A DNA stretch of 64,000 nt from Novakomyces olei (taxonomy: Eukaryota), in contig JADEYG010000009.1 of assembly GCA_016906335.1 (NCBI GenBank), forward strand, positions 1,240,001 through 1,304,000. The letters are read 5' to 3'. Below the pieces are notes generated by a model. It did not search any database. It saw only the letters and a program-made list of their open reading frames with translations, and was not told where the DNA came from. Positions 1 to 64,000 of the stretch are shown piece by piece. The translations under genes and the position numbers were made by a program. The number at the start of each line of letters is the position of its first letter. Within the stretch, counting starts at the first letter, position 1.

Positions 1-100
1 TGCCTCACTTCTCGTTGACTGATTGATGCAATTTGTAGATTTCGTCATAATCGGCTCCTGCTGATTGAGGAATGGAGGAAGGCGAAGATACTTGTGACAT
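1..100 (-). CDS. Probable first exon of a gene running off the left edge (MSQVSSPSSIPQSAGADYDEIYKLHQSVNE...)
   Basis: ATG at 100-98 in AAAATG context, ~31 open codons, then a GTGAGG donor-like site at ~9. No recognisable homology. Confidence 0.4.
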
Positions 101-1024
101 TTTATATTTTCGTGCCAGCTGACGGTGGTGCTCAATCGGAGGCAAATTGAAAGGCTGCCTTACGCGTCGTATATGAGGATATTATGGGTGCCTCAATAAA
201 TGTATGTAAATGCAACCCTTAAATACCGGGGTCAGCACTATATAAATCTCATTTGAAATTTAGTCTCGCTACGACACGCAACGGATATTAAACTATGGTC
301 CAATTAATCTAAGTAATAAGAAGCGGACAGAACTGGCTCAAAGCGTCTGTGAGCGCTAAATCTATGACACGCTATTTAACTTCGATTTAGATCACAGTGC
401 GAATGCAATTACGCTGTGTAATATCGCACGCCTAAATTGCTCGAGTTGAAGTCAATTACGATGCAATTGTGTGGCGGTAGTGCACACATGAAGCCAATTT
501 TCGGCTGATTCTCATGCAGGCGTAGACATTTATGGTATGATAGCGCAGGAGACACGTATTGTAATCTACAAACCGAGTTTATGCTAAATCCATTTCCTGA
601 TAGTTGAGGTATATTTGCCACTGCAATAACTAGTAATCCTCCTCAGTTTTCAGATTGAATTCGAAAATGTAGCCGTGCAGGTTGAAAGGTATAAATCACT
701 ATATAACTGCAATTCATCACTAGTCCAAAATACCTTTAGTATTAATTAGAAACAACTACGGCCGGAACAAGTCACAGGATGGAATCTACATAGGCACTGG
801 ATCACAATAAGCTCTGAGCCAACTACGAGTCTCAGACAGCTATCTGTGGCCATGTGAATTACAGACCTCGGATACATTATCACCATCTGCATGCGTGTGC
901 TATCAAGAAACTCAAGATAAATGGACACCCGGGGTACCCGTCCGTATAAATTCGCACCAATGCGCTCTCGCACCAATGCGCTCTTTATTAAATGACAGCC
1001 TTACTTAACGCCGAATACGTCAAA

Positions 1025-1043
1025 ACCCTAACCCTACCCCTAA
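1025..1043 (+). promoter_or_regulatory. Telomere-like AACCCTAACCCTACCCCTAAC box (candidate Teb1/Tbf1-type Myb site; overlaps a Homol E-like ACCCTACCC)
   Basis: Direct motif match; the same 12-mer core recurs at 9364, 11221 and 47449. Confidence 0.5.
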
Positions 1044-1661
1044 CGACTTTCGATGTTAGAGGCAGTTCTTGGACTTAACCTCCCCACCAGGTGAATGAAG
1101 ACTCAAAAGATGCTGACAGCTAACAAATACGAGTCGAAAGCCCTAGCGGAAAACAGGCTTCGTTATGTCATATGGTCTGGCTCGAAAAGTCAAAACCTCA
1201 CAATGTTCCTTGTAAAAGGCATTGCTTATAAAAACGGACGAGGCCCGTCTACGTACTTGGGACCATATGTTGTTACAGTAGATAAGCGGAATGAATTGCG
1301 ATTTAAATTGCCGAAACACAAATACAAATAATAATATAATTAAATCGCGATATTCATACTCAATTTACCATAATTTGCCAAGTAACAACAAACCGCTTAC
1401 TCCTTCGCTTATCTGTCGCACGTGAAATCTTCCACTAATGCGAACATAGAGCTCTTCACGTCAACAGCTTTAGAATGATCTGGAGCCATTACTAAAGATC
1501 GAGGCAGCCAGCATCTCTGACAAACAGTGACACGCGTCTTCTCAATTGTTTGTCGCAATTAAAGCTTGCTAGAAGAAACCGCGCAGACCTCAGAGGCACA
1601 TTGACAATCATAATAGAAAAAAAGTGCCAAGGAGAAAAGAATTAGACAACAAAGCCTTCCC

Positions 1662-4600
1662 ATGCAGAGGCACGTGCGACGGACGGCCCTAGCGGCCGCG
1701 AAAAGCACGCATATAAGAAAGCAATTTTTGCGATACAACAGTACGCTACCCGCTTCCGATTCTGCCTCTACCGATGTCTTTGCAATGCTTGACACCTTTG
1801 CACGGCGTCATTTGGGGAGCAATCACACGGACCAACAGCAGATGCTGAATAGGCTCGGGTACAAAGCAATGAATGAATTCATTAGTGATACCGTGCCTGA
1901 AGGTGTACTGGCGCCTGAATCGTTCCGCATGGGACAAGAGTCTTCTGGGCTTACCGAGTCCGAGATTTTGAGCCGTGTAGAGGAAATCAAGGCACAAAAT
2001 CGCGTTGTCACCTCTTTTATTGGAAATGGGTACTACGGAACTATCGTTCCTCCTATCATTCTGCGTAATGTTCTTGAGAACCCACTGTGGTACACGCCCT
2101 ACACGCCTTATCAAGCAGAAATTTCACAGGGTACGTATGAGTTTTATGTCTGTTTGGTGCATATTCGCGTGTTTTGATTTGTGCGCGTATAATTTGAGGC
2201 CTATAATTATTATGGCTTTCAAGATGTGCCTGATTATTCTATCTGATTTATCAGTTCTTTTACTTTACTAATTAATTACACCCACTCTGTTTTCTTTCTT
2301 TTTAATGATCACGCGTTTTAACTGTTTGATTGTTTGCTTTATTTTCTAAATTGCAACAGGACGTTTGGAAATGCTGGTTAATTTTCAGACTGTGGTATCA
2401 GACTTGACTGGTCTTGAAATGTCCAATGCATCACTACTAGACGAACCTACTGCGGCCGCCGAGGCTATGGTGCTGGCATTTAGTAATGATCGCAAGCGTC
2501 GGAAATCGGTGCTCGTCGATACTCTTGTGCGACCTCAAACCCTGGCACTTATTCAATCGAGAGCTGTTGGGTTCGGTATACAAGTTGATGTACGGAATGT
2601 CCATGAAACCCATGATTTTGCAGACTACTTTGCCGTTCTCGTCCAGTACCCTGGCAACAATGGAGCTGTACACGACTATTCCGACTTGGCTCAAGCTGTG
2701 CACACGAATGGTGGCAGTGTTATTGCCGCGACGGATCTTTTGGCTCTCACTTTGCTTAAACCACCAGGCGAATGGGGAGCAGATATAGCAGTAGGATCTG
2801 CGCAAAGGCTCGGTGTTCCAATGGGATTTGGTGGTCCACATGCTGGATTTTTTGCCTGCAGTAATGCTTTGAAACGCAGAATCCCTGGCCGTATTATCGG
2901 GCTCAGTAAAGACCGTCTGGGCCAGCCTGCTTACCGCCTGGCTCTGCAAACGCGAGAGCAGCATATACGTCGGGAGAAGGCGACTAGCAATATCTGCACG
3001 GCTCAGGCTCTCCTGGCTAATATGAGTGCCATGTACTGTATTTATCACGGACCAGAGGGCATTACAAACATTGCGCGCCGCGTATACGCCCTCACTACTC
3101 TGCTAGCAGAGGCAATCAAGGCTAAATCAGACTTTTATACGCTGCAGAACGACACTTGGTTTGATACTTTAACCCTAGGGCTTGCTCAAACGGAGGGAAG
3201 TGGAGCAGCAGAGTTTGTGGAAAGTCTGGCTAGGCAGAATGACGGCTTGAACCTGCGACTTGTAGATAATTCCACTGTCTCTGTGTCCTTGGACGAAACT
3301 ACGACGTTACAGGACTTGGAGAAACTATGGACCGGACTGCGTTTGCCTTCCGATCCTCTTAAATTTGCCGAAGAGTCTCGGGCTAACCTGACTGCCGTCT
3401 GGCCCAGTTTTGTTCGGACTAGCAGGTTTTTGCAGCATCCAACGTTCAATAAGTATCATTCAGAGACGGAAATGTTACGGTACCTGACACATTTGCAGCA
3501 AAAAGATCTTTCCCTGGCTCATTCTATGATTCCTCTGGGGTCGTGTACTATGAAGCTTAATGCGACGGTGGAAATGCAATCAATTAGCGCACCAGAGTTT
3601 GCGAATATACACCCGTTTGCTCCAAGCGAGCAGACAAAAGGGTATTCTATCTTGATAAAGGAACTAGAAGACGATCTGGCAAAGATAACTGGGCTTGATG
3701 GCGTATCCCTGCAGCCAAATTCCGGTGCTAATGGCGAATTTACGGGCTTACGTGTTATAAAAGCGTATTTCAATGATACGCAGCCGGACGGGAATAAGAG
3801 ACGCGTCTGTCTTATTCCCGTTTCTGCGCACGGAACAAATCCGGCTTCTGCAGTTATGGCAGGAATGGACGTCGTTTCCATAAAATGTCTGCCAAACGGT
3901 GATCTCGATATGGATGATATGCAAGCAAAAGTTACAAAACACTCAAAGAACTTGGCAGCCTTTATGGTCACTTATCCTAGTACATTTGGTGTTTTTGAAG
4001 TTACCGTGCGCAAAGCTATTGATTTGGTTCATAGCCATGGCGGTCAAGTATATATGGTATTTATTTGATTTTAATTATTTGATTCTAATTAATTATTCAT
4101 TTTAATTTAATTTATTCATGTGTTTTCAATCAATGACACGTGAGAAATGCACATTCTATTCTTTGCTATCTAGTGTTGATTCGTCTTTTTATTCCCCCTA
4201 AACAGCATTCAATATGTTCCCAGCTTGATGCTAATCAAGCAGGACGGGGCAAACATGAACGCTCAAATCGGCCTGACGTCCCCCGGATATTTGGGCGCAG
4301 ATGTGTGCCATCTCAATCTGCACAAGACATTTTGCATTCCGCATGGCGGTGGTGGCCCAGGAGTCGGGCCAATCTGCGTGTAAGTTACTCTTTATATTTA
4401 TTACGATATCAAATTGATTCATTTCTTGTCTGTTTATCTTTTATTACTGCCATTTGATTTTTCGTTCTCGATATATTTCCCAATTTCTTTGCTCACTTTC
4501 TAGGAAATCTCACTTGGCCCCCTACCTACCAGGCCACCCGTTGTGTAAGGAAATAACGGCAAAGACATCGATTCTTCCGGTTTCTGGTGCACCATACGGT

Positions 4601-5209
4601 TCTGCAGGAATTCTATCAATCTCGTGGGCTTATATAAAAATGATGGGCGGTCGTGGACTGACACAGGCTACTGAACTGGCGCTTTTGAACGCGAATTACA
4701 TGGCAGCCCAATTAGCGCCCCATTACAAGATTTTGTACACGAACAGAAACGGCCGCTGCGCTCACGAATTCATAATTGACTTGCGTATGTTTGATAAGTC
4801 TGCTGGAATACAGGCTTCGGATGTAGCAAAGCGGCTGTGTGACTATGGATTCCATGCTCCAACCTTGAGCTGGCCAGTCACAAACACTCTGATGGTGGAG
4901 CCCACAGAGAGCGAAAGCAGGGACGAGATGGACAGGTTTTGTGATGCAATGATAGCAATTCGACAAGAGATTAGAGAGATCGAAAGTGGTGACCAGCCTC
5001 GTGATAATAATATACTAAAAAATGCGCCGCATCCTCAAGTCGATGTGATTATCGATCCAGAGAGCTGGAATCGGCCCTATTCGCCAGAAAAGGCCGCCTA
5101 CCCTCTTCCGCACCTTCGGAGCAGAAAGTTTTGGCCTAGTGTTGCCCGACTCGATGATAGTTATGGCGATTTGAACCTCTTTTGCACGTGTGCTCCAGTT
5201 GAAGAATGA
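1662..5209 (+). CDS. GCV2: Glycine decarboxylase P-protein (glycine cleavage system), mitochondrial; exons ~1662-2130, 2360-4056, 4243-4379, 4504-5209
   Basis: Motifs [51 protein letters not shown] and HLNLHKTF (PLP lysine). GT..AG introns restore the frame. Arg-rich presequence. Confidence 0.97.
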
Positions 5210-5918
5210 TTGACCAAACGGATCGAGACGAGAAGTGAACAGCATTGCGCTAGTAATTCAACATTACAGCGAGCGCCCTGTCCTCTTTACACTATTCGAT
5301 TATTTGCCATTTTGGCTAAATTCTATGGTGAAGGATACGTGTCATGCACGCATCTTGGCTAGACTGCACCAGCACACACTCTACCCTGTTTATTACCCTG
5401 CATTCAACTGACGGCTTGCTTTTGTTTTGGATCATACAATTTTAATCTAATCAAATCGTTTATTAGACTTCAACAACACGCCATTTATTTATGAGCTCGT
5501 TGCATATTCCAGCAATTGCATACTAAAGCGCATTAGATGTAGATTATTAGTCGCTATGCCGATATAGAAGTGTACACGGCTGATTCTGCGCACAAGCTCC
5601 AGCATCGTTTTGGCTAAGGCTGTATGTCCTTGGCTCAACCTGTACGGGGAATATAATATTGCGGTGCTATAACATGCACTGTGTATATATCTACTTTGGA
5701 GATCGATTCATTCTATTTAATACTGCCACTTTATATAACTGCTGCTACTTATATAACTGCAACTTTATATACAAGCAATACAGATACTTAAACTGCAGCG
5801 CAAGTATTCAACGTAAGGAAGACAAGCAAGATGATTTACGATAAACTAGGTATTTGGGAGGCGAAATAAATTTAATTAATATCGCCTGAAAATAATATCG
5901 CAATAACGAACATCACGT

Positions 5919-5951
<33 letters not shown>

Positions 5952-6049
5952 AATACTGATACGTATACAGATTTCTGTGTGGCTACAAACGTAGACAGCA
6001 CCGAGACCGTAAACCTCCTCGCTTTCGTCTATCGCAGAAAAGGATCAAA

Positions 6050-6994
6050 ATGCCGCGCGCAGAGAAAGGGACCCCCAAAGATATCGCGAACCGCATGAAG
6101 TCTAAAGGCCTTCAGCGGCTCCGGTGGTACTGTCAGGCGTGTGAAAAGCAGTGCCGCGACGAAAATGGATTCAAATGCCACACCATGTCAGAAGCTCATG
6201 TTCGGCAGATCCAAATGCTGGCACAGAACCCCGGCCGGCACATTGCAGAGTATTCCAGCCGGTTCAAAGGCGATTTTCTTCAGCTGCTGCGGACTGCACA
6301 CGGCGAGAAACGTGTGCAGTTCAATCAGTTCTACCAAGAGTATATCCGTGACAAAAACCATGTGCATTTGAATGCTACACGCTGGAAGACACTCACCGAG
6401 TTTTGCCACTTTCTTGGACGCGAAGGTATTTGCCGTGTCGAAGACTCGGAGAAAGGTTTGTTTGTATCGTACATCGACAATACACCAGAGGCTATGAAAC
6501 GGAGAGAAGCGATTGCTAAACGCGATCGCATGTTTAAAGACGACGAGGAACGGGAGCAGAGTCTGCTGCGTGAGCAAGTTGAGAGGTCACAGCAGCAGAC
6601 GGCTACTGTGATGACTGCCTCTCCTTCTCAAGGATCTGTTTCCTTTGATCCGTCTCGCTCAGAGCTGAAGCGTGATGCACCTTTAAAATTAGGCTTCTCC
6701 TTGAAAAAGGCAGAGACACAGCGCGAGCAAGACGGTGGCTCGGGGACGCTAACGGCTGCTCCCCTTACCAATACGACCGCTGCCCCGCATAAAGCACCTG
6801 TAAATGTGTTTGCGATGGCCACCAAAAAGCAGCCAAAGGCTCCTTCACCGCCTTCTACAGGCTCCATGCCAGCTAAGCCTTTATCCGCTGCGCAGCGTAT
6901 AATGCAGCACGAGCAGGAAATGGAGCGGCGCAAAGCAGAGAGGCAAGCGGGCTATATACAGGACGGGGACGCAAAACGTATTAAATCGCATTAG
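6050..6994 (+). CDS. KIN17: KIN17/Rts2 zinc-finger protein
   Basis: KSKGLQRLRWYCQACEKQCRDENGFKCH and HVHLNATRWKTLTEF motifs; single exon. Confidence 0.95.
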   Translation: MPRAEKGTPKDIANRMKSKGLQRLRWYCQACEKQCRDENGFKCHTMSEAHVRQIQMLAQNPGRHIAEYSSRFKGDFLQLLRTAHGEKRVQFNQFYQEYIRDKNHVHLNATRWKTLTEFCHFLGREGICRVEDSEKGLFVSYIDNTPEAMKRREAIAKRDRMFKDDEEREQSLLREQVERSQQQTATVMTASPSQGSVSFDPSRSELKRDAPLKLGFSLKKAETQREQDGGSGTLTAAPLTNTTAAPHKAPVNVFAMATKKQPKAPSPPSTGSMPAKPLSAAQRIMQHEQEMERRKAERQAGYIQDGDAKRIKSH

Positions 6995-7433
6995 GTGTAC
7001 GCAAACTGATTAAATCTACGGGACAGAATACATAAAAGCCTCGAGCTTGGAATTGAGTGTACAAGGTCTCGGTGTCGCAAGTTGGACTGGAACATGCTGT
7101 TGTCCAATGCGGCTCGCAACCTGGAACGGAACTGATACTAAAAGTTTTACGTTCTTGGACATTTACCAAGTGAGAAAACCAAAAGGTTTTTTAGCCGTAA
7201 ATGGTCTGGGGAAAGCAAAGTGCCTAGACTGCTTCTACAGCGCTATAATGCTCTGATTGGTTCTACATACCTTCAGAATGAAGCACGCTTGGAATCAAGA
7301 CGATACCAAGACGAAGGGCGAAAGGACTGCTTGACCCTTGTATATTAAGACTTTATCAAACATTGTTAGTTTCTATGGAAAGTGCCGAATTTTAAGAAAC
7401 CAATGGCCGTACAGGCTAAAGCAAACAATCACA

Positions 7434-9059
7434 TTAGGCAGTTTCCTCAACCATGTAGATTCCATGCTCCTTGAGCTTGGCCATGATCGGGTCATTGATT
7501 TCCGGAGACATGGGTGCCAAAACACCTGGTGTGTTGATGACACCGTCGAGTATGAGCTGAGTGGCAACTCCGCAAGGAACGCCAACAAGTTTGGCCATGG
7601 ACGAGTAGCCCTTGGGGTCGCCATAGTCGATAAGCGTGGAGAAACGAGTCTCAGCCTTACCGTCTTTGTCCTCAATATCAAACCGGTGCTGGAGGCAAAG
7701 CATGTCACGCTCTCCAGGGCCGTACTGCATCTTTTTCTCCAGCGTTGCGCAGAGAGTGTCCAATGGGTTTCCACGGGGAGTAATATTGACAGAAGGCGAA
7801 AATAGATCCAACCACTTCAATCCGTTCAAAATTTGTTTCTTTTCCTCTGTGCTATCAAACTTGGTTTTGCTAGAGATTGCCCACTCGAGCTCCTTCTCGT
7901 CACTAGAAGAGGCGCCAAGGACCTTTTGCAGTGCCTCAGCCCAGGGAATCGGCTTAGTCAGAAAGTCTTTCGGATCCTCCGACAAGAATCCAATATCTAC
8001 AAGCGTGCGCACGAATGGCGTGAAGCGCTCATAGCGCAGAGTTCCACGAAGAACAGTCTCTGCCTCAGGGATCTTGTACAAGTCACGGTAAAGCGTGGAA
8101 TCACGGTTCGGGTAGCACACAAAATCGAAGCCAGGGATAGAGGTGTAGGGCTTTGCTGCGCTCATCAAGTCAGTACCATTAACGGTGACAATCTTTCCGT
8201 TGTCATAGTATTTAGCAGAGTTTCTCAGCGCCAGTAAAACACCTCGCGAGGACCATGAAAACTTGTATCCCAACGGATTATCCGCACACTCGGGCGCCGG
8301 AAGACCACCACAGAAGGAAATGAAACGCTTGATTTTGCCGCCCTGGCCGTGCACCTCAGAAATGGTCTTGACAGCGTACAAATGGTCCACACCCGGGTCC
8401 ACACCGATCTCGTTCATAATGATACACCCAGCGTCTTTGGCTCTAGAAATTAATTAATAAACTCAATCAAGAACATGATAATAAAAGAGAACGATTACTA
8501 GCAAAGAACCGTAGAATGGAGAGATCCAAAGTCGATAAAAGAAAATGGATAAAAAAGAAAATGGAATAGATTTACGTTCAAACTTACTCTTGCGAAAGAG
8601 CGCGGATAGCATCAGAGACATAAGAGGTAGTGCACACGTGCTTCTTGTGCTTGATTGCCGCCTTGATCACCTTGACGTGATAGGTGTAAGGAATCAGGCT
8701 GGTGGGTTAGCCAAGTGCCTTGCACGAGCAACTGCTTCGTATGCTTATATTACCTGATGGTCAGATCATGCTCAGAGACAGCCTTTTCCAAAGCAGCTTC
8801 GTCATTGACGTCCAATTCCAAAGCGCTCGTGTTGGGAATGCCTTTGATGAAGTCTTGAGCCTTTTGAAGCGAGCGGCAAGCTGGTTCACTCTTAGCACAT
8901 AATTATTGCAAATAGACAAGTTTAATTCAATTATACGCGTCTGCCAATGGGCCCGATCGTACCTACTGTAACCGCATTGCCATTCTCCTTGGCCAGATAA
9001 GACAGTGTAGGGTGCGCCACGAAACCAGCACCCAGCAAAAGAATCTTTTTGCCTGCCAT
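7434..9059 (-). CDS. LYS9: Saccharopine dehydrogenase (NADP+, L-glutamate-forming), multi-exon
   Basis: N-terminus MAGKKILLLGAGFVA; NEIGVDPGVDHLYA; CGGLPAPECADNPLGYKFSWSSRG; several short 5' introns. Confidence 0.96.
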
Positions 9060-9363
9060 TTTGATTGATTAATCACAGGTTTGGGTCAGAATTTTATCAA
9101 TATCGACTTATGAAAAATAAATCATTTCTTACAAAATAGCCGCCCGCAGTCGTATACTTTGCTCAGAGAAAAGAAAACAGGTAATATCGCCCTTACTTTT
9201 GCGAGGCGGTGTAGCCTGTAATACTATTAGCGCGATATAGTATGGCAGAAAACGTGCCTAGAAGGTAAGCAATATTATAGACAGAGACGAATAGCAAAAG
9301 GTGGACTATGATATTGCATTATAACATATTGCTCTATATTATACTAATATTATGCGAATATTA

Positions 9364-9378
9364 TTAGGGTTAGGGTTA
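9364..9378 (-). promoter_or_regulatory. TTAGGGTTAGGGTTA box in the LYS9/derlin divergent promoter
   Basis: 2.5 perfect telomere-type repeats in intergenic DNA. Confidence 0.5.
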
Positions 9379-9443
9379 ATATTATACTAATTATACAATT
9401 AAAATGCCACGTCGATTCCAACCTTTGCTTTGGTTCGCGCAAT

Positions 9444-9943
9444 ATGTCGCGCAGTGAGATCGTAGAGTAGGCCGATGCCTCTTTTAACGATACTGAATGA
9501 GACAGGTTCTACAACTCGGTACCGATTGTTACGCGTTCACTGGTGACAGGCGCCGCCAGCCTATCAGTACTGTGTGCGATTGGCATCGTATCGCCTTACA
9601 AGGTGCAGAGTCCTCGCGCTGATCCGTGTGATTGCTAACGCGAACCAGGTTCTGAACATTTGGACACTCGTGTTTTACAGAGGCGAGTACTGGCGGCCCG
9701 TGACGAGCTTCCTCTACGCCGGCAGCGGAGTCAACCTCGCTTTTGCTTTGTACATGTGTACGATTGGCCACAATTGCTCGAATCTAACTGTCTAGTGTAC
9801 AACCAGAGCACCAACGTCGAAACACAGCTGTTTTCGTATTCGCCGGCTGATTATGTGGTCTACCTGCTTAGCCAGGTGGCCGTTATTCTGGTATGCTTGC
9901 CTGTCCGCACTGCAGACGATCCGGCTGTCTTGTTTAGTTTAGT

Positions 9944-9998
<55 letters not shown>

Positions 9999-10516
9999 TT
10001 TGTTTATTTATTTTAAAGCACCGGTTAGGCTTTTGTTCTGCTGCTAACGTGCAGGGTCTGAGCACTGTTGTCGGCGGAAATTTTCACTTCAATACGCTGC
10101 TTGTCTCCCTCATGTACACTTGGTCACAGACCTTCCCAGAGACGCGGGTTTCCTTTCTGTATGGGATACAGTTTGCCGCAAAGTTTCTTACGCCCGCAAT
10201 GCTGGGACTGACGTTTTTGACTGCTGGAGTAGACGCCACTTTGCAACAGGCCACGGGGATCGTGGCCGCCTACGCTTATGGTTACGTGAAGAGAACACGT
10301 CCCCGCTACACTAGAGCTCCCAGCTTTCTCGAAAGATTGTTGAACAGCAGATCTGCGCGTGGAGGCAGTTCGGGCGGACCGACTGCACGATCTTTTGGCA
10401 CCGTTTATCCGTCAAGGTCTGCCGATAGTTCCACGCGTTCTTCTTCCCACCGTGCCCAGGGCACGTCTTCCTCCTCGTATTTTAGCTCTCGTGGCCATAG
10501 ATTAGGATCACTGTGA
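9444..10516 (+). CDS. Derlin (Der1/Dfm1 family ERAD membrane protein), 5 exons
   Basis: Spliced product MSRSEIVEFYNSVPIVTR...GEYWRPVTSFLY (WR motif); C-terminal SHP-like box FSSRGHRLG. Confidence 0.88.
9941..10014 (+). repeat. (TTTA)n microsatellite inside a derlin intron
   Basis: Direct observation, ~18 units. Confidence 0.95.
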
Positions 10517-11244
10517 TTCCTAAAAGTTTAGATGATACCTGACGCATGTTATGTTTTGTTTCCGAGGGGTGGTGGCGGTATGACGATAGCTGTGACTAGG
10601 GGACATTCAATTAGAAACATTGTATTTTTGTTTGTTTTGTATTTAGATTCATATCCTTTTAAATTTTGGTTTGGTCCACATTTCAACAAACATACTGTAT
10701 TGCAGGGAATATGAGAACGCTTTTATGCAGCCGTGATTTTCCTCGCAATATAAACCTGCCTACACTTAAATCTATCCTTTGCACATGCTGTATATACCAA
10801 TCAATCTCACAATTATTCACTAGCATTACTTTCCTTGTATTTTGTACAGAATCCATAAACGCAAGGCTCAGAAATAGAGCGAAGAGGGAAACCAGCTTGA
10901 GATAAATAAATAAATCAAACAAGACTAAAAAAATTTGATCCTAAACTGAATGACAATTTAAATATTGATTATAAAGCGCGTACAAATAAGTTGAAAGCAA
11001 AAAGCATACAAAAAAATCAGTTTTCATATATATATGTATCAATCGATTGAACCCAATGACGCAGGCAATCCAAACTGTTTGCGCATAACGATTCTAAAGT
11101 ATTTCATCACAATCTTGAAATCATTTTACTCCTTTCAAGAGCCGTCCAAGAATTTCTCATTCTGTATCTCTGTTTTTCCATTTCCATTTCCATTTACCTT
11201 TCCAAAAACGCGTCAGGATCAGGGTTAGGGTTATATCATCCGAT

Positions 11245-12711
11245 TTATTGAGGGAAAAAGTATGCACCCTGCTGCTGTCGAGCATGGTCCATGTTGGTAT
11301 GATGCGGATGCATCCCCGGCGCTTGCTGCTGATTCAAGTTCTGGCCCTGATGTTGCATTTGGCGTCCATGCATATCCTGCTCTTGCCGGCCCGGCTGAGG
11401 CGGCTGGATTTGCGGACCGGTTTGGCTTTGTTGGGCTTGGTAGTGTATATGGGGGTCCTGCATCGCCGCCTGACTCATCGACGGCTGTTGCTGTCGTTGA
11501 ATATTTTGGTGATGCATTTGTGGATGGAATATCTCAGCAGAAGAAGGCTGTTGCTGCGATTGTGACTGAGGCTGCTGATGTGCACTCAGTGAAGGCAGCG
11601 TCGACTGAGCAGCGTATTGCTGGTCCGATCGATGGAGCAAATTTTGAGGATATGAATGTAACTGCTGCTGTTGCTGCAGAGCAGAAGCTGGTGGAAGTTG
11701 GCCAGTAACCGAAGGCTGCTGCTGCTGCTGCTGGCTCTGCTGGTTTTGCTGCTGGTTTTGCTGCTGGCTCTGCTGCTGATACATACTCAGGCCTTGGTAG
11801 TAGTCGTCCGTGGGCGGCTTTCCCGGCATATAGTGCTGCATTACAGGCGGTGGTGGGATAGCTGATCCAGCGGGCCCCATCATTGGTGGAGGCTGGTGGG
11901 ATCCATTGGGAGGGTAAACTGGACTTATACGAGGAATGCCCTTGTCATGCGCAGCCGCAGGGTACCCGCGCGCATCGGCAGCGGAGGGGATATGCTGGTG
12001 GTGGTGGTGCGCATGGTGCTGAGCCTGGTGCTGGATTGGCGGCGGAGGATTATGCTGCTGAGGCTGAGGCTGCTGCTGGTACGATCTTGAGATGTACATA
12101 TCCTCTCTCGGCACAATGTCGATAAGAAAATCAAACATGTCTGCCTTGCTAATGGCCACGGCAATGTCTCCGCGCTGAAGTGTCCTCCTTTTGTTTTCCT
12201 CCGCATGGATCCATGCGCGCATAGTCAGTTCCGTAATAAAAACCTCACAGCCTTTTGCAAACAGCACTGGCGCCTCTGCAGAGATCATTTTCACGTCCTC
12301 GTCCGTCTTCATTACCTTTTTGATCCGTGCCAGTGGTAAATGGTGGTTCTTGAAATCCTGATCCTGCGTCTCCAGCTGGTTAATCGTGTTTTGCCAGTAG
12401 TTTGCCATAATCTGAACATGGGCGCCAGAGAGCCCTACAATAACATTCGCAAACGCTCCACTCGTAATCGCCCGGGGGACAGATACTCCTCGAGCTACCG
12501 CGTGAGCCGCCGCACCGTACTGGCCCTCGCGTACACTGGGCTCGTAGACATAGGGCGGCTGCCTTTGCTGCTGCTGCTCAGACGAAGGTATTAATTGCTG
12601 GTTGCTCGTATAGCTGTCTGCACCGACTTGGTCTCGGCGCAAATTTCGGAGATCTGGTCCTGCGCCATCAGCTGTAAGACCGTTAAAGTATTGATCATGA
12701 GCTTCGTTCAT
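11245..12711 (-). CDS. HAP5: CCAAT-binding factor subunit Hap5/NF-YC with a long Q/P/H-rich C-terminus
   Basis: Histone fold [43 protein letters not shown]...[12 protein letters not shown]. Confidence 0.95.
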
Positions 12712-12993
12712 TAGTGGGCCTTTTTCCAAACAAAAAGCACGACGACTTTGCAAATTTGGTTTGCACGTTAGATTCGGCCTAGAGAAAAATCAGAAACGCG
12801 CGTGTGGATATCCAGTCGCAATTGCCAATATGAATTAAGGATTTGCAGGCGCTACGAGTGGAAGCGCAGGGCTGCTGCGACAACGACACCTTGCGATAAT
12901 AGTATTTGCCTCAAATTCCTGTGTTTACAATACCAGCAGAGGGATCAGCTGTCGTGGACAACAAACGTTGACTGTCAAGTAATCAAAAGTTGC

Positions 12994-13299
<306 letters not shown>

Positions 13300-13718
13300 G
13301 CCTTTTTATGCCCTCTAGAATTGTTTGTCGCGTCAGACTGGAGTATGAGTTGGGCGGCCTAAACTAATACTCCCCGAGAATTTTCTTTAGATGAGACGGC
13401 GCCATGAGCTCAATTTATCAATCTTTTTTCGTTCTACTAATTTTGATTATAGGCCAGGCCAGCAACGAGTACACGCAAATTCCAAAAGCAATAAGCGTTT
13501 TAATCATTTATCTACAATTAACAAAGACCGGCTCGAACGATCTTTTACTCATTAGAGTCCAGATAATCACTATTAACAGTCATCAACAAATATAAACAAA
13601 ATAAAAGGGCTTGCATATTCCGGAAAAAAAAAGGCCTTCTCAAGCTAACGGGATTCACGCTTGGCTTTTAATTTTCAAATAAAAATACGCCTCAAAACCC
13701 GTGAAAGTTATTTCCTTC

Positions 13719-14660
13719 TCATAAATGTTCAGATCCATCGGGAAGTAAAGGCTCTTGTAAAATAGACCCGGTTTCATGCTCAAACATCCATGCATCCTGC
13801 GATAAAGAGGATACTTGTCGCATTATATATTCATAGTCCTTAATCCCTTGCCTCCTCCGCCGCTGCTGCTGTCTGCTACCAGCCCCAGAATGGTTTGATC
13901 CAGCAGAAGACTTGTCATCTAAATTCTGCATGTTTTCAACGTCCGCGTTTGGGTTTAGCAACGACACTGGCACGGGAAACTGCCAAATCTCCAACCAGTT
14001 TCTGGCGGAGCGAAGCTTTATAATATCCATTTGGCCCCTTAAAGTTGCTTCATCAGATATGATGGAAGGACGACGGGAAGCACCACGAGCCCATTTACGT
14101 TGAGGTGCAGCGGGCACGCGAAAAGATCGAGCTTCTCTCCCAGCTTCTGCTGCTTCATCTTCCTCCACCTCAGCTTCTTTCTCTTGCTGCTTCAACTCAT
14201 GATCTGCCCGGCCTGACAATGCGGGTACGGGCAGAGTTCCTCGCTTGCGCGGTAAAAGCCTTCGTGTCTGGCCCTGCTGCTGAGGCAATTTATCTGCCGC
14301 CAAGTCTGCGTTTCTCATAGAGAAAGCCCGTCCATGAAGAGGCGAAGCATAGCTTAAAACACTCGACGCAGAGGCTAAATTTGCTGCGGCTACTGCCATT
14401 GTCGGGTAAGACGTGGCCGTTGATAGTGACGCAGAGGAAGGCGAGTTTTCTAAAACGACTGGAGTCTCATACTCATTTCGAGGGACCGCTCGTGGAGTAG
14501 AGTCAGATACTGCTCTCATAAAAAGCTGGCGCCGTACAGTTTGAGGCGCTGACGAGCTACTGCCGTCTTGCTCCTGCTCTTCTCCGTGACTAAAAGTATC
14601 ACTGCTGCGAACCTGCCGCCTCGATCGCGTTTCGTGCTGGTGCCGTGCTACAAAGCTCAT
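13719..14660 (-). CDS. Hypothetical 313-aa largely disordered protein
   Basis: Long ATG-initiated ORF with coding-like GC; no family recognised with confidence. Confidence 0.75.
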   Translation of the reverse strand: MSFVARHQHETRSRRQVRSSDTFSHGEEQEQDGSSSSAPQTVRRQLFMRAVSDSTPRAVPRNEYETPVVLENSPSSASLSTATSYPTMAVAAANLASASSVLSYASPLHGRAFSMRNADLAADKLPQQQGQTRRLLPRKRGTLPVPALSGRADHELKQQEKEAEVEEDEAAEAGREARSFRVPAAPQRKWARGASRRPSIISDEATLRGQMDIIKLRSARNWLEIWQFPVPVSLLNPNADVENMQNLDDKSSAGSNHSGAGSRQQQRRRRQGIKDYEYIMRQVSSLSQDAWMFEHETGSILQEPLLPDGSEHL

Positions 14661-14733
14661 GGCTTAAGATCCTCATTTACCGGAAAAGGCGAACAGATAC
14701 AGATCTTGCGGGATCAAGTTTCAAGCATTTTTG

Positions 14734-14741
14734 TGTGACTG
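14734..14741 (-). promoter_or_regulatory. Homol D-like box (CAGTCACA) ~75 nt upstream of the 14660 ATG
   Basis: Exact match to the fission-yeast Homol D octamer at a plausible distance; could be chance. Confidence 0.35.
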
Positions 14742-15178
14742 CACAACTGTGGGCAACGAGAGGATTGAGGGAACGTTGATGAATCTGGTCCACAGTGTAA
14801 ATAGGCAGTCCTCGGTGCTTTATATTTTCCCCGTGGATTTAGACCAAACAATGCACATTTGGCAATATACTGTGTATTTATTATAGGTTTTATATATGAG
14901 TCTGGTATTATGAGTCGATTTATGGATATTCGATATATGAATATCGACATACGAATATTTAGTATAGATATATGAATATTTAGAATATGATGTTTAATAT
15001 ATGAATATTTAATGAATTTAAAACGAATAAATTATTAAAGAATAATTGCTAAATATTTGTATAGAACACAAATGTAGCGTGTTTATAGTATGTAAAACAC
15101 TGCTAAAATAAAGTGTGCACTGAATCGACGCTCACCACTTACCACATATTCTTACGGCTCTGCAGTAAAGGCACAACA

Positions 15179-16541
15179 ATGCTGGCGCGTGCATTGTCGG
15201 TGTGGACGGTGTTTGCCCTCTTTGCTCAATCATTGTGCAATGCTGAGTGGGACAAGGAAGCATCGCGTGCTAAGAATGGCATCATTAATTTAGACACAGA
15301 GGCGTATGAAGATCTCGTGGAGAGCGGGGATCGTGATTATACGGCCATAGTGCTGTTCACCGCCCTGTCTAGCCAGTTTAATTGCGTCATGTGCCGGTAA
15401 GTAATAGCCTGCATTGACAAGGCTAATGTCCAGCGAGCTTGAGCCCGAGCTGAAATTGGTGGCTTCCAGCTGGAGACGAGCCCACCCTCGCAACGGCAAC
15501 GTGTACTTTGGACGGGTCGATTTCGACAATGCAAAATCTGTATTTCAAAAGGTACGCATACTTGAAGGAAATATTATGAAAATAGAATCAGAAAACAACC
15601 AAAAAAATATGAATTAAAAGATAAAATGTGTGAAATAAAAGAAAAAAAATATGAAATAAAAGATCAAATGTATGAAATCAAAATAAAAAATGAAAAATCA
15701 AACGTATAAATTCAAATTAATAAAGCAAAATAAAAATAAAGAAAACAACTGGAAGAAAAGAATCATTTCACCAAGTTTACTAGCATCATGGCTTTTATAT
15801 ATGATAAATTGATTCAACGACACTTGCTGACGCTACGTTAAAGTTAGAAATTACTTCAGCGCCACATGTATGGGTCTTCCCCCCGACGGTGGGCGAACAT
15901 GCTCAGCCTGAGGGCACAATACAAAAGCACAATTTGAACGGCAGAGGACCTTCTGCGAATGAATTAGTCCGATTTCTGGAACCCCAGCTGCACACGCACA
16001 TTGCAATAGTTCAGCCGTTTAATTATGAGCGCCTCGTACTAAATATCGTGGGACTGGCCGTTTTAGCGACTATCATAAAGTTCTCCTGGGGTCTTATTCG
16101 TGTGGTCTTGTGGAACCGGTATTCTTGGGCAGCAGTTTCTATTCTGTTCATTCTCGTCATGACTGGCGGCCATATGTTTGTACAAATCCGGCAGGCGCCA
16201 TACGTTGCTGCTGATGGAAAGGGCGGCGTTAGCTGGATGGCTGGAGGGTATGATTTCATTATAAAAAAAAATTGATTTAGTTTTTATTTGGCCAATCGAT
16301 GAATGCTAATATCAGGTTCCAATACCAGTTTGGTATGGAAACGCAGATCATTGCTTGCGTCTATGGCCTGCTCGCGTTCGGTACGATATCGCTCGCTATC
16401 TCTGCTCCGCGTATCCCTGACAAGCGCCGACAAACAGCGCTTATTTATGTGTGGCTGATCCTCCAATTTGTGGCCTTTAGCTTTCTTACACACATGTTCC
16501 GTACAAAGAACGAAAGCTATCCGTTCAAGCTATTGCTGTAG
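15179..16541 (+). CDS. OST3: Oligosaccharyltransferase subunit Ost3/Ost6 (TUSC3/MAGT1 family), 4 exons
   Basis: Signal peptide, thioredoxin-like CVMC, GGHMFVQIRQAPY, QFGMETQI, C-terminal KNESYPFKLLL. Confidence 0.92.
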
Positions 16542-16903
16542 ACGATAAGAATGCAAAGTAAATGAACGGGGGTTGCTTGGATATTGAAATGGTCAGCGAA
16601 GCTGCCGCAGGCATACATATATACATTGCTAAGGTCGGTTCTTTGAATTTGACTTTAGACGGAGCTGAACCTTTTAGGTAGACTTTGCTTACACATTCTG
16701 CATAAAAGAAAATCAATATATTTCCTTATGAACATTACATTATGCGGAACGGGCTTCCAGGATGACGTCTCATCTAACCAAAAAACTGTTTTATCGTACT
16801 TTACTACAATCTGTATAAACTGGGCAAGGTAACTGCCTCTCACGAGATTTTAATCTTCAATCATATTCGTTGTCCGTACGGTCTTTCTCAATTTACGCAC
16901 TCT

Positions 16904-17812
16904 TTACTTCTGCGTCTCTGCTTCAATATGCTCCGGGGCACCGTGTCTATGCTTCACGTCAACACTACCGTCGGCGTTTCCAAAATAAACGTGGTCTGCC
17001 ATATCCACGAAAAGCCCAACGTCAACTACCCCCACAATCTGCTTTATTTCGCGGGCAAGAGCAGCCGTATCCTCTATTTTTTCGAAAATCGCATCGTATA
17101 TAAGATTACCGTTATCCGTTACAACGGGGCCTGCTTTGGCTGAACCGCCCATCCGAAGCACAGGAGTCAGCCCTAATTCTTGCAACCTCCGTGAAACGTG
17201 CGTCTGTGCCAGCGTGACGACTTCAATGGGAATACCCTGTCGCCATCCTTCGCCAAGTTTTTTAGAGTTTTTACGGTAGTCTAAAGGTTAGATGGAAAAC
17301 GTTTAAATATAAAAACTGAGTGCGTAGAGGCCAATCAATCCAGAGACAAAATGTGGAACAAGTGCACATGTTTCTTTCCTACCCGCTACAATAACAAACT
17401 GCCTTGCTGCTAAAGCTACCAGCTTCTCCTGGAACAAGCACGCGCCTCCGCCCTTGATTACGTCCAAGTGCGCGTCGCATTCATCTGCGCCATCAAAGGC
17501 CACATCGAGAACGGGATACTGTTCCACTGATCCCACCTTCAGCCCGGCGCCAGTAATGAGCTGCTGTGATTGGAAACCTGTGGGAACAAAAATGACCGAG
17601 TCGGCTACTCGAGCGCCCATTTCACGAATACGTTCAACCGCATAGACGACAGTACTGCCGCTCCCAATTCCGACAACCGTAGCGTCCTTTGGAAAGTGCC
17701 TTTCTACAGCTTTTCTGGCGGCCAATCGTTTCGCCCGCTCTACGGCAGTTTGAGCTGTCGGAAGTACATACTCCGCCGTCCGAGCGTAAGAAATAGCGCT
17801 TCTGTTGATCAT
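16904..17812 (-). CDS. RKI1: Ribose-5-phosphate isomerase A; intron ~17281-17382
   Basis: [25 protein letters not shown] and [12 protein letters not shown] motifs. Confidence 0.96.
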
Positions 17813-18450
17813 AATTTCAGAGTACTGGCGGCGATTAGCACAAGCGTATGTAGTACAATTGGTGGTGCCTCCACACGGAATCGTACTTTGTAATTATAGT
17901 GTGGTACTATGGAGGCATCTTATACGGAACAGTGTGGGACTTTTAAAGTGGTACTTTTAAAGTGGTGTTTTGCTAGTGATCGATCATATGGGCGACCCTT
18001 ATAGCTTGAACGTGGTAATAATTCAACGAAATAGTACTTTTGTGGAGTATTTCCAAGAAGTGACCGATAATGTTATACTGCGTATTATTTCAACGAAAGC
18101 GATTTCTGTAAAGAACCTTGTCAATAGATTGAGAGATCTCCATCCCACTATGTCGCCAGTGTTGGCGGCGTCTTGGCGAGAGAAGCAATTACACTTTACT
18201 TGGTGATATAGTGTAGCCAATAGTATCCCAAGACTCGAGGCACCGTGTTCTCTCTGAGCGTGATAAAAGCTCAAGAGGAAAAAGTACCATCTCTTAATTG
18301 TGGTAACAAGTATAAAGATCATATTTTCCACTGGGCCATGCAGAATAAAGTTGTATACATAATAATGATGACAGGCGAAACCCGCCCTATACCGGGAGGC
18401 TGGATGACTGTCGGATAAGGCAAACATTAAAAGTACCGCACGCGCGTTAA

Positions 18451-20113
18451 ATGATCTCCACAAGGCCTACAGTCTTGCGTCAGAGTTTCCAAGGATTCCA
18501 ATGTTTGCCGCGCCGACGGCATTCACCGACCGGATCTCCACACCACTTCACGCGCTACGCCAGTGATTATCGTGTACGTCATTTCTTGTGTCAGCTCTAT
18601 TGCTATCGGCCTTTTACCCTTTACGCAACTGTTCGTTGTGGAGCAGGTTTGCACTTTTATCCTTCAAATACTATATTTAGACTACCTTTTCCTTTTATTA
18701 CAGAATTGCCTTGCCATTGGTTCTAGTGCCATTGGTTTTAGCTCCCTTTTGGTGCGTATTTTTTTTTATTTCCAATCCGCCCACTCGCCTTTGGTTGACC
18801 GGCTCTCACATTCGTCATATCCTTGTTTTCGCTTGGCTAATCGGTACCTTGTAAAGGCGGTCGTTATCGGAGCCGGTGTAGTCGGTCTTGCTACTGCGCG
18901 AGCCTTACAAAAGTATCCTATCCCCCATCACAAACTCTGTCTCTGTCCAGATAGCGCACCCTTTGTCCCCGCTTGCTTGCTACCCATTCCCTCGGGAAAA
19001 ACATGATGTTTCTTAACCCCTCTGACCCAAGCTTATCCCACCAGGCAGTCACGTGGCCCCGTACTCTGCCTGGAACAAAACGCCTCTTTTGGGCAGGAAA
19101 CGAGTTCTCGCAACTCGGAGGTTATACACTCCGGCATCTACTATCCCGCGACGTCTCTCAAGACAAGGCTCTGTATCGCCGGCAGGCGCGCTCTGTACAA
19201 TGTCTGCGAGCAGTATGGGATTCCGTATCGGCGCACGGGGAAACTCGTAGTCGCACAAACCCCGCAACAGGCGGACGCGTTGCACGCGCTCAAATCGCGA
19301 GCGGACGAAACCGGAGTTGCGCTTTATTGGCGTTCCTCTGATCACGTGACACGACTGGAACCGGACGTTATTGCGCGACAGGGCGCGTTAGAGGCTCCCG
19401 AAACGGGTATCATCGACGCGCACGCGCTAATGACGTACCTCCTGGGCCAGTTTGAGGATGCAGGGGGTGATTACGCGACAAATACATGCGTAACGGGTCT
19501 CCGTCGGAATGCGGAAGGCGGCTTTAGCGTGAGAACAATGGACGCGTCGCGGCCGGAGACGGAGACGGACGCGCCATCGTCCTCGTCGCTGACTATTGGT
19601 GCTGACGCGGTGGTAAACTCGGCCGGGCTACAGGCCTGTGCAGTAGCAAATATGCTGTCCCCGACTGTTGTCCATACGCCATACTATGCAAAGGGCACGT
19701 ACTACGCGTTGAGCGCGTCGCGTCCAACCGCGTCGCGTCTAATATATCCGTGTCCAGAACCGGGGGCGGCCGGGCTCGGGACCCATTTAACCCTGGACTT
19801 GGGCGGGCGTGTAAGGTTCGGGCCGGATGTTCAATGGACCAAGAGGGCCGATGATTACACGGCCAGCGATGCTAATCTGCGGCCAGCATGGGAAGCTATT
19901 CGCCAGTACATGCCTGCCGTAAAACTAGAAGATTTGGCCCCGGATTATGTTGGCATTCGGCCCAAACTGGCTCCGGCAGGCAGCAAGTTTCAGGATTTTT
20001 ATATCCGGCACGAGCCAGAGTTTCCGGGGTTCATTAACCTGCTGGGTATAGAATCGCCAGGGCTGACTAGTAGCCTTGCTATTGGTGATTACGTAGCGGA
20101 AATGTTGAAGTAG
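18451..20113 (+). CDS. L-2-hydroxyglutarate dehydrogenase-like FAD oxidoreductase, mitochondrial; 3 exons
   Basis: Presequence, VIGAGVVGLA, ETSSRNSEVIHSGIYYP, GLGTHLTLDLGG, LLGIESPGLTSSLAI. Confidence 0.93.
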
Positions 20114-20181
20114 ACGAGGATTATGGATAGAATGGATTAATAACATTTTATACAAGCTCTATTTAAATATAAATACAAAAT

Positions 20182-20308
<127 letters not shown>

Positions 20309-20774
20309 CCATCTATACAAACATATATACAATAAAAGTAGCCACTAATAGCCACCGAATAAAGCCTCAAGTCAATAGAGCCTTGAAATCAAATGACATT
20401 GAGGCGATCGCAACTTGGTTAAAATTGATTCAGGCTGAGACCAATGCTACGCTTTGGCCAGGCAAATTGAGTTCCCTTAAATTCATCAGAGTTAGGGACA
20501 AGTGCCATCATCCGTAATCTGCGGTCAAGCCTAGATTCAGTTACCAGTCAGATGGTAACTTTAGAGTTCACCCGCATAGAGTTTATACACTCTGGGCTAG
20601 GTGCCAGGACCGGCCATTCATAATCGGTCTGTAATTTGAATCAACAGGTATCCATCAAATTCTTGGTTTCTGTTCCAATTCTTTGGGTCCAAGTCAATTG
20701 GTTAGTATCGAGTCGGACTCAGTCTGTCGGAAATAGTCAGAAAACAATTAAAGCCGACCCAAACAAAGCCGACG

Positions 20775-21428
20775 CTACAATCCATTCAATTCCTTTTCGA
20801 CCTCACTGCGCGCATGAAACGGATTGTATCGAATATAATTACTCACATTACTCTCAAGGCTCAATGTCTCCAAGTATCCGATCAAATCCAACAGCTCACG
20901 ATCGTCTCCGCGCTTGATGCTATCCGTACCGAATTCCGTCACGTGAATATGATTAAAAGGCTGCTGGCGGCATTTAACAAGAGAGTCGTCCACAACTACC
21001 GTATTGGTATAGTCTAAAGGCCCACACTCCTTTTGCAGTGTGTGATCAGACAAAACCGTTTCGAGATTCTTAAACGTCTGTACTTTTAAAGAATACTGTG
21101 ACCGGCTTAGCCCTAATGTATCCCGAGCCCAGATACGAACAAGCTTGTTCTTGTCCTCTGCGCTCATCATAAAATCAACCATGCGCCTGACATTCTCCGG
21201 TTTTGCTGAACTCCAGATCATGACCTTGAAATTGCTTAGCGCCATATCAAGAAACTCTTTAATAAACGGCCTCGCAGTATATGCGGAAGACGAACGTTCC
21301 CGGTAGATCAGAGTCCCGTTTAGATCAAGAATTAAAAGCATTCTTTTTGTTCCAGTAGAAAATTTGCTTTTCACCAATGTTTGACCAAGGTACTCTGCAC
21401 TGGCATATTGCACGAACGCATCTTTCAT
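20775..21428 (-). CDS. NIF/FCP1-like HAD-family phosphatase (DLNGTL variant); an upstream exon is possible
   Basis: LLILDLNGTL, ARPFIKEFL, VMIWSSAKPENV and TVVVDDS motifs. Confidence 0.85.
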   Translation of the reverse strand: MKDAFVQYASAEYLGQTLVKSKFSTGTKRMLLILDLNGTLIYRERSSSAYTARPFIKEFLDMALSNFKVMIWSSAKPENVRRMVDFMMSAEDKNKLVRIWARDTLGLSRSQYSLKVQTFKNLETVLSDHTLQKECGPLDYTNTVVVDDSLVKCRQQPFNHIHVTEFGTDSIKRGDDRELLDLIGYLETLSLESNVSNYIRYNPFHARSEVEKELNGL

Positions 21429-21944
21429 CTCCAAATAAGGTGCGATGCGCTGAGCGCGGTTGGTTAATAATATATATAATATATTTCTTTAATTCTTTTT
21501 GAAGGTGTAACGCAATTATCTGTACGGTTTAAATGCAAAAAGACAAAATTGCTATACTTGCTTTGTGTGTCTGAGGAAGCCAAAAATTAATATTAGATTT
21601 TTTTACCTTAATTTAAGCTCCGACGTTTAAAACTTGATTATGAGGTATAATTAGAAATAATATTTGAACTAAAGGTTAAAGTATTCAAGATTAAATAAAA
21701 CTTTTGAAAAAAGTTGCCCTCCTGTGCAATTAAATTTTAGAGGAAAAGCCTTTAAATTAAACTAGAACTGTATATTCAATCTGTGAACTAAATTAGAGAT
21801 AAAAACATGAAAAGCAAAAGCTATATAGTAAAACCGTACTCGTTAATTATATGGAATCTGAAATTAGTATTTTATCTATGAATTTATATTTGGCAATAAA
21901 ATTGAGAATATTAAAATTGTGAATACTCATCGATATTGGAAGGC

Positions 21945-22995
21945 ATGGCAGAATCTGATTCAGATGCTCCTAGCGAGTATAGCGCCAATGATACCGGGAC
22001 GAGCGACCAAGAGGACGTATCAGTGGGGGATTCTGAATCTCGAGAGCTTTTGCGGCGAGGTAGCGTTCTCTAAAAGATGTTAATTATTAAACAATATAGA
22101 GCTGGCAGAAATGCCGTTTGAAACGCTTTTGCAAGCAAGAAGCTCTTTAGCAGGGTCCGGCAGAGTAGGCGCAGGTGCAACAGGCTCAAAATCGATAAAT
22201 GTTTCTGGACCCTTACCCGCCAAAAAGGACGGCAGGCAGCGAGAGCGTTATCGCAAATTTGAACATAACCATAAACGAGCGAACCATCATGCGCCCGCAG
22301 AATTATCGTCTACCAAACCCGTATCGCGGAGGAGGCAGGTAGTGGAATTGCCAAGTGTTCAGCAACGTGATCCTAGATTCGGAACTGTGGGCGGCGAGTA
22401 TAACGCACAAAAAGCACATCGAAATTATCAGTTTGTACGAGACTATCAGCGCAAGGAATTGGATGAATTGTCTCACCGACTTTCTCGGACAAAGGATGCA
22501 GAGGCACGTACAGAGCTGGAGCTGCAGCGCAAATCTTTGGTACATTAAACATATGCTTTCTGACTTTATTTTCTCGCCTCAATCCTTTTTAATTTGTTCA
22601 TTTTTAATTTGTTCATATTTTGTTCATATTTTGTGCTTTATTAAAAGGGGTTTATTATATTCTCTTTTACTGACAGCAGCAATCACGATACGATGCGGCA
22701 CAAGAAAAGGAGATGCGTCGAGCCATTGTTGAACAGCATCGGACAAAAGAAAACCGGCTGGCAAAAGAAACAGGAAAAGAACGGTTCTATCTTAAGAAAA
22801 GTACACTATTTATTCACAGTCTTGTAGCCACTAACCCATAAAATAGATGAAGCTCGCAAGCTCTATGACGAACAGAGGTTTCAAGAGCTGGCCAAGAATA
22901 AAAGCGTGGATAAGGTGCTCGAGCGGAGGCGTCGACGCCGGGCGCAAAAGGAGAAAAAGCGTATGCCCGTGTCGCGGTCTATGCCTTTGGATTAG
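21945..22995 (+). CDS. RRP36: rRNA biogenesis protein Rrp36, 4 exons
   Basis: MPFETLL, NHHAPAELSSTKPVSRRR, RDPRF, FYLKK and a basic C-terminus after splicing. Confidence 0.88.
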
Positions 22996-23148
22996 AGTTT
23001 GTTTATTGGGTGGATTGTTTGTGCATTGTATATTGACTGCTATTTTCTGAGGGTTTCTGCGTGATGAAATAATGCATGAAATTTGATAAGCTTCGTTTTG
23101 AGAATAAATAGAAAAGAATACGAGTTAAATATTTATAACTGTATAGAT

Positions 23149-24121
23149 TTATTTCGTGTGCCGCTCGCTTTTGCGCTTGTTTCTATTTAGCCCTTTAGAT
23201 TTAATCTGATTGTCAGCGATTATATGATAAGAAGCGATTATACGATAAGAAGCAATAAGCCATTAAAAATAGATAGTAAAAGAAATTGTAACATTATAAA
23301 AAGCTGGCAAGCTGAGAAAAATAGGGCAAAGGAATTAGAGATAATTGTACAAAGTTCGCACCTTTCTCCAAGCCCAAGCAGGCTTGAAACTGTCAATTAC
23401 TCCACAATCAGCAAACAAATTAGGGAAAATCCATATTCCTGGTGGCAGAGCGACAATTGTAATGGCAATAATAATGAGCCGGACGACAGCGAGGCCAACC
23501 AGCACTCCAATCAATCCAAGAGCACCAACCGACAGGTACCATGCGCCTATACGCATAGCAAGAGGCCACAATGGAAACATCACAAGCGCAAGAACAACGA
23601 TGACGACTCCGACGGCTGCAATAATCGTGTAAGGCGAAGCAGGCTCACGTAACCATACGTAATGCATATCATCCTGATAATCCTGGTGCGAATTTACTTG
23701 AATGGTAACAGGCTTATCCTTTCGATCCCCTTTTTTAGGAGGCTGCTTGTCTACTCGAATGATATTAGACGTTATTGTAAGCAAAGCCAAGGCCATTATT
23801 GCCTGCTCACGCGTGTGAACAATAGGCATATCTTTTTGACGAGCTTTCTCATAATCTTCCGATAAAAGTGCCCGAATTGCACGTTTCACTACTCACAGAA
23901 ACTATTTAAGCAAACTTGACATCATCTTAATTAACAATCAAAAGGATGTTACCTCTAAAATAACGGCAGCGTTTGCCATTCAAAATGGCCTCTTTGCTAT
24001 CGACCGTCTTACTCTTGCGTAAAAAATTCGCTACTAAGCCAGCACGAGCCAAAGCCTCTGGCGAGTTGTCGGGGCGCAGTGGCTGAGCACCATTTGGTGG
24101 AGGCGTCGCGTTCGTCGCCAT
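23149..24121 (-). CDS. SEC62: Translocon subunit Sec62, 3 exons
   Basis: RYFR(V)KRAIRALLS, MFPLWP, two TM segments, GIWIFPNLFADCGVIDSFKP. Confidence 0.93.
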
Positions 24122-24549
24122 TATGCGCGTTGCAGGTCAGATCAATTACGCATACAGCGCTGAAATGACTAATTAACGTTTATTATTCGAGATAATGGGC
24201 ATAATTAGATATATATTGGATAAAATAAGAAATCCAACTAAATAGAAATAGAAATAGAAATAAATATAAACATAATAAAGAACCGAACCCCTCCTATAAT
24301 TAGTGCAAGACTTGAGTTGACATAACTATGAAATTGAAGAATAAAATTTGAAAAGTATATAATAATTAATTAATTATATTAAGAATTATAATTGTAAATT
24401 CAGCGCATCAATTATTGAGAGCAATTGTCGTATGTGGATTGCCCACAATTGAGCCTGGGATAGTGGAGCTGTGCAGGCGCAGGGTACTTGCCCGTAGCGT
24501 TGCTTTCAATGCGAAATCATTTGGTACTTTCCGGGCTTGTTTGCCGCTA

Positions 24550-26523
24550 ATGGCGCACCGCAGGACCAACAGCAATAGTAGCAGCCATAAAGGCAATAGT
24601 GACGAAATCAAAAGCGGAGCCAGTACGTTGAGTTCGATTATTCGACGGCCCCTACCGGCAGTTGATTCTCAAGAAAAGGAAACAAAAATGACCGAGGCGC
24701 TCTCAAAGAGACCGAAATCGCCGCCAGACCTGCTGAAACTGACGGGCTCGAGACCAAAATCGTCAAATTTAGTCGAGGCATCTGATTCGAGATCCGACCT
24801 GTCAAAGACAAGGACCGGCTCAAAAGCCAGGGCAGTTTCACCAGAGCGCTTGACTTCAAAAGTTGGGACCAAAGATTGGCCTGTAGTTGATGCAAACAGC
24901 AAACCCCAAGAAGGCACTGAGCGAGATAATCCATCAACACTTAGATCAGATTCAACTGCACAAAAATCGGATAGCACTCGACAGAAGAAAGTCCAGGGCA
25001 ATCAGACGCGACCGGATTACGTAACGCCAGAGTACATTGAACAGCAAAGGCTTAACAAACGGGAAAGACTTGAAGCAGAGGCAATAAAAAGAGCTCAGCT
25101 GGGTATCACGTCGCCAGCGAGTACGCCCACAGTGGAGCCTAAAGGAACAAGAGTGATTCTTCGGAAAGAACTCGCTATTCCGCCTGAAAAGAATGGCCAG
25201 AGCATAAGGAAGAATAGTACGGGCAAACTGCCTCACTTGAAACGTCGATCGAGCCTCAAAATAATGACGTACAATGTTTTGGCTCAGTGTAATATAAGGC
25301 GTAAGCAGTATCCTGACAGTGGAAACGCTATCAAATGGGGCTCACGTTCGCGTCAGTTGGAAAAAGAATTAAAACATTATGCTCCGTCTATTCTTTGCTG
25401 TCAGGAAGTAGACGAGTCTAAAGTGTCGGATTTTTATGTGCCTCTTCTAGCGCAGTTGGGCCTGGCTTCACGGTTTGCTCATCACCATACAAAACAGCAT
25501 GGAATCTTTATTGCTTGGAAAAAGGATATGTTTTTCATGAAAGAGTTTCGTCATATTGATTACGCCAAGCTTTCAGCAGGAAAACAGAATCAACCAGGGG
25601 AGAAAGGGGAGACCGTTGACCGTAAATTTTCTTCGCCGGTTGAGACTCAAAACATTGCTTTATTAGTAGCTCTTGCGCGAAAAGACGATCCAGGTCGTGG
25701 CCTTGTTGTAGCCACTACTCACATGTATTGGCATCCCTTTGGGTCGTGCGAGAGAGTCAGGCAGGGAGCAATTCTTGCTGCCGAGACCGAAAATTTGGCT
25801 CAAAAGTATGAATGGCCTTTTGTGATTGCTGGTGATTTTAATTCAGAGCTTATCGATCCCAGCTATGCCTGTCTTACTAGAAGACCAGTAAGACTTGATG
25901 CGCAAGAGGGAAAAATCATGAGGGAATCAGTGCGCAGGTTCATTTCTGGCCAAATGAATAGTGACGAAGAGTTTGATGGTGAAAAGGAAAGAGGCGAGGC
26001 AGCTGTACACAGTAGAGACGATAAGGATAGTATTGAAAATTACGTTGAGGCTAGTCAGAATATGGGAAAAGATCAAATGGCTAAACAGGAAAAAAACCCA
26101 GATCAAAGAAATCAAGAACCAAATACCCTTGCCACTTCAGCAATCGATACTGAGTCTGCCGAATTCAAGAACGATCCCAATGCTGCTCGCATTACCGAGA
26201 AATTATTGTCTATTCACGAGCAAAACAAGCCCCTAGTCAGCCTCTATGGCTACAGCTATGGATCTGTGGACCCGGAAAATACCGCTAAGCAAGGACATCC
26301 TCCATTTACAAACTGGGCGGCCGCCTATCGAGGCCATTTGGATTACATTTTTGTCGAGGGTGTACGTCAACATGCCACACAGAAATTTGTTCCCAAAGAC
26401 TTTCTGCCAAAAACTTTACTACAGTTGCCTCGGCCGTCAGAAATGGAGGGCGGTGAGCCCCAATTTGATCGCTTCCCAAGTGATCATTTGGCGATAATGG
26501 CAAAAGTAGAATTGTTAGATTAG
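24550..26523 (+). CDS. Ngl/Ccr4-like EEP exonuclease; start at 24550 or 24688
   Basis: MTYNVLAQ, CCQEVD, TTHMYWHP, AGDFNS, LDYIF and PSDH motifs. Confidence 0.92.
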   Translation: MAHRRTNSNSSSHKGNSDEIKSGASTLSSIIRRPLPAVDSQEKETKMTEALSKRPKSPPDLLKLTGSRPKSSNLVEASDSRSDLSKTRTGSKARAVSPERLTSKVGTKDWPVVDANSKPQEGTERDNPSTLRSDSTAQKSDSTRQKKVQGNQTRPDYVTPEYIEQQRLNKRERLEAEAIKRAQLGITSPASTPTVEPKGTRVILRKELAIPPEKNGQSIRKNSTGKLPHLKRRSSLKIMTYNVLAQCNIRRKQYPDSGNAIKWGSRSRQLEKELKHYAPSILCCQEVDESKVSDFYVPLLAQLGLASRFAHHHTKQHGIFIAWKKDMFFMKEFRHIDYAKLSAGKQNQPGEKGETVDRKFSSPVETQNIALLVALARKDDPGRGLVVATTHMYWHPFGSCERVRQGAILAAETENLAQKYEWPFVIAGDFNSELIDPSYACLTRRPVRLDAQEGKIMRESVRRFISGQMNSDEEFDGEKERGEAAVHSRDDKDSIENYVEASQNMGKDQMAKQEKNPDQRNQEPNTLATSAIDTESAEFKNDPNAARITEKLLSIHEQNKPLVSLYGYSYGSVDPENTAKQGHPPFTNWAAAYRGHLDYIFVEGVRQHATQKFVPKDFLPKTLLQLPRPSEMEGGEPQFDRFPSDHLAIMAKVELLD

Positions 26524-26738
26524 AAATTGCAATTGAGAAATTAGTTAAGAAGGAAATTATTTCATTAGTGATTGGATTCGCATAGAGAATCTTGCCGTGT
26601 ATTTGATTAATTTAACTATGAGACTTGGATAAATTTGAATTGTGTATGAAAATCCGCGATTGAACTGGTTTGCCTTAAATTTTGTTTCGGCATTGCAATA
26701 TCATTTCAACGACAAATATGTAGCGGTAATAATGTGAA

Positions 26739-28217
26739 TTAAACGCATCTGCGCTCGTAAGCAATCCAATTTAAGTGTCTTACCAATCCGCTTGAAACAG
26801 CGCTTTCGCTCTTTTGCGTTATTTCAGAGTGGTCCAACATATCAGCCGCAGCCACATCAGCCGCAGCCACATCAGCCGCAGCCACATCAGCCGCAGCCAC
26901 ATCAGCCGCAGCCACATCACCGGCTCTCCCATTAACGGCGGCACTCATATCAAAGATAATCAGATTACCGTCACTCTCATTAACGGCGGCACTCACATCT
27001 GAGATACGCGGATCATCGGCACTCACATAATGTGCATTCGCATATTCGGACGCATTTTTCCCGCCTAAATTCGTTATTTGAGGATAATCTAAAAGGACCT
27101 TATTCGTCACTACCGAGAGACACAATATTTGTAGTTGGTGGTAATGGGCTACGATTACTTCAGGTACTGCCGTTGTTAATAAATAAATAACTAATTAATT
27201 TATTAAATAGAAATAGAGTTAAAAGATCATACCTGTCGACATGCCGACTATATCTGCTCCTAGAGTCCTTAGCATACGCCCTTCAGCGGCAGTCTCAAAA
27301 GTAGATCCAGAAACAAATGCATAGACTGCTTCATGGAAACGCATTTCAAGAAAAGCAGCTAACGAAGCTGCAGTCATTATCATATTTGGGGCATAGGCCG
27401 CGCTCATATCCAAAAACCGACTCTCTTTGCTATGGCCAATTGGCCCACATAGCGGATTATTTCCAATCAAACTCGGAAGACTTATATGCTCGTTCACAAT
27501 AGCGATGTCGCCTACGTCATAATCTTGATTCAGAGCTCCAGAAGCATTTGTCACTTTATTCCTGTAAGTCTAAAACTTGAATAAAAGTTTGTTCCGTTAG
27601 ACAAATACCAATCAAATATTTCACGCCTAGGGCCTTTAACACGTGAATGGGAAATGCTAGATCTTTCATATCGTTTCCCTCGTAAAAGTGAGGCCTCCCA
27701 AGCATAATCACCACAGACATTGGTAATTTTGTGCCCATAATTATAATATCTCCAGCTTTGGGATAGTTAGTAGACTGATCGATTTTGAATAACAACAATG
27801 GGACTGATAATATCAAGAAAAGGCAAATTACCTCTTTTCCGAAGTAGACCGAATCTCATCGAGGGGATATGTCCAGTCACTGTATTGTAGTAATTAGTGA
27901 GCTGATCGATGTTGAATGGCATGAATATACTGAAAAGACAAGGGAATCTTTGACCAAAAGACGAGTAAAGTCACACTGTAAAAATTGACAAAAGCAAGCA
28001 TGTTAAAAGTACCAGTGCACTTGGGGAACGAAGTTATTTTCTCGTACGGCACATAAACCGTCGGTTTGTCTTCAAGCATATTCTGAAGACTAGAGAGTCC
28101 AGAACCGCATATTAGTGCTGCTCGCGGTTTGCTCAATTCGTCATTCCCCGGCGCCTGTTCTTTGAGGATACGATAAATGTCGTTTACTGCTACTTGCACT
28201 TTTTCAATTGGCTCCAT
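26739..28217 (-). CDS. PNP1: Purine nucleoside phosphorylase (trimeric PNP), divergent, 5 exons
   Basis: ICGSGL, GRPHFYEG, TNASGALN, FETAAE, GADIVGMSTVPEV and VTNK; four GT-AG introns keep the frame. Confidence 0.88.
26841..26919 (-). repeat. 15-nt coding tandem repeat, (DVAAA)x5, in PNP
   Basis: CACATCAGCCGCAGC repeated on the + strand. Confidence 0.95.
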
Positions 28218-28564
28218 TGCAAACTTCTCTTGCGCTGCAGTTTGCGGCTGAGTGTGCTGGTTGTAACATGGCTCAGCAGTCGTCAGATTTGAAGCGCTGG
28301 CTGGGCTCACATTTTGATTGGCTTCCTGATTTTCACAAACTAATACCTCCGCTTACTTGCTAAATACTGCATTGCGAGTCAAACCTTACGCCAACAAGAC
28401 TCGACTCGATATATTGGCGGTGTTTTGTGGAGACAGAGGATAGTCGAGCAGTGCCATTTAACCGTGTCGGATGTAACAACTATTTAGTAGTTTATATATG
28501 AGACTATAGTAGAGAAATTGCTTATATATGAGAGAGACTATGAAAGGGCTTAATCCCAACATGG

Positions 28565-28814
28565 TGTTATGATAACCCAACATTTGGCTATCGCCAGTTT
28601 ATCGCCTTGTAGCCATTTAAACCACTAACCCAAAGGGATTCTTATAGAAAATGACCTTCAAAGGGACTGGAGGATGCATTTGCTCGACCACCCGTGGTCT
28701 ATAAATAGGGACCCATTCGTTCATAGTTCTACGTAGTTTAATATTAATCTTAGTGCTTGAAATCAAACAGCCTCAGGACGCCGTTATCCTATAGCTCCGA
28801 CTATTATTATAACA
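28565..28814 (+). mobile_element. Putative solo LTR (250 bp)
   Basis: TGTTATGATAA...TTATTATAACA terminal inverted repeat (10/11 match) and an internal CTATAAATAG TATA box; no target-site duplication. Confidence 0.55.
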
Positions 28815-28877
28815 GCGCGCTGCTATCTTGGGATAGTTAGGTTACTTAAATTATATATATTGGTTTGAGTCCTAACA

Positions 28878-29041
28878 GACTATAGTATGGAAATATATGA
28901 GACTGTACAAAATATAGCAGACAAGTAGAGTACACACGTTGGTATAGAAATTGTTTATATATGAGACAATAGTATAGAAATATGAGACTGTACAAATTGT
29001 CGTAGACAATTGTCGTAGACAAGTAGAATGGGTACACATGT
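28878..29041 (+). repeat. Degenerate tandem duplication (~85-nt period), related to 28492-28541
   Basis: Shared TATGAGACTGTACAAA...AGACAAGTAGA...GTACACA blocks. Confidence 0.75.
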
Positions 29042-29702
29042 ATAGTCAGTCAGGTTAGTCGGCCGATGCGACGGCATTCATGGGTTGGCGGTAAGCTGAA
29101 CCTGTGGCCAAAATAGCAGACTGCACGATTCACAAGTAACTTTACGAGTATACTAGACTAATACTGCACGCGTAAAATGAACGGCAAAATGACGTAATCT
29201 GCGCTGGCAGGGAACACGATTTCGTTGAAAGGTAATAATTAATAAACAGATAAATCTAATAATATTTGTAAAGCATCAGACGCTAAGGCGAATTACATTG
29301 CTCGGTAATACAAGGCAGCGACAGAGATCTGAACGGCATAAACAAAACAAACAAACCCCCACGAGAAACTGACCGTAAAAAGAACAGAAAACGCAAAATT
29401 TTGTACAATAAGAGCAGGCGTAATATATATGGTGGTCCCGAAAACATGTATAGGTCCTGCAAGATATACATATATAGAATAAGTAATAAATGTGGAAAAT
29501 AAACAAATTGATTCAATTGACTCGAGAAAAAAAAATCAAGTTTAATGAAATTGGTACGAAAAGCGTAAAATATTGAGAAAACAAGGCAATATTTCCATAT
29601 CAAACAAACGAGCGCGCCATGATACTAGCTTGGTATGAATGAAAGCATTTAAAAACATAAAGAAAGAAAGCCCCTTGGTAGTCAATATTGAAAAACCGTA
29701 CG

Positions 29703-32700
29703 TTACTGTCGAAACGAAGATGGCGAGGGCCGCGGTAGTTGCATCCCCATAGTATTATTGTACTGAGTATGAGGGGAAGTCCTCTGTGGCCCCGCTGTCC
29801 GAAATTGCGAGGCTAAATGCTCTTGCAGTGTGGGCAGAGTCAATGAGTCCACTTTTGATCTCGGAGTCGACTGGGACGGAGGCTGTTGACCATTGTTTAA
29901 TCCAGAATTCTTAAAGCCTTCATGATCCTGTTGAAGGCCAGAGTTGCTGGGACCGAGTCCACTTTGCCCGCTGGTATTGCCATTGTTGTTGCCATTAGTC
30001 GCACTTACTCTTTGCATGGACTCCAGTGAAAGCTGTTGGGGATTATGCTGATGTATTCCCAGTTCAGATTCCCTATAACGTGATGAAGGCGAAGACCTCT
30101 GTTCCATTTGCGATTCGTCAATAACAACGGACTGTTTGAATGGGTTTGATTTTGCTTGCTGAGCTTGAGTTTCGTACTCTGATTGCTGCTGACTCTGGAG
30201 CTTTTTACTCTCCCCTGGGCTTTGCTGGTCCATAGAAGCAAAGGGATAAAAAGCCTGCTGCTGGGGTGGAGCAGAAGGAGGAGGTACAGACGTAGACATT
30301 CCCACACTATACTTGCCCACAATCTTCTTCAGAGCCAGGCCGAGCAGAGACCAAGAAAAGACTTTAACGTCCTTTTCTATATTCCTCGGCTTTGGAGCAG
30401 GAAAGCTCATAATCAAACGGAAAAAGTCCAAGTTTTCCTGACTGACTTTGCTGATTGTCAAGGGGCGAAAGCCCTCAAGGTTTCTTCTTATCCGATTCTT
30501 TTCCTCGATGGAAAAGCGCATGCCAATAAGCGATTCGAGCAGATAAATACAGTCAACACTAGTAACAAAACAGGCATGTCTTGCATCCCAGAAAATACAT
30601 GAAATAACAATAGAATTAGGCACTCTTTTCTCCGGGGCTACTGGCCTAAAAGTACAGTTTATCGTATTATCGTCCTGCTGACGCCAAAACTGTACGAGCC
30701 GCCTTCGCGACGCCCATTCATCGGCTGTCCAATTATGGCACATTTCATCAAGCTCACCGATTATTTTTAGTTGAGCTCGCATGCCTCTTGCAACTGCACC
30801 TTTTTGTACAGAGCCGAGGGTCGAAGTTCGAACCAGTGGAGGATTCGAGGCTCCTGGAGGCGGTAAAGGCGCAAGACGTTCATTCAATTCCTCAGAAAAA
30901 GCAGCATTGTTGTTGTTGTTGCTGTTATTGTTATTATTGGTATTATTGTTGTTGTTGTTAGTAATAACATTATTATTAATATTCATAGGTGGGTACCCGT
31001 GTACCATTTCGCCCAGTCGGATAGACTTTTCTAGTTCATGACGCGCCTGTGGACTCGATCGCACAGGGTAGGGCTCATAGTGACCTGGTTTACTTGGCTG
31101 CTTTGTTACTGTCGGGGAGCTTTTATAGCCCTGCGCGGTGTCCAGCTGAGGCTGGTGAGGAACTGACCTGGGCGAAAGCATGCCTGTCCCTGCGGTAGTA
31201 GGGGCTTGTCCAGATGATGCGATGGCAAGACCTTGCTGTGTTTCGTCGTGGTTTGCTCGGGTATCAAAGGGGGCACCATTACTGGCAGCAGGAGTAATAC
31301 TAGTACTGTTCGCTTCAGCAGCGTTAGTACTGTTACCAGCAGTCGAAGGTGCAGCGCTGCTAATACTACTAAACCCACCATACATGACATTGGGCTTAGC
31401 ACTGGCTGTTGTATAAAACGACCCAGAAGTGGGCGTATAAGAAACCGACCCGGGTCTCTGGTAATAGTACATCGACCCCGGGTACTCAAACAGGCTGCCA
31501 CTGCTTCCTGGCTTTATTTCCGTCGACGGCCGCTGAGTGGACGGCGGAGCAGTGCTGGACTGGGCAGACTGGGACTGCAGATAGTTCATGAAGGGCTGAG
31601 CTTGCATGACTGACGGAGGCGGCAGTGTAGCTACTGCTGGAGACTGCTGTCCCGCAGAGGGGAATTCGCTGCCAAACGATCTGGGCGATAGGAGGGACGT
31701 TGTGCTTGCTCGTTTTGTGAATAGATCGTTGGACAATAGTATACTGCTGCCACTCCGTTCCGTCCCAGGCCCACCAGGAGTATTGGACGTAGCCGAGGCA
31801 GGAGTCAGTGCTTTAATGGCATTATCATTGCCAGTGGTATTCGCACTCTGTGAGGAAGTGTCCCAGTACGTGAAATCGCAAATGGGTACAACCCCGACCT
31901 CAATACCCGTGGCTATATCCTCGGCAATAAGCCAGACGGCAATTGTTCCCCGTGTGCTACCGGGTGTAAGAGCAGACAAAGGCTGAGCTTCAGAGAGAGG
32001 CGGGATCGTCATAACAAGCGTGCTTGTAGGTCTTCCACTGTGCTGCGGAGGCTTTACTATAGTTGGGATGCATTTAAGGTCGCCAAATATCACTCGGTAT
32101 GCTCTAGGATCGTTTGATATATCGGAGATGTGGAGCGTAAAGGCGTATCCGGCCTGCCCGCTTATTGGACTCCATCCAAGGATATCGGGGAAGGGGACAC
32201 TCAGTGCGAGACTCGAAGGGCCATTGTCCGCGTGTATTGTGGAATGTGCTGTACCATCGCCTGTTGAATAGTTAGTATACCTTTGTGAATATTCATTTAA
32301 ATAAAGACTTGGAATAGCAATTGAATTTGAAAAAGATAATAAAAAAGCCAAATAACAAGGGGGGAAAGAAAGAAACTGTCGTAATTAAAAGCCATGTTTG
32401 CTCACTGATAAAAACGTTTGTAATCAGAAACGCACCTGAAGGTTGTAATAAAGCGCCTGGAACCGTATTATGAGCAGGGAAAAGCCCAGGGTTCGATATC
32501 AGAGGTAGATTATTAGTGCTCCCCCCTAAAGCGAATGAAGAACTTTCCGAAGACCGTGATGGAAAATAGCTGCCATGGTGAAATGCAGCCTCCAGTCCAG
32601 GTTGAACAGTGCTCACTGGATTTGCAGCGGATGCTGGTCGATATAGTGGAGGAATCACGGACTTTGGAGACGTTGGATTATCTTGATATTGAACGGGAGG

Positions 32701-32808
32701 GAAAGATGTAGCCCGTGACATATTGTATAAATGACCGCCTTGCTGACCAATTCCCTGATTGTGTAAGTGAGGAGCAATTCGGCTGCTTCCTGCGAGTGTA
32801 TCACTCAT
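29703..32808 (-). CDS. medA: Medusa (MedA/Acon-3) developmental transcriptional regulator; intron ~32261-32435
   Basis: Conserved domain RRLVQFWR...ISCIFW...FVTSVDCIYLLE...EEKNRIRRNLEGFRPLT...PKPRNIEKDVKVF...ALKKIVGKYS. Confidence 0.92.
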
Positions 32809-35800
32809 TTCGATTTAGAATTTATTGAACTCTTTGTCAATAAGATGCAAAATTGTTGTAGACGATAGATCAGAAGGCCTGAACTATGACCAAAGCAGTT
32901 TCAAAATCCTGTTGAAGGCTGACAGTACTCAAACAGGGGCCAACTGCCTATTTAATTGAAATCTGCTCTGATCTGATCAAGACTGTTTTGTCTTTTCCCG
33001 CTCTGCGTTTTGGTCTCCCTTGTTTCCTGCTAGTTTTATTGCTTTCTTTATGTCTCTTGTGCAAGCAAAATATACCACTCGGCAGTAAAGACTATCGAAA
33101 TATCTCAACCTTTGTACATACAGAAGCTGCAGATGAGAGATAAGAAAGAACCATGGGCGCAGAAACTGCGTTAGCTTGCTCACAAACGAATAAAAATAGT
33201 AATGGAGAAAGCAATATGCTATAGATAGCTTCACTGTGGGTAACTCTCCAATGCAAGCCGGCAACAGAGTCCCAAGCGATAGGGTGTTTTCTGAAGGCAC
33301 AGGTCTTTGTTTCCAGCACAAGCGTCTAAAACGTTCTGGTGACTGCTAGTGTTAGAGCCCTAAGACGATGATGCAAATGAGATTAGACTCAAACTTCTGC
33401 AAGAGCCGCTTCCGATAATCAACGGGCCTTTTGAGTCGTCAAGTTTGACACACAGATCAGTTGATTAATATAACCTTTTTGAAAAAGATTATAGATATGG
33501 AATTAGGTCAGAGATGTATAGTGAAAACAATCTGCTGTATAGTCTTGATGATTGGATGACTATCAAGCAAATACGTTATTGTATTGTCAAAAGTCTCAAT
33601 ACAAAGGCTGCTTTTGTGAACGTTCACCTCGATTTCTATTCCCGAGACCAATTTTAAGGTCAATCAAAGAGTATTTCCCGAAAACGAAATTAGTCTTGAC
33701 TGACACACAAGTTTTATTTATCGAGAGAGCGGCGAGGCGGAGCTGTGAACAAGAGTTTGTCTCCAAAAGGTGAATAAACCCCCGAAACAAAACTGACAAA
33801 GAGACTATTATTGTAAAGCGAGATGTGCGCTGGTTTCGCTAAGTAGTTGGATATCTTTGAATCAGTAGGCGAAGCTAGACAGACAGATATTCTTGCGTGA
33901 GACGGTGAGCGCAGCGACGACAAACTTGAGTTTCAGGCCCTTATTTAGCTTAAATCGAAGACCGCAAGCTCTTGAGTGAAAAATGAACGCTAAAAGCAGA
34001 CGGCTACTTTAACGTTTTGATCGATGCAGGAACATGCATAAAGCGGGTCACACCGCAAAGATTCAGAGAGAGAAAAAAACAAAAGAGTCGCAAGGCTAAT
34101 GTCGAACAAGGGAATCAGTCTTTTAAGTAAATGCAGAAAGATACCCAACTTGGTCTCAGTGTAACCGAATTCCTATTCAAAAGTTTCTACAAGCACAATA
34201 TGCAAAACTTTGAACTGAGAGATTAGAGAGGCGCGGAAAAATAAGTCTCCGGTGTCAATATTAAGCGTGTTGGCAACGTATTGACTAATTCTGAGCCACT
34301 GTGCCTCCGCAATTTTTGTACAACAATTAAAGAATAAACCACGCGCAATTCTTAAAGCGCAAAAGTTAGACACGCGCTATACTTCAAAGATTTTCTCCCT
34401 AGACCAGTTCCGGTTATGTGTGAAAACGACTTTAAGTCTGAACCATGTGATGCCGAAGACGCGCGCGCCAGCGCAGAAAGAGGAAATGAAAAACGTACAA
34501 TAAAGATGAGAAATATGATATTAAAGACAAGAAACAAGAATAGAAAGTAACAAGATAAATTCCAAATTGATACAAGAATCAAAACAATGTCCAAATACCG
34601 CCGTGATCCACAACAGGACTGAAAAAAATCCCGAATGTCGCACTTGTATTGAACAGCTGGCACAAATTTGATTTAAGCGCGTACAAATCAGTAGAAATGT
34701 AACAAATATTGTATCCACAAATTAAGAGGCAACTGAGCCGGCGTGGGGAAGCAGGCAGATGTGTAACGGGAAGCTCCGATCTGCAGTACTTGCACTTGAT
34801 TTGCTCCTGAAAGTTTGCGCTAAAAGCTTTTTCTTTCAATGCTCTAGTGTAACTCTGCTAGACTTTCGCGCAAGTATGCACAAACCGCAAACGAACTCAC
34901 GCTTTTACGGAGCACGAAAAGTTAGGAACGCGGCGAGTGCGATATGCCCACACTAAAAGTTGGTTTGACCTAATTTAGCCAATCCTTGGCTTAGATCAAG
35001 AGCGAGACAGTCGTGGAGTTTGGGAAATAATAATGAGTCCGCCCAAAAAAAATAAAAAGGGCCGAAAGGAAATAAAACTGTAGTAAAAAACAAAGCGTCT
35101 GCGCAATTGCAGACAGCTGCCAAACCTTTAGAAGGGACTCTAGCAGGGTAAATTGGCACAAAGCCTGACGCGTATTGGCTGAATGTAATGCCGCTTGAGC
35201 GTGGTGTTCCAAAAGTAGCGCTGTCTTAAAGCCTAAAACGATAAATAAGATTTAGAAGTCCGGGCTCTGATCTTTATAAATTAGGAAATACGACTATATA
35301 ACAGTGAATGATATTTATGAAGGGGGAGGATAGTAGTAGTATGATTAGCAAAAAATGGAAAAGGGTATGAAAATCACAAATTAGTACTATACACGCCCAA
35401 AAAAAATGGTAATAAATCACGGTAGCGGCTACTGCCGCTGCATGACGGCCAAGGTCGGCTGGAGAAAATATACCCAAGCTCATTAGAATTAGGCTATATA
35501 GGACTCCGGAATCTATGGACAATTTGCATCTCTAACCCTCAATGCCTTTCACAACAATCTTACTTCTACTATGTCATATTATTTACGTTCCGGTCTCTAA
35601 ATCTTTGAAAAAGGTTTTATTACGTGTCTACCAAATTTTTTCGGCATATTTGTCTAAATGCCAATTCTTCACATCATACAATAAAAAGCTTATGCAGTAT
35701 GATTTTGATTTCAAACATCAAAGCACCGACAGGTTGGCACGAGCCAGTTCCTGCTTCACCAGGCGTTTGTCTAAACTGTAATTATTTGCATGCCACACAA

Positions 35801-36302
35801 TCTCTACGTGTATGCACAATACGTATGCTACTGGCCTAATGCGGCGTCCGTTACTATGTGCACACCTATACTCAGACATCCGTTTTGGGATTGTGCCAGC
35901 CATCGTATTTCATCCCAAAACGGAAAGTGTGCATTATACTTGCCGAAGCTGACTTAAATTTAGTTTCAGATGTCTCGTTTACGTTGCCCTGTTGAGCTTG
36001 TTTGCTTTGTTGCACAAAGCAAGTGGAACTCAGAACAAACTCCGTGCCTTGATACTCTTTATCGTTTGCTCATTTGACTCTTGCAGCCATACGTATGGTG
36101 CTTTTGACAAGGGATCAGAACCGGGTTTTAAGCCGCCAGAAACGTGAGTTTCGAACCACTCGTGCCGCGAGCTAACAGTTCACATATCAGAATTGGCCAA
36201 TCCCGGGGCTCAATTAATTAATCTGTTATTTCTCTGGCAAGAGCGGATAATTCGTGACACATTGGCAATAGGCCACCACTGAAAGCCTAAATTATGCCCA
36301 CC

Positions 36303-37055
36303 TTATTCCTCCATTTCAGCTTCATCTGCAACCTCATCCTCATCGTCCGCCCACCATTCAGGATTCCCTAAGCCCTCCTGATCACAGGCACCCTAAAACT
36401 TTAGCACCCAAAAAGTAAGAATGATAACAATTAAGATACCATAACAAGGTACGGTGAGACTGCATCCTCTACACGTGATCCTGGTCCGTTTTTAGGGTTC
36501 GATTCTCGGTAAGTCTCAGACTCGACACGGAAACGAAGTCCAATTCCTGCTTCTAACCATAGATCCCCAATTTCGCTGTGCCAAACATAAGCAGCCTCTT
36601 CTGGCCGCCACTCGCAATTTTCAAATAACGCGTGTCGCGGAATATGTATATCGTCGAAAAAAGACATTGAAACTTTGGCGATAATTAATAAACAATAATA
36701 TCCTTTTTCCTTACCTTTTATAGCCGTCTCGCTGCAAGAAGATATTGTGCCCTCGAGAATCTCCCCCCGAAAAGGTCTGAAAACAACGATCCTAAACTCC
36801 GCTAAGATAAACATTAGTTGTTTTGCCAAAGTGCAACTTTGGCTTACTTGTTACTGCCGCGGCTCCAGTGCCATGCTTTACTATTCCGTCGCTGACTTCG
36901 ACGAGATCAAAAACACAGACACAAAGTCCAACATTAGGCAGAACTTTATTAGCGTATTTGGAGTGAAGCACTTGAATGAGCGCGTCGCGCGTGCTTTCAC
37001 GAAACGACTCTGGTTCTAATTGTAGTACGTCGCTCAGTCGCGCAAGTACAAACAT
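36303..37055 (-). CDS. RPC25: RNA polymerase III subunit C25, 4 exons
   Basis: KYANKVLPNVGLCVCVFD, FRIVVFRPFRGEILEG, FFDDIHIP, GLGNPEWW. Confidence 0.93.
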
Positions 37056-37621
37056 TACTCGCTCGACACGTAGAGAAGCCAATTTTTTCCAATATAAATC
37101 ATCAAGTCTGCGCGTTAAACTAGGCTAACGCGGGCTTGAAACGAATGTTTTTTAATTATAAATCGCATATCCTAGAATTCAAAAAATTTAATTCAATTCC
37201 AGATTAGGGTGCTAATTTCTGTAGATCACAAGAAAACGATAAACCATTCTGGGTTATACTTAGATTAGGTAAAACCAGTTTGTGTTTCGATAAATGATGA
37301 TTTGCGAATAGCAAGCTGGTTTGAGATTAATAGTTTAAAGACTAATCTAGTTGGCCGCTATTGTCACGAGCTGCAACCTTCATTATTAGTCGGACGAGCC
37401 TGTCTCACATGTTCACTATTGGCTTGCGCTAAATCGAATCTGTGCTAGCCAAAGCAGATATGATTCAAATATCCTGCTTAGTCCGTTCAAGTAGTCTAGA
37501 CTTAATAAGTCCCCATAAGCTCTAGTTATAGTTTTAAACTTGTGACCAGATGCATATTAGATAAAGCAATGTAAAAGTATGATATGATTAATGCTAGAGA
37601 GGCAGCAATTTGAGCGCGTCA

Positions 37622-39916
37622 ATGCGACGTTTGCCTAAATTCTGGAGACTGTATACTACGACTACTGCTAAACCAGTCTCGCAGTCGTCTTTGCCTTCGT
37701 ATTTAAAAGATTTGGAGTCAATTTGCACTCAGGCTACACGTCGTCCTAATGCGACATGGCTTCGACAGGTCCGACCACGGTTTTTCAAAGGCGCAGCACG
37801 TGCAGCCCAAACGGAACCGAGTCTAGACTTGTCAATTCTTGTTGTGAGATTTCTAATTCAGAATTCAGATTTGCCAGAGTCTTTATCTAATCAAGATACG
37901 GATCTGGTCATGCATTTATGGGAAGAGCAAAAGGCCACAAATCCAGATGAATCGCGACTCCTCATACTGGCAGAAGCAGTTTTGCACTATGTTTTACGTA
38001 CAGGCGTTGCTGAGGAAAAGGGTTCAGCACTGGCTCCTTTGGCCCATGATGCTTTTGCTCTGGCCGGCAGCGTTCTTGACTTTGATAAGGAAGCTTGTAG
38101 ACACGGCAGCTCTCTATCGCTTGTTTGCCAGAGCGATCCATCAAAATTAGGAAAATCTCATGAGCCTTTTTCTAAAAATCAGACTGAAGGATCGTTAAAT
38201 GTGTGCTCTACAAAAGACGATGATGATGGAAGCGCTGTACAGGAATTATTTAATGGTCAATTTACTCTGGACTCTGATATGAAAATTAGAGCACAAAAGA
38301 TACTGTCAATGACAGCGCGGCTTTACGTGCGGCTATCGTGCCCAACGCGAGCCTTTTTTTGTGCTATGATTTTAGCCAAGGACAGTAAAGATTTGCCAAG
38401 CAATGCTATTCGAGCCATAGATTTCGTAATGCTAGATCTTGTTGATCGTGGACTTGCTGACGCAGCACTTTTACTGGCTCGGGCAGTGTATGCAAGTTCG
38501 GGCACGCTTACACACATGTTTTCGTCCATGCGACAATTGGCGCTATTGAGCTGTTTATGCTTTGGAAAAGAGGTATTATTTTGCATTTATTTCAAATTAA
38601 ATCCCTGTTGGAATATTCTTGTTCTAAATTTAATCTATCTTGTTTATTAAATTTTTGTTGCTCGTTTGCCGGTTGTTTATTAACTTTGACTTTAAATTCT
38701 CTTTATTTTTTATGACTTCAAATTTCAAAAATATAATTCTGATATTCAGGGACAAGGTGTGAAATGGTTATTGCAACAAGTCTTTGATAAGGAAACGCGA
38801 TCATTATTGACGGAAGGCACGTTGCTTCAAGTCCTTAATCAGGCAAGCAGATCAGGCGATGCAGAACTGGCCTCACTTGCCTTTTCCACTATTGACAAGT
38901 GTGGTATAGCGTACCATGAGAGGCATTTTGCTTCTTTACTTCAAGCAATTGTCTTTGCCAGCGACATAGATTCCATATTACCTATCCCCGGATTTATGAG
39001 GGCTGGTGGAGTGGATCCGGTGGAAACGACACTCGATGCTTTTACCCTTTTACTCGTATGTAAGCCCAAACTAATTCCATATTACGAAAATCTGCTGGTG
39101 CAATCGTGGAGCCAAGGCAGCCCGGCTGATCCTGCGATCCTGGACTCAATGATTTATGCCTCAAGTCTTCTCGGTGAGCATTACAGAGTAGAGCAATTAA
39201 TGCAAAAATCTCGGGTGCAATTTGGAATCACGGATCTACCCTTATTGACACTTCATGCTTTGCTATTCGATTATATTGAAACTCGAAACGTGTCCGCTGT
39301 TGCAGACACTCATGGGCAGATAAAGCAATTACCGAGCCATATAAGATTGGAAAACAAAACATTCGAATTGCTCATCGCCGGGTACTTAAGCGATCACAAC
39401 GCGCCTGTCGAACCGGCACTAAAAGCGCTTGAAGAAATGCGAAAATCGGGGTTTAAAATCCCGGAGCGCGTACTGCTCTGGTTTGTTTCCCGGTTAGGGT
39501 TTTCCGGGGACTCTCGTGTCGATGTAGTGTTGGACGAAATGCTCGCTCTTGGCTATGAGACACAAGGGTTAAATCAATTTGCTCTTTTTGGTGCGCCAAA
39601 GTATCTCTCTGTGCAAGATGAGCCTGATCCTGTACGCCGCCGTACTGCAAATGCGAGATTGGATTGGATGATTAGTGATTATCGCCGACTGAATGGCAAT
39701 TTAGCCTTTCCTTTTGCTGAAGAGCTGAAACGCCGACTGCTGCTGACTGCTATAGGTCATAGGCAACTCGCTAATATGTTTAATAAGCGGTTAAAGCAGA
39801 GTTCAAATAGGGAAAGAAATGATGTACAGAAAACTGGAGGCCACAAACAGAATAAACGCCAGCAAGAGGCATTTCGAGCAAAGAAATACTCTGGAGAGGA
39901 ATTTTGGTATAAATGA
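37622..39916 (+). CDS. Mitochondrial PPR-like helical-repeat protein; intron ~38573-38749
   Basis: Presequence MRRLPKFWRLYTT; PPR-like repeats (e.g. TFELLIAGY...ALKALEEMRKSGFKIP; LNQASRSGDAELA). Confidence 0.75.
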
Positions 39917-40269
39917 ACTGCTTCATAAATACTAGATTCAAATTTTGTGCTATTTGCTTGAAGAGAATGGCTCAAGAAAGGAGAAAATTTTGCTTGACTT
40001 TTGCATTTGAATATGCTGTGCGAGGATCTTTTTTGCTCTGGAAAACAATAACTTTTTTAATGACTTGATTATATAAGATTCAAACCTGAAATCATGATTG
40101 CAATGACCATTTATTCTATCACAATGCTTACAATTCCAAGAATTGACAGTTCCTGTGCCATATGTATATATATATATTATCTAGAACTAAATTATTTACT
40201 ATTAATGACTGTTTATTAATTATTATTTATTATTCACACGCCTTGGGTATCATATTGAGGCGAAATTTG

Positions 40270-43230
40270 TCACTCGTCAACATTTCGATAAACTAATCTG
40301 CCACCGGCCAATCGACGTTCGCGCTTCGCCTCGTACGCAGCTCGGACAACTCGTCTTATGCGATCACGGCCTTCCTTATAATTTGCTGCCCCTAAATCCA
40401 TGACTTTATCAATTTGCTCTGGAGAATACTCAAAGTTCCAAGTGCTCAACCACGGAGTCTTGTCCGGTTCGACCCCAGGGACGGCTTTATTCGGAATAAG
40501 TGGGAGATAAACAAGCGCAATCCCGTCGTCTCTTTTCATTCGCGTCCAATTCTCATCAACAATACTGGCCTTGGGAGGCTCACCGCTGTCGTCACGTTTA
40601 CGCGTGGAACCTATCCAAATTGTACAAGGTCCTAAAGCGTACTCGGTGACCTTTGTCCGGGTATTATTGCTGTCTAATTTCTCTTTTTCATTTCCCCTTT
40701 CTCCAATTTTATCCCCTTTTTTGTATTCATTTTGATTCAAATTTCCCCCAGAATCAGGACTCGTTTGCTCGATAGATCCATTGTCTGTTGCCGATTTCAT
40801 TTTCTCGGTTTCTTCTTTGTCTGCACTAGTCGCAGCGTCATGTAACTCGGCTCTCAAGCGGCTGGACTCACCGGAATTCCATCCTGCACCGGAGGGCCAA
40901 GCACGAATCCCGCGCTGTTTTGCGTAACCATCCGCCCTTTCAAAGTACGGTGTTTCCGTAATGTCAGCACTGCAGTCAATCGTAATAATGATGTCAGGAT
41001 CGCGTCTTAAAAGTGGGTAAAATGGGAGATTGTTACTCATGCCAGCGTCCATTACATCCAAGTAATCTGCAGTTTTCAGCGATTCCGGACAGGTGTCTGG
41101 TAATTTTTCGCCTAAATTTTTAGCAAAATTGGGGATCGAAGACGGAGTCAATGGATGGACGTTCAACATATCTGCATCTTTGGACATTATCAACGAATCA
41201 ATTTGCTTTATAATGCCAAATTGCGGTAATGCAGGCCGGATTTCTCTGTAATAATGACTCAGAGTTGCACACATGGCAGAACCAAAGATCCCCAGAAGAA
41301 TAGGGAGCCTTATTTCCGGCGCATAGGGAGTTTTGCTCTCTCCATCATCAAATTTACGGCCCATTGACCACGTGGGAATAGCGACACCCATATCCTCAGA
41401 CCCAAGCTCAAACGGTGTCAGCTCGAGCCAAGTAAAATACGACGATTTCCGGTCTTCTTCCTCGATTTTTTGCATTTTTATTTGCTCTTCTGGAACATTA
41501 ATTGCTACGAGATGGCCTTCTTCGTCCGCATCTGTCTTTGCATCTGTGGTACTGAGTTTTTGTGCTTGTCTCTCTTTCAAACTACGTAATTTACGATCAC
41601 GAAATTCTGCGAGATCAATAAATGTTTCGTTTCGCGGTTCTGGAATCACATGATGCACCATTGTGTATATTGGAAGCGGAACACGGCCAGATTTAATCGC
41701 CTCTGCTTGCGAAGAAATCTTGAGAAAATTGTAATCGAGGTGAGAAAGGTCTTTGGGTATGAGCAGACGGCCCGCCAGCATCGTTCCGTAAAGATCAACG
41801 AGTCCAATTTCGCTGGTTCCGGCTTGCAATTTTTCCAATACTCCAGTCAGCAGATATTTGTTTGTAGGTGGTTCCGAAAGCTGTTCAAATAGGGCGGGCG
41901 CATAAGCAATATGCACTCCCAGTCGATCTTTGAGATGGTCTACAAGTTTCGACCAATTTTCCTGGCAATTAGAATAGGTCTGAGAGGAATGGCCATATTA
42001 AAAGAAAAAAAATTCAATAACACTAATAAATAACAAAATAGATGTATAAATATATAGATAGACTAGGGACTGATGCGAGGTGCATAAGAAGGTAGTTGAT
42101 ATTGCTGCATGCGAATACGAGGTGTGAAAGCGCAATGGGTTTGAAAGAGAAAGGTTAGATATGGATAGAAGGGTACTGGATTGAGTCGACAATCAAACAG
42201 TGAATGCTTTTTGGCAAATCCAATTTTAATAATAAACATATAATAAATAAATACGTCCAGCAAGACAACAATGGACATTAAACAATTCAAAGTATTCCCT
42301 TGATACCCAAGAGGCAAAACCATGAATGACGAATAAAACGGATCAAGAACTGCAGTAAAAGAGCCAGTTTCATACCTCACTGAGCGAATTGTACAATGCC
42401 AAAGCCCAGCAGCTGCCGGATACTCCAGCAATATAAGAGGCGACATCGTACAAGCCATCTTGCTCGAGCGCTTGCAAATAAGCAACAGATCCTACGAGTG
42501 CCCGAAGGCCGCCGCCGCTTGTAGCAATGCCTACTAGTGAGCAAAAAAAACCCCACGTTATTAGAGCAAAGGCAGATTTATAAAAGTATATTTTACAACT
42601 CACAAACATTGGGCACATCATCCTCGTGCACTTCATCGTCCGGCAGTCCAAGGTACTTTGCTAAGGCAGAGCGTGTAAAGTTCAGGCGGCGAGTAGAGAA
42701 CTCTTTCTCCTGCTCACAAATATCACTGGACAAGCGCACATGAGCGTCACGTGCAACTTCTGGATTCACGCTCGGATCCGTAGCATCGTTCCATATTTCA
42801 CTGGACAATGAGCCCGGCTTCATGGAAACTTCAGCGGCCACTTTTTCCAGCCATTCAGGCATCATTTGGGCGTTGTCAGGTAGCAATTGGCTCAAAGACG
42901 GAACTTGCGGAATTGCATCGGTTATTTGTCCAAGAGACCGTGTAAGCGCCTGTGTAAGAGCCTCTGGCCATTGCCACGGACCGCCAGAATCATCGCCCGA
43001 TTCTTGTGAAGAAGCCAATTTTTTAGCTTTATTCGCAGCGTCCGTACCGACATCGCTTTGGTTGCGCGTTAGCTTTAATCCATTTACTGTACACTTGGAC
43101 TGCCACATCTTTCCTACCATTGAATAGCAGATTTATTTATAAAAGCCCGTCCTGCGGTCAGACCAAAGCTCATAGCCGCAACTGCCATTGCTGTACTGCG
43201 GCGCCGGCCGCACATGTAAGCGCGCGCCAT
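40270..43230 (-). CDS. cPLA2/lysophospholipase catalytic-domain protein, 4 exons
   Basis: IATSGGGLRA, GVSGSCW nucleophile motif, WLELTPFE, MDAGMSNNLP catalytic Asp; first intron ~43059-43118. Confidence 0.9.
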
Positions 43231-43261
43231 TGGTATCAGACGGCAACGGCACTCGCTCGTC

Positions 43262-43469
<208 letters not shown>

Positions 43470-43609
43470 GTCCGGCACACGGCAATGTCTCTGTGACGTT
43501 GGTTATTGAGGGCGTCAGCAGACGTAATCCGTCCGGAACCAACCAACCAACCAATCGATTCATTTATTCATTTATTTAAATAAATCACCGCCTCGAAACC
43601 TGTCTTGTT

Positions 43610-45481
43610 ATGGCGAGCAATGTACTGCAAGTGAGTGCAGAGGAAGCAGAGCTTAAACTGCTGACTGAAAGTCTTTCCTCGCTGGAAGACATTACCCGCA
43701 ATGCCTCTTCCGTTCTTGCGGGCGTGGACGACCGGATGCAGCAGCTTCAGCGGTCGATGCAGCCGGTTTACAAGACGACTCAGTCCTTTAGGATCTATAT
43801 GCAAAACGTGGAAGGAGCACTTGGCTATATTGCCAAATCTAAAAAGCTGTACGACTCTGCCTCGAGCGAGCAGGTCGTGATCCAGCGTGGCCCTGGTGAG
43901 AACCTCGATGCCTACTTGGACTCGCTGCAAAGATCTGCTGCTAATCTGCGGAGGCTTAAAACCTCAAATTTTGATAGCTCTGCTGCGGGAGCAGCAGAGC
44001 AGCAATTACAGGGTTTACTGCTTGAAGGAGCTCAGGAATTGCAGGGCTTAGCGCGGCAGTTGTTGCAGAGGGAAATTGGTGCTTATAATACAAGTCAGCT
44101 CGTTGCCAATGGGCAGTCGATGCCTCTTATTCCCAGTGCAACCGTCCGAACGCTGCGCAATATAAACAGTGCCTTCTCCGCTTTCCTTACACCCTTTGGG
44201 TATGAGAATCCCGTTCCACAACTGCTCTTGTCTTTGCGCAGTGAATACATGCGCAGCAGCTTGATGGCTCTCTCGCAAAATGCGCGTGGCATCATAAACA
44301 AGCGCAACAGTATGCCTACGGGTACGTTTGCCTCGCCGCGGGATATATCGGCTCTTACTACGTACACTACCGCTTTTATTGGACTGGTTGAGGCAGAGGC
44401 AGAGAGCTTGAAGCAGATTATCGGCGGCGACGCTGCCAGTCTAGTCTTGCCGGAAGTTTGCAAGGCTGCTGCTCAGCGTTACGAGCAAGTTATACAGGAA
44501 ATACGTGAGCATAGTCTCCGTAACATCGCGACTGACAGCGGTCTCCTGTTCCGTATGGTCATAGACCTCAAAGAGGCCTGTAGAATTGGGCCTCTGCTGC
44601 AAGGCCGCCAAGTTGAAGACAGGATTTTCGATCTATGGAAATCTAGTCGCAGGCAGGCGGAGACCTGTCTCAAGGAGATCTTTGGCACTGTAAAGATAAC
44701 AATTTCGCAAATAACCGCCATTCCAGCTTCAGGAAAACCCGATCCATTGTGTACGAGCACAATGACACGAATTGCCTCTGTAGCTGATCAGGCAGACACA
44801 GCCAAATACATACTCGCCTCGGCTGGTGATCGGTCTTGGGGCCGCGTCGTTAGTCTGCAAAATGCTTCTGCCACAGACTCTGCACCCGCCGAGTCTGATA
44901 CTAATCCCGACACTATTCTAGTGCACTATCTTTCTGACGTCATTCTGGCACTGTATACTGGGCTTGAATCCAAGTCGAATCAGCTGCTCAAAGGCCGCAG
45001 GTTGTTACACGGAATTTTCCTACTCAACTGTATCGAACAGATCCGTACTTCGATTGATCATTCTGCGCTCTATGAAGTTTTGGGGACCGAACATCGTCAA
45101 TTGCTTGACGATGCTTCCAAACGTGCTACAAACATGTTTTTAAGCGCCTGGAGTGAAGTTGTGCAAATGCTCATGTCGGACAAACAAAGAATAGGAGCCA
45201 GTTTATCAAAAGACGAAAGGAACCGTGTGAAAAAGCTGTTTCAAGATGTTGAGGAAAAGCTTTCTGAGCTGATTCAGTCAGCGAGAACACTTTACATTGT
45301 CACATCTGACTTACGAATGCGTCTTGTGAATGAGGTCAAACAGCTTATTTTGCCGGCTTACCGTATGGTGCGCGAGCGACATTTGCGCAGTGGGTTTAGC
45401 AAAAATCCTGAAAAGCATATTCACTATATGAAAGACAGCCAACTCGAGCAGCAGCTGCTGCAGATTCTGAATGGCACATGA
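43610..45481 (+). CDS. EXO70: Exocyst subunit Exo70
   Basis: 623-aa helical ORF; IQRGPGENLDAYL, GIFLLN, LSKDERNRVKKLF, FSKNPEKHIHY. Confidence 0.88.
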   Translation: MASNVLQVSAEEAELKLLTESLSSLEDITRNASSVLAGVDDRMQQLQRSMQPVYKTTQSFRIYMQNVEGALGYIAKSKKLYDSASSEQVVIQRGPGENLDAYLDSLQRSAANLRRLKTSNFDSSAAGAAEQQLQGLLLEGAQELQGLARQLLQREIGAYNTSQLVANGQSMPLIPSATVRTLRNINSAFSAFLTPFGYENPVPQLLLSLRSEYMRSSLMALSQNARGIINKRNSMPTGTFASPRDISALTTYTTAFIGLVEAEAESLKQIIGGDAASLVLPEVCKAAAQRYEQVIQEIREHSLRNIATDSGLLFRMVIDLKEACRIGPLLQGRQVEDRIFDLWKSSRRQAETCLKEIFGTVKITISQITAIPASGKPDPLCTSTMTRIASVADQADTAKYILASAGDRSWGRVVSLQNASATDSAPAESDTNPDTILVHYLSDVILALYTGLESKSNQLLKGRRLLHGIFLLNCIEQIRTSIDHSALYEVLGTEHRQLLDDASKRATNMFLSAWSEVVQMLMSDKQRIGASLSKDERNRVKKLFQDVEEKLSELIQSARTLYIVTSDLRMRLVNEVKQLILPAYRMVRERHLRSGFSKNPEKHIHYMKDSQLEQQLLQILNGT

Positions 45482-45643
45482 TTATGATTAGGGAGCGGGT
45501 TACATGGCGGCTTTTAATGTATGCGTACATGGATGTATAATATTTGCATTTCTGTGTATATTTATATTTATTTATATGTCTATGCATCTTTAAGGTTTGA
45601 CAAAAATCTACTATACATTTTGCAAATCATTCATGCCGCTCGC

Positions 45644-47120
45644 CTATTTTTGGTGAAAAGCGTCCCAATTAACAACACCTTCGTCACTCAAGAGCCCAAG
45701 CCGCTGGTAAAGGTTGCGTGGACGCAAAGCGTATTCTTTAAGCCAAAGCTCTCTAACGTTGGATTTTGCCTCATTGCGTTGACGGATCTTTTCAGCCGAT
45801 TCCGGTTCAGAGATCCAAGCTTTTGTGGCCTTTTCAAACTGCTGCCAAGCCTCGATTTGCTGCGCTACAATTTTGGCTTTTGCTTCAGAGTCAAAGGCTT
45901 TCTGTGACGTATCACCGGAATCTTGGTCGATAATACGATGATCAAATTGTCCGCCGTGCTGTGTTGGAATAAACTTTTCCGACATATGTTCCGATAGCTT
46001 CTTGGGATGACCAAAACCAATTTTGCGCTGGACATTTACGTCTAAAAAGTGTCGTGCAATCTATAGTGTTGATTAGATGAAAACATAAATGTCTAATGAA
46101 TTAAACAGAGATAAAATTACCTTCCAGACGCTCTCGAATAGGATCATTTTAAATCCAGTGCCAATAATAAGCGCCTTGCTTAAAATTTCGGGATAGTGAC
46201 TTTGAAAAGTTTCGCTAAAGATTTTGCCGAAATCCAAATCCTTGCCACTTTAGTATTGTGAACCAAAAATATACATAAAACAAAATGTCATGTAGAACGT
46301 ACTATATTTTCGCGAGAAAACCCGGTAAGGTCACCGACTGCAAATATACCCTTGTCACGCAAAAGTAAACGCACAACTTCCATATAAAAGAACATGAACT
46401 TTTTAAGTGCGTCTTGGCGCTCTTGCGTTTTAGGGGGGTGGAAATTGTGAGCATTGAAGAAGCTTTACATATAATAGTTAGTTGGGAGCATAATGATATG
46501 AGAAGAATCATTAAAAACAACAAGGAGACCAAATTAAGAGCATAGTCTGAAATTATGAGCATAAGTTGATCTTCAACAGTCGAATACACAAAAGACAGAA
46601 TAAAGCAAATATTAAATAGCATAAATATATCCAAAATTAAAATCGTAAAATTTAAATTAAAATATTGAATCAGAATGACATCTATCTCCTGGATCTTGAC
46701 TCACACAATTGCTCGGCCCTCTTTATCCTGACCCCATACGTAAAACACTCCACTCTTTTTATACTCTGGATCAAGATTCTTTTCGCCTCCCTCGGCAATT
46801 CCCTTAATATTTACTTCTCGACGCCAGACGAGTGTGGACGTCAGCATGTCTAATGCAGGGCCAACTTGCCATTTGCGAGCACGTAAAAATCGCACCATCC
46901 ATCCATCCGCGTCATCAAAAGCCAGCATGTCTACTAATCCTTCGGAAACTGCATCAGTAACACTCGCGTCATCGCCTATATGGCGCTTGAACTCAGTTAA
47001 AAGCGGTTTTCCTTCAGAAACCTGGTCAAAAAGCGAGCTCCATGCTTCACGTAGCAGTTTCTGCTCTCCTTCTGATATTTCTCGCGTATAATCCGGAATT
47101 GAGTCAATACCCGACGTCAT
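45644..47120 (-). CDS. CRAL-TRIO/Sec14-like lipid transfer protein (Csr1/Sfh2-like), 4 exons
   Basis: VRFLRARKWQV, GQDKEGRAIV, DLTGFSRENID, FQSHYPEIL, IPTQHGG. Confidence 0.9.
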
Positions 47121-47696
47121 TTCTCGGCACTGTCCTTTTGCTGGACGTGTTGTGTACGTATAAATCGTGTCAACCGGAATATTATTTATTTTTTTATTTT
47201 TTTTATTATTTATTATTTTTTATTATTCTCTTCTATCTTATTTAATTCTGTTATATTATATTGTTATTTATTTTATTCGATAATTTCATTGATTGTTTCA
47301 AATGTTGTATAAACTTAACTTCCTCATTACTAAAGCATTTTCCTTGCAGATTAATTCAGTATTATTCTTATTCACTCATTTGTAAATTCTATCTCGTTCA
47401 TATATTAATAAATACAGTTGTTAAATAGCTTTTATTCAATGTGTAATAAACCCTAACCCTTATTTTCTATAGCATCGAGCACTAATCAACTCAAACTTGA
47501 GCACAGCATTCATTCAAGACCGCAAATTTTTAGATAATGACAGAATAATGGTAAAATTTCCTTTTTCAATGTTATTAGGTATCCAAAAATATATGTACAA
47601 TATGTACAACGTATGTACATTAAAAGCGCTAATACATCGTATCACCAAATACCCACGAACAGAGGGACAACAAAAACAAACATTTTTCCTCGCGCT

Positions 47697-49603
47697 CTAA
47701 AAGTTGACCCTAATAAAGTTTCCTACGATACAACTTGGACTTTTGATAAATGTTAGTAATTACGTAGAAATTGTCAGCGCTGACTTACATGTTGTACTTA
47801 TCGCGTCGAATAGTAAACGAAAAACAGCAAGTAATGAATCCGTAGTTCTGATGAGGCAGCCCGCCATCTTTGCCGGTAGGTTGCCGTAATAAACAGCTTG
47901 TTAAAACGGCTTTCTGACCGGGATCAAAAGCAATATTGCTGTACTTTTCCCAATAATTAACAGCCGAATCTTCACCCATTAGTTCCGTAATTGAAAGCCG
48001 TCCATCTCGAAGATACTCAACAGGCCGGCCAATAAGAGATGCAAATTGCTCATTTCCACGAAATATTTCTCCCGTCCGTCTCCAAAGGCAAGCAGGAACA
48101 GCCATAGCTGCAAACATTCGATCGTAATCGAGTAATAGTCTCTCAAAAGACTCTTCGACCAGGATCAAATCCACATCTGTCAAACTACGGGTTAAAGCAC
48201 GGAATTTAGGACGGAATGTACTCATTGCCAGTAAGATACGTTGCCTAGATTCGGCGCTCATACTGCAAATTAGTCAGAATGCGTGGAAAGTAGAGGCATG
48301 AAAAGCTGGGCTCTGAATAGAATAAGAACAGCAATAGATATTTGGTCAGAAAGAAACAAAGCTGGGGAAAAAGCGAACGCAAGCAATTTGTATGTGTAGC
48401 TTTATATCAAATAAACAAAACAATGCGACGAGGCAAATCTTACGTTTCTTCCAAATATTTCTGAAGTCGTGCATATCCCTTAATGTAGTTGAATGGCCGT
48501 AATATACCAGCTTCGACTTTAGCCCTAATAACTTGCTTGAGTCTTTCTTCTGGGCTTATTTCAATAGGATTCGAAGCGGTAAGAAAGAACTTTTCCTTTG
48601 CGTCTTCACTGGGCTGAGAACCCAATCGATTCTGTTGGAACTGAGGTCCATTAGACCGGTTTCCGTCGGCTTCAGATGACGATGGAGCATAAGCAGGAGA
48701 AGTTGTTTGACCGACAGAGGGCACGGATGCTTCAGTGATAGATTGAGGCGTCGTTGACCCGTCCACAATATTCAAAAAGTCTTGCAAAACGAGAAATTCA
48801 TCAGAAGCAAACTGCGAAGCAAAATTTGGCTGTAAATGATTCATTTGATCATATCCCATAAGATGATAATCATTTGGGCCGGCAAAGGCGTCGAAACTGT
48901 TGAAATTGTCCACAGATTGATTACTTTCGAACTGATTAGAATAAAAAGGCCCCGAATCTATTTGCTGCCGGGGTGAGCGTAATTCCGTCGCATTCGTATA
49001 ATCGAGAGCATTTTCTGTTGCGTCCGATAATGAGGACGTCTCACGGATCCGTGGCTTTGATCCGTCGTCAAGAAATGGTGCGCCATCCTCGTCTTTTCTA
49101 ACGGGTCTTGGTCGTGAGTCATCGTGGCACAGGTGGCCGATATTACGTTTAAGACAACGCGTACAAGGCCGAGCTAAAACATGTGAGCAACGCGAGATCA
49201 TGGAGAAATGAAGCACATATGTATAGTCAGAAATTCAAACACAAATTTATTTCGTAAATTAAAACAATAAAAGACAAAAACAAAAAATGAAATTAAAACA
49301 AAAAAAAAGTAGCAGAAGGGGCGACGCAGATATGGAGACAATAATAGGCGCATGTACCAGCTGATCAAGAACTAAGAATTGCAAACCAAAAAACAGAATT
49401 AAATTCTCGCGGCATCAAGTACAATGCTACACTCGATTTTTCCCCGATTCGCGCAAAAAAGGTGGGGAGCAAAAAGACGAAAAAAGATAAAAGACACTAA
49501 ATCTTTCGCAAAATTTACCAGAATCACAAGTCATATGAGATCGGCGGCAGTAGACGCAGGCGTGGCCTACTTTTTTCCGTTTTGGCGGCAAGCGCCTGTC
49601 CAT
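47697..49603 (-). CDS. acuM: Zn2Cys6-PAS transcription factor AcuM/Rds2 (gluconeogenesis regulator), 4 exons
   Basis: ACVYCRRSHMTCD|RPCTRCLKRNIGHLCHD; FERLLLDYDR, PACLWRRTGEI, SAVNYWEK, CCFSFTIRRD. Confidence 0.92.
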
Positions 49604-51285
49604 TGCTCGAGGAACTAATGGATCTCAAGTCGGCGATGAACTGGAGAAACACATTTATTATAATAATTTCAATCGTTTCCAGGAATCTGTCCCACAAATC
49701 TTATTATACTATTTATTCACAACGTCTTTATTATGGATCTATTTTTTCGCGCACATTGATCAGGTATAAATTAAATATATCCATCTACGCTCAAAGTAAT
49801 ATTTATTGGTGAGAATATCCAATCGAGCTTTTTTGCTCAACAAGGAAAAACAGGAAAATGGATGGAATAGACTCGGTAATGAAAGCTCGTCAGGGGCTAG
49901 AAAAAAAACAACGTTTGCTTATGATTCATAAAGATCAGGTTGCTTGTTTTCCGAATCAAATAAGAGACTGAAAGTTCGCTCCTTGTATAGCAGATTATTG
50001 TGTAAAGAGTGCAGAGTGCAGAGCGCAAAGCGCAGAGCGCAACGTAAAAAACATTAGGCTCAAACACAAGCGAAAGCAGGATTAAAAAGAATGTGTATTC
50101 ATCAATAAATAAAGCAGATGAAGAAACAAATCAATATATTCCGAGACGTCACAACCATAGATTGTCAAATTTGATTCTAATATAGACACAGATAATACTG
50201 CAGCACTGCAAAACCAAGCAGACAACTTACACAATTATGGCGCCGCCTCTTCCATCAAAATCTAATGGTGCTCGGTCTCCCGTGCCTACCAGCTATTTAC
50301 CAGACTATGACTGCCTATGAGTCTTGTAGCAGCGCCAAAAAAGAAACTCTTTTACATTACAGATTATGGTATCTACGAGCAATTTGAAACGCTTTATTCT
50401 CTCCATAACCCGATATCGAAAGCTGCTTGCTTGCTCTGAACCGCATTGCCAGTATTTCGCGGTCTAGTGTCAACAAAGTATCATCGGCTATATACATGAA
50501 GCCATCACCTGACGATAAACGATATCTTTGATCATTAGCACGCCAACCAGACCACCAAACTTACCGCCATGACAAAACAGCATATTGAAACATAGGGCGA
50601 CAACCGTTCTCCGATACGGGCGCTCTTCCAAAACAGACCGAGCATTCTTGTCAAATAAGTCAAACGTGTTTCATATTTTTCAATGTTGCATTGACGGCAT
50701 ATCCGTGTCGCATATCCCCACTTACCCCTCCTTGTTGCGATCTAAGAGCGTTGGAAACTGGCCATGGACGTACGTCGAAGTACAAATTGTCAATAGAATG
50801 ACCAGTAGAAAGCTGTTGAAATGGAAAAGAGCCGACTGTTCTGTTAACCATGCTAAAAAATAATAAATAATAATCGTACCATTGCAATATTTTATGCAGT
50901 TTCCAGCGATCAACACGGACACCCCGCCACTCGAACGGTTCCAGTATCTGTAATCAAGCCATTAGCATTTGATTGAATTTATTGATAGACATACAAGTCG
51001 AAGGCTTTAATTGGTGGTTGGCAATGCCGCCTTTACTCACAGACTCGTAACGGACAGACTCGTAACGGATTTTGGCTCTAATCGTCGACCCAATTTCACA
51101 AACAACGAGCGCAATGCCAATTTCAAAGAATCGCGTATCCCGTACCAAAGATACTCGCGAAGAGTACTGTCATTATAATTGTGAAATTGTGATTCTTTTA
51201 CTGCGTTTTTTATACAATGCCGCCCTATATAATAGCCATCCATACATTATTCCATCGATCCTTTGAATATAACCGTCCGTACATA

Positions 51286-51420
51286 CATAATATTCTACAT
51301 TATCATATAATATTCCACATTATCATATAATATTCAACATTATCATAATATTCTACATTGCCATATATTAAGTATTCTGAACTATCATATAATATTCTAC
51401 ATTATCATACACTATTCTAT
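51286..51420 (+). repeat. 20-bp minisatellite (ATAATATTCTACATTATCAT), ~6 copies
   Basis: Direct observation in the acuM/WASP divergent intergenic region. Confidence 0.9.
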
Positions 51421-51794
51421 ATTTCAAATTACTCATACTACTCGCACGAGATTTACACCAATTCCGCACGCAGAGTATAAGACTTTGCTCGCGCAGACTG
51501 ACGGCTCAGCGCGGCGGGTTTGTGCTAATTGCGCGTTGGCCGCACAAACTGTCTAAGCTCGACTGAGCAATTGGATTTATTTTATTTCTATTTATTTAGT
51601 TAGTTTTTATTTGGTTTTTATTTATATTTTTGGGGATACGGTCTTGGATCGGATTGTGCGAGTAGATCAGTCGGCGTGTTCGCTGGTCAGCGATATCTAT
51701 ACCGGGAAATTGCCAGCGATACCTTGGGATTATTATAATTTTGCTCGGTGCTGGAAAACTAGGAAATTTGGATTTGCTCGAGGACTGCTTCGCA

Positions 51795-54262
51795 ATGCCG
51801 TCTTCCTTACTTCAGCCCTCTGACAAGGATAAAGTACGCCGTGTCATCCCGAAATCCTCGGCCAAAGTTATCGCCGCTGGAGTAGCCCGCTTGTATGTAG
51901 CGTACCCTGATCGGCATAAATGGACCTGGACTGGAATCAGCGGAGCTGTCGTTTTCATGCTGGACTTGGTGGCAAAGACGCACTGGCTAAAGATTGTGGA
52001 TATATACGTAATTTCTCTACAATTTACCTCTTTTTTACAGTCTACTGCAATCTAACCTGCCTCCTCTATACTTGTATACTAATATCTTGCAGGGTAACAA
52101 TGGAGTACTGTGGGATCAAGAGTTATACGACGGGTTTGAGTACAACCGGGACCGGACTTTTTTCCACTCCTTTGAAATTGATGTAAGACGGAACAAAATT
52201 AGATCAAGAACAAAATCAAATCGGGGACAAAATTTATCAAATAAATGAATGAATGAATGAAACAAGAGACTGACACTACAGAATTATATGGCTGGCCTTT
52301 CTTTTGTCGACGAGACGGAAGCTCAATCCTTCTACAAAAAAGTTAGTTCTGTGACCGGTGGTGGAGGTGGCGGGGGCAGCCATTTACTGGGAGGATCTTC
52401 TATGTTTCACTTTTCGTTCAAAGACCACTCGCCGGCCAAAAAGCTGCGATCAAAGGTTCACAAAGATCATATCGGCTCGCCTGCATCTAATTCGTTCGAG
52501 TAAGTGATCAAGAAATGGAAACATGAAAAAGGAAAAAAAACACTGGACAGATTTTACATGCGCACGCTATACACAAATGTATATATAAATATGTATACAT
52601 AAATGTATACATAAATGTATACATGTATAATATTCAAAAACAATAGACGACCCAACTAACCCACAGACACAAGCAAAGTGTCGTCTTTGACCCAGACAAA
52701 GGATTCGAGTCTCGTGGCATGGATCCCGGTATGAAAGGAGTTTACGAAAAGTTGGGAGCAATGGGGATTTCCGAGGACGATATTCGAGGCAACGAGGAAT
52801 TTATAAGGAGCTTTATAGCTCAGAATGGCGGTGAAGGAGCGTTTACCCCAGACTCTGGTCAATCAACTCCTCCGGCCGCATCTTTTACTTCATCATCTGC
52901 TGCCTCTGTCCCACCGCCTCTGCCCTCGTCGCTGGCAAACCAGGCGGCCAATCATGTCCCACGTGCTGCGCCCCCACCACCACCTTCTCAACCCCCACAA
53001 TTACAGCCACAAGAGCACTCTCAGCCACAGTCGCCTCGGCCAGGCAAGAAGAAACCGCCACCGCCCCCACCGCCACGCAAAGGCGCCCACTCTCATCATC
53101 ACGCTTCAAGCAGCATTTCGTCACTGCCATTCGCTCATGCAAACGGTACCGACTCGGAAAATGAAGGGTCAGAGCCGGAGCAAAAGGCACCGGCTCCCGG
53201 ACCAAAGTTCAGTGTACCCCCACCTTTTATGGGGACGAGAACGCTGCCTCGGCAGAACGGGACTGCTGCGCCAAAGCCTCCGCTGCCTTCTTCTTCGCGA
53301 CCCCCACCAGGCCATCCATTGCCTCCACGTCAAACAATGGTGGGTGGGGGAGGACCCCCACCCCCACCCCCACCACGTCAATTTGGTGGGGGTGCAGCTG
53401 CTGTACCCCCACCTCCTATCCCTGACAGATCGGTATACAATAAAGTGCCGCCGCTGCCAACGGGTGTTCGGCCATCGCTGCCCTCGCGGGTCGATCAGCG
53501 TAGCCCAACATCGCCTGTACCCCCACCCCCACCTCCTCCTCCTCCCGTTTCTGGTGGTGGTGGACCCCCACCCCCACCTCCTCCTCCTCCCGTTTCTGGT
53601 GGAGTACCCCCACCCCCACCTCCACCGCCAGTCAGTGGAGCACCCCCACCTCCACCTCCACCGTCTAATGGTGTACCACCCCCACCCCCACCTCCAGGCG
53701 GTGTACCCCCACCCCCACCTCCACCGGCGGGTGACGATGGTGTGGTTGGTCCACCGGAAGGTCATATTGACACGCCCTCACTTCCCGGCCGGGCTGATCT
53801 GATGGCCAGCATTAGGCAGGCGGGGGGAGTTCGCGTGCTCAAAAAGGTATGAGAGAAGAAAAGCTTAATCAAAAGACGGAAAAGACAAAAGCTTGAAAAT
53901 AAAGTAAAAATACAAAGACAAAGAAAAAATACAAAAATACAAAAATACAAAAATACAAAAATACAAAAATGCAAAAATAAAATAAAAAAAGAACAGAAAA
54001 ATCAAATTAATCAGTAATAAATTAATGTATTTAACTAACTTTTCTAGGGATCATCTGATACTCCTGCAAGTATATCAACACCCCCAGCACCACCAGCTTC
54101 AACCCCAGCAGCAACGGCTGGTGGAAACTTGGCAAATAGTCTGGCGCAGGCACTTAGTGCTCGCAAGTCTAAAGTTGCTATTAATGGTATAAATTTTGTT
54201 CTAATTTGTTTTTATTACTAACAGGATTAGACGATGAAGAAGAGGAAGACGAAGATTGGTGA
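51795..54262 (+). CDS. LAS17: WASP homolog (Las17/Wsp1), ~6 exons
   Basis: WH1 domain (VARLYVAYPD, LWDQELY, FFHSFE), polyproline, WH2 RADLMASIR..LKK, acidic end EEEDEDW. Confidence 0.95.
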
Positions 54263-54690
54263 GTGGGCGAATCAGCACGTCTATTTTTGTATTTCGTATA
54301 GATTATGATGGCCGGCTACCAATAAAATGTTATTACATTGATGAGAAATTGATCATTAAACTTCAATGAAACGACCGTAAAACGCTTTATAGATTTGATG
54401 ACTTGTGATTTGCTCGTATCGAGTGTCCATTGTTGCCATTGCTGTTCCATTCAGCCATGCTTTTACTCTATTCTCACTGTATTGCACACAAATGAACTCA
54501 GAAATGTTTGTATATAACACTATTTCAATGCTCGAGTCTACTTTGATCGGCACATTAGCCAGCCATGAGCACATCCCATTTATTATATTTTAAGTGTGGA
54601 AGTAATTGAGAAACATCGAATTTGTAAAGCAGCCAAAGATTCATTCTGCACTGCAGATTCTATTCTAATAATGCAGGGTATGTTGAAAAT

Positions 54691-54870
<180 letters not shown>

Positions 54871-54965
54871 TTAAAATATTAAAATATTAAAATATTAAAA
54901 TACTAATTAAAGACAAATAAATATTATAAATTTATGTTTTTGATTATATATTATATAATGCAGTC

Positions 54966-56249
54966 TCACTTTCTCTTTGTCTTGCGAGACGCTCGAGCCT
55001 GTAAACGCCGTTCTCGGCGTGTTCGAGCTTCTTGTGCGGGCGATTCAGACTCTTCTTCCACCTGCTCCTTGTCATGGCTAGCGTCGTCGTCAATTTCAGA
55101 ATTCTGCGGCGACACAAGAGAAACAATCCGGCCCAAGAGGGTTTTCCTCCACGTGGCCTCACGCCTTATACTATTCGGATCGAGCAACCAAGCCTGTTCC
55201 GTTTCATCCACAATATACACATCACCATTTTCGTGCACATCAAACACGCGTCCCGTGGCTGCAACGCGTACACGCGCCCGCACAGGGCGTGGGCGGCCCA
55301 GAGGCCAAGCTGCCGCTTGAGCTTCATCAATATTTCGCTGCATAATCCCAATATCGCGTCGAGCTTGTAACTTAATCAGCCCGTAATGCGCGAGTAGGAA
55401 AAGCAGTAAAAGTCCAGATATTACAATCACCGTGCCTGGTCTCCATCTTTCGTAAAGGTATCCTTGGCCGCGCCATTTGGGGAATCCGTTTAGCAGGAAA
55501 TGATCGTATCTTTGCCTACGCTCTTCATCGCGAAGAACTGAAGCGATTACGCCAAGTCTTGCGAAACGTTCATGTGCTCCTTTGCCTGGAGACTTGTCTG
55601 GACTGGAATTGTCAGAATACAAAAAGGAGATTGTAAGGTATACCAAAAAAAAAAAAATTAAATTAAAAAAATTAAACTAAATTAAAAAATAAAATAAAAT
55701 AAAATATAATAAAATAAAATAAAATAAAATAAAACAAACAAAAAATTAAGAAATAGAAAAAAGAATTAGAAAAAAAATGGATTAGAAAAAGGCCTGAGAG
55801 GAATAAAACAAGAAAAATATAAAATAAAAGAAAGCAGAGAACAAAATGATAAAGGAACAACAATATAGAGAAGAAAGCAGGAAACGCACGGGTCAGAAAT
55901 AAAGCAAGAGACAAAATTCCAAACAATACAAGACTTCAGAACAAAATAAGATGCATAGAGACAAAACGCGTATAAAATAAAATCATAGTCATAGCTTGAC
56001 CAAAGCAAAATCGTCTTTTCTCAAAATAAAGCATAGCACTTACTGCAGCTCGAGCGAACGTTTTCGATAAGCTCGTCCAATCTCATCTTTGGTCGCTCGA
56101 AGCCCCGACTTGACCCCCATAAAACGGTAAAAATCTGTAGGTCCTTCTGCCTGCTCGAGCAAATGCTGCATTTCAAAAAGTTCGTGGTCCAAATGTGACC
56201 ACGCTGCGGCAACTGCGACAATTGTCGCAAGCCATACAAAGAACCTCAT
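54966..56249 (-). CDS. ERJ5: ER membrane J-domain protein (Erj5-like); intron 55603-56043 splits the HPD motif
   Basis: Signal peptide, AYRKRSLELH|PDK, RYDHFLLNGFPKWRGQGYLYERWRPG, TM segment. Confidence 0.9.
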
Positions 56250-56863
56250 TTTGGCTGCTGCCTAGATAGGTATTTCTGCGCAGTCATTTCTCGATTATAA
56301 TATTGAATATAAAATTAAAAATTATTATAGGCTTTATGAGCACAGCGTTTTATAGATTTATTTAATTTAATTAACAGCTTCCTTTTATTGTATTTGTTTT
56401 ATTGTTTTATTTGTTTTTGCTCATCAGCGTTTAATTAAGCAATTCGTAGTAATATGATAAATATGTACACTGGCCGCCAGACCCCTATAAAGTCGCGTCC
56501 AGATCTGCTACAACAAATAAAAAAATTGGATAAGATAAAATAAATAAATAAATAATAAATAAATTAATTAAATAAATTAATAGATTTATACAAAATCATC
56601 GCTAAGCTTTGTCACGCAGAGCACACGAGCGGCATTTGTGAAGCAAATACTGCTCAAAGCCTTTTAAGTCTCCTGTGCTTACACTGTATGCTGCGTCTCG
56701 AAGGCTCGAGTCTGTAATTTATCGAAAGAAACCTCGCTATCGTCTTCATGAGGCAGCAACGACTTTTGACACATAAAAGGCTTCGCGTATCCGAGTTCGT
56801 GTCCTCTTGAACGTTGTGCTAGCAGCGACTTGAGCTTGAGAGCTTTTGCAAAGGAGGATTAAT

Positions 56864-59800
56864 ATGCATGAGCAAAGCGATTTTAATGGAGAATCACGAC
56901 ACGGATCAGCGGCTGATGGAAGAATCAAACCGGATTACAATGGAGTGGGCACAAATGGAGCCGGTAATGAAAATGGCGTTGAAAGGAGAACGATAGAGAA
57001 GAAAGGCAGTGATTTCAAAGGCGCGCCATTACGTAAAAGCAAGAATTTTCGTATAGTCTATGATCCCGAGTTATCGCAGAGCAAAGAAGAGCGTAAAGCT
57101 GGCAAACGTAAACCAGTTTATCGATTTAACGGTGGTGGAAATGTATATTGACCTGTACCAATCAGAGATGCTAATATTACAGGATATTCATGTTAAAGAT
57201 CCGCGGCGGAGCCTTGGACATCACTATCCCAAACCCACGCCTGGAAGATATAAACATAATGTTCGCACTAAACTACGTTTATTGCACTATGAGGTATGTT
57301 TGAAAAATAAAATAAAATAAGATAAAATTGGTTCTATGTATATGATTACATTTACGTCTGTGTTTGCAATGTGCCGTTATCGGCTTTTTTTCGTCTATTC
57401 AGTTTGATACTAACGTACAGTACGACGCTAATTCAATTGGAAAGCTGCCGGCACGCGAGATTTTCATCTCTGGAATCTCTCCAATCACAACAACGGATCA
57501 GATTGCAGCATTTTTCCGCGCTCTCGGCGACATTCAAGAGATAAATCTTCGAGTTGACCCTCGTACAGGTTCGTCTTTGGGAGTTTGCCTCTTAAAATTT
57601 CGGGCAGAGCAGCCTTCTTCGTATGGAGGAGGCGGTGGAGTTGGAGCAGCTCGTCGGGCTGTTCGAGAACGCGATGGCATGAAACTTGGCCCGGCAATTT
57701 TACACGTTGAAACTGATGCTGAGGGAGAAAAATGTGAAGCTGCAGTTACCCAACTGCTCTCTCGACTAGCGGAAAAACAGAGGCAGCGTGATATAGAGAC
57801 GCGGAGACGGTTAGAGGCAGAACGCGTTGAGCTGGAACGAGCTCAGCGCGAGACTGAACAGAAAAGGCAGCAAGAAGAAGCTCAAACCCGGTTAGAAGAA
57901 GCTAAAAGAATCGCGCAAGAACGGGCAAATGCTTTTCTCGAGGCAAACTTGAAGAATACAGAGAGTGCAAAGGCCGCTGCGACTCAAAATGTGTCTGCGC
58001 ACTTTACCTCTTCCAATCATACGCCGAAAGCGTCTGTGAATCGAGCGCCTCTTGCACCAAAAGCTGTGGAAACAAAAACCAAATCTGTCCTTCCTTCTGC
58101 CAACGGCAATACAAACACAAACACGAATACTCCACAGTCGCTTTTGAAAAACAAACCCTACATTTTCCTTGCGTCTGCCTGTGTCTCCCCTTACAAATTT
58201 AATCGGGCGGATATAAAGGCACACTTTGAGCGGTACAGCTGGACTCGAGTCGCCAGCGACGAGTCTGGATTCTATATTATTTTTGAGCAAAATGCACCGG
58301 CTCGTCGGTGCTTTGAGGCTATGAACGGATCGGTGTTTGAAGGGAATCCTATACGATTGGAGCTGTTTGAAGCTCGATCTTTAGCCTCTTCTTCCGCAAT
58401 GCATCCTCTTCCGTCGTCAAAGTTTAAACGGGCCTTTAAACCGGTGGATCCCGTTACAGAGGCACTTTCTACACTAACGCGCGAATTAATGGATGCCTTT
58501 ATGAAGGACCTGGTAAACAAAATCGCAGGCCCGGCTCTGTTTGAGTCTGTTCGCCCTACAAACTACCCCCTTCTGCATAGTGGAGCTACGGCAGGCGGAA
58601 ATTTAGAGCCAGCAGCAGCCTCAGAGCCGCCTGAATCAATAGACAGTAGAATGGCAAGCTTGGCAGCAAACCCGGACATGGTATTAGCCGAGAAGACAAA
58701 GCAAATAGCGCTGGACACTGTGGATCAAAGAGAAGAGCAGAAATTTGCACAGATTCCGTTACTACCGCGTATAAAAAAGCACAAAGAAGGCGAGGCCGTT
58801 GGTGCGGCTGGTCCAAGGTCGCGGCCTGTGCGCCGTGCAGACGTGCGGCCAATGCAGTACTCGTTCCATACAGACGAGGGGGACACTGATCAGGAGACAG
58901 ACGTGGACGAAGAAGAACCGGAAGAAAAAGGAAAAGGAGACCAGAAAGAGCCAAGCTTTTTATCCAGAAAGTCTGCTTTGCAAGAAACAGAGGCAATTAA
59001 ACACGATGATGAAGAGGAGGAGGATGAAGAGGACAAAGAGGACAAAGACAAAGAGGACAAAGACAAAGAAGCTGACGCTGACGCTGACGAGACGGTTAGA
59101 CGCAAAAGACTTGCCACTGCTCAAAGCAGACCAGCGGGTAAAGGTATAACCAGTCCGTCAAAGCACCCTAGCAGCCCTCTATCAGCAGCAGAGTATGATG
59201 GTCCATCAAGGACGAAGAGGGACCCTCAGAGTCGGCGGCAGAGACCCTCGATCGAGTTTACCTCGAGCGAGGAAGAAGAAGAGGAAGAAGAAGAAGAGGA
59301 GGAGGATAGTGACGAGGCAGGGCAGGACGACGTGGCAATGCAGGATATAAAGGCTGTGAGTGAAGCCTTAGAGCCAAGTCTACTCTGCGAATCCGGAGTG
59401 GAAGCGTCAGTGACGAAGCAGAGCCCAACTAAATCTGAAAGAAAGCCTTCTCCAGACTCGACGGGCCCACTGCAAGAGACGGCTCGACGAGCAGTTCGGG
59501 GCACGGGACCCCCCAAGCCGAGAAAGAGTGCCGTTGTTACGCGCCCTCTTTCTCCTACTCCTGACTTGAGCAAGTCAAGGTCATGGCAAAAAAAGAGCAC
59601 GACTAAGCGTACACTGAAGAAGGGCAAAACGGCGTTGCGAGTACAGTTTAGCGACACTGAAGAGGAGAGTTCTGGCAATGAAACAACGGTTGCTGCAATG
59701 GCAGAAGCGGACTTGAAAGGGCAAATAGAGCAGCAAAATGAAGGTGTGAAACTGGAAAATGGAGCAGAATTGGCAAGTGTAAGCCAACGTTTGTCAACAG

Positions 59801-60957
59801 TACTGAGCTTTTCCGACCCGGATCAAGATATTGTACTCGATCTAGACGGCGTTCAGGCTCTTGTTCACTATGACGAAGATGTGCTCTTTCTCTCAGAGGC
59901 ACTGAAAAGCAGTGGAATCCAACCGTCAGTGGCAGTTTCTGACCCTGAAGCGTTTGCCTTTATGCTCAAAGATTTAAAGGCGTCAGAGTACAAGAGCGCT
60001 GTGCACAACGGTATACAAAACAACAGTATACATAACAATAATGTTATACATAACAATAATGTTATACATAACAATGTTATACATAACAATGTTATACATA
60101 ACAATAACGGTATACAAAACAATAACGATACCAATAACAATACCAATATTGTGCTCGGCTCTGGTGCAGAGGGAATTCGGACGAGTATAAGCAGCAGCGC
60201 TCGGACGCGTGGCTACACTCCTATTCCCGACACTATAAAGTCTCAGTATTTGCCGCAGCGGAACCGAGTGAGTGTTGGCAGTACGGATACTGGAAATAAA
60301 AGCAGCAGCAATAATTATGAAAAGGGCAATAACGCGTCTAATGCTAATACGAGTGCAAACGCAAATAATAGCAATAACAGCAGCGCTGTCTCTGCCGCAG
60401 GACGAGCGTCGTCCCGGCTGAATAGGGTTAATAACCGCCGGCTTCAAGCGGGCGTAGAGAACTCTCGGAGCATGTTGAGCACGGAGACTGATTTGCTACG
60501 GTTTAATGCGCTAAAAACGCGCAAGAAGCAGCTAAAGTTCGGAGCCAGTCGGATCCATACGCTCGGCCTTTACGCACTGGAGCCGATAGACGCAAACGAG
60601 ATGGTGATTGAGTACGTGGGCGAGATAATCAGGCAGCAAGTGGCCGATGTAAGGGAAAAGCAATATGAGCGAATGGGAATAGGATCGAGCTATATGTTCC
60701 GCATCGACGAGGAGACTATCATCGATGCCACTAAAACTGGGAACGAGTGCCGTCTTATCAACCACTCCTGTGATCCTAATTGCAAACCAAAAATCATTAA
60801 AGTTCAGGGCCAAAAGAAGATTGTCATCTACGCTCAGCGCGATATCGAGCCGGGCGAAGAGCTTTCTTTTGACTACAAATTTCCGCGGGAGGATGATCCA
60901 AAGCTCAAGATTCCGTGTTTATGTGGCAGTCCTTTGTGCCGTGGGACGCTAAACTAG
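56864..60957 (+). CDS. SET1: Histone H3K4 methyltransferase Set1 (RRM, n-SET, SET, post-SET), 3 exons
   Basis: [64 protein letters not shown]. Confidence 0.96.
60004..60147 (+). repeat. Coding tandem repeat (HNN[N]VI)n in the Set1 n-SET region
   Basis: CATAACAAT(AAT)GTTATA units. Confidence 0.9.
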
Positions 60958-61475
60958 TGTACATATTATATAAACCAATAATCGTGATAAATAATTAATA
61001 ATTAATCAAAACTCGACCGTCAAGTATGAGACATAAATAATAAAATAAATGTTAATTAGATGACATAATCAGAATAATCAAAATAATCAAAATAATTGAT
61101 AAATATAAATATAAATATAAAAACATAAATAATAAATAGTTAAAAGTAAAAATAAATAAATAAATATTAATTAATTAATTAATTAATTAATTAGACCATA
61201 CAGTCAATAATGTCAATAATCTAATTACTCGAATATAATAATATATTTGACCAAACCAAAAAAATCTTATTTGGTTGCCGTCACGCAGTAAATCAGGCAC
61301 AACCATACCTACAGCTCTACGGCAACAAGTACACTGGAATAAGGCAAACAAACTCTCAATTATCTACTCGAGCGTAAAAGCACACTATGTACTCGGACGG
61401 ATGCCGCATTGGGATGCCGCATTGTGGCAAGATAGCCATTGGGAACACTGGCGACACTGTAAAAGTGTCTTCAGC

Positions 61476-63073
61476 TTAAACAGTCTCGTTCTTGACGTAC
61501 TTGCCTCCGGCATAAAAAGCGTCGCTGCCCAGCTCCTCTTCAATACGGAGCAGCTGGTTCAGTTTAGCCAGGCGCTCAGAGCGGCAGGGAGCACCCGTCT
61601 TGATCTGGCCGGCACCGATACCAACGACCAAATCCGCGATAAAGCTGTCCTCTGTCTCTCCAGAGCGGTGAGAGACCATAACCCCCCAACCATCGCTCTG
61701 AGCGAGGCGGGCAGCTTCCAGCGACTCACTAACTGTCCCTATCTGGTTCAGCTTGAGCAGAAGGCAGTTGCTCGCCTTCTTTTCAATGGCAGTAGCGATA
61801 CGTTTCGGGTTAGTTACAGTCAAATCATCCGCAACCAACTGGAACTTTGAATTGGCACGCAGATAAGACCAAGCGTCCCAATCATCCTGCTCAAACGGGT
61901 CCTCGATAGAGATGATCCCGTACTCGTCGGCAAGGTCCTTGTACAGCTGAGCCAGAGCTTTGGCCTCATAGTGCTGGGAGGGATCGGCATTGGCACTCTT
62001 AAAGTCCAGATCGTATTTGCCATCCTTGTAAAACTCAGAGGAGGCAGCGTCGAGGGCAATGTGCACTTTGCCCTTGTAGCCAGCCTTCTCGATAGCGTCA
62101 CGGATCAGGTCCAGAGCCTCACGAGGCGTCTCCACATCCGGAGCAACACCGCCTTCGTCTCCTACATTGCCGGCGCTAGTGCCATACTTTTTCTTGGCAA
62201 GAGATCGGAGAGTGGCGTACGTCTCTGCGCCCCAGCGCATTGCCTCAGAGAAAGAGGGAGCGGCAACGGGCATAATCATAAACTCCTGAAAGGCGAGTCG
62301 GCCACCGGCATGAGTCCCGCCATTGAGGACATTGAAGCTCGGCAGTGGGAGAACATAGGGTTTTTTCACTCCGTAGAGCTGGGCAATGTAGGCGTACAGG
62401 GGGAGACCTTTCTCCGCCGCCGCTGCCCGGGCCACACACATGGACACACCGAGAATGGCGTTGGCACCGAGTTTGGCCTTGTTGTCTGTGCCATCGAGCG
62501 CGTTGAGAAACTCGTCAATCTTGGCCTGCTCAGTGACGGGAATGCCTTCTTTAATCAGCGCTGGAGCAATGATGTCATTGACATTGGCCACGGCTTTAGT
62601 CACGCCTTTGCCGCCCCATTTAGAGTCCTTGTCACGCAGCTCTACCGCCTCCCATTGGCCCGTGCTTGCGCCAGAGGGCACTGCTGAGCGGTGCAGACCC
62701 GTCTCTGTGATCAAGTCGACCTCGACCGTCGGATTGCCGCTACTTGTTAGACGAATGAAACATTTAAAGTGCAACTCGGACAGACAGTAAAATATACTAG
62801 ACTGAAACTGTAATTGTAATGTTATTGTATTGTTATTGTATTGTAATTGAATTGTAATTGAATTGTAATTGAATTGTAATTGCAATTGTCACTGTCATTG
62901 TCATTGTTACTGTCATTGTCACTGTCACTGTCACTATAACTGTGACTGAAACTGTGACTGAAACTAGTGACAAATGCAACTCCAATTGGCTGATCAAACG
63001 GTCTTTTTTCAAACTGACTATCTACTTACCGAGAGTCGTAAATGGTTCGAGCGTGGATCTTTTGAATTGCCAT
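61476..63073 (-). CDS. ENO1: Enolase; intron 62740-63029
   Basis: [50 protein letters not shown]. Confidence 0.98.
62800..62972 (+). repeat. Compound simple repeats (AATTGTAATTG; CACTGT/CATTGT; ACTGTGACTGAA) in the enolase intron
   Basis: Direct observation. Confidence 0.85.
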
Positions 63074-63351
63074 CGTGCAAAGTGAGAAAGGTTTGTGTTG
63101 AATGGTAATTTTATTTTTCCTTTTTTCCCGCGCTGAAATGCGTGTGAGAATAGTTCCGTAACGTTCGTCATGCAGTAGCGTTACTTGAAATAGCGACAGC
63201 GCGGAAAAAGGGAGCGTGCGCCGAGTGTGGCGTGTTTGCTGAACGGTTATTTTCAAGTAATTTAGCCGCAGTTTTTGGTATTACTGTATTCCGAGCATCG
63301 TACGTGCACAGATAATAGTCGTACTGTACTTTGTTGCTACAGCGATAGTTT

Positions 63352-63632
63352 AATACTTGGTGATACTTTGGTGATACTTCAGTTATACTTTAGTATACAA
63401 TAGTTATACTTTAGTTGTACTTGGTGATACTTGACACTTTGGTGATACCATCATACTTTGGTGATACCTTCATACTTTGGTGATACCTTCGTACTTTGGT
63501 GATACCTTCATACTTTGGTGATACTTGATGCTTTGGTGATACATGACACTATAGTGATACTCTGGTGATTCTTCAGTTATACTTTAGTATACGTTGGTTA
63601 TACTTTGGCGATACTTTGGCGATACCTTGGTG
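63352..63632 (+). repeat. Minisatellite of GATACTTTGGT-type 11/18-nt units upstream of enolase
   Basis: Numerous degenerate copies of (T)ACTTTGGTGATAC. Confidence 0.9.
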
Positions 63633-64000
63633 CCACTTCTAGGAACGGCCTTTCCTCATTGAGCTTTCTTTCATCAATCTCAACAAGTTTGATTAAATCG
63701 CAGATGCCAATACGAGTCTAAGCACAGAGACAGGATCGATTTTGCGCTTGCAAGACGAATTAAATCTAGTTACCAAAAGGTAGCTAAAATATCAAGTCAA
63801 AGGCAAACATTGGGTCATTTAGCTGCACGCGGCCGTCCGTTTAATAAAAGGGTACTTTATAATAATTTGTAGCACGCTTTTAGTTTCGTATTGTACAAGG
63901 TGTGCCTGACGGCACATGTAATGCTAAACAGTCTGATAGACATTTTAAACAAGTAACGTTAGTGTCTCGCCGTAACGTACTAGTCAGGGTTTTCTGTGAC

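Follow-up and report, generated by a model that had tools for sequence, protein, structure and literature searches.

The window (the whole 64,000-nt stretch of DNA analysed here) carries a medA gene on its minus strand, with two exons and a long intergenic region that reaches up to RPC25 (Table 1). The gene was assigned to the MedA/DUF7082 family by PF23305 (E 5.5e-69; 231 bits against a cut-off of 27), and DUF7082 had one match in the genome. Homolog matches bore the names 'transcription factor medusa' and 'developmental regulator medusa'. In exon 2, the N-terminal domain showed 48% identity over 97 aa to protein P0001, and DUF7082 showed 71% to Saitoella.

Removal of the 175-nt coding intron gave a 976-aa frame from the ATG at 32808, which has a purine at -3. 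An in-frame TAA (32817–32815) lies 9 nt before this ATG, and an unspliced N-terminal extension of the protein is therefore blocked. We placed the probable start at 32808 on the continuity of the frame and on a strand-specific depletion of ATG that ends exactly there.

In a tree of the MedA domain the window sequence was unplaced save beside P0001. The saccharopine reductase of the same genome showed 79% to one protein and 64–70% to Pezizomycotina. No near named relative was found, and the organism probably represents an early-diverging ascomycete lineage.

Three minor features were seen elsewhere in the window. An inverted repeat at 35879–35924, with perfect 13-bp arms around a loop of 20 nt, falls in the interval from the stop codon of RPC25 to the promoter region of medA; it can be extended to a longer hairpin (z -2.1) and possibly belongs to the RPC25 3' UTR. 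A long trinucleotide repeat at 43114–43563 (minus strand), reading as about 60 tyrosines, is probably a microsatellite and not a gene. At 61476–62441 (minus strand) and upstream of it, a frame resembles enolase, judged by translation alone.

Table 1. Features of the medA locus in the window, and medA extensions in relatives (positions of the latter are those of the named contigs)
Feature	Position	Strand	Basis or remark
RPC25 (RNA polymerase III subunit), upstream neighbour, bounds the intergenic region	36302..37170	-	PF08292, E 5.9e-17; ends by eye
TATA-like site 1, candidate core promoter	35495..35500	-	sequence match alone
TATA-like sites 2 and 3 (35300, 35278), alternative core promoter candidate	35273..35300	-	sequence match
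AUG-depleted region, putative 5' leader of medA (pre-mRNA extent)	32809..35442	-	ATG statistics, 664-kb scan, change-point
uORF 1, 4 codons	34432..34446	-	weak context (C at -3); may be intronic
uORF 2, 11 codons, with nested uORF 3 (ATG 34035, 8 codons)	34004..34039	-	both contexts weak
74-codon frame from good-context CTG 33316, contains uAUG 33154	33095..33316	-	low-probability model
uORF 4, 20 codons, with nested uORF 5 (ATG 33119, 4 codons)	33092..33154	-	weak contexts
medA exon 1, starts at purine-context AUG	32436..32808	-	frame; closest homolog gives no sequence support
medA coding intron, 175 nt, predicted	32261..32435	-	top-scoring splice pair of the region (16.9)
medA exon 2, conserved N-terminal domain and DUF7082	29703..32260	-	PF23305
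Extensions in spliced contigs	L043:1224-1379, L039:890-1021, L080:989-1144, L093:988-1140, L037:403-552, L083:52-207
Extensions in genomic loci	L040, L045, L054, L055, L058, L065, L070, L075, L082, L084, L086, L089, L091, L095, L097, L100

Depletion of ATG upstream of medA

Between 32809 and 35440, the minus strand holds five ATGs, exactly where the earlier note had counted them (34446, 34039, 34035, 33154 and 33119). The plus strand, which the note had called rich in ATG, holds 44. The note had put the minus-strand expectation at about 40; base composition gave 42.7 and dinucleotide frequencies 32.1 (Poisson P 4e-9 for the minus-strand count). The shuffled null that it had proposed was run with 2000 dinucleotide shuffles, and gave a mean of 32.0 and a minimum of 18. 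The two long ATG-free runs it had described measured 997 and 881 nt from ATG to ATG, more than any other such gap in the window, whichever strand is read.

ATG was the most depleted of all 64 triplets in this region (O/E 0.16; next triplet 0.54), and near-cognate triplets showed no depletion. The density was 1.9 ATG/kb on the minus strand. Just upstream, at 35441–36300, the count was normal (17 against 16.6–20.9 expected). The depletion was even, with 0–2 ATGs in every 300-nt bin across the entire 2.6 kb. This suggested that nearly all of the 2.6 kb is under selection.

To allow for the after-the-fact picking of the medA upstream region, 664 kb of the genome was scanned, plus and minus strand alike. 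This comprised the window and a further 60 stretches of 10 kb, apart from one another (a segment crossing the end of a stretch can escape). The strongest ATG-poor segment in the scan was 32809–35440, with a score of 26.7. The non-coding runner-up (1,012 nt) scored 14.3, and the best segment overlapping a coding sequence scored 19.7.

Such a depletion might arise without any leader, by chance or composition, from a hidden antisense gene, or in a separate non-coding transcript. The region was indeed chosen after the fact, and the antisense of long coding frames can be ATG-poor, with scores up to the 19.7 seen in the scan. On the other hand, no shuffle came near the observed count, and long frames were absent from both strands. 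On the plus strand no frame exceeded 81 codons between 32809 and 36300, and the longest stop-free frames in the region (122 and 106 codons) both lie on the minus strand. No homology was found for the frames on either strand, and antisense stop codons were only mildly under expectation. Codon usage was uninformative, as even the conserved domain of medA scored negative. There was no Rfam match at E<=1, the tRNA scan was empty, and the region is single copy in the genome. The same feature was moreover found in orthologs that had not been chosen for it (see below). We consider the absence of a leader extremely unlikely.

The region was searched for other features as well. It contained no notable repeats, and its predicted folding showed no outstanding structure: 7 of the 56 folded segments had z<-2 (lowest -3.1), the mean z of the leader was -0.44, and its last 692 nt gave a z of -1.39.

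Introns offered a further comparison. In a noisy set of 151 predicted introns of this genome, 202 ATGs were counted in 15,496 nt (13.0/kb; CAT 13.6/kb). Compared with 1.9/kb upstream of medA, this makes it unlikely that the leader is mostly intron.

The 5' boundary of the depletion was located by change-point analysis at 35442 as the best estimate (95% interval 35191–35489). A TATATA had been noted at about 35495; it is present at 35500–35495, and two further TATA-like sites, at 35300 and 35278, had been missed. The latter two are preceded by a pyrimidine-rich stretch and lie within the change-point interval. Two ATGs, at 35483 and 35443, lie between the first TATA and 35440. The estimated boundary fits a putative transcription start served by one or other of the sites at 35500, 35300 and 35278. 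Another TATA-like site was found inside the leader, at 33493.

We interpreted the region as the probable 5' leader of the medA pre-mRNA, which would start near 35.2–35.5 kb, be scanned to the AUG at 32808, and represent an old property of ascomycetes. This is the reading we hold likely from the sequence.

Several start sites or sizeable leader introns could still make the main leader shorter, with the long form only a minor product. Besides the three TATA-like sites around the 5' boundary there is the one at 33493, leader introns exist in relatives, and the leader holds an acceptor-like site of good quality at 33346/33343 (scores 9.1–9.2) and an intron candidate at 34498–34215 (score 13.8). 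Against this stand the even depletion over the 2.6 kb and the scores of the intron candidates, which were barely above those of the antisense control. Only 34498–34215 exceeded the top of that control (12.3). We regard a shorter main leader as unlikely. This alternative is compatible with parts of the preferred reading, and the confidences given here to the alternatives are not mutually exclusive.

Leaders of medA in other fungi

A metagenome scan yielded 80 medA loci. Of these, 22 were used, each with at least 1 kb upstream and about one per sequence group; 18 were genomic and 4 resembled spliced transcripts. The comparison with medA leaders of other fungi that the earlier note had proposed gave the same picture: 12 of the 18 genomic loci were ATG-poor in the 1.5 kb before the AUG (P<0.05). 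CAT in the same 1.5 kb was mostly near or over expectation. No significant depletion was seen in the other six (L045, L054, L065, L091, L097 and the Mortierella-like L028).

All four spliced contigs were depleted (P<=1e-4). Their leaders were at least 1,379, 1,021, 1,144 and 1,140 nt long, with 1, 3, 2 and 1 ATGs, respectively. These contigs appear to be transcripts, as the introns of the genomic loci are absent from them. Change-point analysis gave leader lengths of 0.7–3.5 kb in relatives, and the 2.6 kb of the window is near the upper end of this range and not unique. The medA leader ranked first among the ATG-poor non-coding segments of 12 of 15 long loci; L067, whose segment extends into the start of the coding sequence, was added to this count by eye.

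The window leader showed no nucleotide similarity to the 22 other leaders at E<=0.05. With no detectable sequence in common, homology of the leaders was inferred from position alone.

The genomic locus L075 was compared with the spliced contigs L093 and L080, whose starts are no more than 5 nt apart and lie some 1,453 nt upstream. The ATG boundary predicted for L075, at 1,530 nt, was about 80 nt off the transcript end in this one genome/transcript pair. This single case suggests that the ATG boundary can serve to place a start site with an accuracy of about 100 nt when a fungal genome lacks annotation.

Two leader introns of L075 contain two of its three genomic leader ATGs. By the same token the mature leader of the window gene may be shorter than 2.6 kb. 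The earlier note had called the region an extremely long scanned 5' UTR. Scanning over a long leader is well supported, though indirectly, by the strand-specific purge, by introns that are not ATG-poor and by the similar orthologs; the full length may not hold for the mature form.

The ATGs that remain in the leaders of relatives are of a particular kind. Across 24 loci, 45/157 of them had a purine at -3, against 630/1100 further upstream (p=2e-11). For other triplets in these leaders, the figure was 42–50%.

Near the 5' end of Eurotiomycete-like medA transcripts, a short nucleotide motif was seen, at about -1355 relative to the AUG in L043, -984 in L039, -1082 in L093, -1676 in L058, -1814 in L089 and -1396 in L075. 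It may be a conserved start-proximal element.

Residual upstream AUGs

The five ATGs left in the window leader open short uORFs, and the peptides predicted for them in the earlier note were confirmed (4, 11, 8, 20 and 4 codons). All five have a pyrimidine at -3. Taken alone, five weak contexts have a probability of about 0.06 by composition, which is no more than suggestive; a Kozak profile of the same genome, built from 74 ORFs, carried no signal at -3. Two of the five ATGs sit inside the preceding uORF (P=0.02 for clustering), leaving three uORF units. The nested ATG at 33119 belongs to a donor-like GTATGT at 33121.

Candidate introns could cover each of the uAUGs, but not preferentially, since 11–70% of leader positions scored equally. 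The best candidate, 34498–34215, covers the ATG of uORF 1, and cover as good was found at 11% of leader positions.

In relatives, the number of uAUGs and the length of uORFs varied among 24 loci, with 1–20 uAUGs per genomic leader. A uORF set conserved in number, order and length class across orthologs, as expected of a GCN4/cpc-1-type system, was not found in this sample, which contains no close relative of the window. On the other hand, five spliced contigs retain a weak uAUG at a fairly constant distance of 324–351 nt before the main AUG, and it opens a uORF of 3–18 codons. The uAUG at 33154 lies at a comparable distance (346 nt) ahead of the main AUG in the window. This may be a coincidence. 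None of the window uORF peptides had a match in a relative.

The earlier note had taken the five uORFs for a control circuit. In its strongest form, this would be a tuned reinitiation system like that of GCN4 or cpc-1, turning MedA on under stress or in development. Five very short uORFs within a purged leader would suit such a system, as would the weak uAUG at a similar distance in relatives. The weak context of all five, the nesting of two, the free variation of uORF number and length in relatives, the lack of a peptide match and the intronic position of two of the three leader ATGs in L075, which some of the window uAUGs may share, do not. The claim of a circuit was not borne out, and we regard the reinitiation system as quite improbable. 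The best reading is that the window uAUGs are tolerated, leaky leftovers, of which one may have been kept to damp output. If a functional uORF has been kept, the foremost candidate is the one at 33154, nearest the main start.

Under the preferred reading of a long scanned leader, transcription would start at about 35.2–35.5 kb. Cap-dependent ribosomes would then scan 2–2.6 kb, from which any small leader introns must be subtracted, until they reach the AUG at 32808 with its good context. Selection would have removed AUGs able to divert scanning ribosomes. Weakness, nesting within another uORF or an intronic position would explain why the remaining ones are tolerated, and with leaky scanning their three short units would do no more than damp output. 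The long purged leader would be an old property of ascomycete medA and would probably keep MedA at a low, adjustable rate of translation. That the leader is regulated, beyond being merely long, is the least certain part: length and purge require just an upstream start site and purifying selection, so a regulatory role is not needed to explain them.

A probable near-cognate extension in relatives, and known systems

In 23 of 24 loci of relatives, the annotated medA AUG had a pyrimidine at -3. In all 23 Pezizomycotina-like loci, the 40 codons before it were free of stops in frame, against 3/23 and 4/23 in the other two frames. The extension encodes a conserved peptide: mismatches by codon position were 87/60/154 in 11 pairs (third-position bias, p=7e-11), while an upstream control gave 29/34/23 in 3 pairs. 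It comprises about 50 codons, is split by an intron, and lies ahead of the weak-context annotated AUG.

In six spliced contigs, an in-frame CTG with a purine at -3 and G at +4 was found 44–52 codons upstream, without an intervening stop. In the genomic loci, many splice pairs were tried and only those with a good-context codon were considered, and the spacing from the donor was not imposed. A good-context near-cognate codon nevertheless lay exactly 10 codons before the intron donor in 16 of 20 loci (12 CTG, 2 GTG and 2 TTG). The exceptions were L030, L066 and L071, in which none was found, and L067, in which it lay at 13 codons. In L030 an ATG lies in frame at a distance of 41 codons upstream, and the annotated protein P0119 begins with Met at the place that corresponds to the near-cognate codon. 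From these observations, filamentous ascomycetes appear to start MedA, in part or for the most part, at a near-cognate codon.

A near-cognate extension was also sought for medA in the window and was rejected, given the in-frame TAA before the AUG, the absence of the relatives' CUG motif and a splice bypass at chance level only. The window medA appears to lack the extension.

One way around the TAA was weighed separately. The relatives' layout (CUG, about 50 codons, weak AUG, 13 codons, intron) is resembled in the window by the CTG at 33316, 54 codons, the weak ATG at 33154, 11 codons and the donor-like site. Both CUG 33316 and the weak AUG 33154 would then serve as starts, and a 367-nt intron (33121–32755) would join them to codon 19 of the frame that opens at 32808. 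The 74-codon frame joins medA only if this intron exists; the join would be in frame, and the acceptor scored 8.1. However, the donor was weak (3.6), and the intron score of 11.6 fell within the antisense control (up to 12.3). The part of the would-be intron upstream of 32808 has no ATG in 310 nt, against the intron average of 13/kb. The frame showed no peptide similarity to the relatives' extension and no homolog among 49 candidates, and the CUG motif is absent from the leader. We hold this layout to be very unlikely, and retain the AUG at 32808 as the probable start.

The two groups of results may be joined in one hypothesis, offered tentatively. Kilobase-long purged leaders of medA would have been kept across ascomycetes because output is set at scanning and start choice; in filamentous species the first start would be CUG, GUG or UUG and two forms would be made, and the window leader would be an extreme regulated form. 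If true, the first and possibly main start is the conserved near-cognate codon about 50 codons before the weak annotated AUG, and the ratio of the two N-terminal forms of MedA would follow how stringently start codons are selected. Most MedA entries in databases would be about 50 residues short, and recognition of the near-cognate start would put right the N-terminal sequence throughout a protein family.

Long leaders are familiar on fungal regulators. The 5' UTRs described for morphology regulators of Candida albicans include those of UME6 (3,041 nt), WOR1, CZF1 (2,071 nt) and EFG1 (about 1,150 nt); the same sources describe the WOR1 leader as lacking an AUG-initiated uORF and the 4-codon uORF of EFG1 as dispensable (PMC6034079, PMC4552353). 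The window medA resembles UME6, WOR1 and EFG1 in having a kilobase leader on a developmental regulator, and the scarcity of sense-strand AUGs up to the start codon that marks this type was found in it. The EFG1 and WOR1 cases agree with the window uORFs being mostly leftovers. Unlike the mapped and tested leaders of C. albicans, that of medA is deduced, showed no strong structure, and belongs to another gene family and lineage.

The closest parallel to the extension is cpc-1 of Pezizomycotina, described with a leader of >700 nt, two uORFs and a conserved near-cognate N-terminal extension (PMC5487733; commentary PMC5676045). The marks of such an extension (open frame, purifying selection, conserved near-cognate codon) were all found in Pezizomycotina-like medA loci. 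As in cpc-1, the medA of relatives has a conserved good-context CUG, GUG or UUG opening an in-frame extension under purifying selection, and the extension was found in Pezizomycotina-like loci only. The medA extension differs from that of cpc-1 in having about 50 codons and an intron within it; a single near-cognate codon is conserved, and the main AUG is weak (23/24). Moreover, medA has no conserved uORF1/uORF2 pair, and the window gene has its in-frame stop 9 nt before the AUG. Near-cognate starts and extensions in N. crassa were reportedly treated by Wei et al. in 2013.

Other conidiation regulators were also considered. The stuA gene has a long leader with uORFs. The brlA-beta transcript of Aspergillus nidulans is described as carrying a single defined uORF adjacent to the beta start site (10.1101/627414). 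Both genes encode conidiation regulators of a shared pathway, and medA, like brlA, would also be controlled at translation; nothing comparable to the single brlA uORF was seen for the window medA.

The long undecoded transcript isoform (LUTI), described as having an extended leader rich in repressive uAUGs (PMC7049704), is not matched by the window leader, with its 1.9 uAUG/kb and O/E of 0.16. Long fungal leaders are often AUG-rich, for example in Cryptococcus and S. pombe (PMC7049704). A purge of this degree is thus not automatic.

In moulds, the timing of spore-bearing development depends on MedA, whose mode of action is described as still unclear (PMC3503810). A. fumigatus MedA (MedA/ACON-3) belongs, by domain, to the same family as the window gene. 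In the study of that protein, the ORF was cloned from the annotated AUG, and 1.5 kb upstream was used as the promoter (PMC3503810). In the Aspergillus-like loci that were compared, much of such a 1.5-kb 'promoter' would be leader and in-frame extension. A long leader common to distant ascomycetes suggests translational control, which promoter studies would miss or confound because the 1.5 kb can be mostly leader. The window alone is a modest result, a very long leader of a familiar kind.

The openly searchable literature, with older subscription papers and supplements outside its scope, held no description that we found of a medA leader or a non-AUG medA start. Fungal regulators with leaders of 1–3 kb are already known, as are near-cognate extensions, in cpc-1; both are apparently undescribed for medA in this literature.

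Other ATG-poor stretches were seen in the same genome. The second-best non-coding segment (L007:557-1568, plus strand, equal to G000:C9:1040557-1041568) has 1,012 nt with 0 ATG on the plus strand and 4 CAT, and directly precedes a gene for a 1,578-aa RNB-domain protein (Dis3L2/Ssd1-like). ATG-poor stretches of 800–920 nt precede a bHLH transcription factor and an aquaporin (L120:3082-3880 and L129:5842-6761, both minus strand), and are probable long leaders. In the window, a gene-poor interval is ATG-poor at 51218–51794 (plus strand) and 51437–52382 (minus strand), and may hold the leaders of divergent genes.

Follow-up and report, generated by a model that had tools for sequence, protein, structure and literature searches.

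The window, i.e., the whole 64-kb stretch of DNA that was analyzed, carries ordinary fungal housekeeping genes, among them those for the glycine cleavage P protein, KIN17, saccharopine dehydrogenase, Exo70, and enolase. The glycine cleavage P protein is represented by two open reading frames (ORFs; 2365-4068 and 4454-5209, spanning 2365-5209), which are probably exons separated by an intron. An ORF of 502 residues on the minus strand (11248-12753) exhibits a central histone-fold domain (CBFD_NFYB_HMF) and does not code for a core histone. The gene studied here is located at 56864..60957 on the plus strand and lies tail to tail with the enolase gene (61476-62885, minus strand). The first approximately 45 residues of the enolase ORF are rich in Asn and Gln and extend beyond the Pfam match, suggesting that the true start or an intron is situated further in. 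Apart from the Set1 gene described below, no COMPASS subunit, a set comprising Swd1, Swd3, Bre2/Ash2, Sdc1, Spp1, Swd2, and Shg1, was identified when 17 large ORFs from this stretch were scanned against Pfam.

The Set1 gene is predicted to consist of three exons and is complete, comprising RRM, SET-associated, N-SET, SET, and post-SET parts. Its splice sites are predicted from splice signals and the reading frame. Exon 1 (56864..57142, plus strand as for all features of this gene) begins with the ATG at 56864, contains 93 open codons and ends before the sequence GTATAT. It is followed by intron 1 (57143..57182; GTATAT...GCTAAT...ACAG), which measures merely 40 nt, and by exon 2 (57183..57293; 37 codons). 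Intron 2 (57294..57420; GTATGT...TACTAAC...ACAG) has a length of 127 nt and carries a perfect TACTAAC branch site. Exon 3 (57421..60957) includes the stop codon and follows the frame of the last-exon ORF, which in itself extends over 1197 codons (57364..60957). The spliced model yields a protein of 1308 amino acids without internal stop codons, in which the Phe residue discussed below occupies position 1280.

The domain order identified with Pfam is typical of Set1. Numbered along the last-exon ORF, an RRM_1 domain (PF00076, E 3e-10, residues 33-80; 57460..57603) is followed by a SET_assoc domain (PF11767, E 5.1e-15, residues 268-325; 58165..58338), an N-SET domain (PF11764, E 2.8e-21, residues 822-1049; 59827..60510) and the SET domain (PF00856, E 5e-27, residues 1067-1172; 60562..60879). 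The N-SET domain is located directly upstream of the SET domain, a feature that marks membership in the Set1 family. It carries an Asn-rich insertion: its match contains Asn-rich imperfect repeats at 60019-60141, and the domain spans 228 residues as compared with the 172 positions of the profile. A run of 12 Glu residues (59263-59316) was observed in the acidic, Ser-rich linker of the protein. At the C-terminal end, the post-SET cysteine cluster CLCGSPLC (60916..60939) retains the cysteines that occupy invariant columns in an alignment of 34 proteins. Ahead of these cysteines and after the SET motif, three residues, P-K-L, are inserted (60889-60897), at columns that are gapped in 240 to 244 of 245 aligned homologs. 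The last 183 residues could be aligned without gaps to the Set1 chains of S. cerevisiae (6ven_N, 6bx3_E) and Kluyveromyces lactis (6ugm_M, 6chg_C) in a phmmer search against PDB chains. In this ranking, Set1 chains occupied the top positions with E values from 2.5e-69 to 3.2e-60 and MLL1 followed at about 1e-47. By these sequence features, the gene is Set1, the catalytic subunit of COMPASS.

Within the SET domain, positions 60856-60882 (gaa gag ctt tct ttt gac tac aaa ttt) translate into EELSFDYKF in the Set1 frame, where the TTT codon at 60868-60870 codes for Phe. In the phmmer alignment, this Phe falls on the first Tyr of the EELTYDYKF motif of the yeast Set1 chains. This Tyr is presumably Y1052, as counted from the length of yeast Set1. 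Y1052 of S. cerevisiae Set1 has been described as the Phe/Tyr switch position (PMC3585878). An earlier note, made from the sequence without database searches, had assigned the gene to Set1, read EELSFDYKF with its TTT codon as well as two further motifs (60739-60771 and NCKPKII, 60778-60798) and equated the column of the Phe with the product-specificity switch. The Pfam domain set and the best PDB matches agree with the first of these claims, the motifs are found as described, and the gapless yeast alignment together with the published position of the switch bears out the last.

The distribution of the Phe was analyzed in a set of fungal and animal Set1/SETD1 proteins and fragments collected from four sources. 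These were a word-index search for which the C-terminal 188 residues served as the query (best 120 of 1618 matches), an exhaustive comparison with 1.84 billion representatives by phmmer (best 150 of 18366, with 1517 at E 1e-30 or better), a search with the last 48 residues, in which the word containing Phe would favor any proteins sharing it (best 120 of 426), and a search for proteins shorter than 658 residues (best 120 of 883). The switch column is occupied by Tyr in 245 of 245 homologs of a MAFFT alignment and, as determined by motif matching, in all 416 distinct homologs among the matches listed; an earlier tally of listed homologs had given 307 of 307. The question raised in the earlier note, whether Phe might be common among Set1 orthologs, is thus answered by a count of 0/416. 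No relative with more than 73% identity in the SET region was present among the matches listed from the three word-index searches and the exhaustive search, and the lineage of the query itself is therefore considered unrepresented among the homologs. The literature searched on the Tyr switch and Phe switch contained no description of a Set1 ortholog that naturally carries Phe. The presence of Phe at the switch position is far from chance and is confirmed as a real observation.

A sequencing or assembly error concealing a true TAT codon would nevertheless produce the same reading, since Phe and Tyr codons are only one base apart, and the region 60852-61000 is covered by no independent contig or read in the four runs compared. 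Run X1, the possible source, and run X4 yielded no matching contig. Contigs from two runs of another study reach close to this region: those of run X2 show 0 differences over 60300-60781, and those of run X3 show 0 differences over 60300-60367 and 60644-60834, where the matches stop. Consequently, the motif at 60739-60771 and the upstream SSYMF motif are confirmed by both runs and NCKPKII by X3 only. The codon adjoining the Phe is private as well (TCT, Ser instead of Thr), and four further private residues are situated 60-130 bases upstream, in the part where the contigs of the other study show 0 differences. Furthermore, the frame continues to a canonical C-terminal end of 13 residues and thus contains no indel. 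Because the adjacent codon is private and the frame reaches the canonical end, an error at the Phe codon is unlikely, and a true TAT appears highly improbable. DNA identical to the Set1 gene of the window was observed at low depth (2-6) in the large runs X2 and X3, which are labeled as another organism. This identity suggests that the fungus may be a minor component of other samples.

Five other query residues share with the Phe the property of being absent from all aligned homologs, which gives a private set of E, C, K, P, S, and F (0/245). These six residues form the three adjacent pairs EC, KP, and SF, which are situated in three motifs around the active site. In the 11-residue motif at 60739..60771, Glu-Cys (each 0/245) replaces the usual Ile/Leu/Val followed by Ala/Gly; a Leu of the same motif is shared with 25 of the 245, and its Arg, Asn, and His are retained. 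In NCKPKII (60778..60798), both Lys and Pro are private (each 0/245), the column of the Pro being Ala in every one of the 245 homologs. The Ser-Phe pair of EELSFDYKF (60856..60882) occupies one column that is Thr in 244 and one that is Tyr in 245 of the 245, while the following Tyr and the last Phe of the motif are retained. A further change is found in SSYMF (60685..60699), in which SYMF represents the “channel tetrapeptide” and Met replaces the usual Leu. Here, the column shows Leu in 238, Met in six and Phe in one of the 245 homologs, and the Met of the query is thus common to six other proteins. When the 50 columns with at least 98% conservation are considered, the query deviates at three, as compared with a median of zero for the other proteins; three deviations are reached by 5/245.

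According to structural work, the active site of the SET domain is surrounded by the cofactor, the SET-C strand, and the channel tetrapeptide, which reads I-Y-M-F in MLL4. The first SET-C strand contributes an Ala that makes packing contact with the Phe of the tetrapeptide, and exchange of this Ala (A5484S) lowers MLL4 activity; the tetrapeptide is also bonded through its main chain to the hydroxyl group of the switch Tyr (PMC4597100). In the query, the sole Ala of the NC-x-A-K-I-I strand is changed to Pro and the hydroxyl group of the switch Tyr is lost. Matched to MLL4 by position arithmetic, this Pro would take the place of A5484, the SET-C Ala in contact with the Phe of the tetrapeptide. 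An AlphaFold2 model built from a 34-row alignment reached a mean pLDDT of 65 and fell below 50 across the tetrapeptide and NHSC regions, which is too poor for an analysis of spatial clustering.

The residues on which catalysis depends are retained. Mutations of G951, Y967, Y993, R1013, N1016, H1017, Y1054, or F1056 abolished or strongly reduced the activity of yeast Set1 (PMC3585878), and the query residues aligned to all eight are unchanged. The Asn and His of NHSC, the Tyr of the DY pair, the Tyr of EYVGE, and the Tyr of the tetrapeptide, with catalytic roles as given in the same source, are unchanged. An H3K4 methyltransferase activity of Set1 type is predicted.

Regulatory features are likewise in place. 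The sequence SSARTRGY (60193..60216) corresponds to GSARTEGYY, the consensus derived from an alignment of 34 Set1 proteins. It is taken here to be a WIN-like motif, presumably with a role involving Swd3/WDR5. A WIN motif of Set1 is mentioned elsewhere (10.1101/740738). An 11-residue arginine-rich motif, the ARM helix (60409..60441), which is a trait specific to Set1 orthologs, aligns to SSRLNRVFQRR of K. lactis Set1. Its four arginine columns are occupied by Arg in 242, 243, 242, and 223 of the 245 homologs, respectively, and the query exhibits Arg in all four, matching K. lactis R821, R824, R828, and R829. According to the same source, these arginines dock on the acidic patch of the nucleosome and on H2B, thereby coupling H2B ubiquitin to activation of the enzyme (10.1101/740738). 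The conserved N-SET domain, WIN-like motif, and ARM arginines speak mildly against a loss of subunits or of the dependence on H2B ubiquitination. The proposal of the earlier note that COMPASS subunits or H2B-ubiquitin dependence had been lost or had diverged finds no support in these data.

A maximum-likelihood tree of the SET domain was calculated from the query and 41 homologs selected for taxonomic spread, the other homologs collected by then being left out. The query was placed as sister to Schizosaccharomyces with a support of 98/93. Its end branch has a length of 0.47 compared with a median of 0.093, i.e., it is about five times longer. The sequence IHTLGL is common to the query and five Schizosaccharomyces-type proteins, and the exchange of Trp for Leu in this motif, which had been considered as a private oddity, was ruled out as such. 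Four Schizosaccharomyces Set1 proteins (P0010, P0015, P0017, and P0019) are 68-69% identical to the query in the SET region. The domain order and the ARM arginines are as in Schizosaccharomyces and in S. cerevisiae and K. lactis Set1 (6ven, 6bx3, 6ugm, and 6chg). In contrast to these proteins, the query alone exhibits the switch Phe, the private E, C, K, P, and S residues, the PKL insertion, and the Asn-rich insertion in N-SET.

Expectations for the product spectrum come from engineered enzymes. Takahashi et al. are said to have reported in 2009 that a Tyr-to-Phe exchange lessens the dependence on Spp1/Cps40. In yeast, Y1052F changed H3K4me1, me2, and me3 to 0.56, 0.84, and 1.49 of the wild type, respectively, and Y1052A and Y1052V caused a shift in the same direction, with me3 increased and me1 decreased; all three alleles were “silent” for rDNA silencing and for suppression of ipl1-2 (PMC3585878). 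Elsewhere, SET1(Y1052F) is referred to as hyperactive, with increased H3K4me3 and hyper-respiratory behavior (PMC5126570). For human MLL1, Y3942F is cited as gaining di- and trimethylation of a peptide (PMC3585878). Both engineered exchanges are identical to that of the query and affect the aligned position. They are, however, laboratory mutations in otherwise wild-type pockets, whereas the Phe of the query is natural and occurs amid other pocket changes.

With moderate confidence, we favor the view that the gene encodes an active Set1 of a fungus that is sister to Schizosaccharomyces, that its pocket was remodeled in this lineage, and that its output is shifted toward H3K4me3. In this model, the Phe standing in place of an otherwise universal Tyr would be accompanied by the five private substitutions and the exchange of Leu for Met in the tetrapeptide, and the private pairs would lie in the three motifs (60739-60771, NCKPKII, and EELSFDYKF) that wall the pocket for cofactor and lysine. 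Loss of the Tyr hydroxyl would leave more space around the lysine amine, and this extra space would move the product from H3K4me1 toward H3K4me3, as in engineered yeast Y1052F. The enzyme would most likely still operate within an ordinary COMPASS, because the parts that link it to its partners and to H2B ubiquitination, i.e., N-SET, the WIN-like motif, and the ARM arginines, are intact. Since the switch residue within its ELxF/YDY motif is Phe, the active site would be of the Phe type, which is di- or trimethylating, and a product bias toward trimethylation is suggested by analogy. The statement of the earlier note that engineered Tyr-to-Phe exchanges raise trimethylation agrees with the yeast Y1052F data (PMC3585878; PMC5126570). 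Its description of the enzyme as “intrinsically trimethylating” holds in part: a shift toward trimethylation can fairly be expected from yeast Y1052F, whereas the intrinsic property itself stays conjecture.

As a counterweight, the effect of Y1052F in yeast is modest, with me3 increased about 1.5-fold and near silence in two phenotypic assays, and the influence of the Phe might just as well be offset as strengthened by the Ser, Pro, and Met that came with it. The length of the end branch also fits a relaxed constraint. A possible though clearly less probable alternative is compensated or near-neutral drift, in which Ser, Pro, and Met reposition the pocket of a fast-evolving SET domain and the methylation output equals that of other fungi. 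The fivefold longer branch would be expected under such drift, and the 5/245 homologs that likewise deviate at three near-invariant columns indicate that comparable departures occur elsewhere. The three “silent” yeast alleles suggest that the position tolerates change (PMC3585878), and mobility of the tetrapeptide has been argued to take MLL enzymes off the switch rule already (PMC4597100). However, Tyr in all 416 listed fungal and animal homologs would be unexpected if Phe were freely tolerated, and each of the three yeast substitutions alters the ratio of me1 to me3 (PMC3585878).

A long branch with changes in the active site would also be expected of a duplicated copy. The query might then represent a specialized paralog with a narrower role, e.g., dedicated trimethylation, and a canonical Tyr-bearing enzyme of the Set1/MLL type would be encoded elsewhere in the genome. 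This scenario is improbable, as the full Set1 architecture is kept and the query groups with the Schizosaccharomyces Set1 proteins at 98/93; in addition, S. pombe is reported to possess no H3K4 methyltransferase other than Set1 (PMC10795994). A more far-reaching version of the favored reading, a remodeled Set1 with a shifted output, holds that all walls of the lysine pocket were rebuilt jointly, i.e., the cofactor loop with EC, SET-C with KP, the switch with SF, and the tetrapeptide with M. No Set1 ortholog known so far would then precede it in trimethylating H3K4 through the geometry of the active site itself, without tuning by Spp1 or other subunits. This version is rather unlikely; if true, it could go along with an altered set of demethylases or readers, or with a flattened gradient of H3K4me1, me2, and me3 along genes.

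Phe at the switch is a normal feature of other SET subfamilies. DIM-5 and G9a are SET enzymes that carry it. SET2/ASH1/NSD-like domains also share the Phe in (E)ELxFDY with the query. All of these are members of different SET subfamilies that act on different lysines, and their identity to the query does not exceed about 40%. A scan of metagenome contigs with a degenerate pattern for E-E-x-[S/T-like]-F-D-Y-x-F revealed at least 119 loci, and 103 of the loci listed gave a SET-like match to the query. Most of these exhibit the NCETQKW-type motif of SET2/ASH1/NSD-like enzymes, in which Phe is normal, and no Phe-bearing relative with more than 55% identity to the query was found among the at least 119 loci listed. 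A few environmental domains of the SET1/MLL class (L083, L020, and the L043/L059 group) do show Phe at the aligned switch position, and among solved structures they match Set1 and MLL1 best (E 1.7e-46, 9.5e-42, and 3.2e-41). They are 46-55% identical to the query, are known from short exons or contigs, and none of them is a fungal Set1. Judged from these alignments, Phe at the switch is not new to the wider SET1/MLL class, as it is present in a few environmental domains. Several Phe-bearing environmental exons of the SET1/MLL class (L050, L100, L073, L046, and L113) contain in-frame stops under the standard code, which suggests that they derive from organisms with a reassigned stop codon. The link between residue and output within the Trithorax/SET1 group is illustrated by the Arabidopsis ATX family of plant paralogs, in which the switch residue of ATX1, ATX2, and ATXR7 is Tyr and these enzymes chiefly control H3K4me1 (PMC9372134).

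The protein described here would accordingly be seen as a variant of a well-known enzyme, and what appears to be new is the natural Phe in a fungal Set1. It is acknowledged that SET1/MLL enzymes depart from the Phe/Tyr rule, as they produce H3K4me3 despite a “monomethylase” Tyr (PMC3585878 and PMC4597100). This exception is usually attributed to tuning of the pocket by partner subunits and by signals from chromatin. A natural Phe-Set1 beside the fission yeast model would offer a ready comparison for asking why the Tyr has been kept and what a less restrained enzyme demands of the cell. If its output should turn out to be unchanged, neighboring pocket residues would be able to override the switch, which would bear on the prediction of product specificity from sequence.
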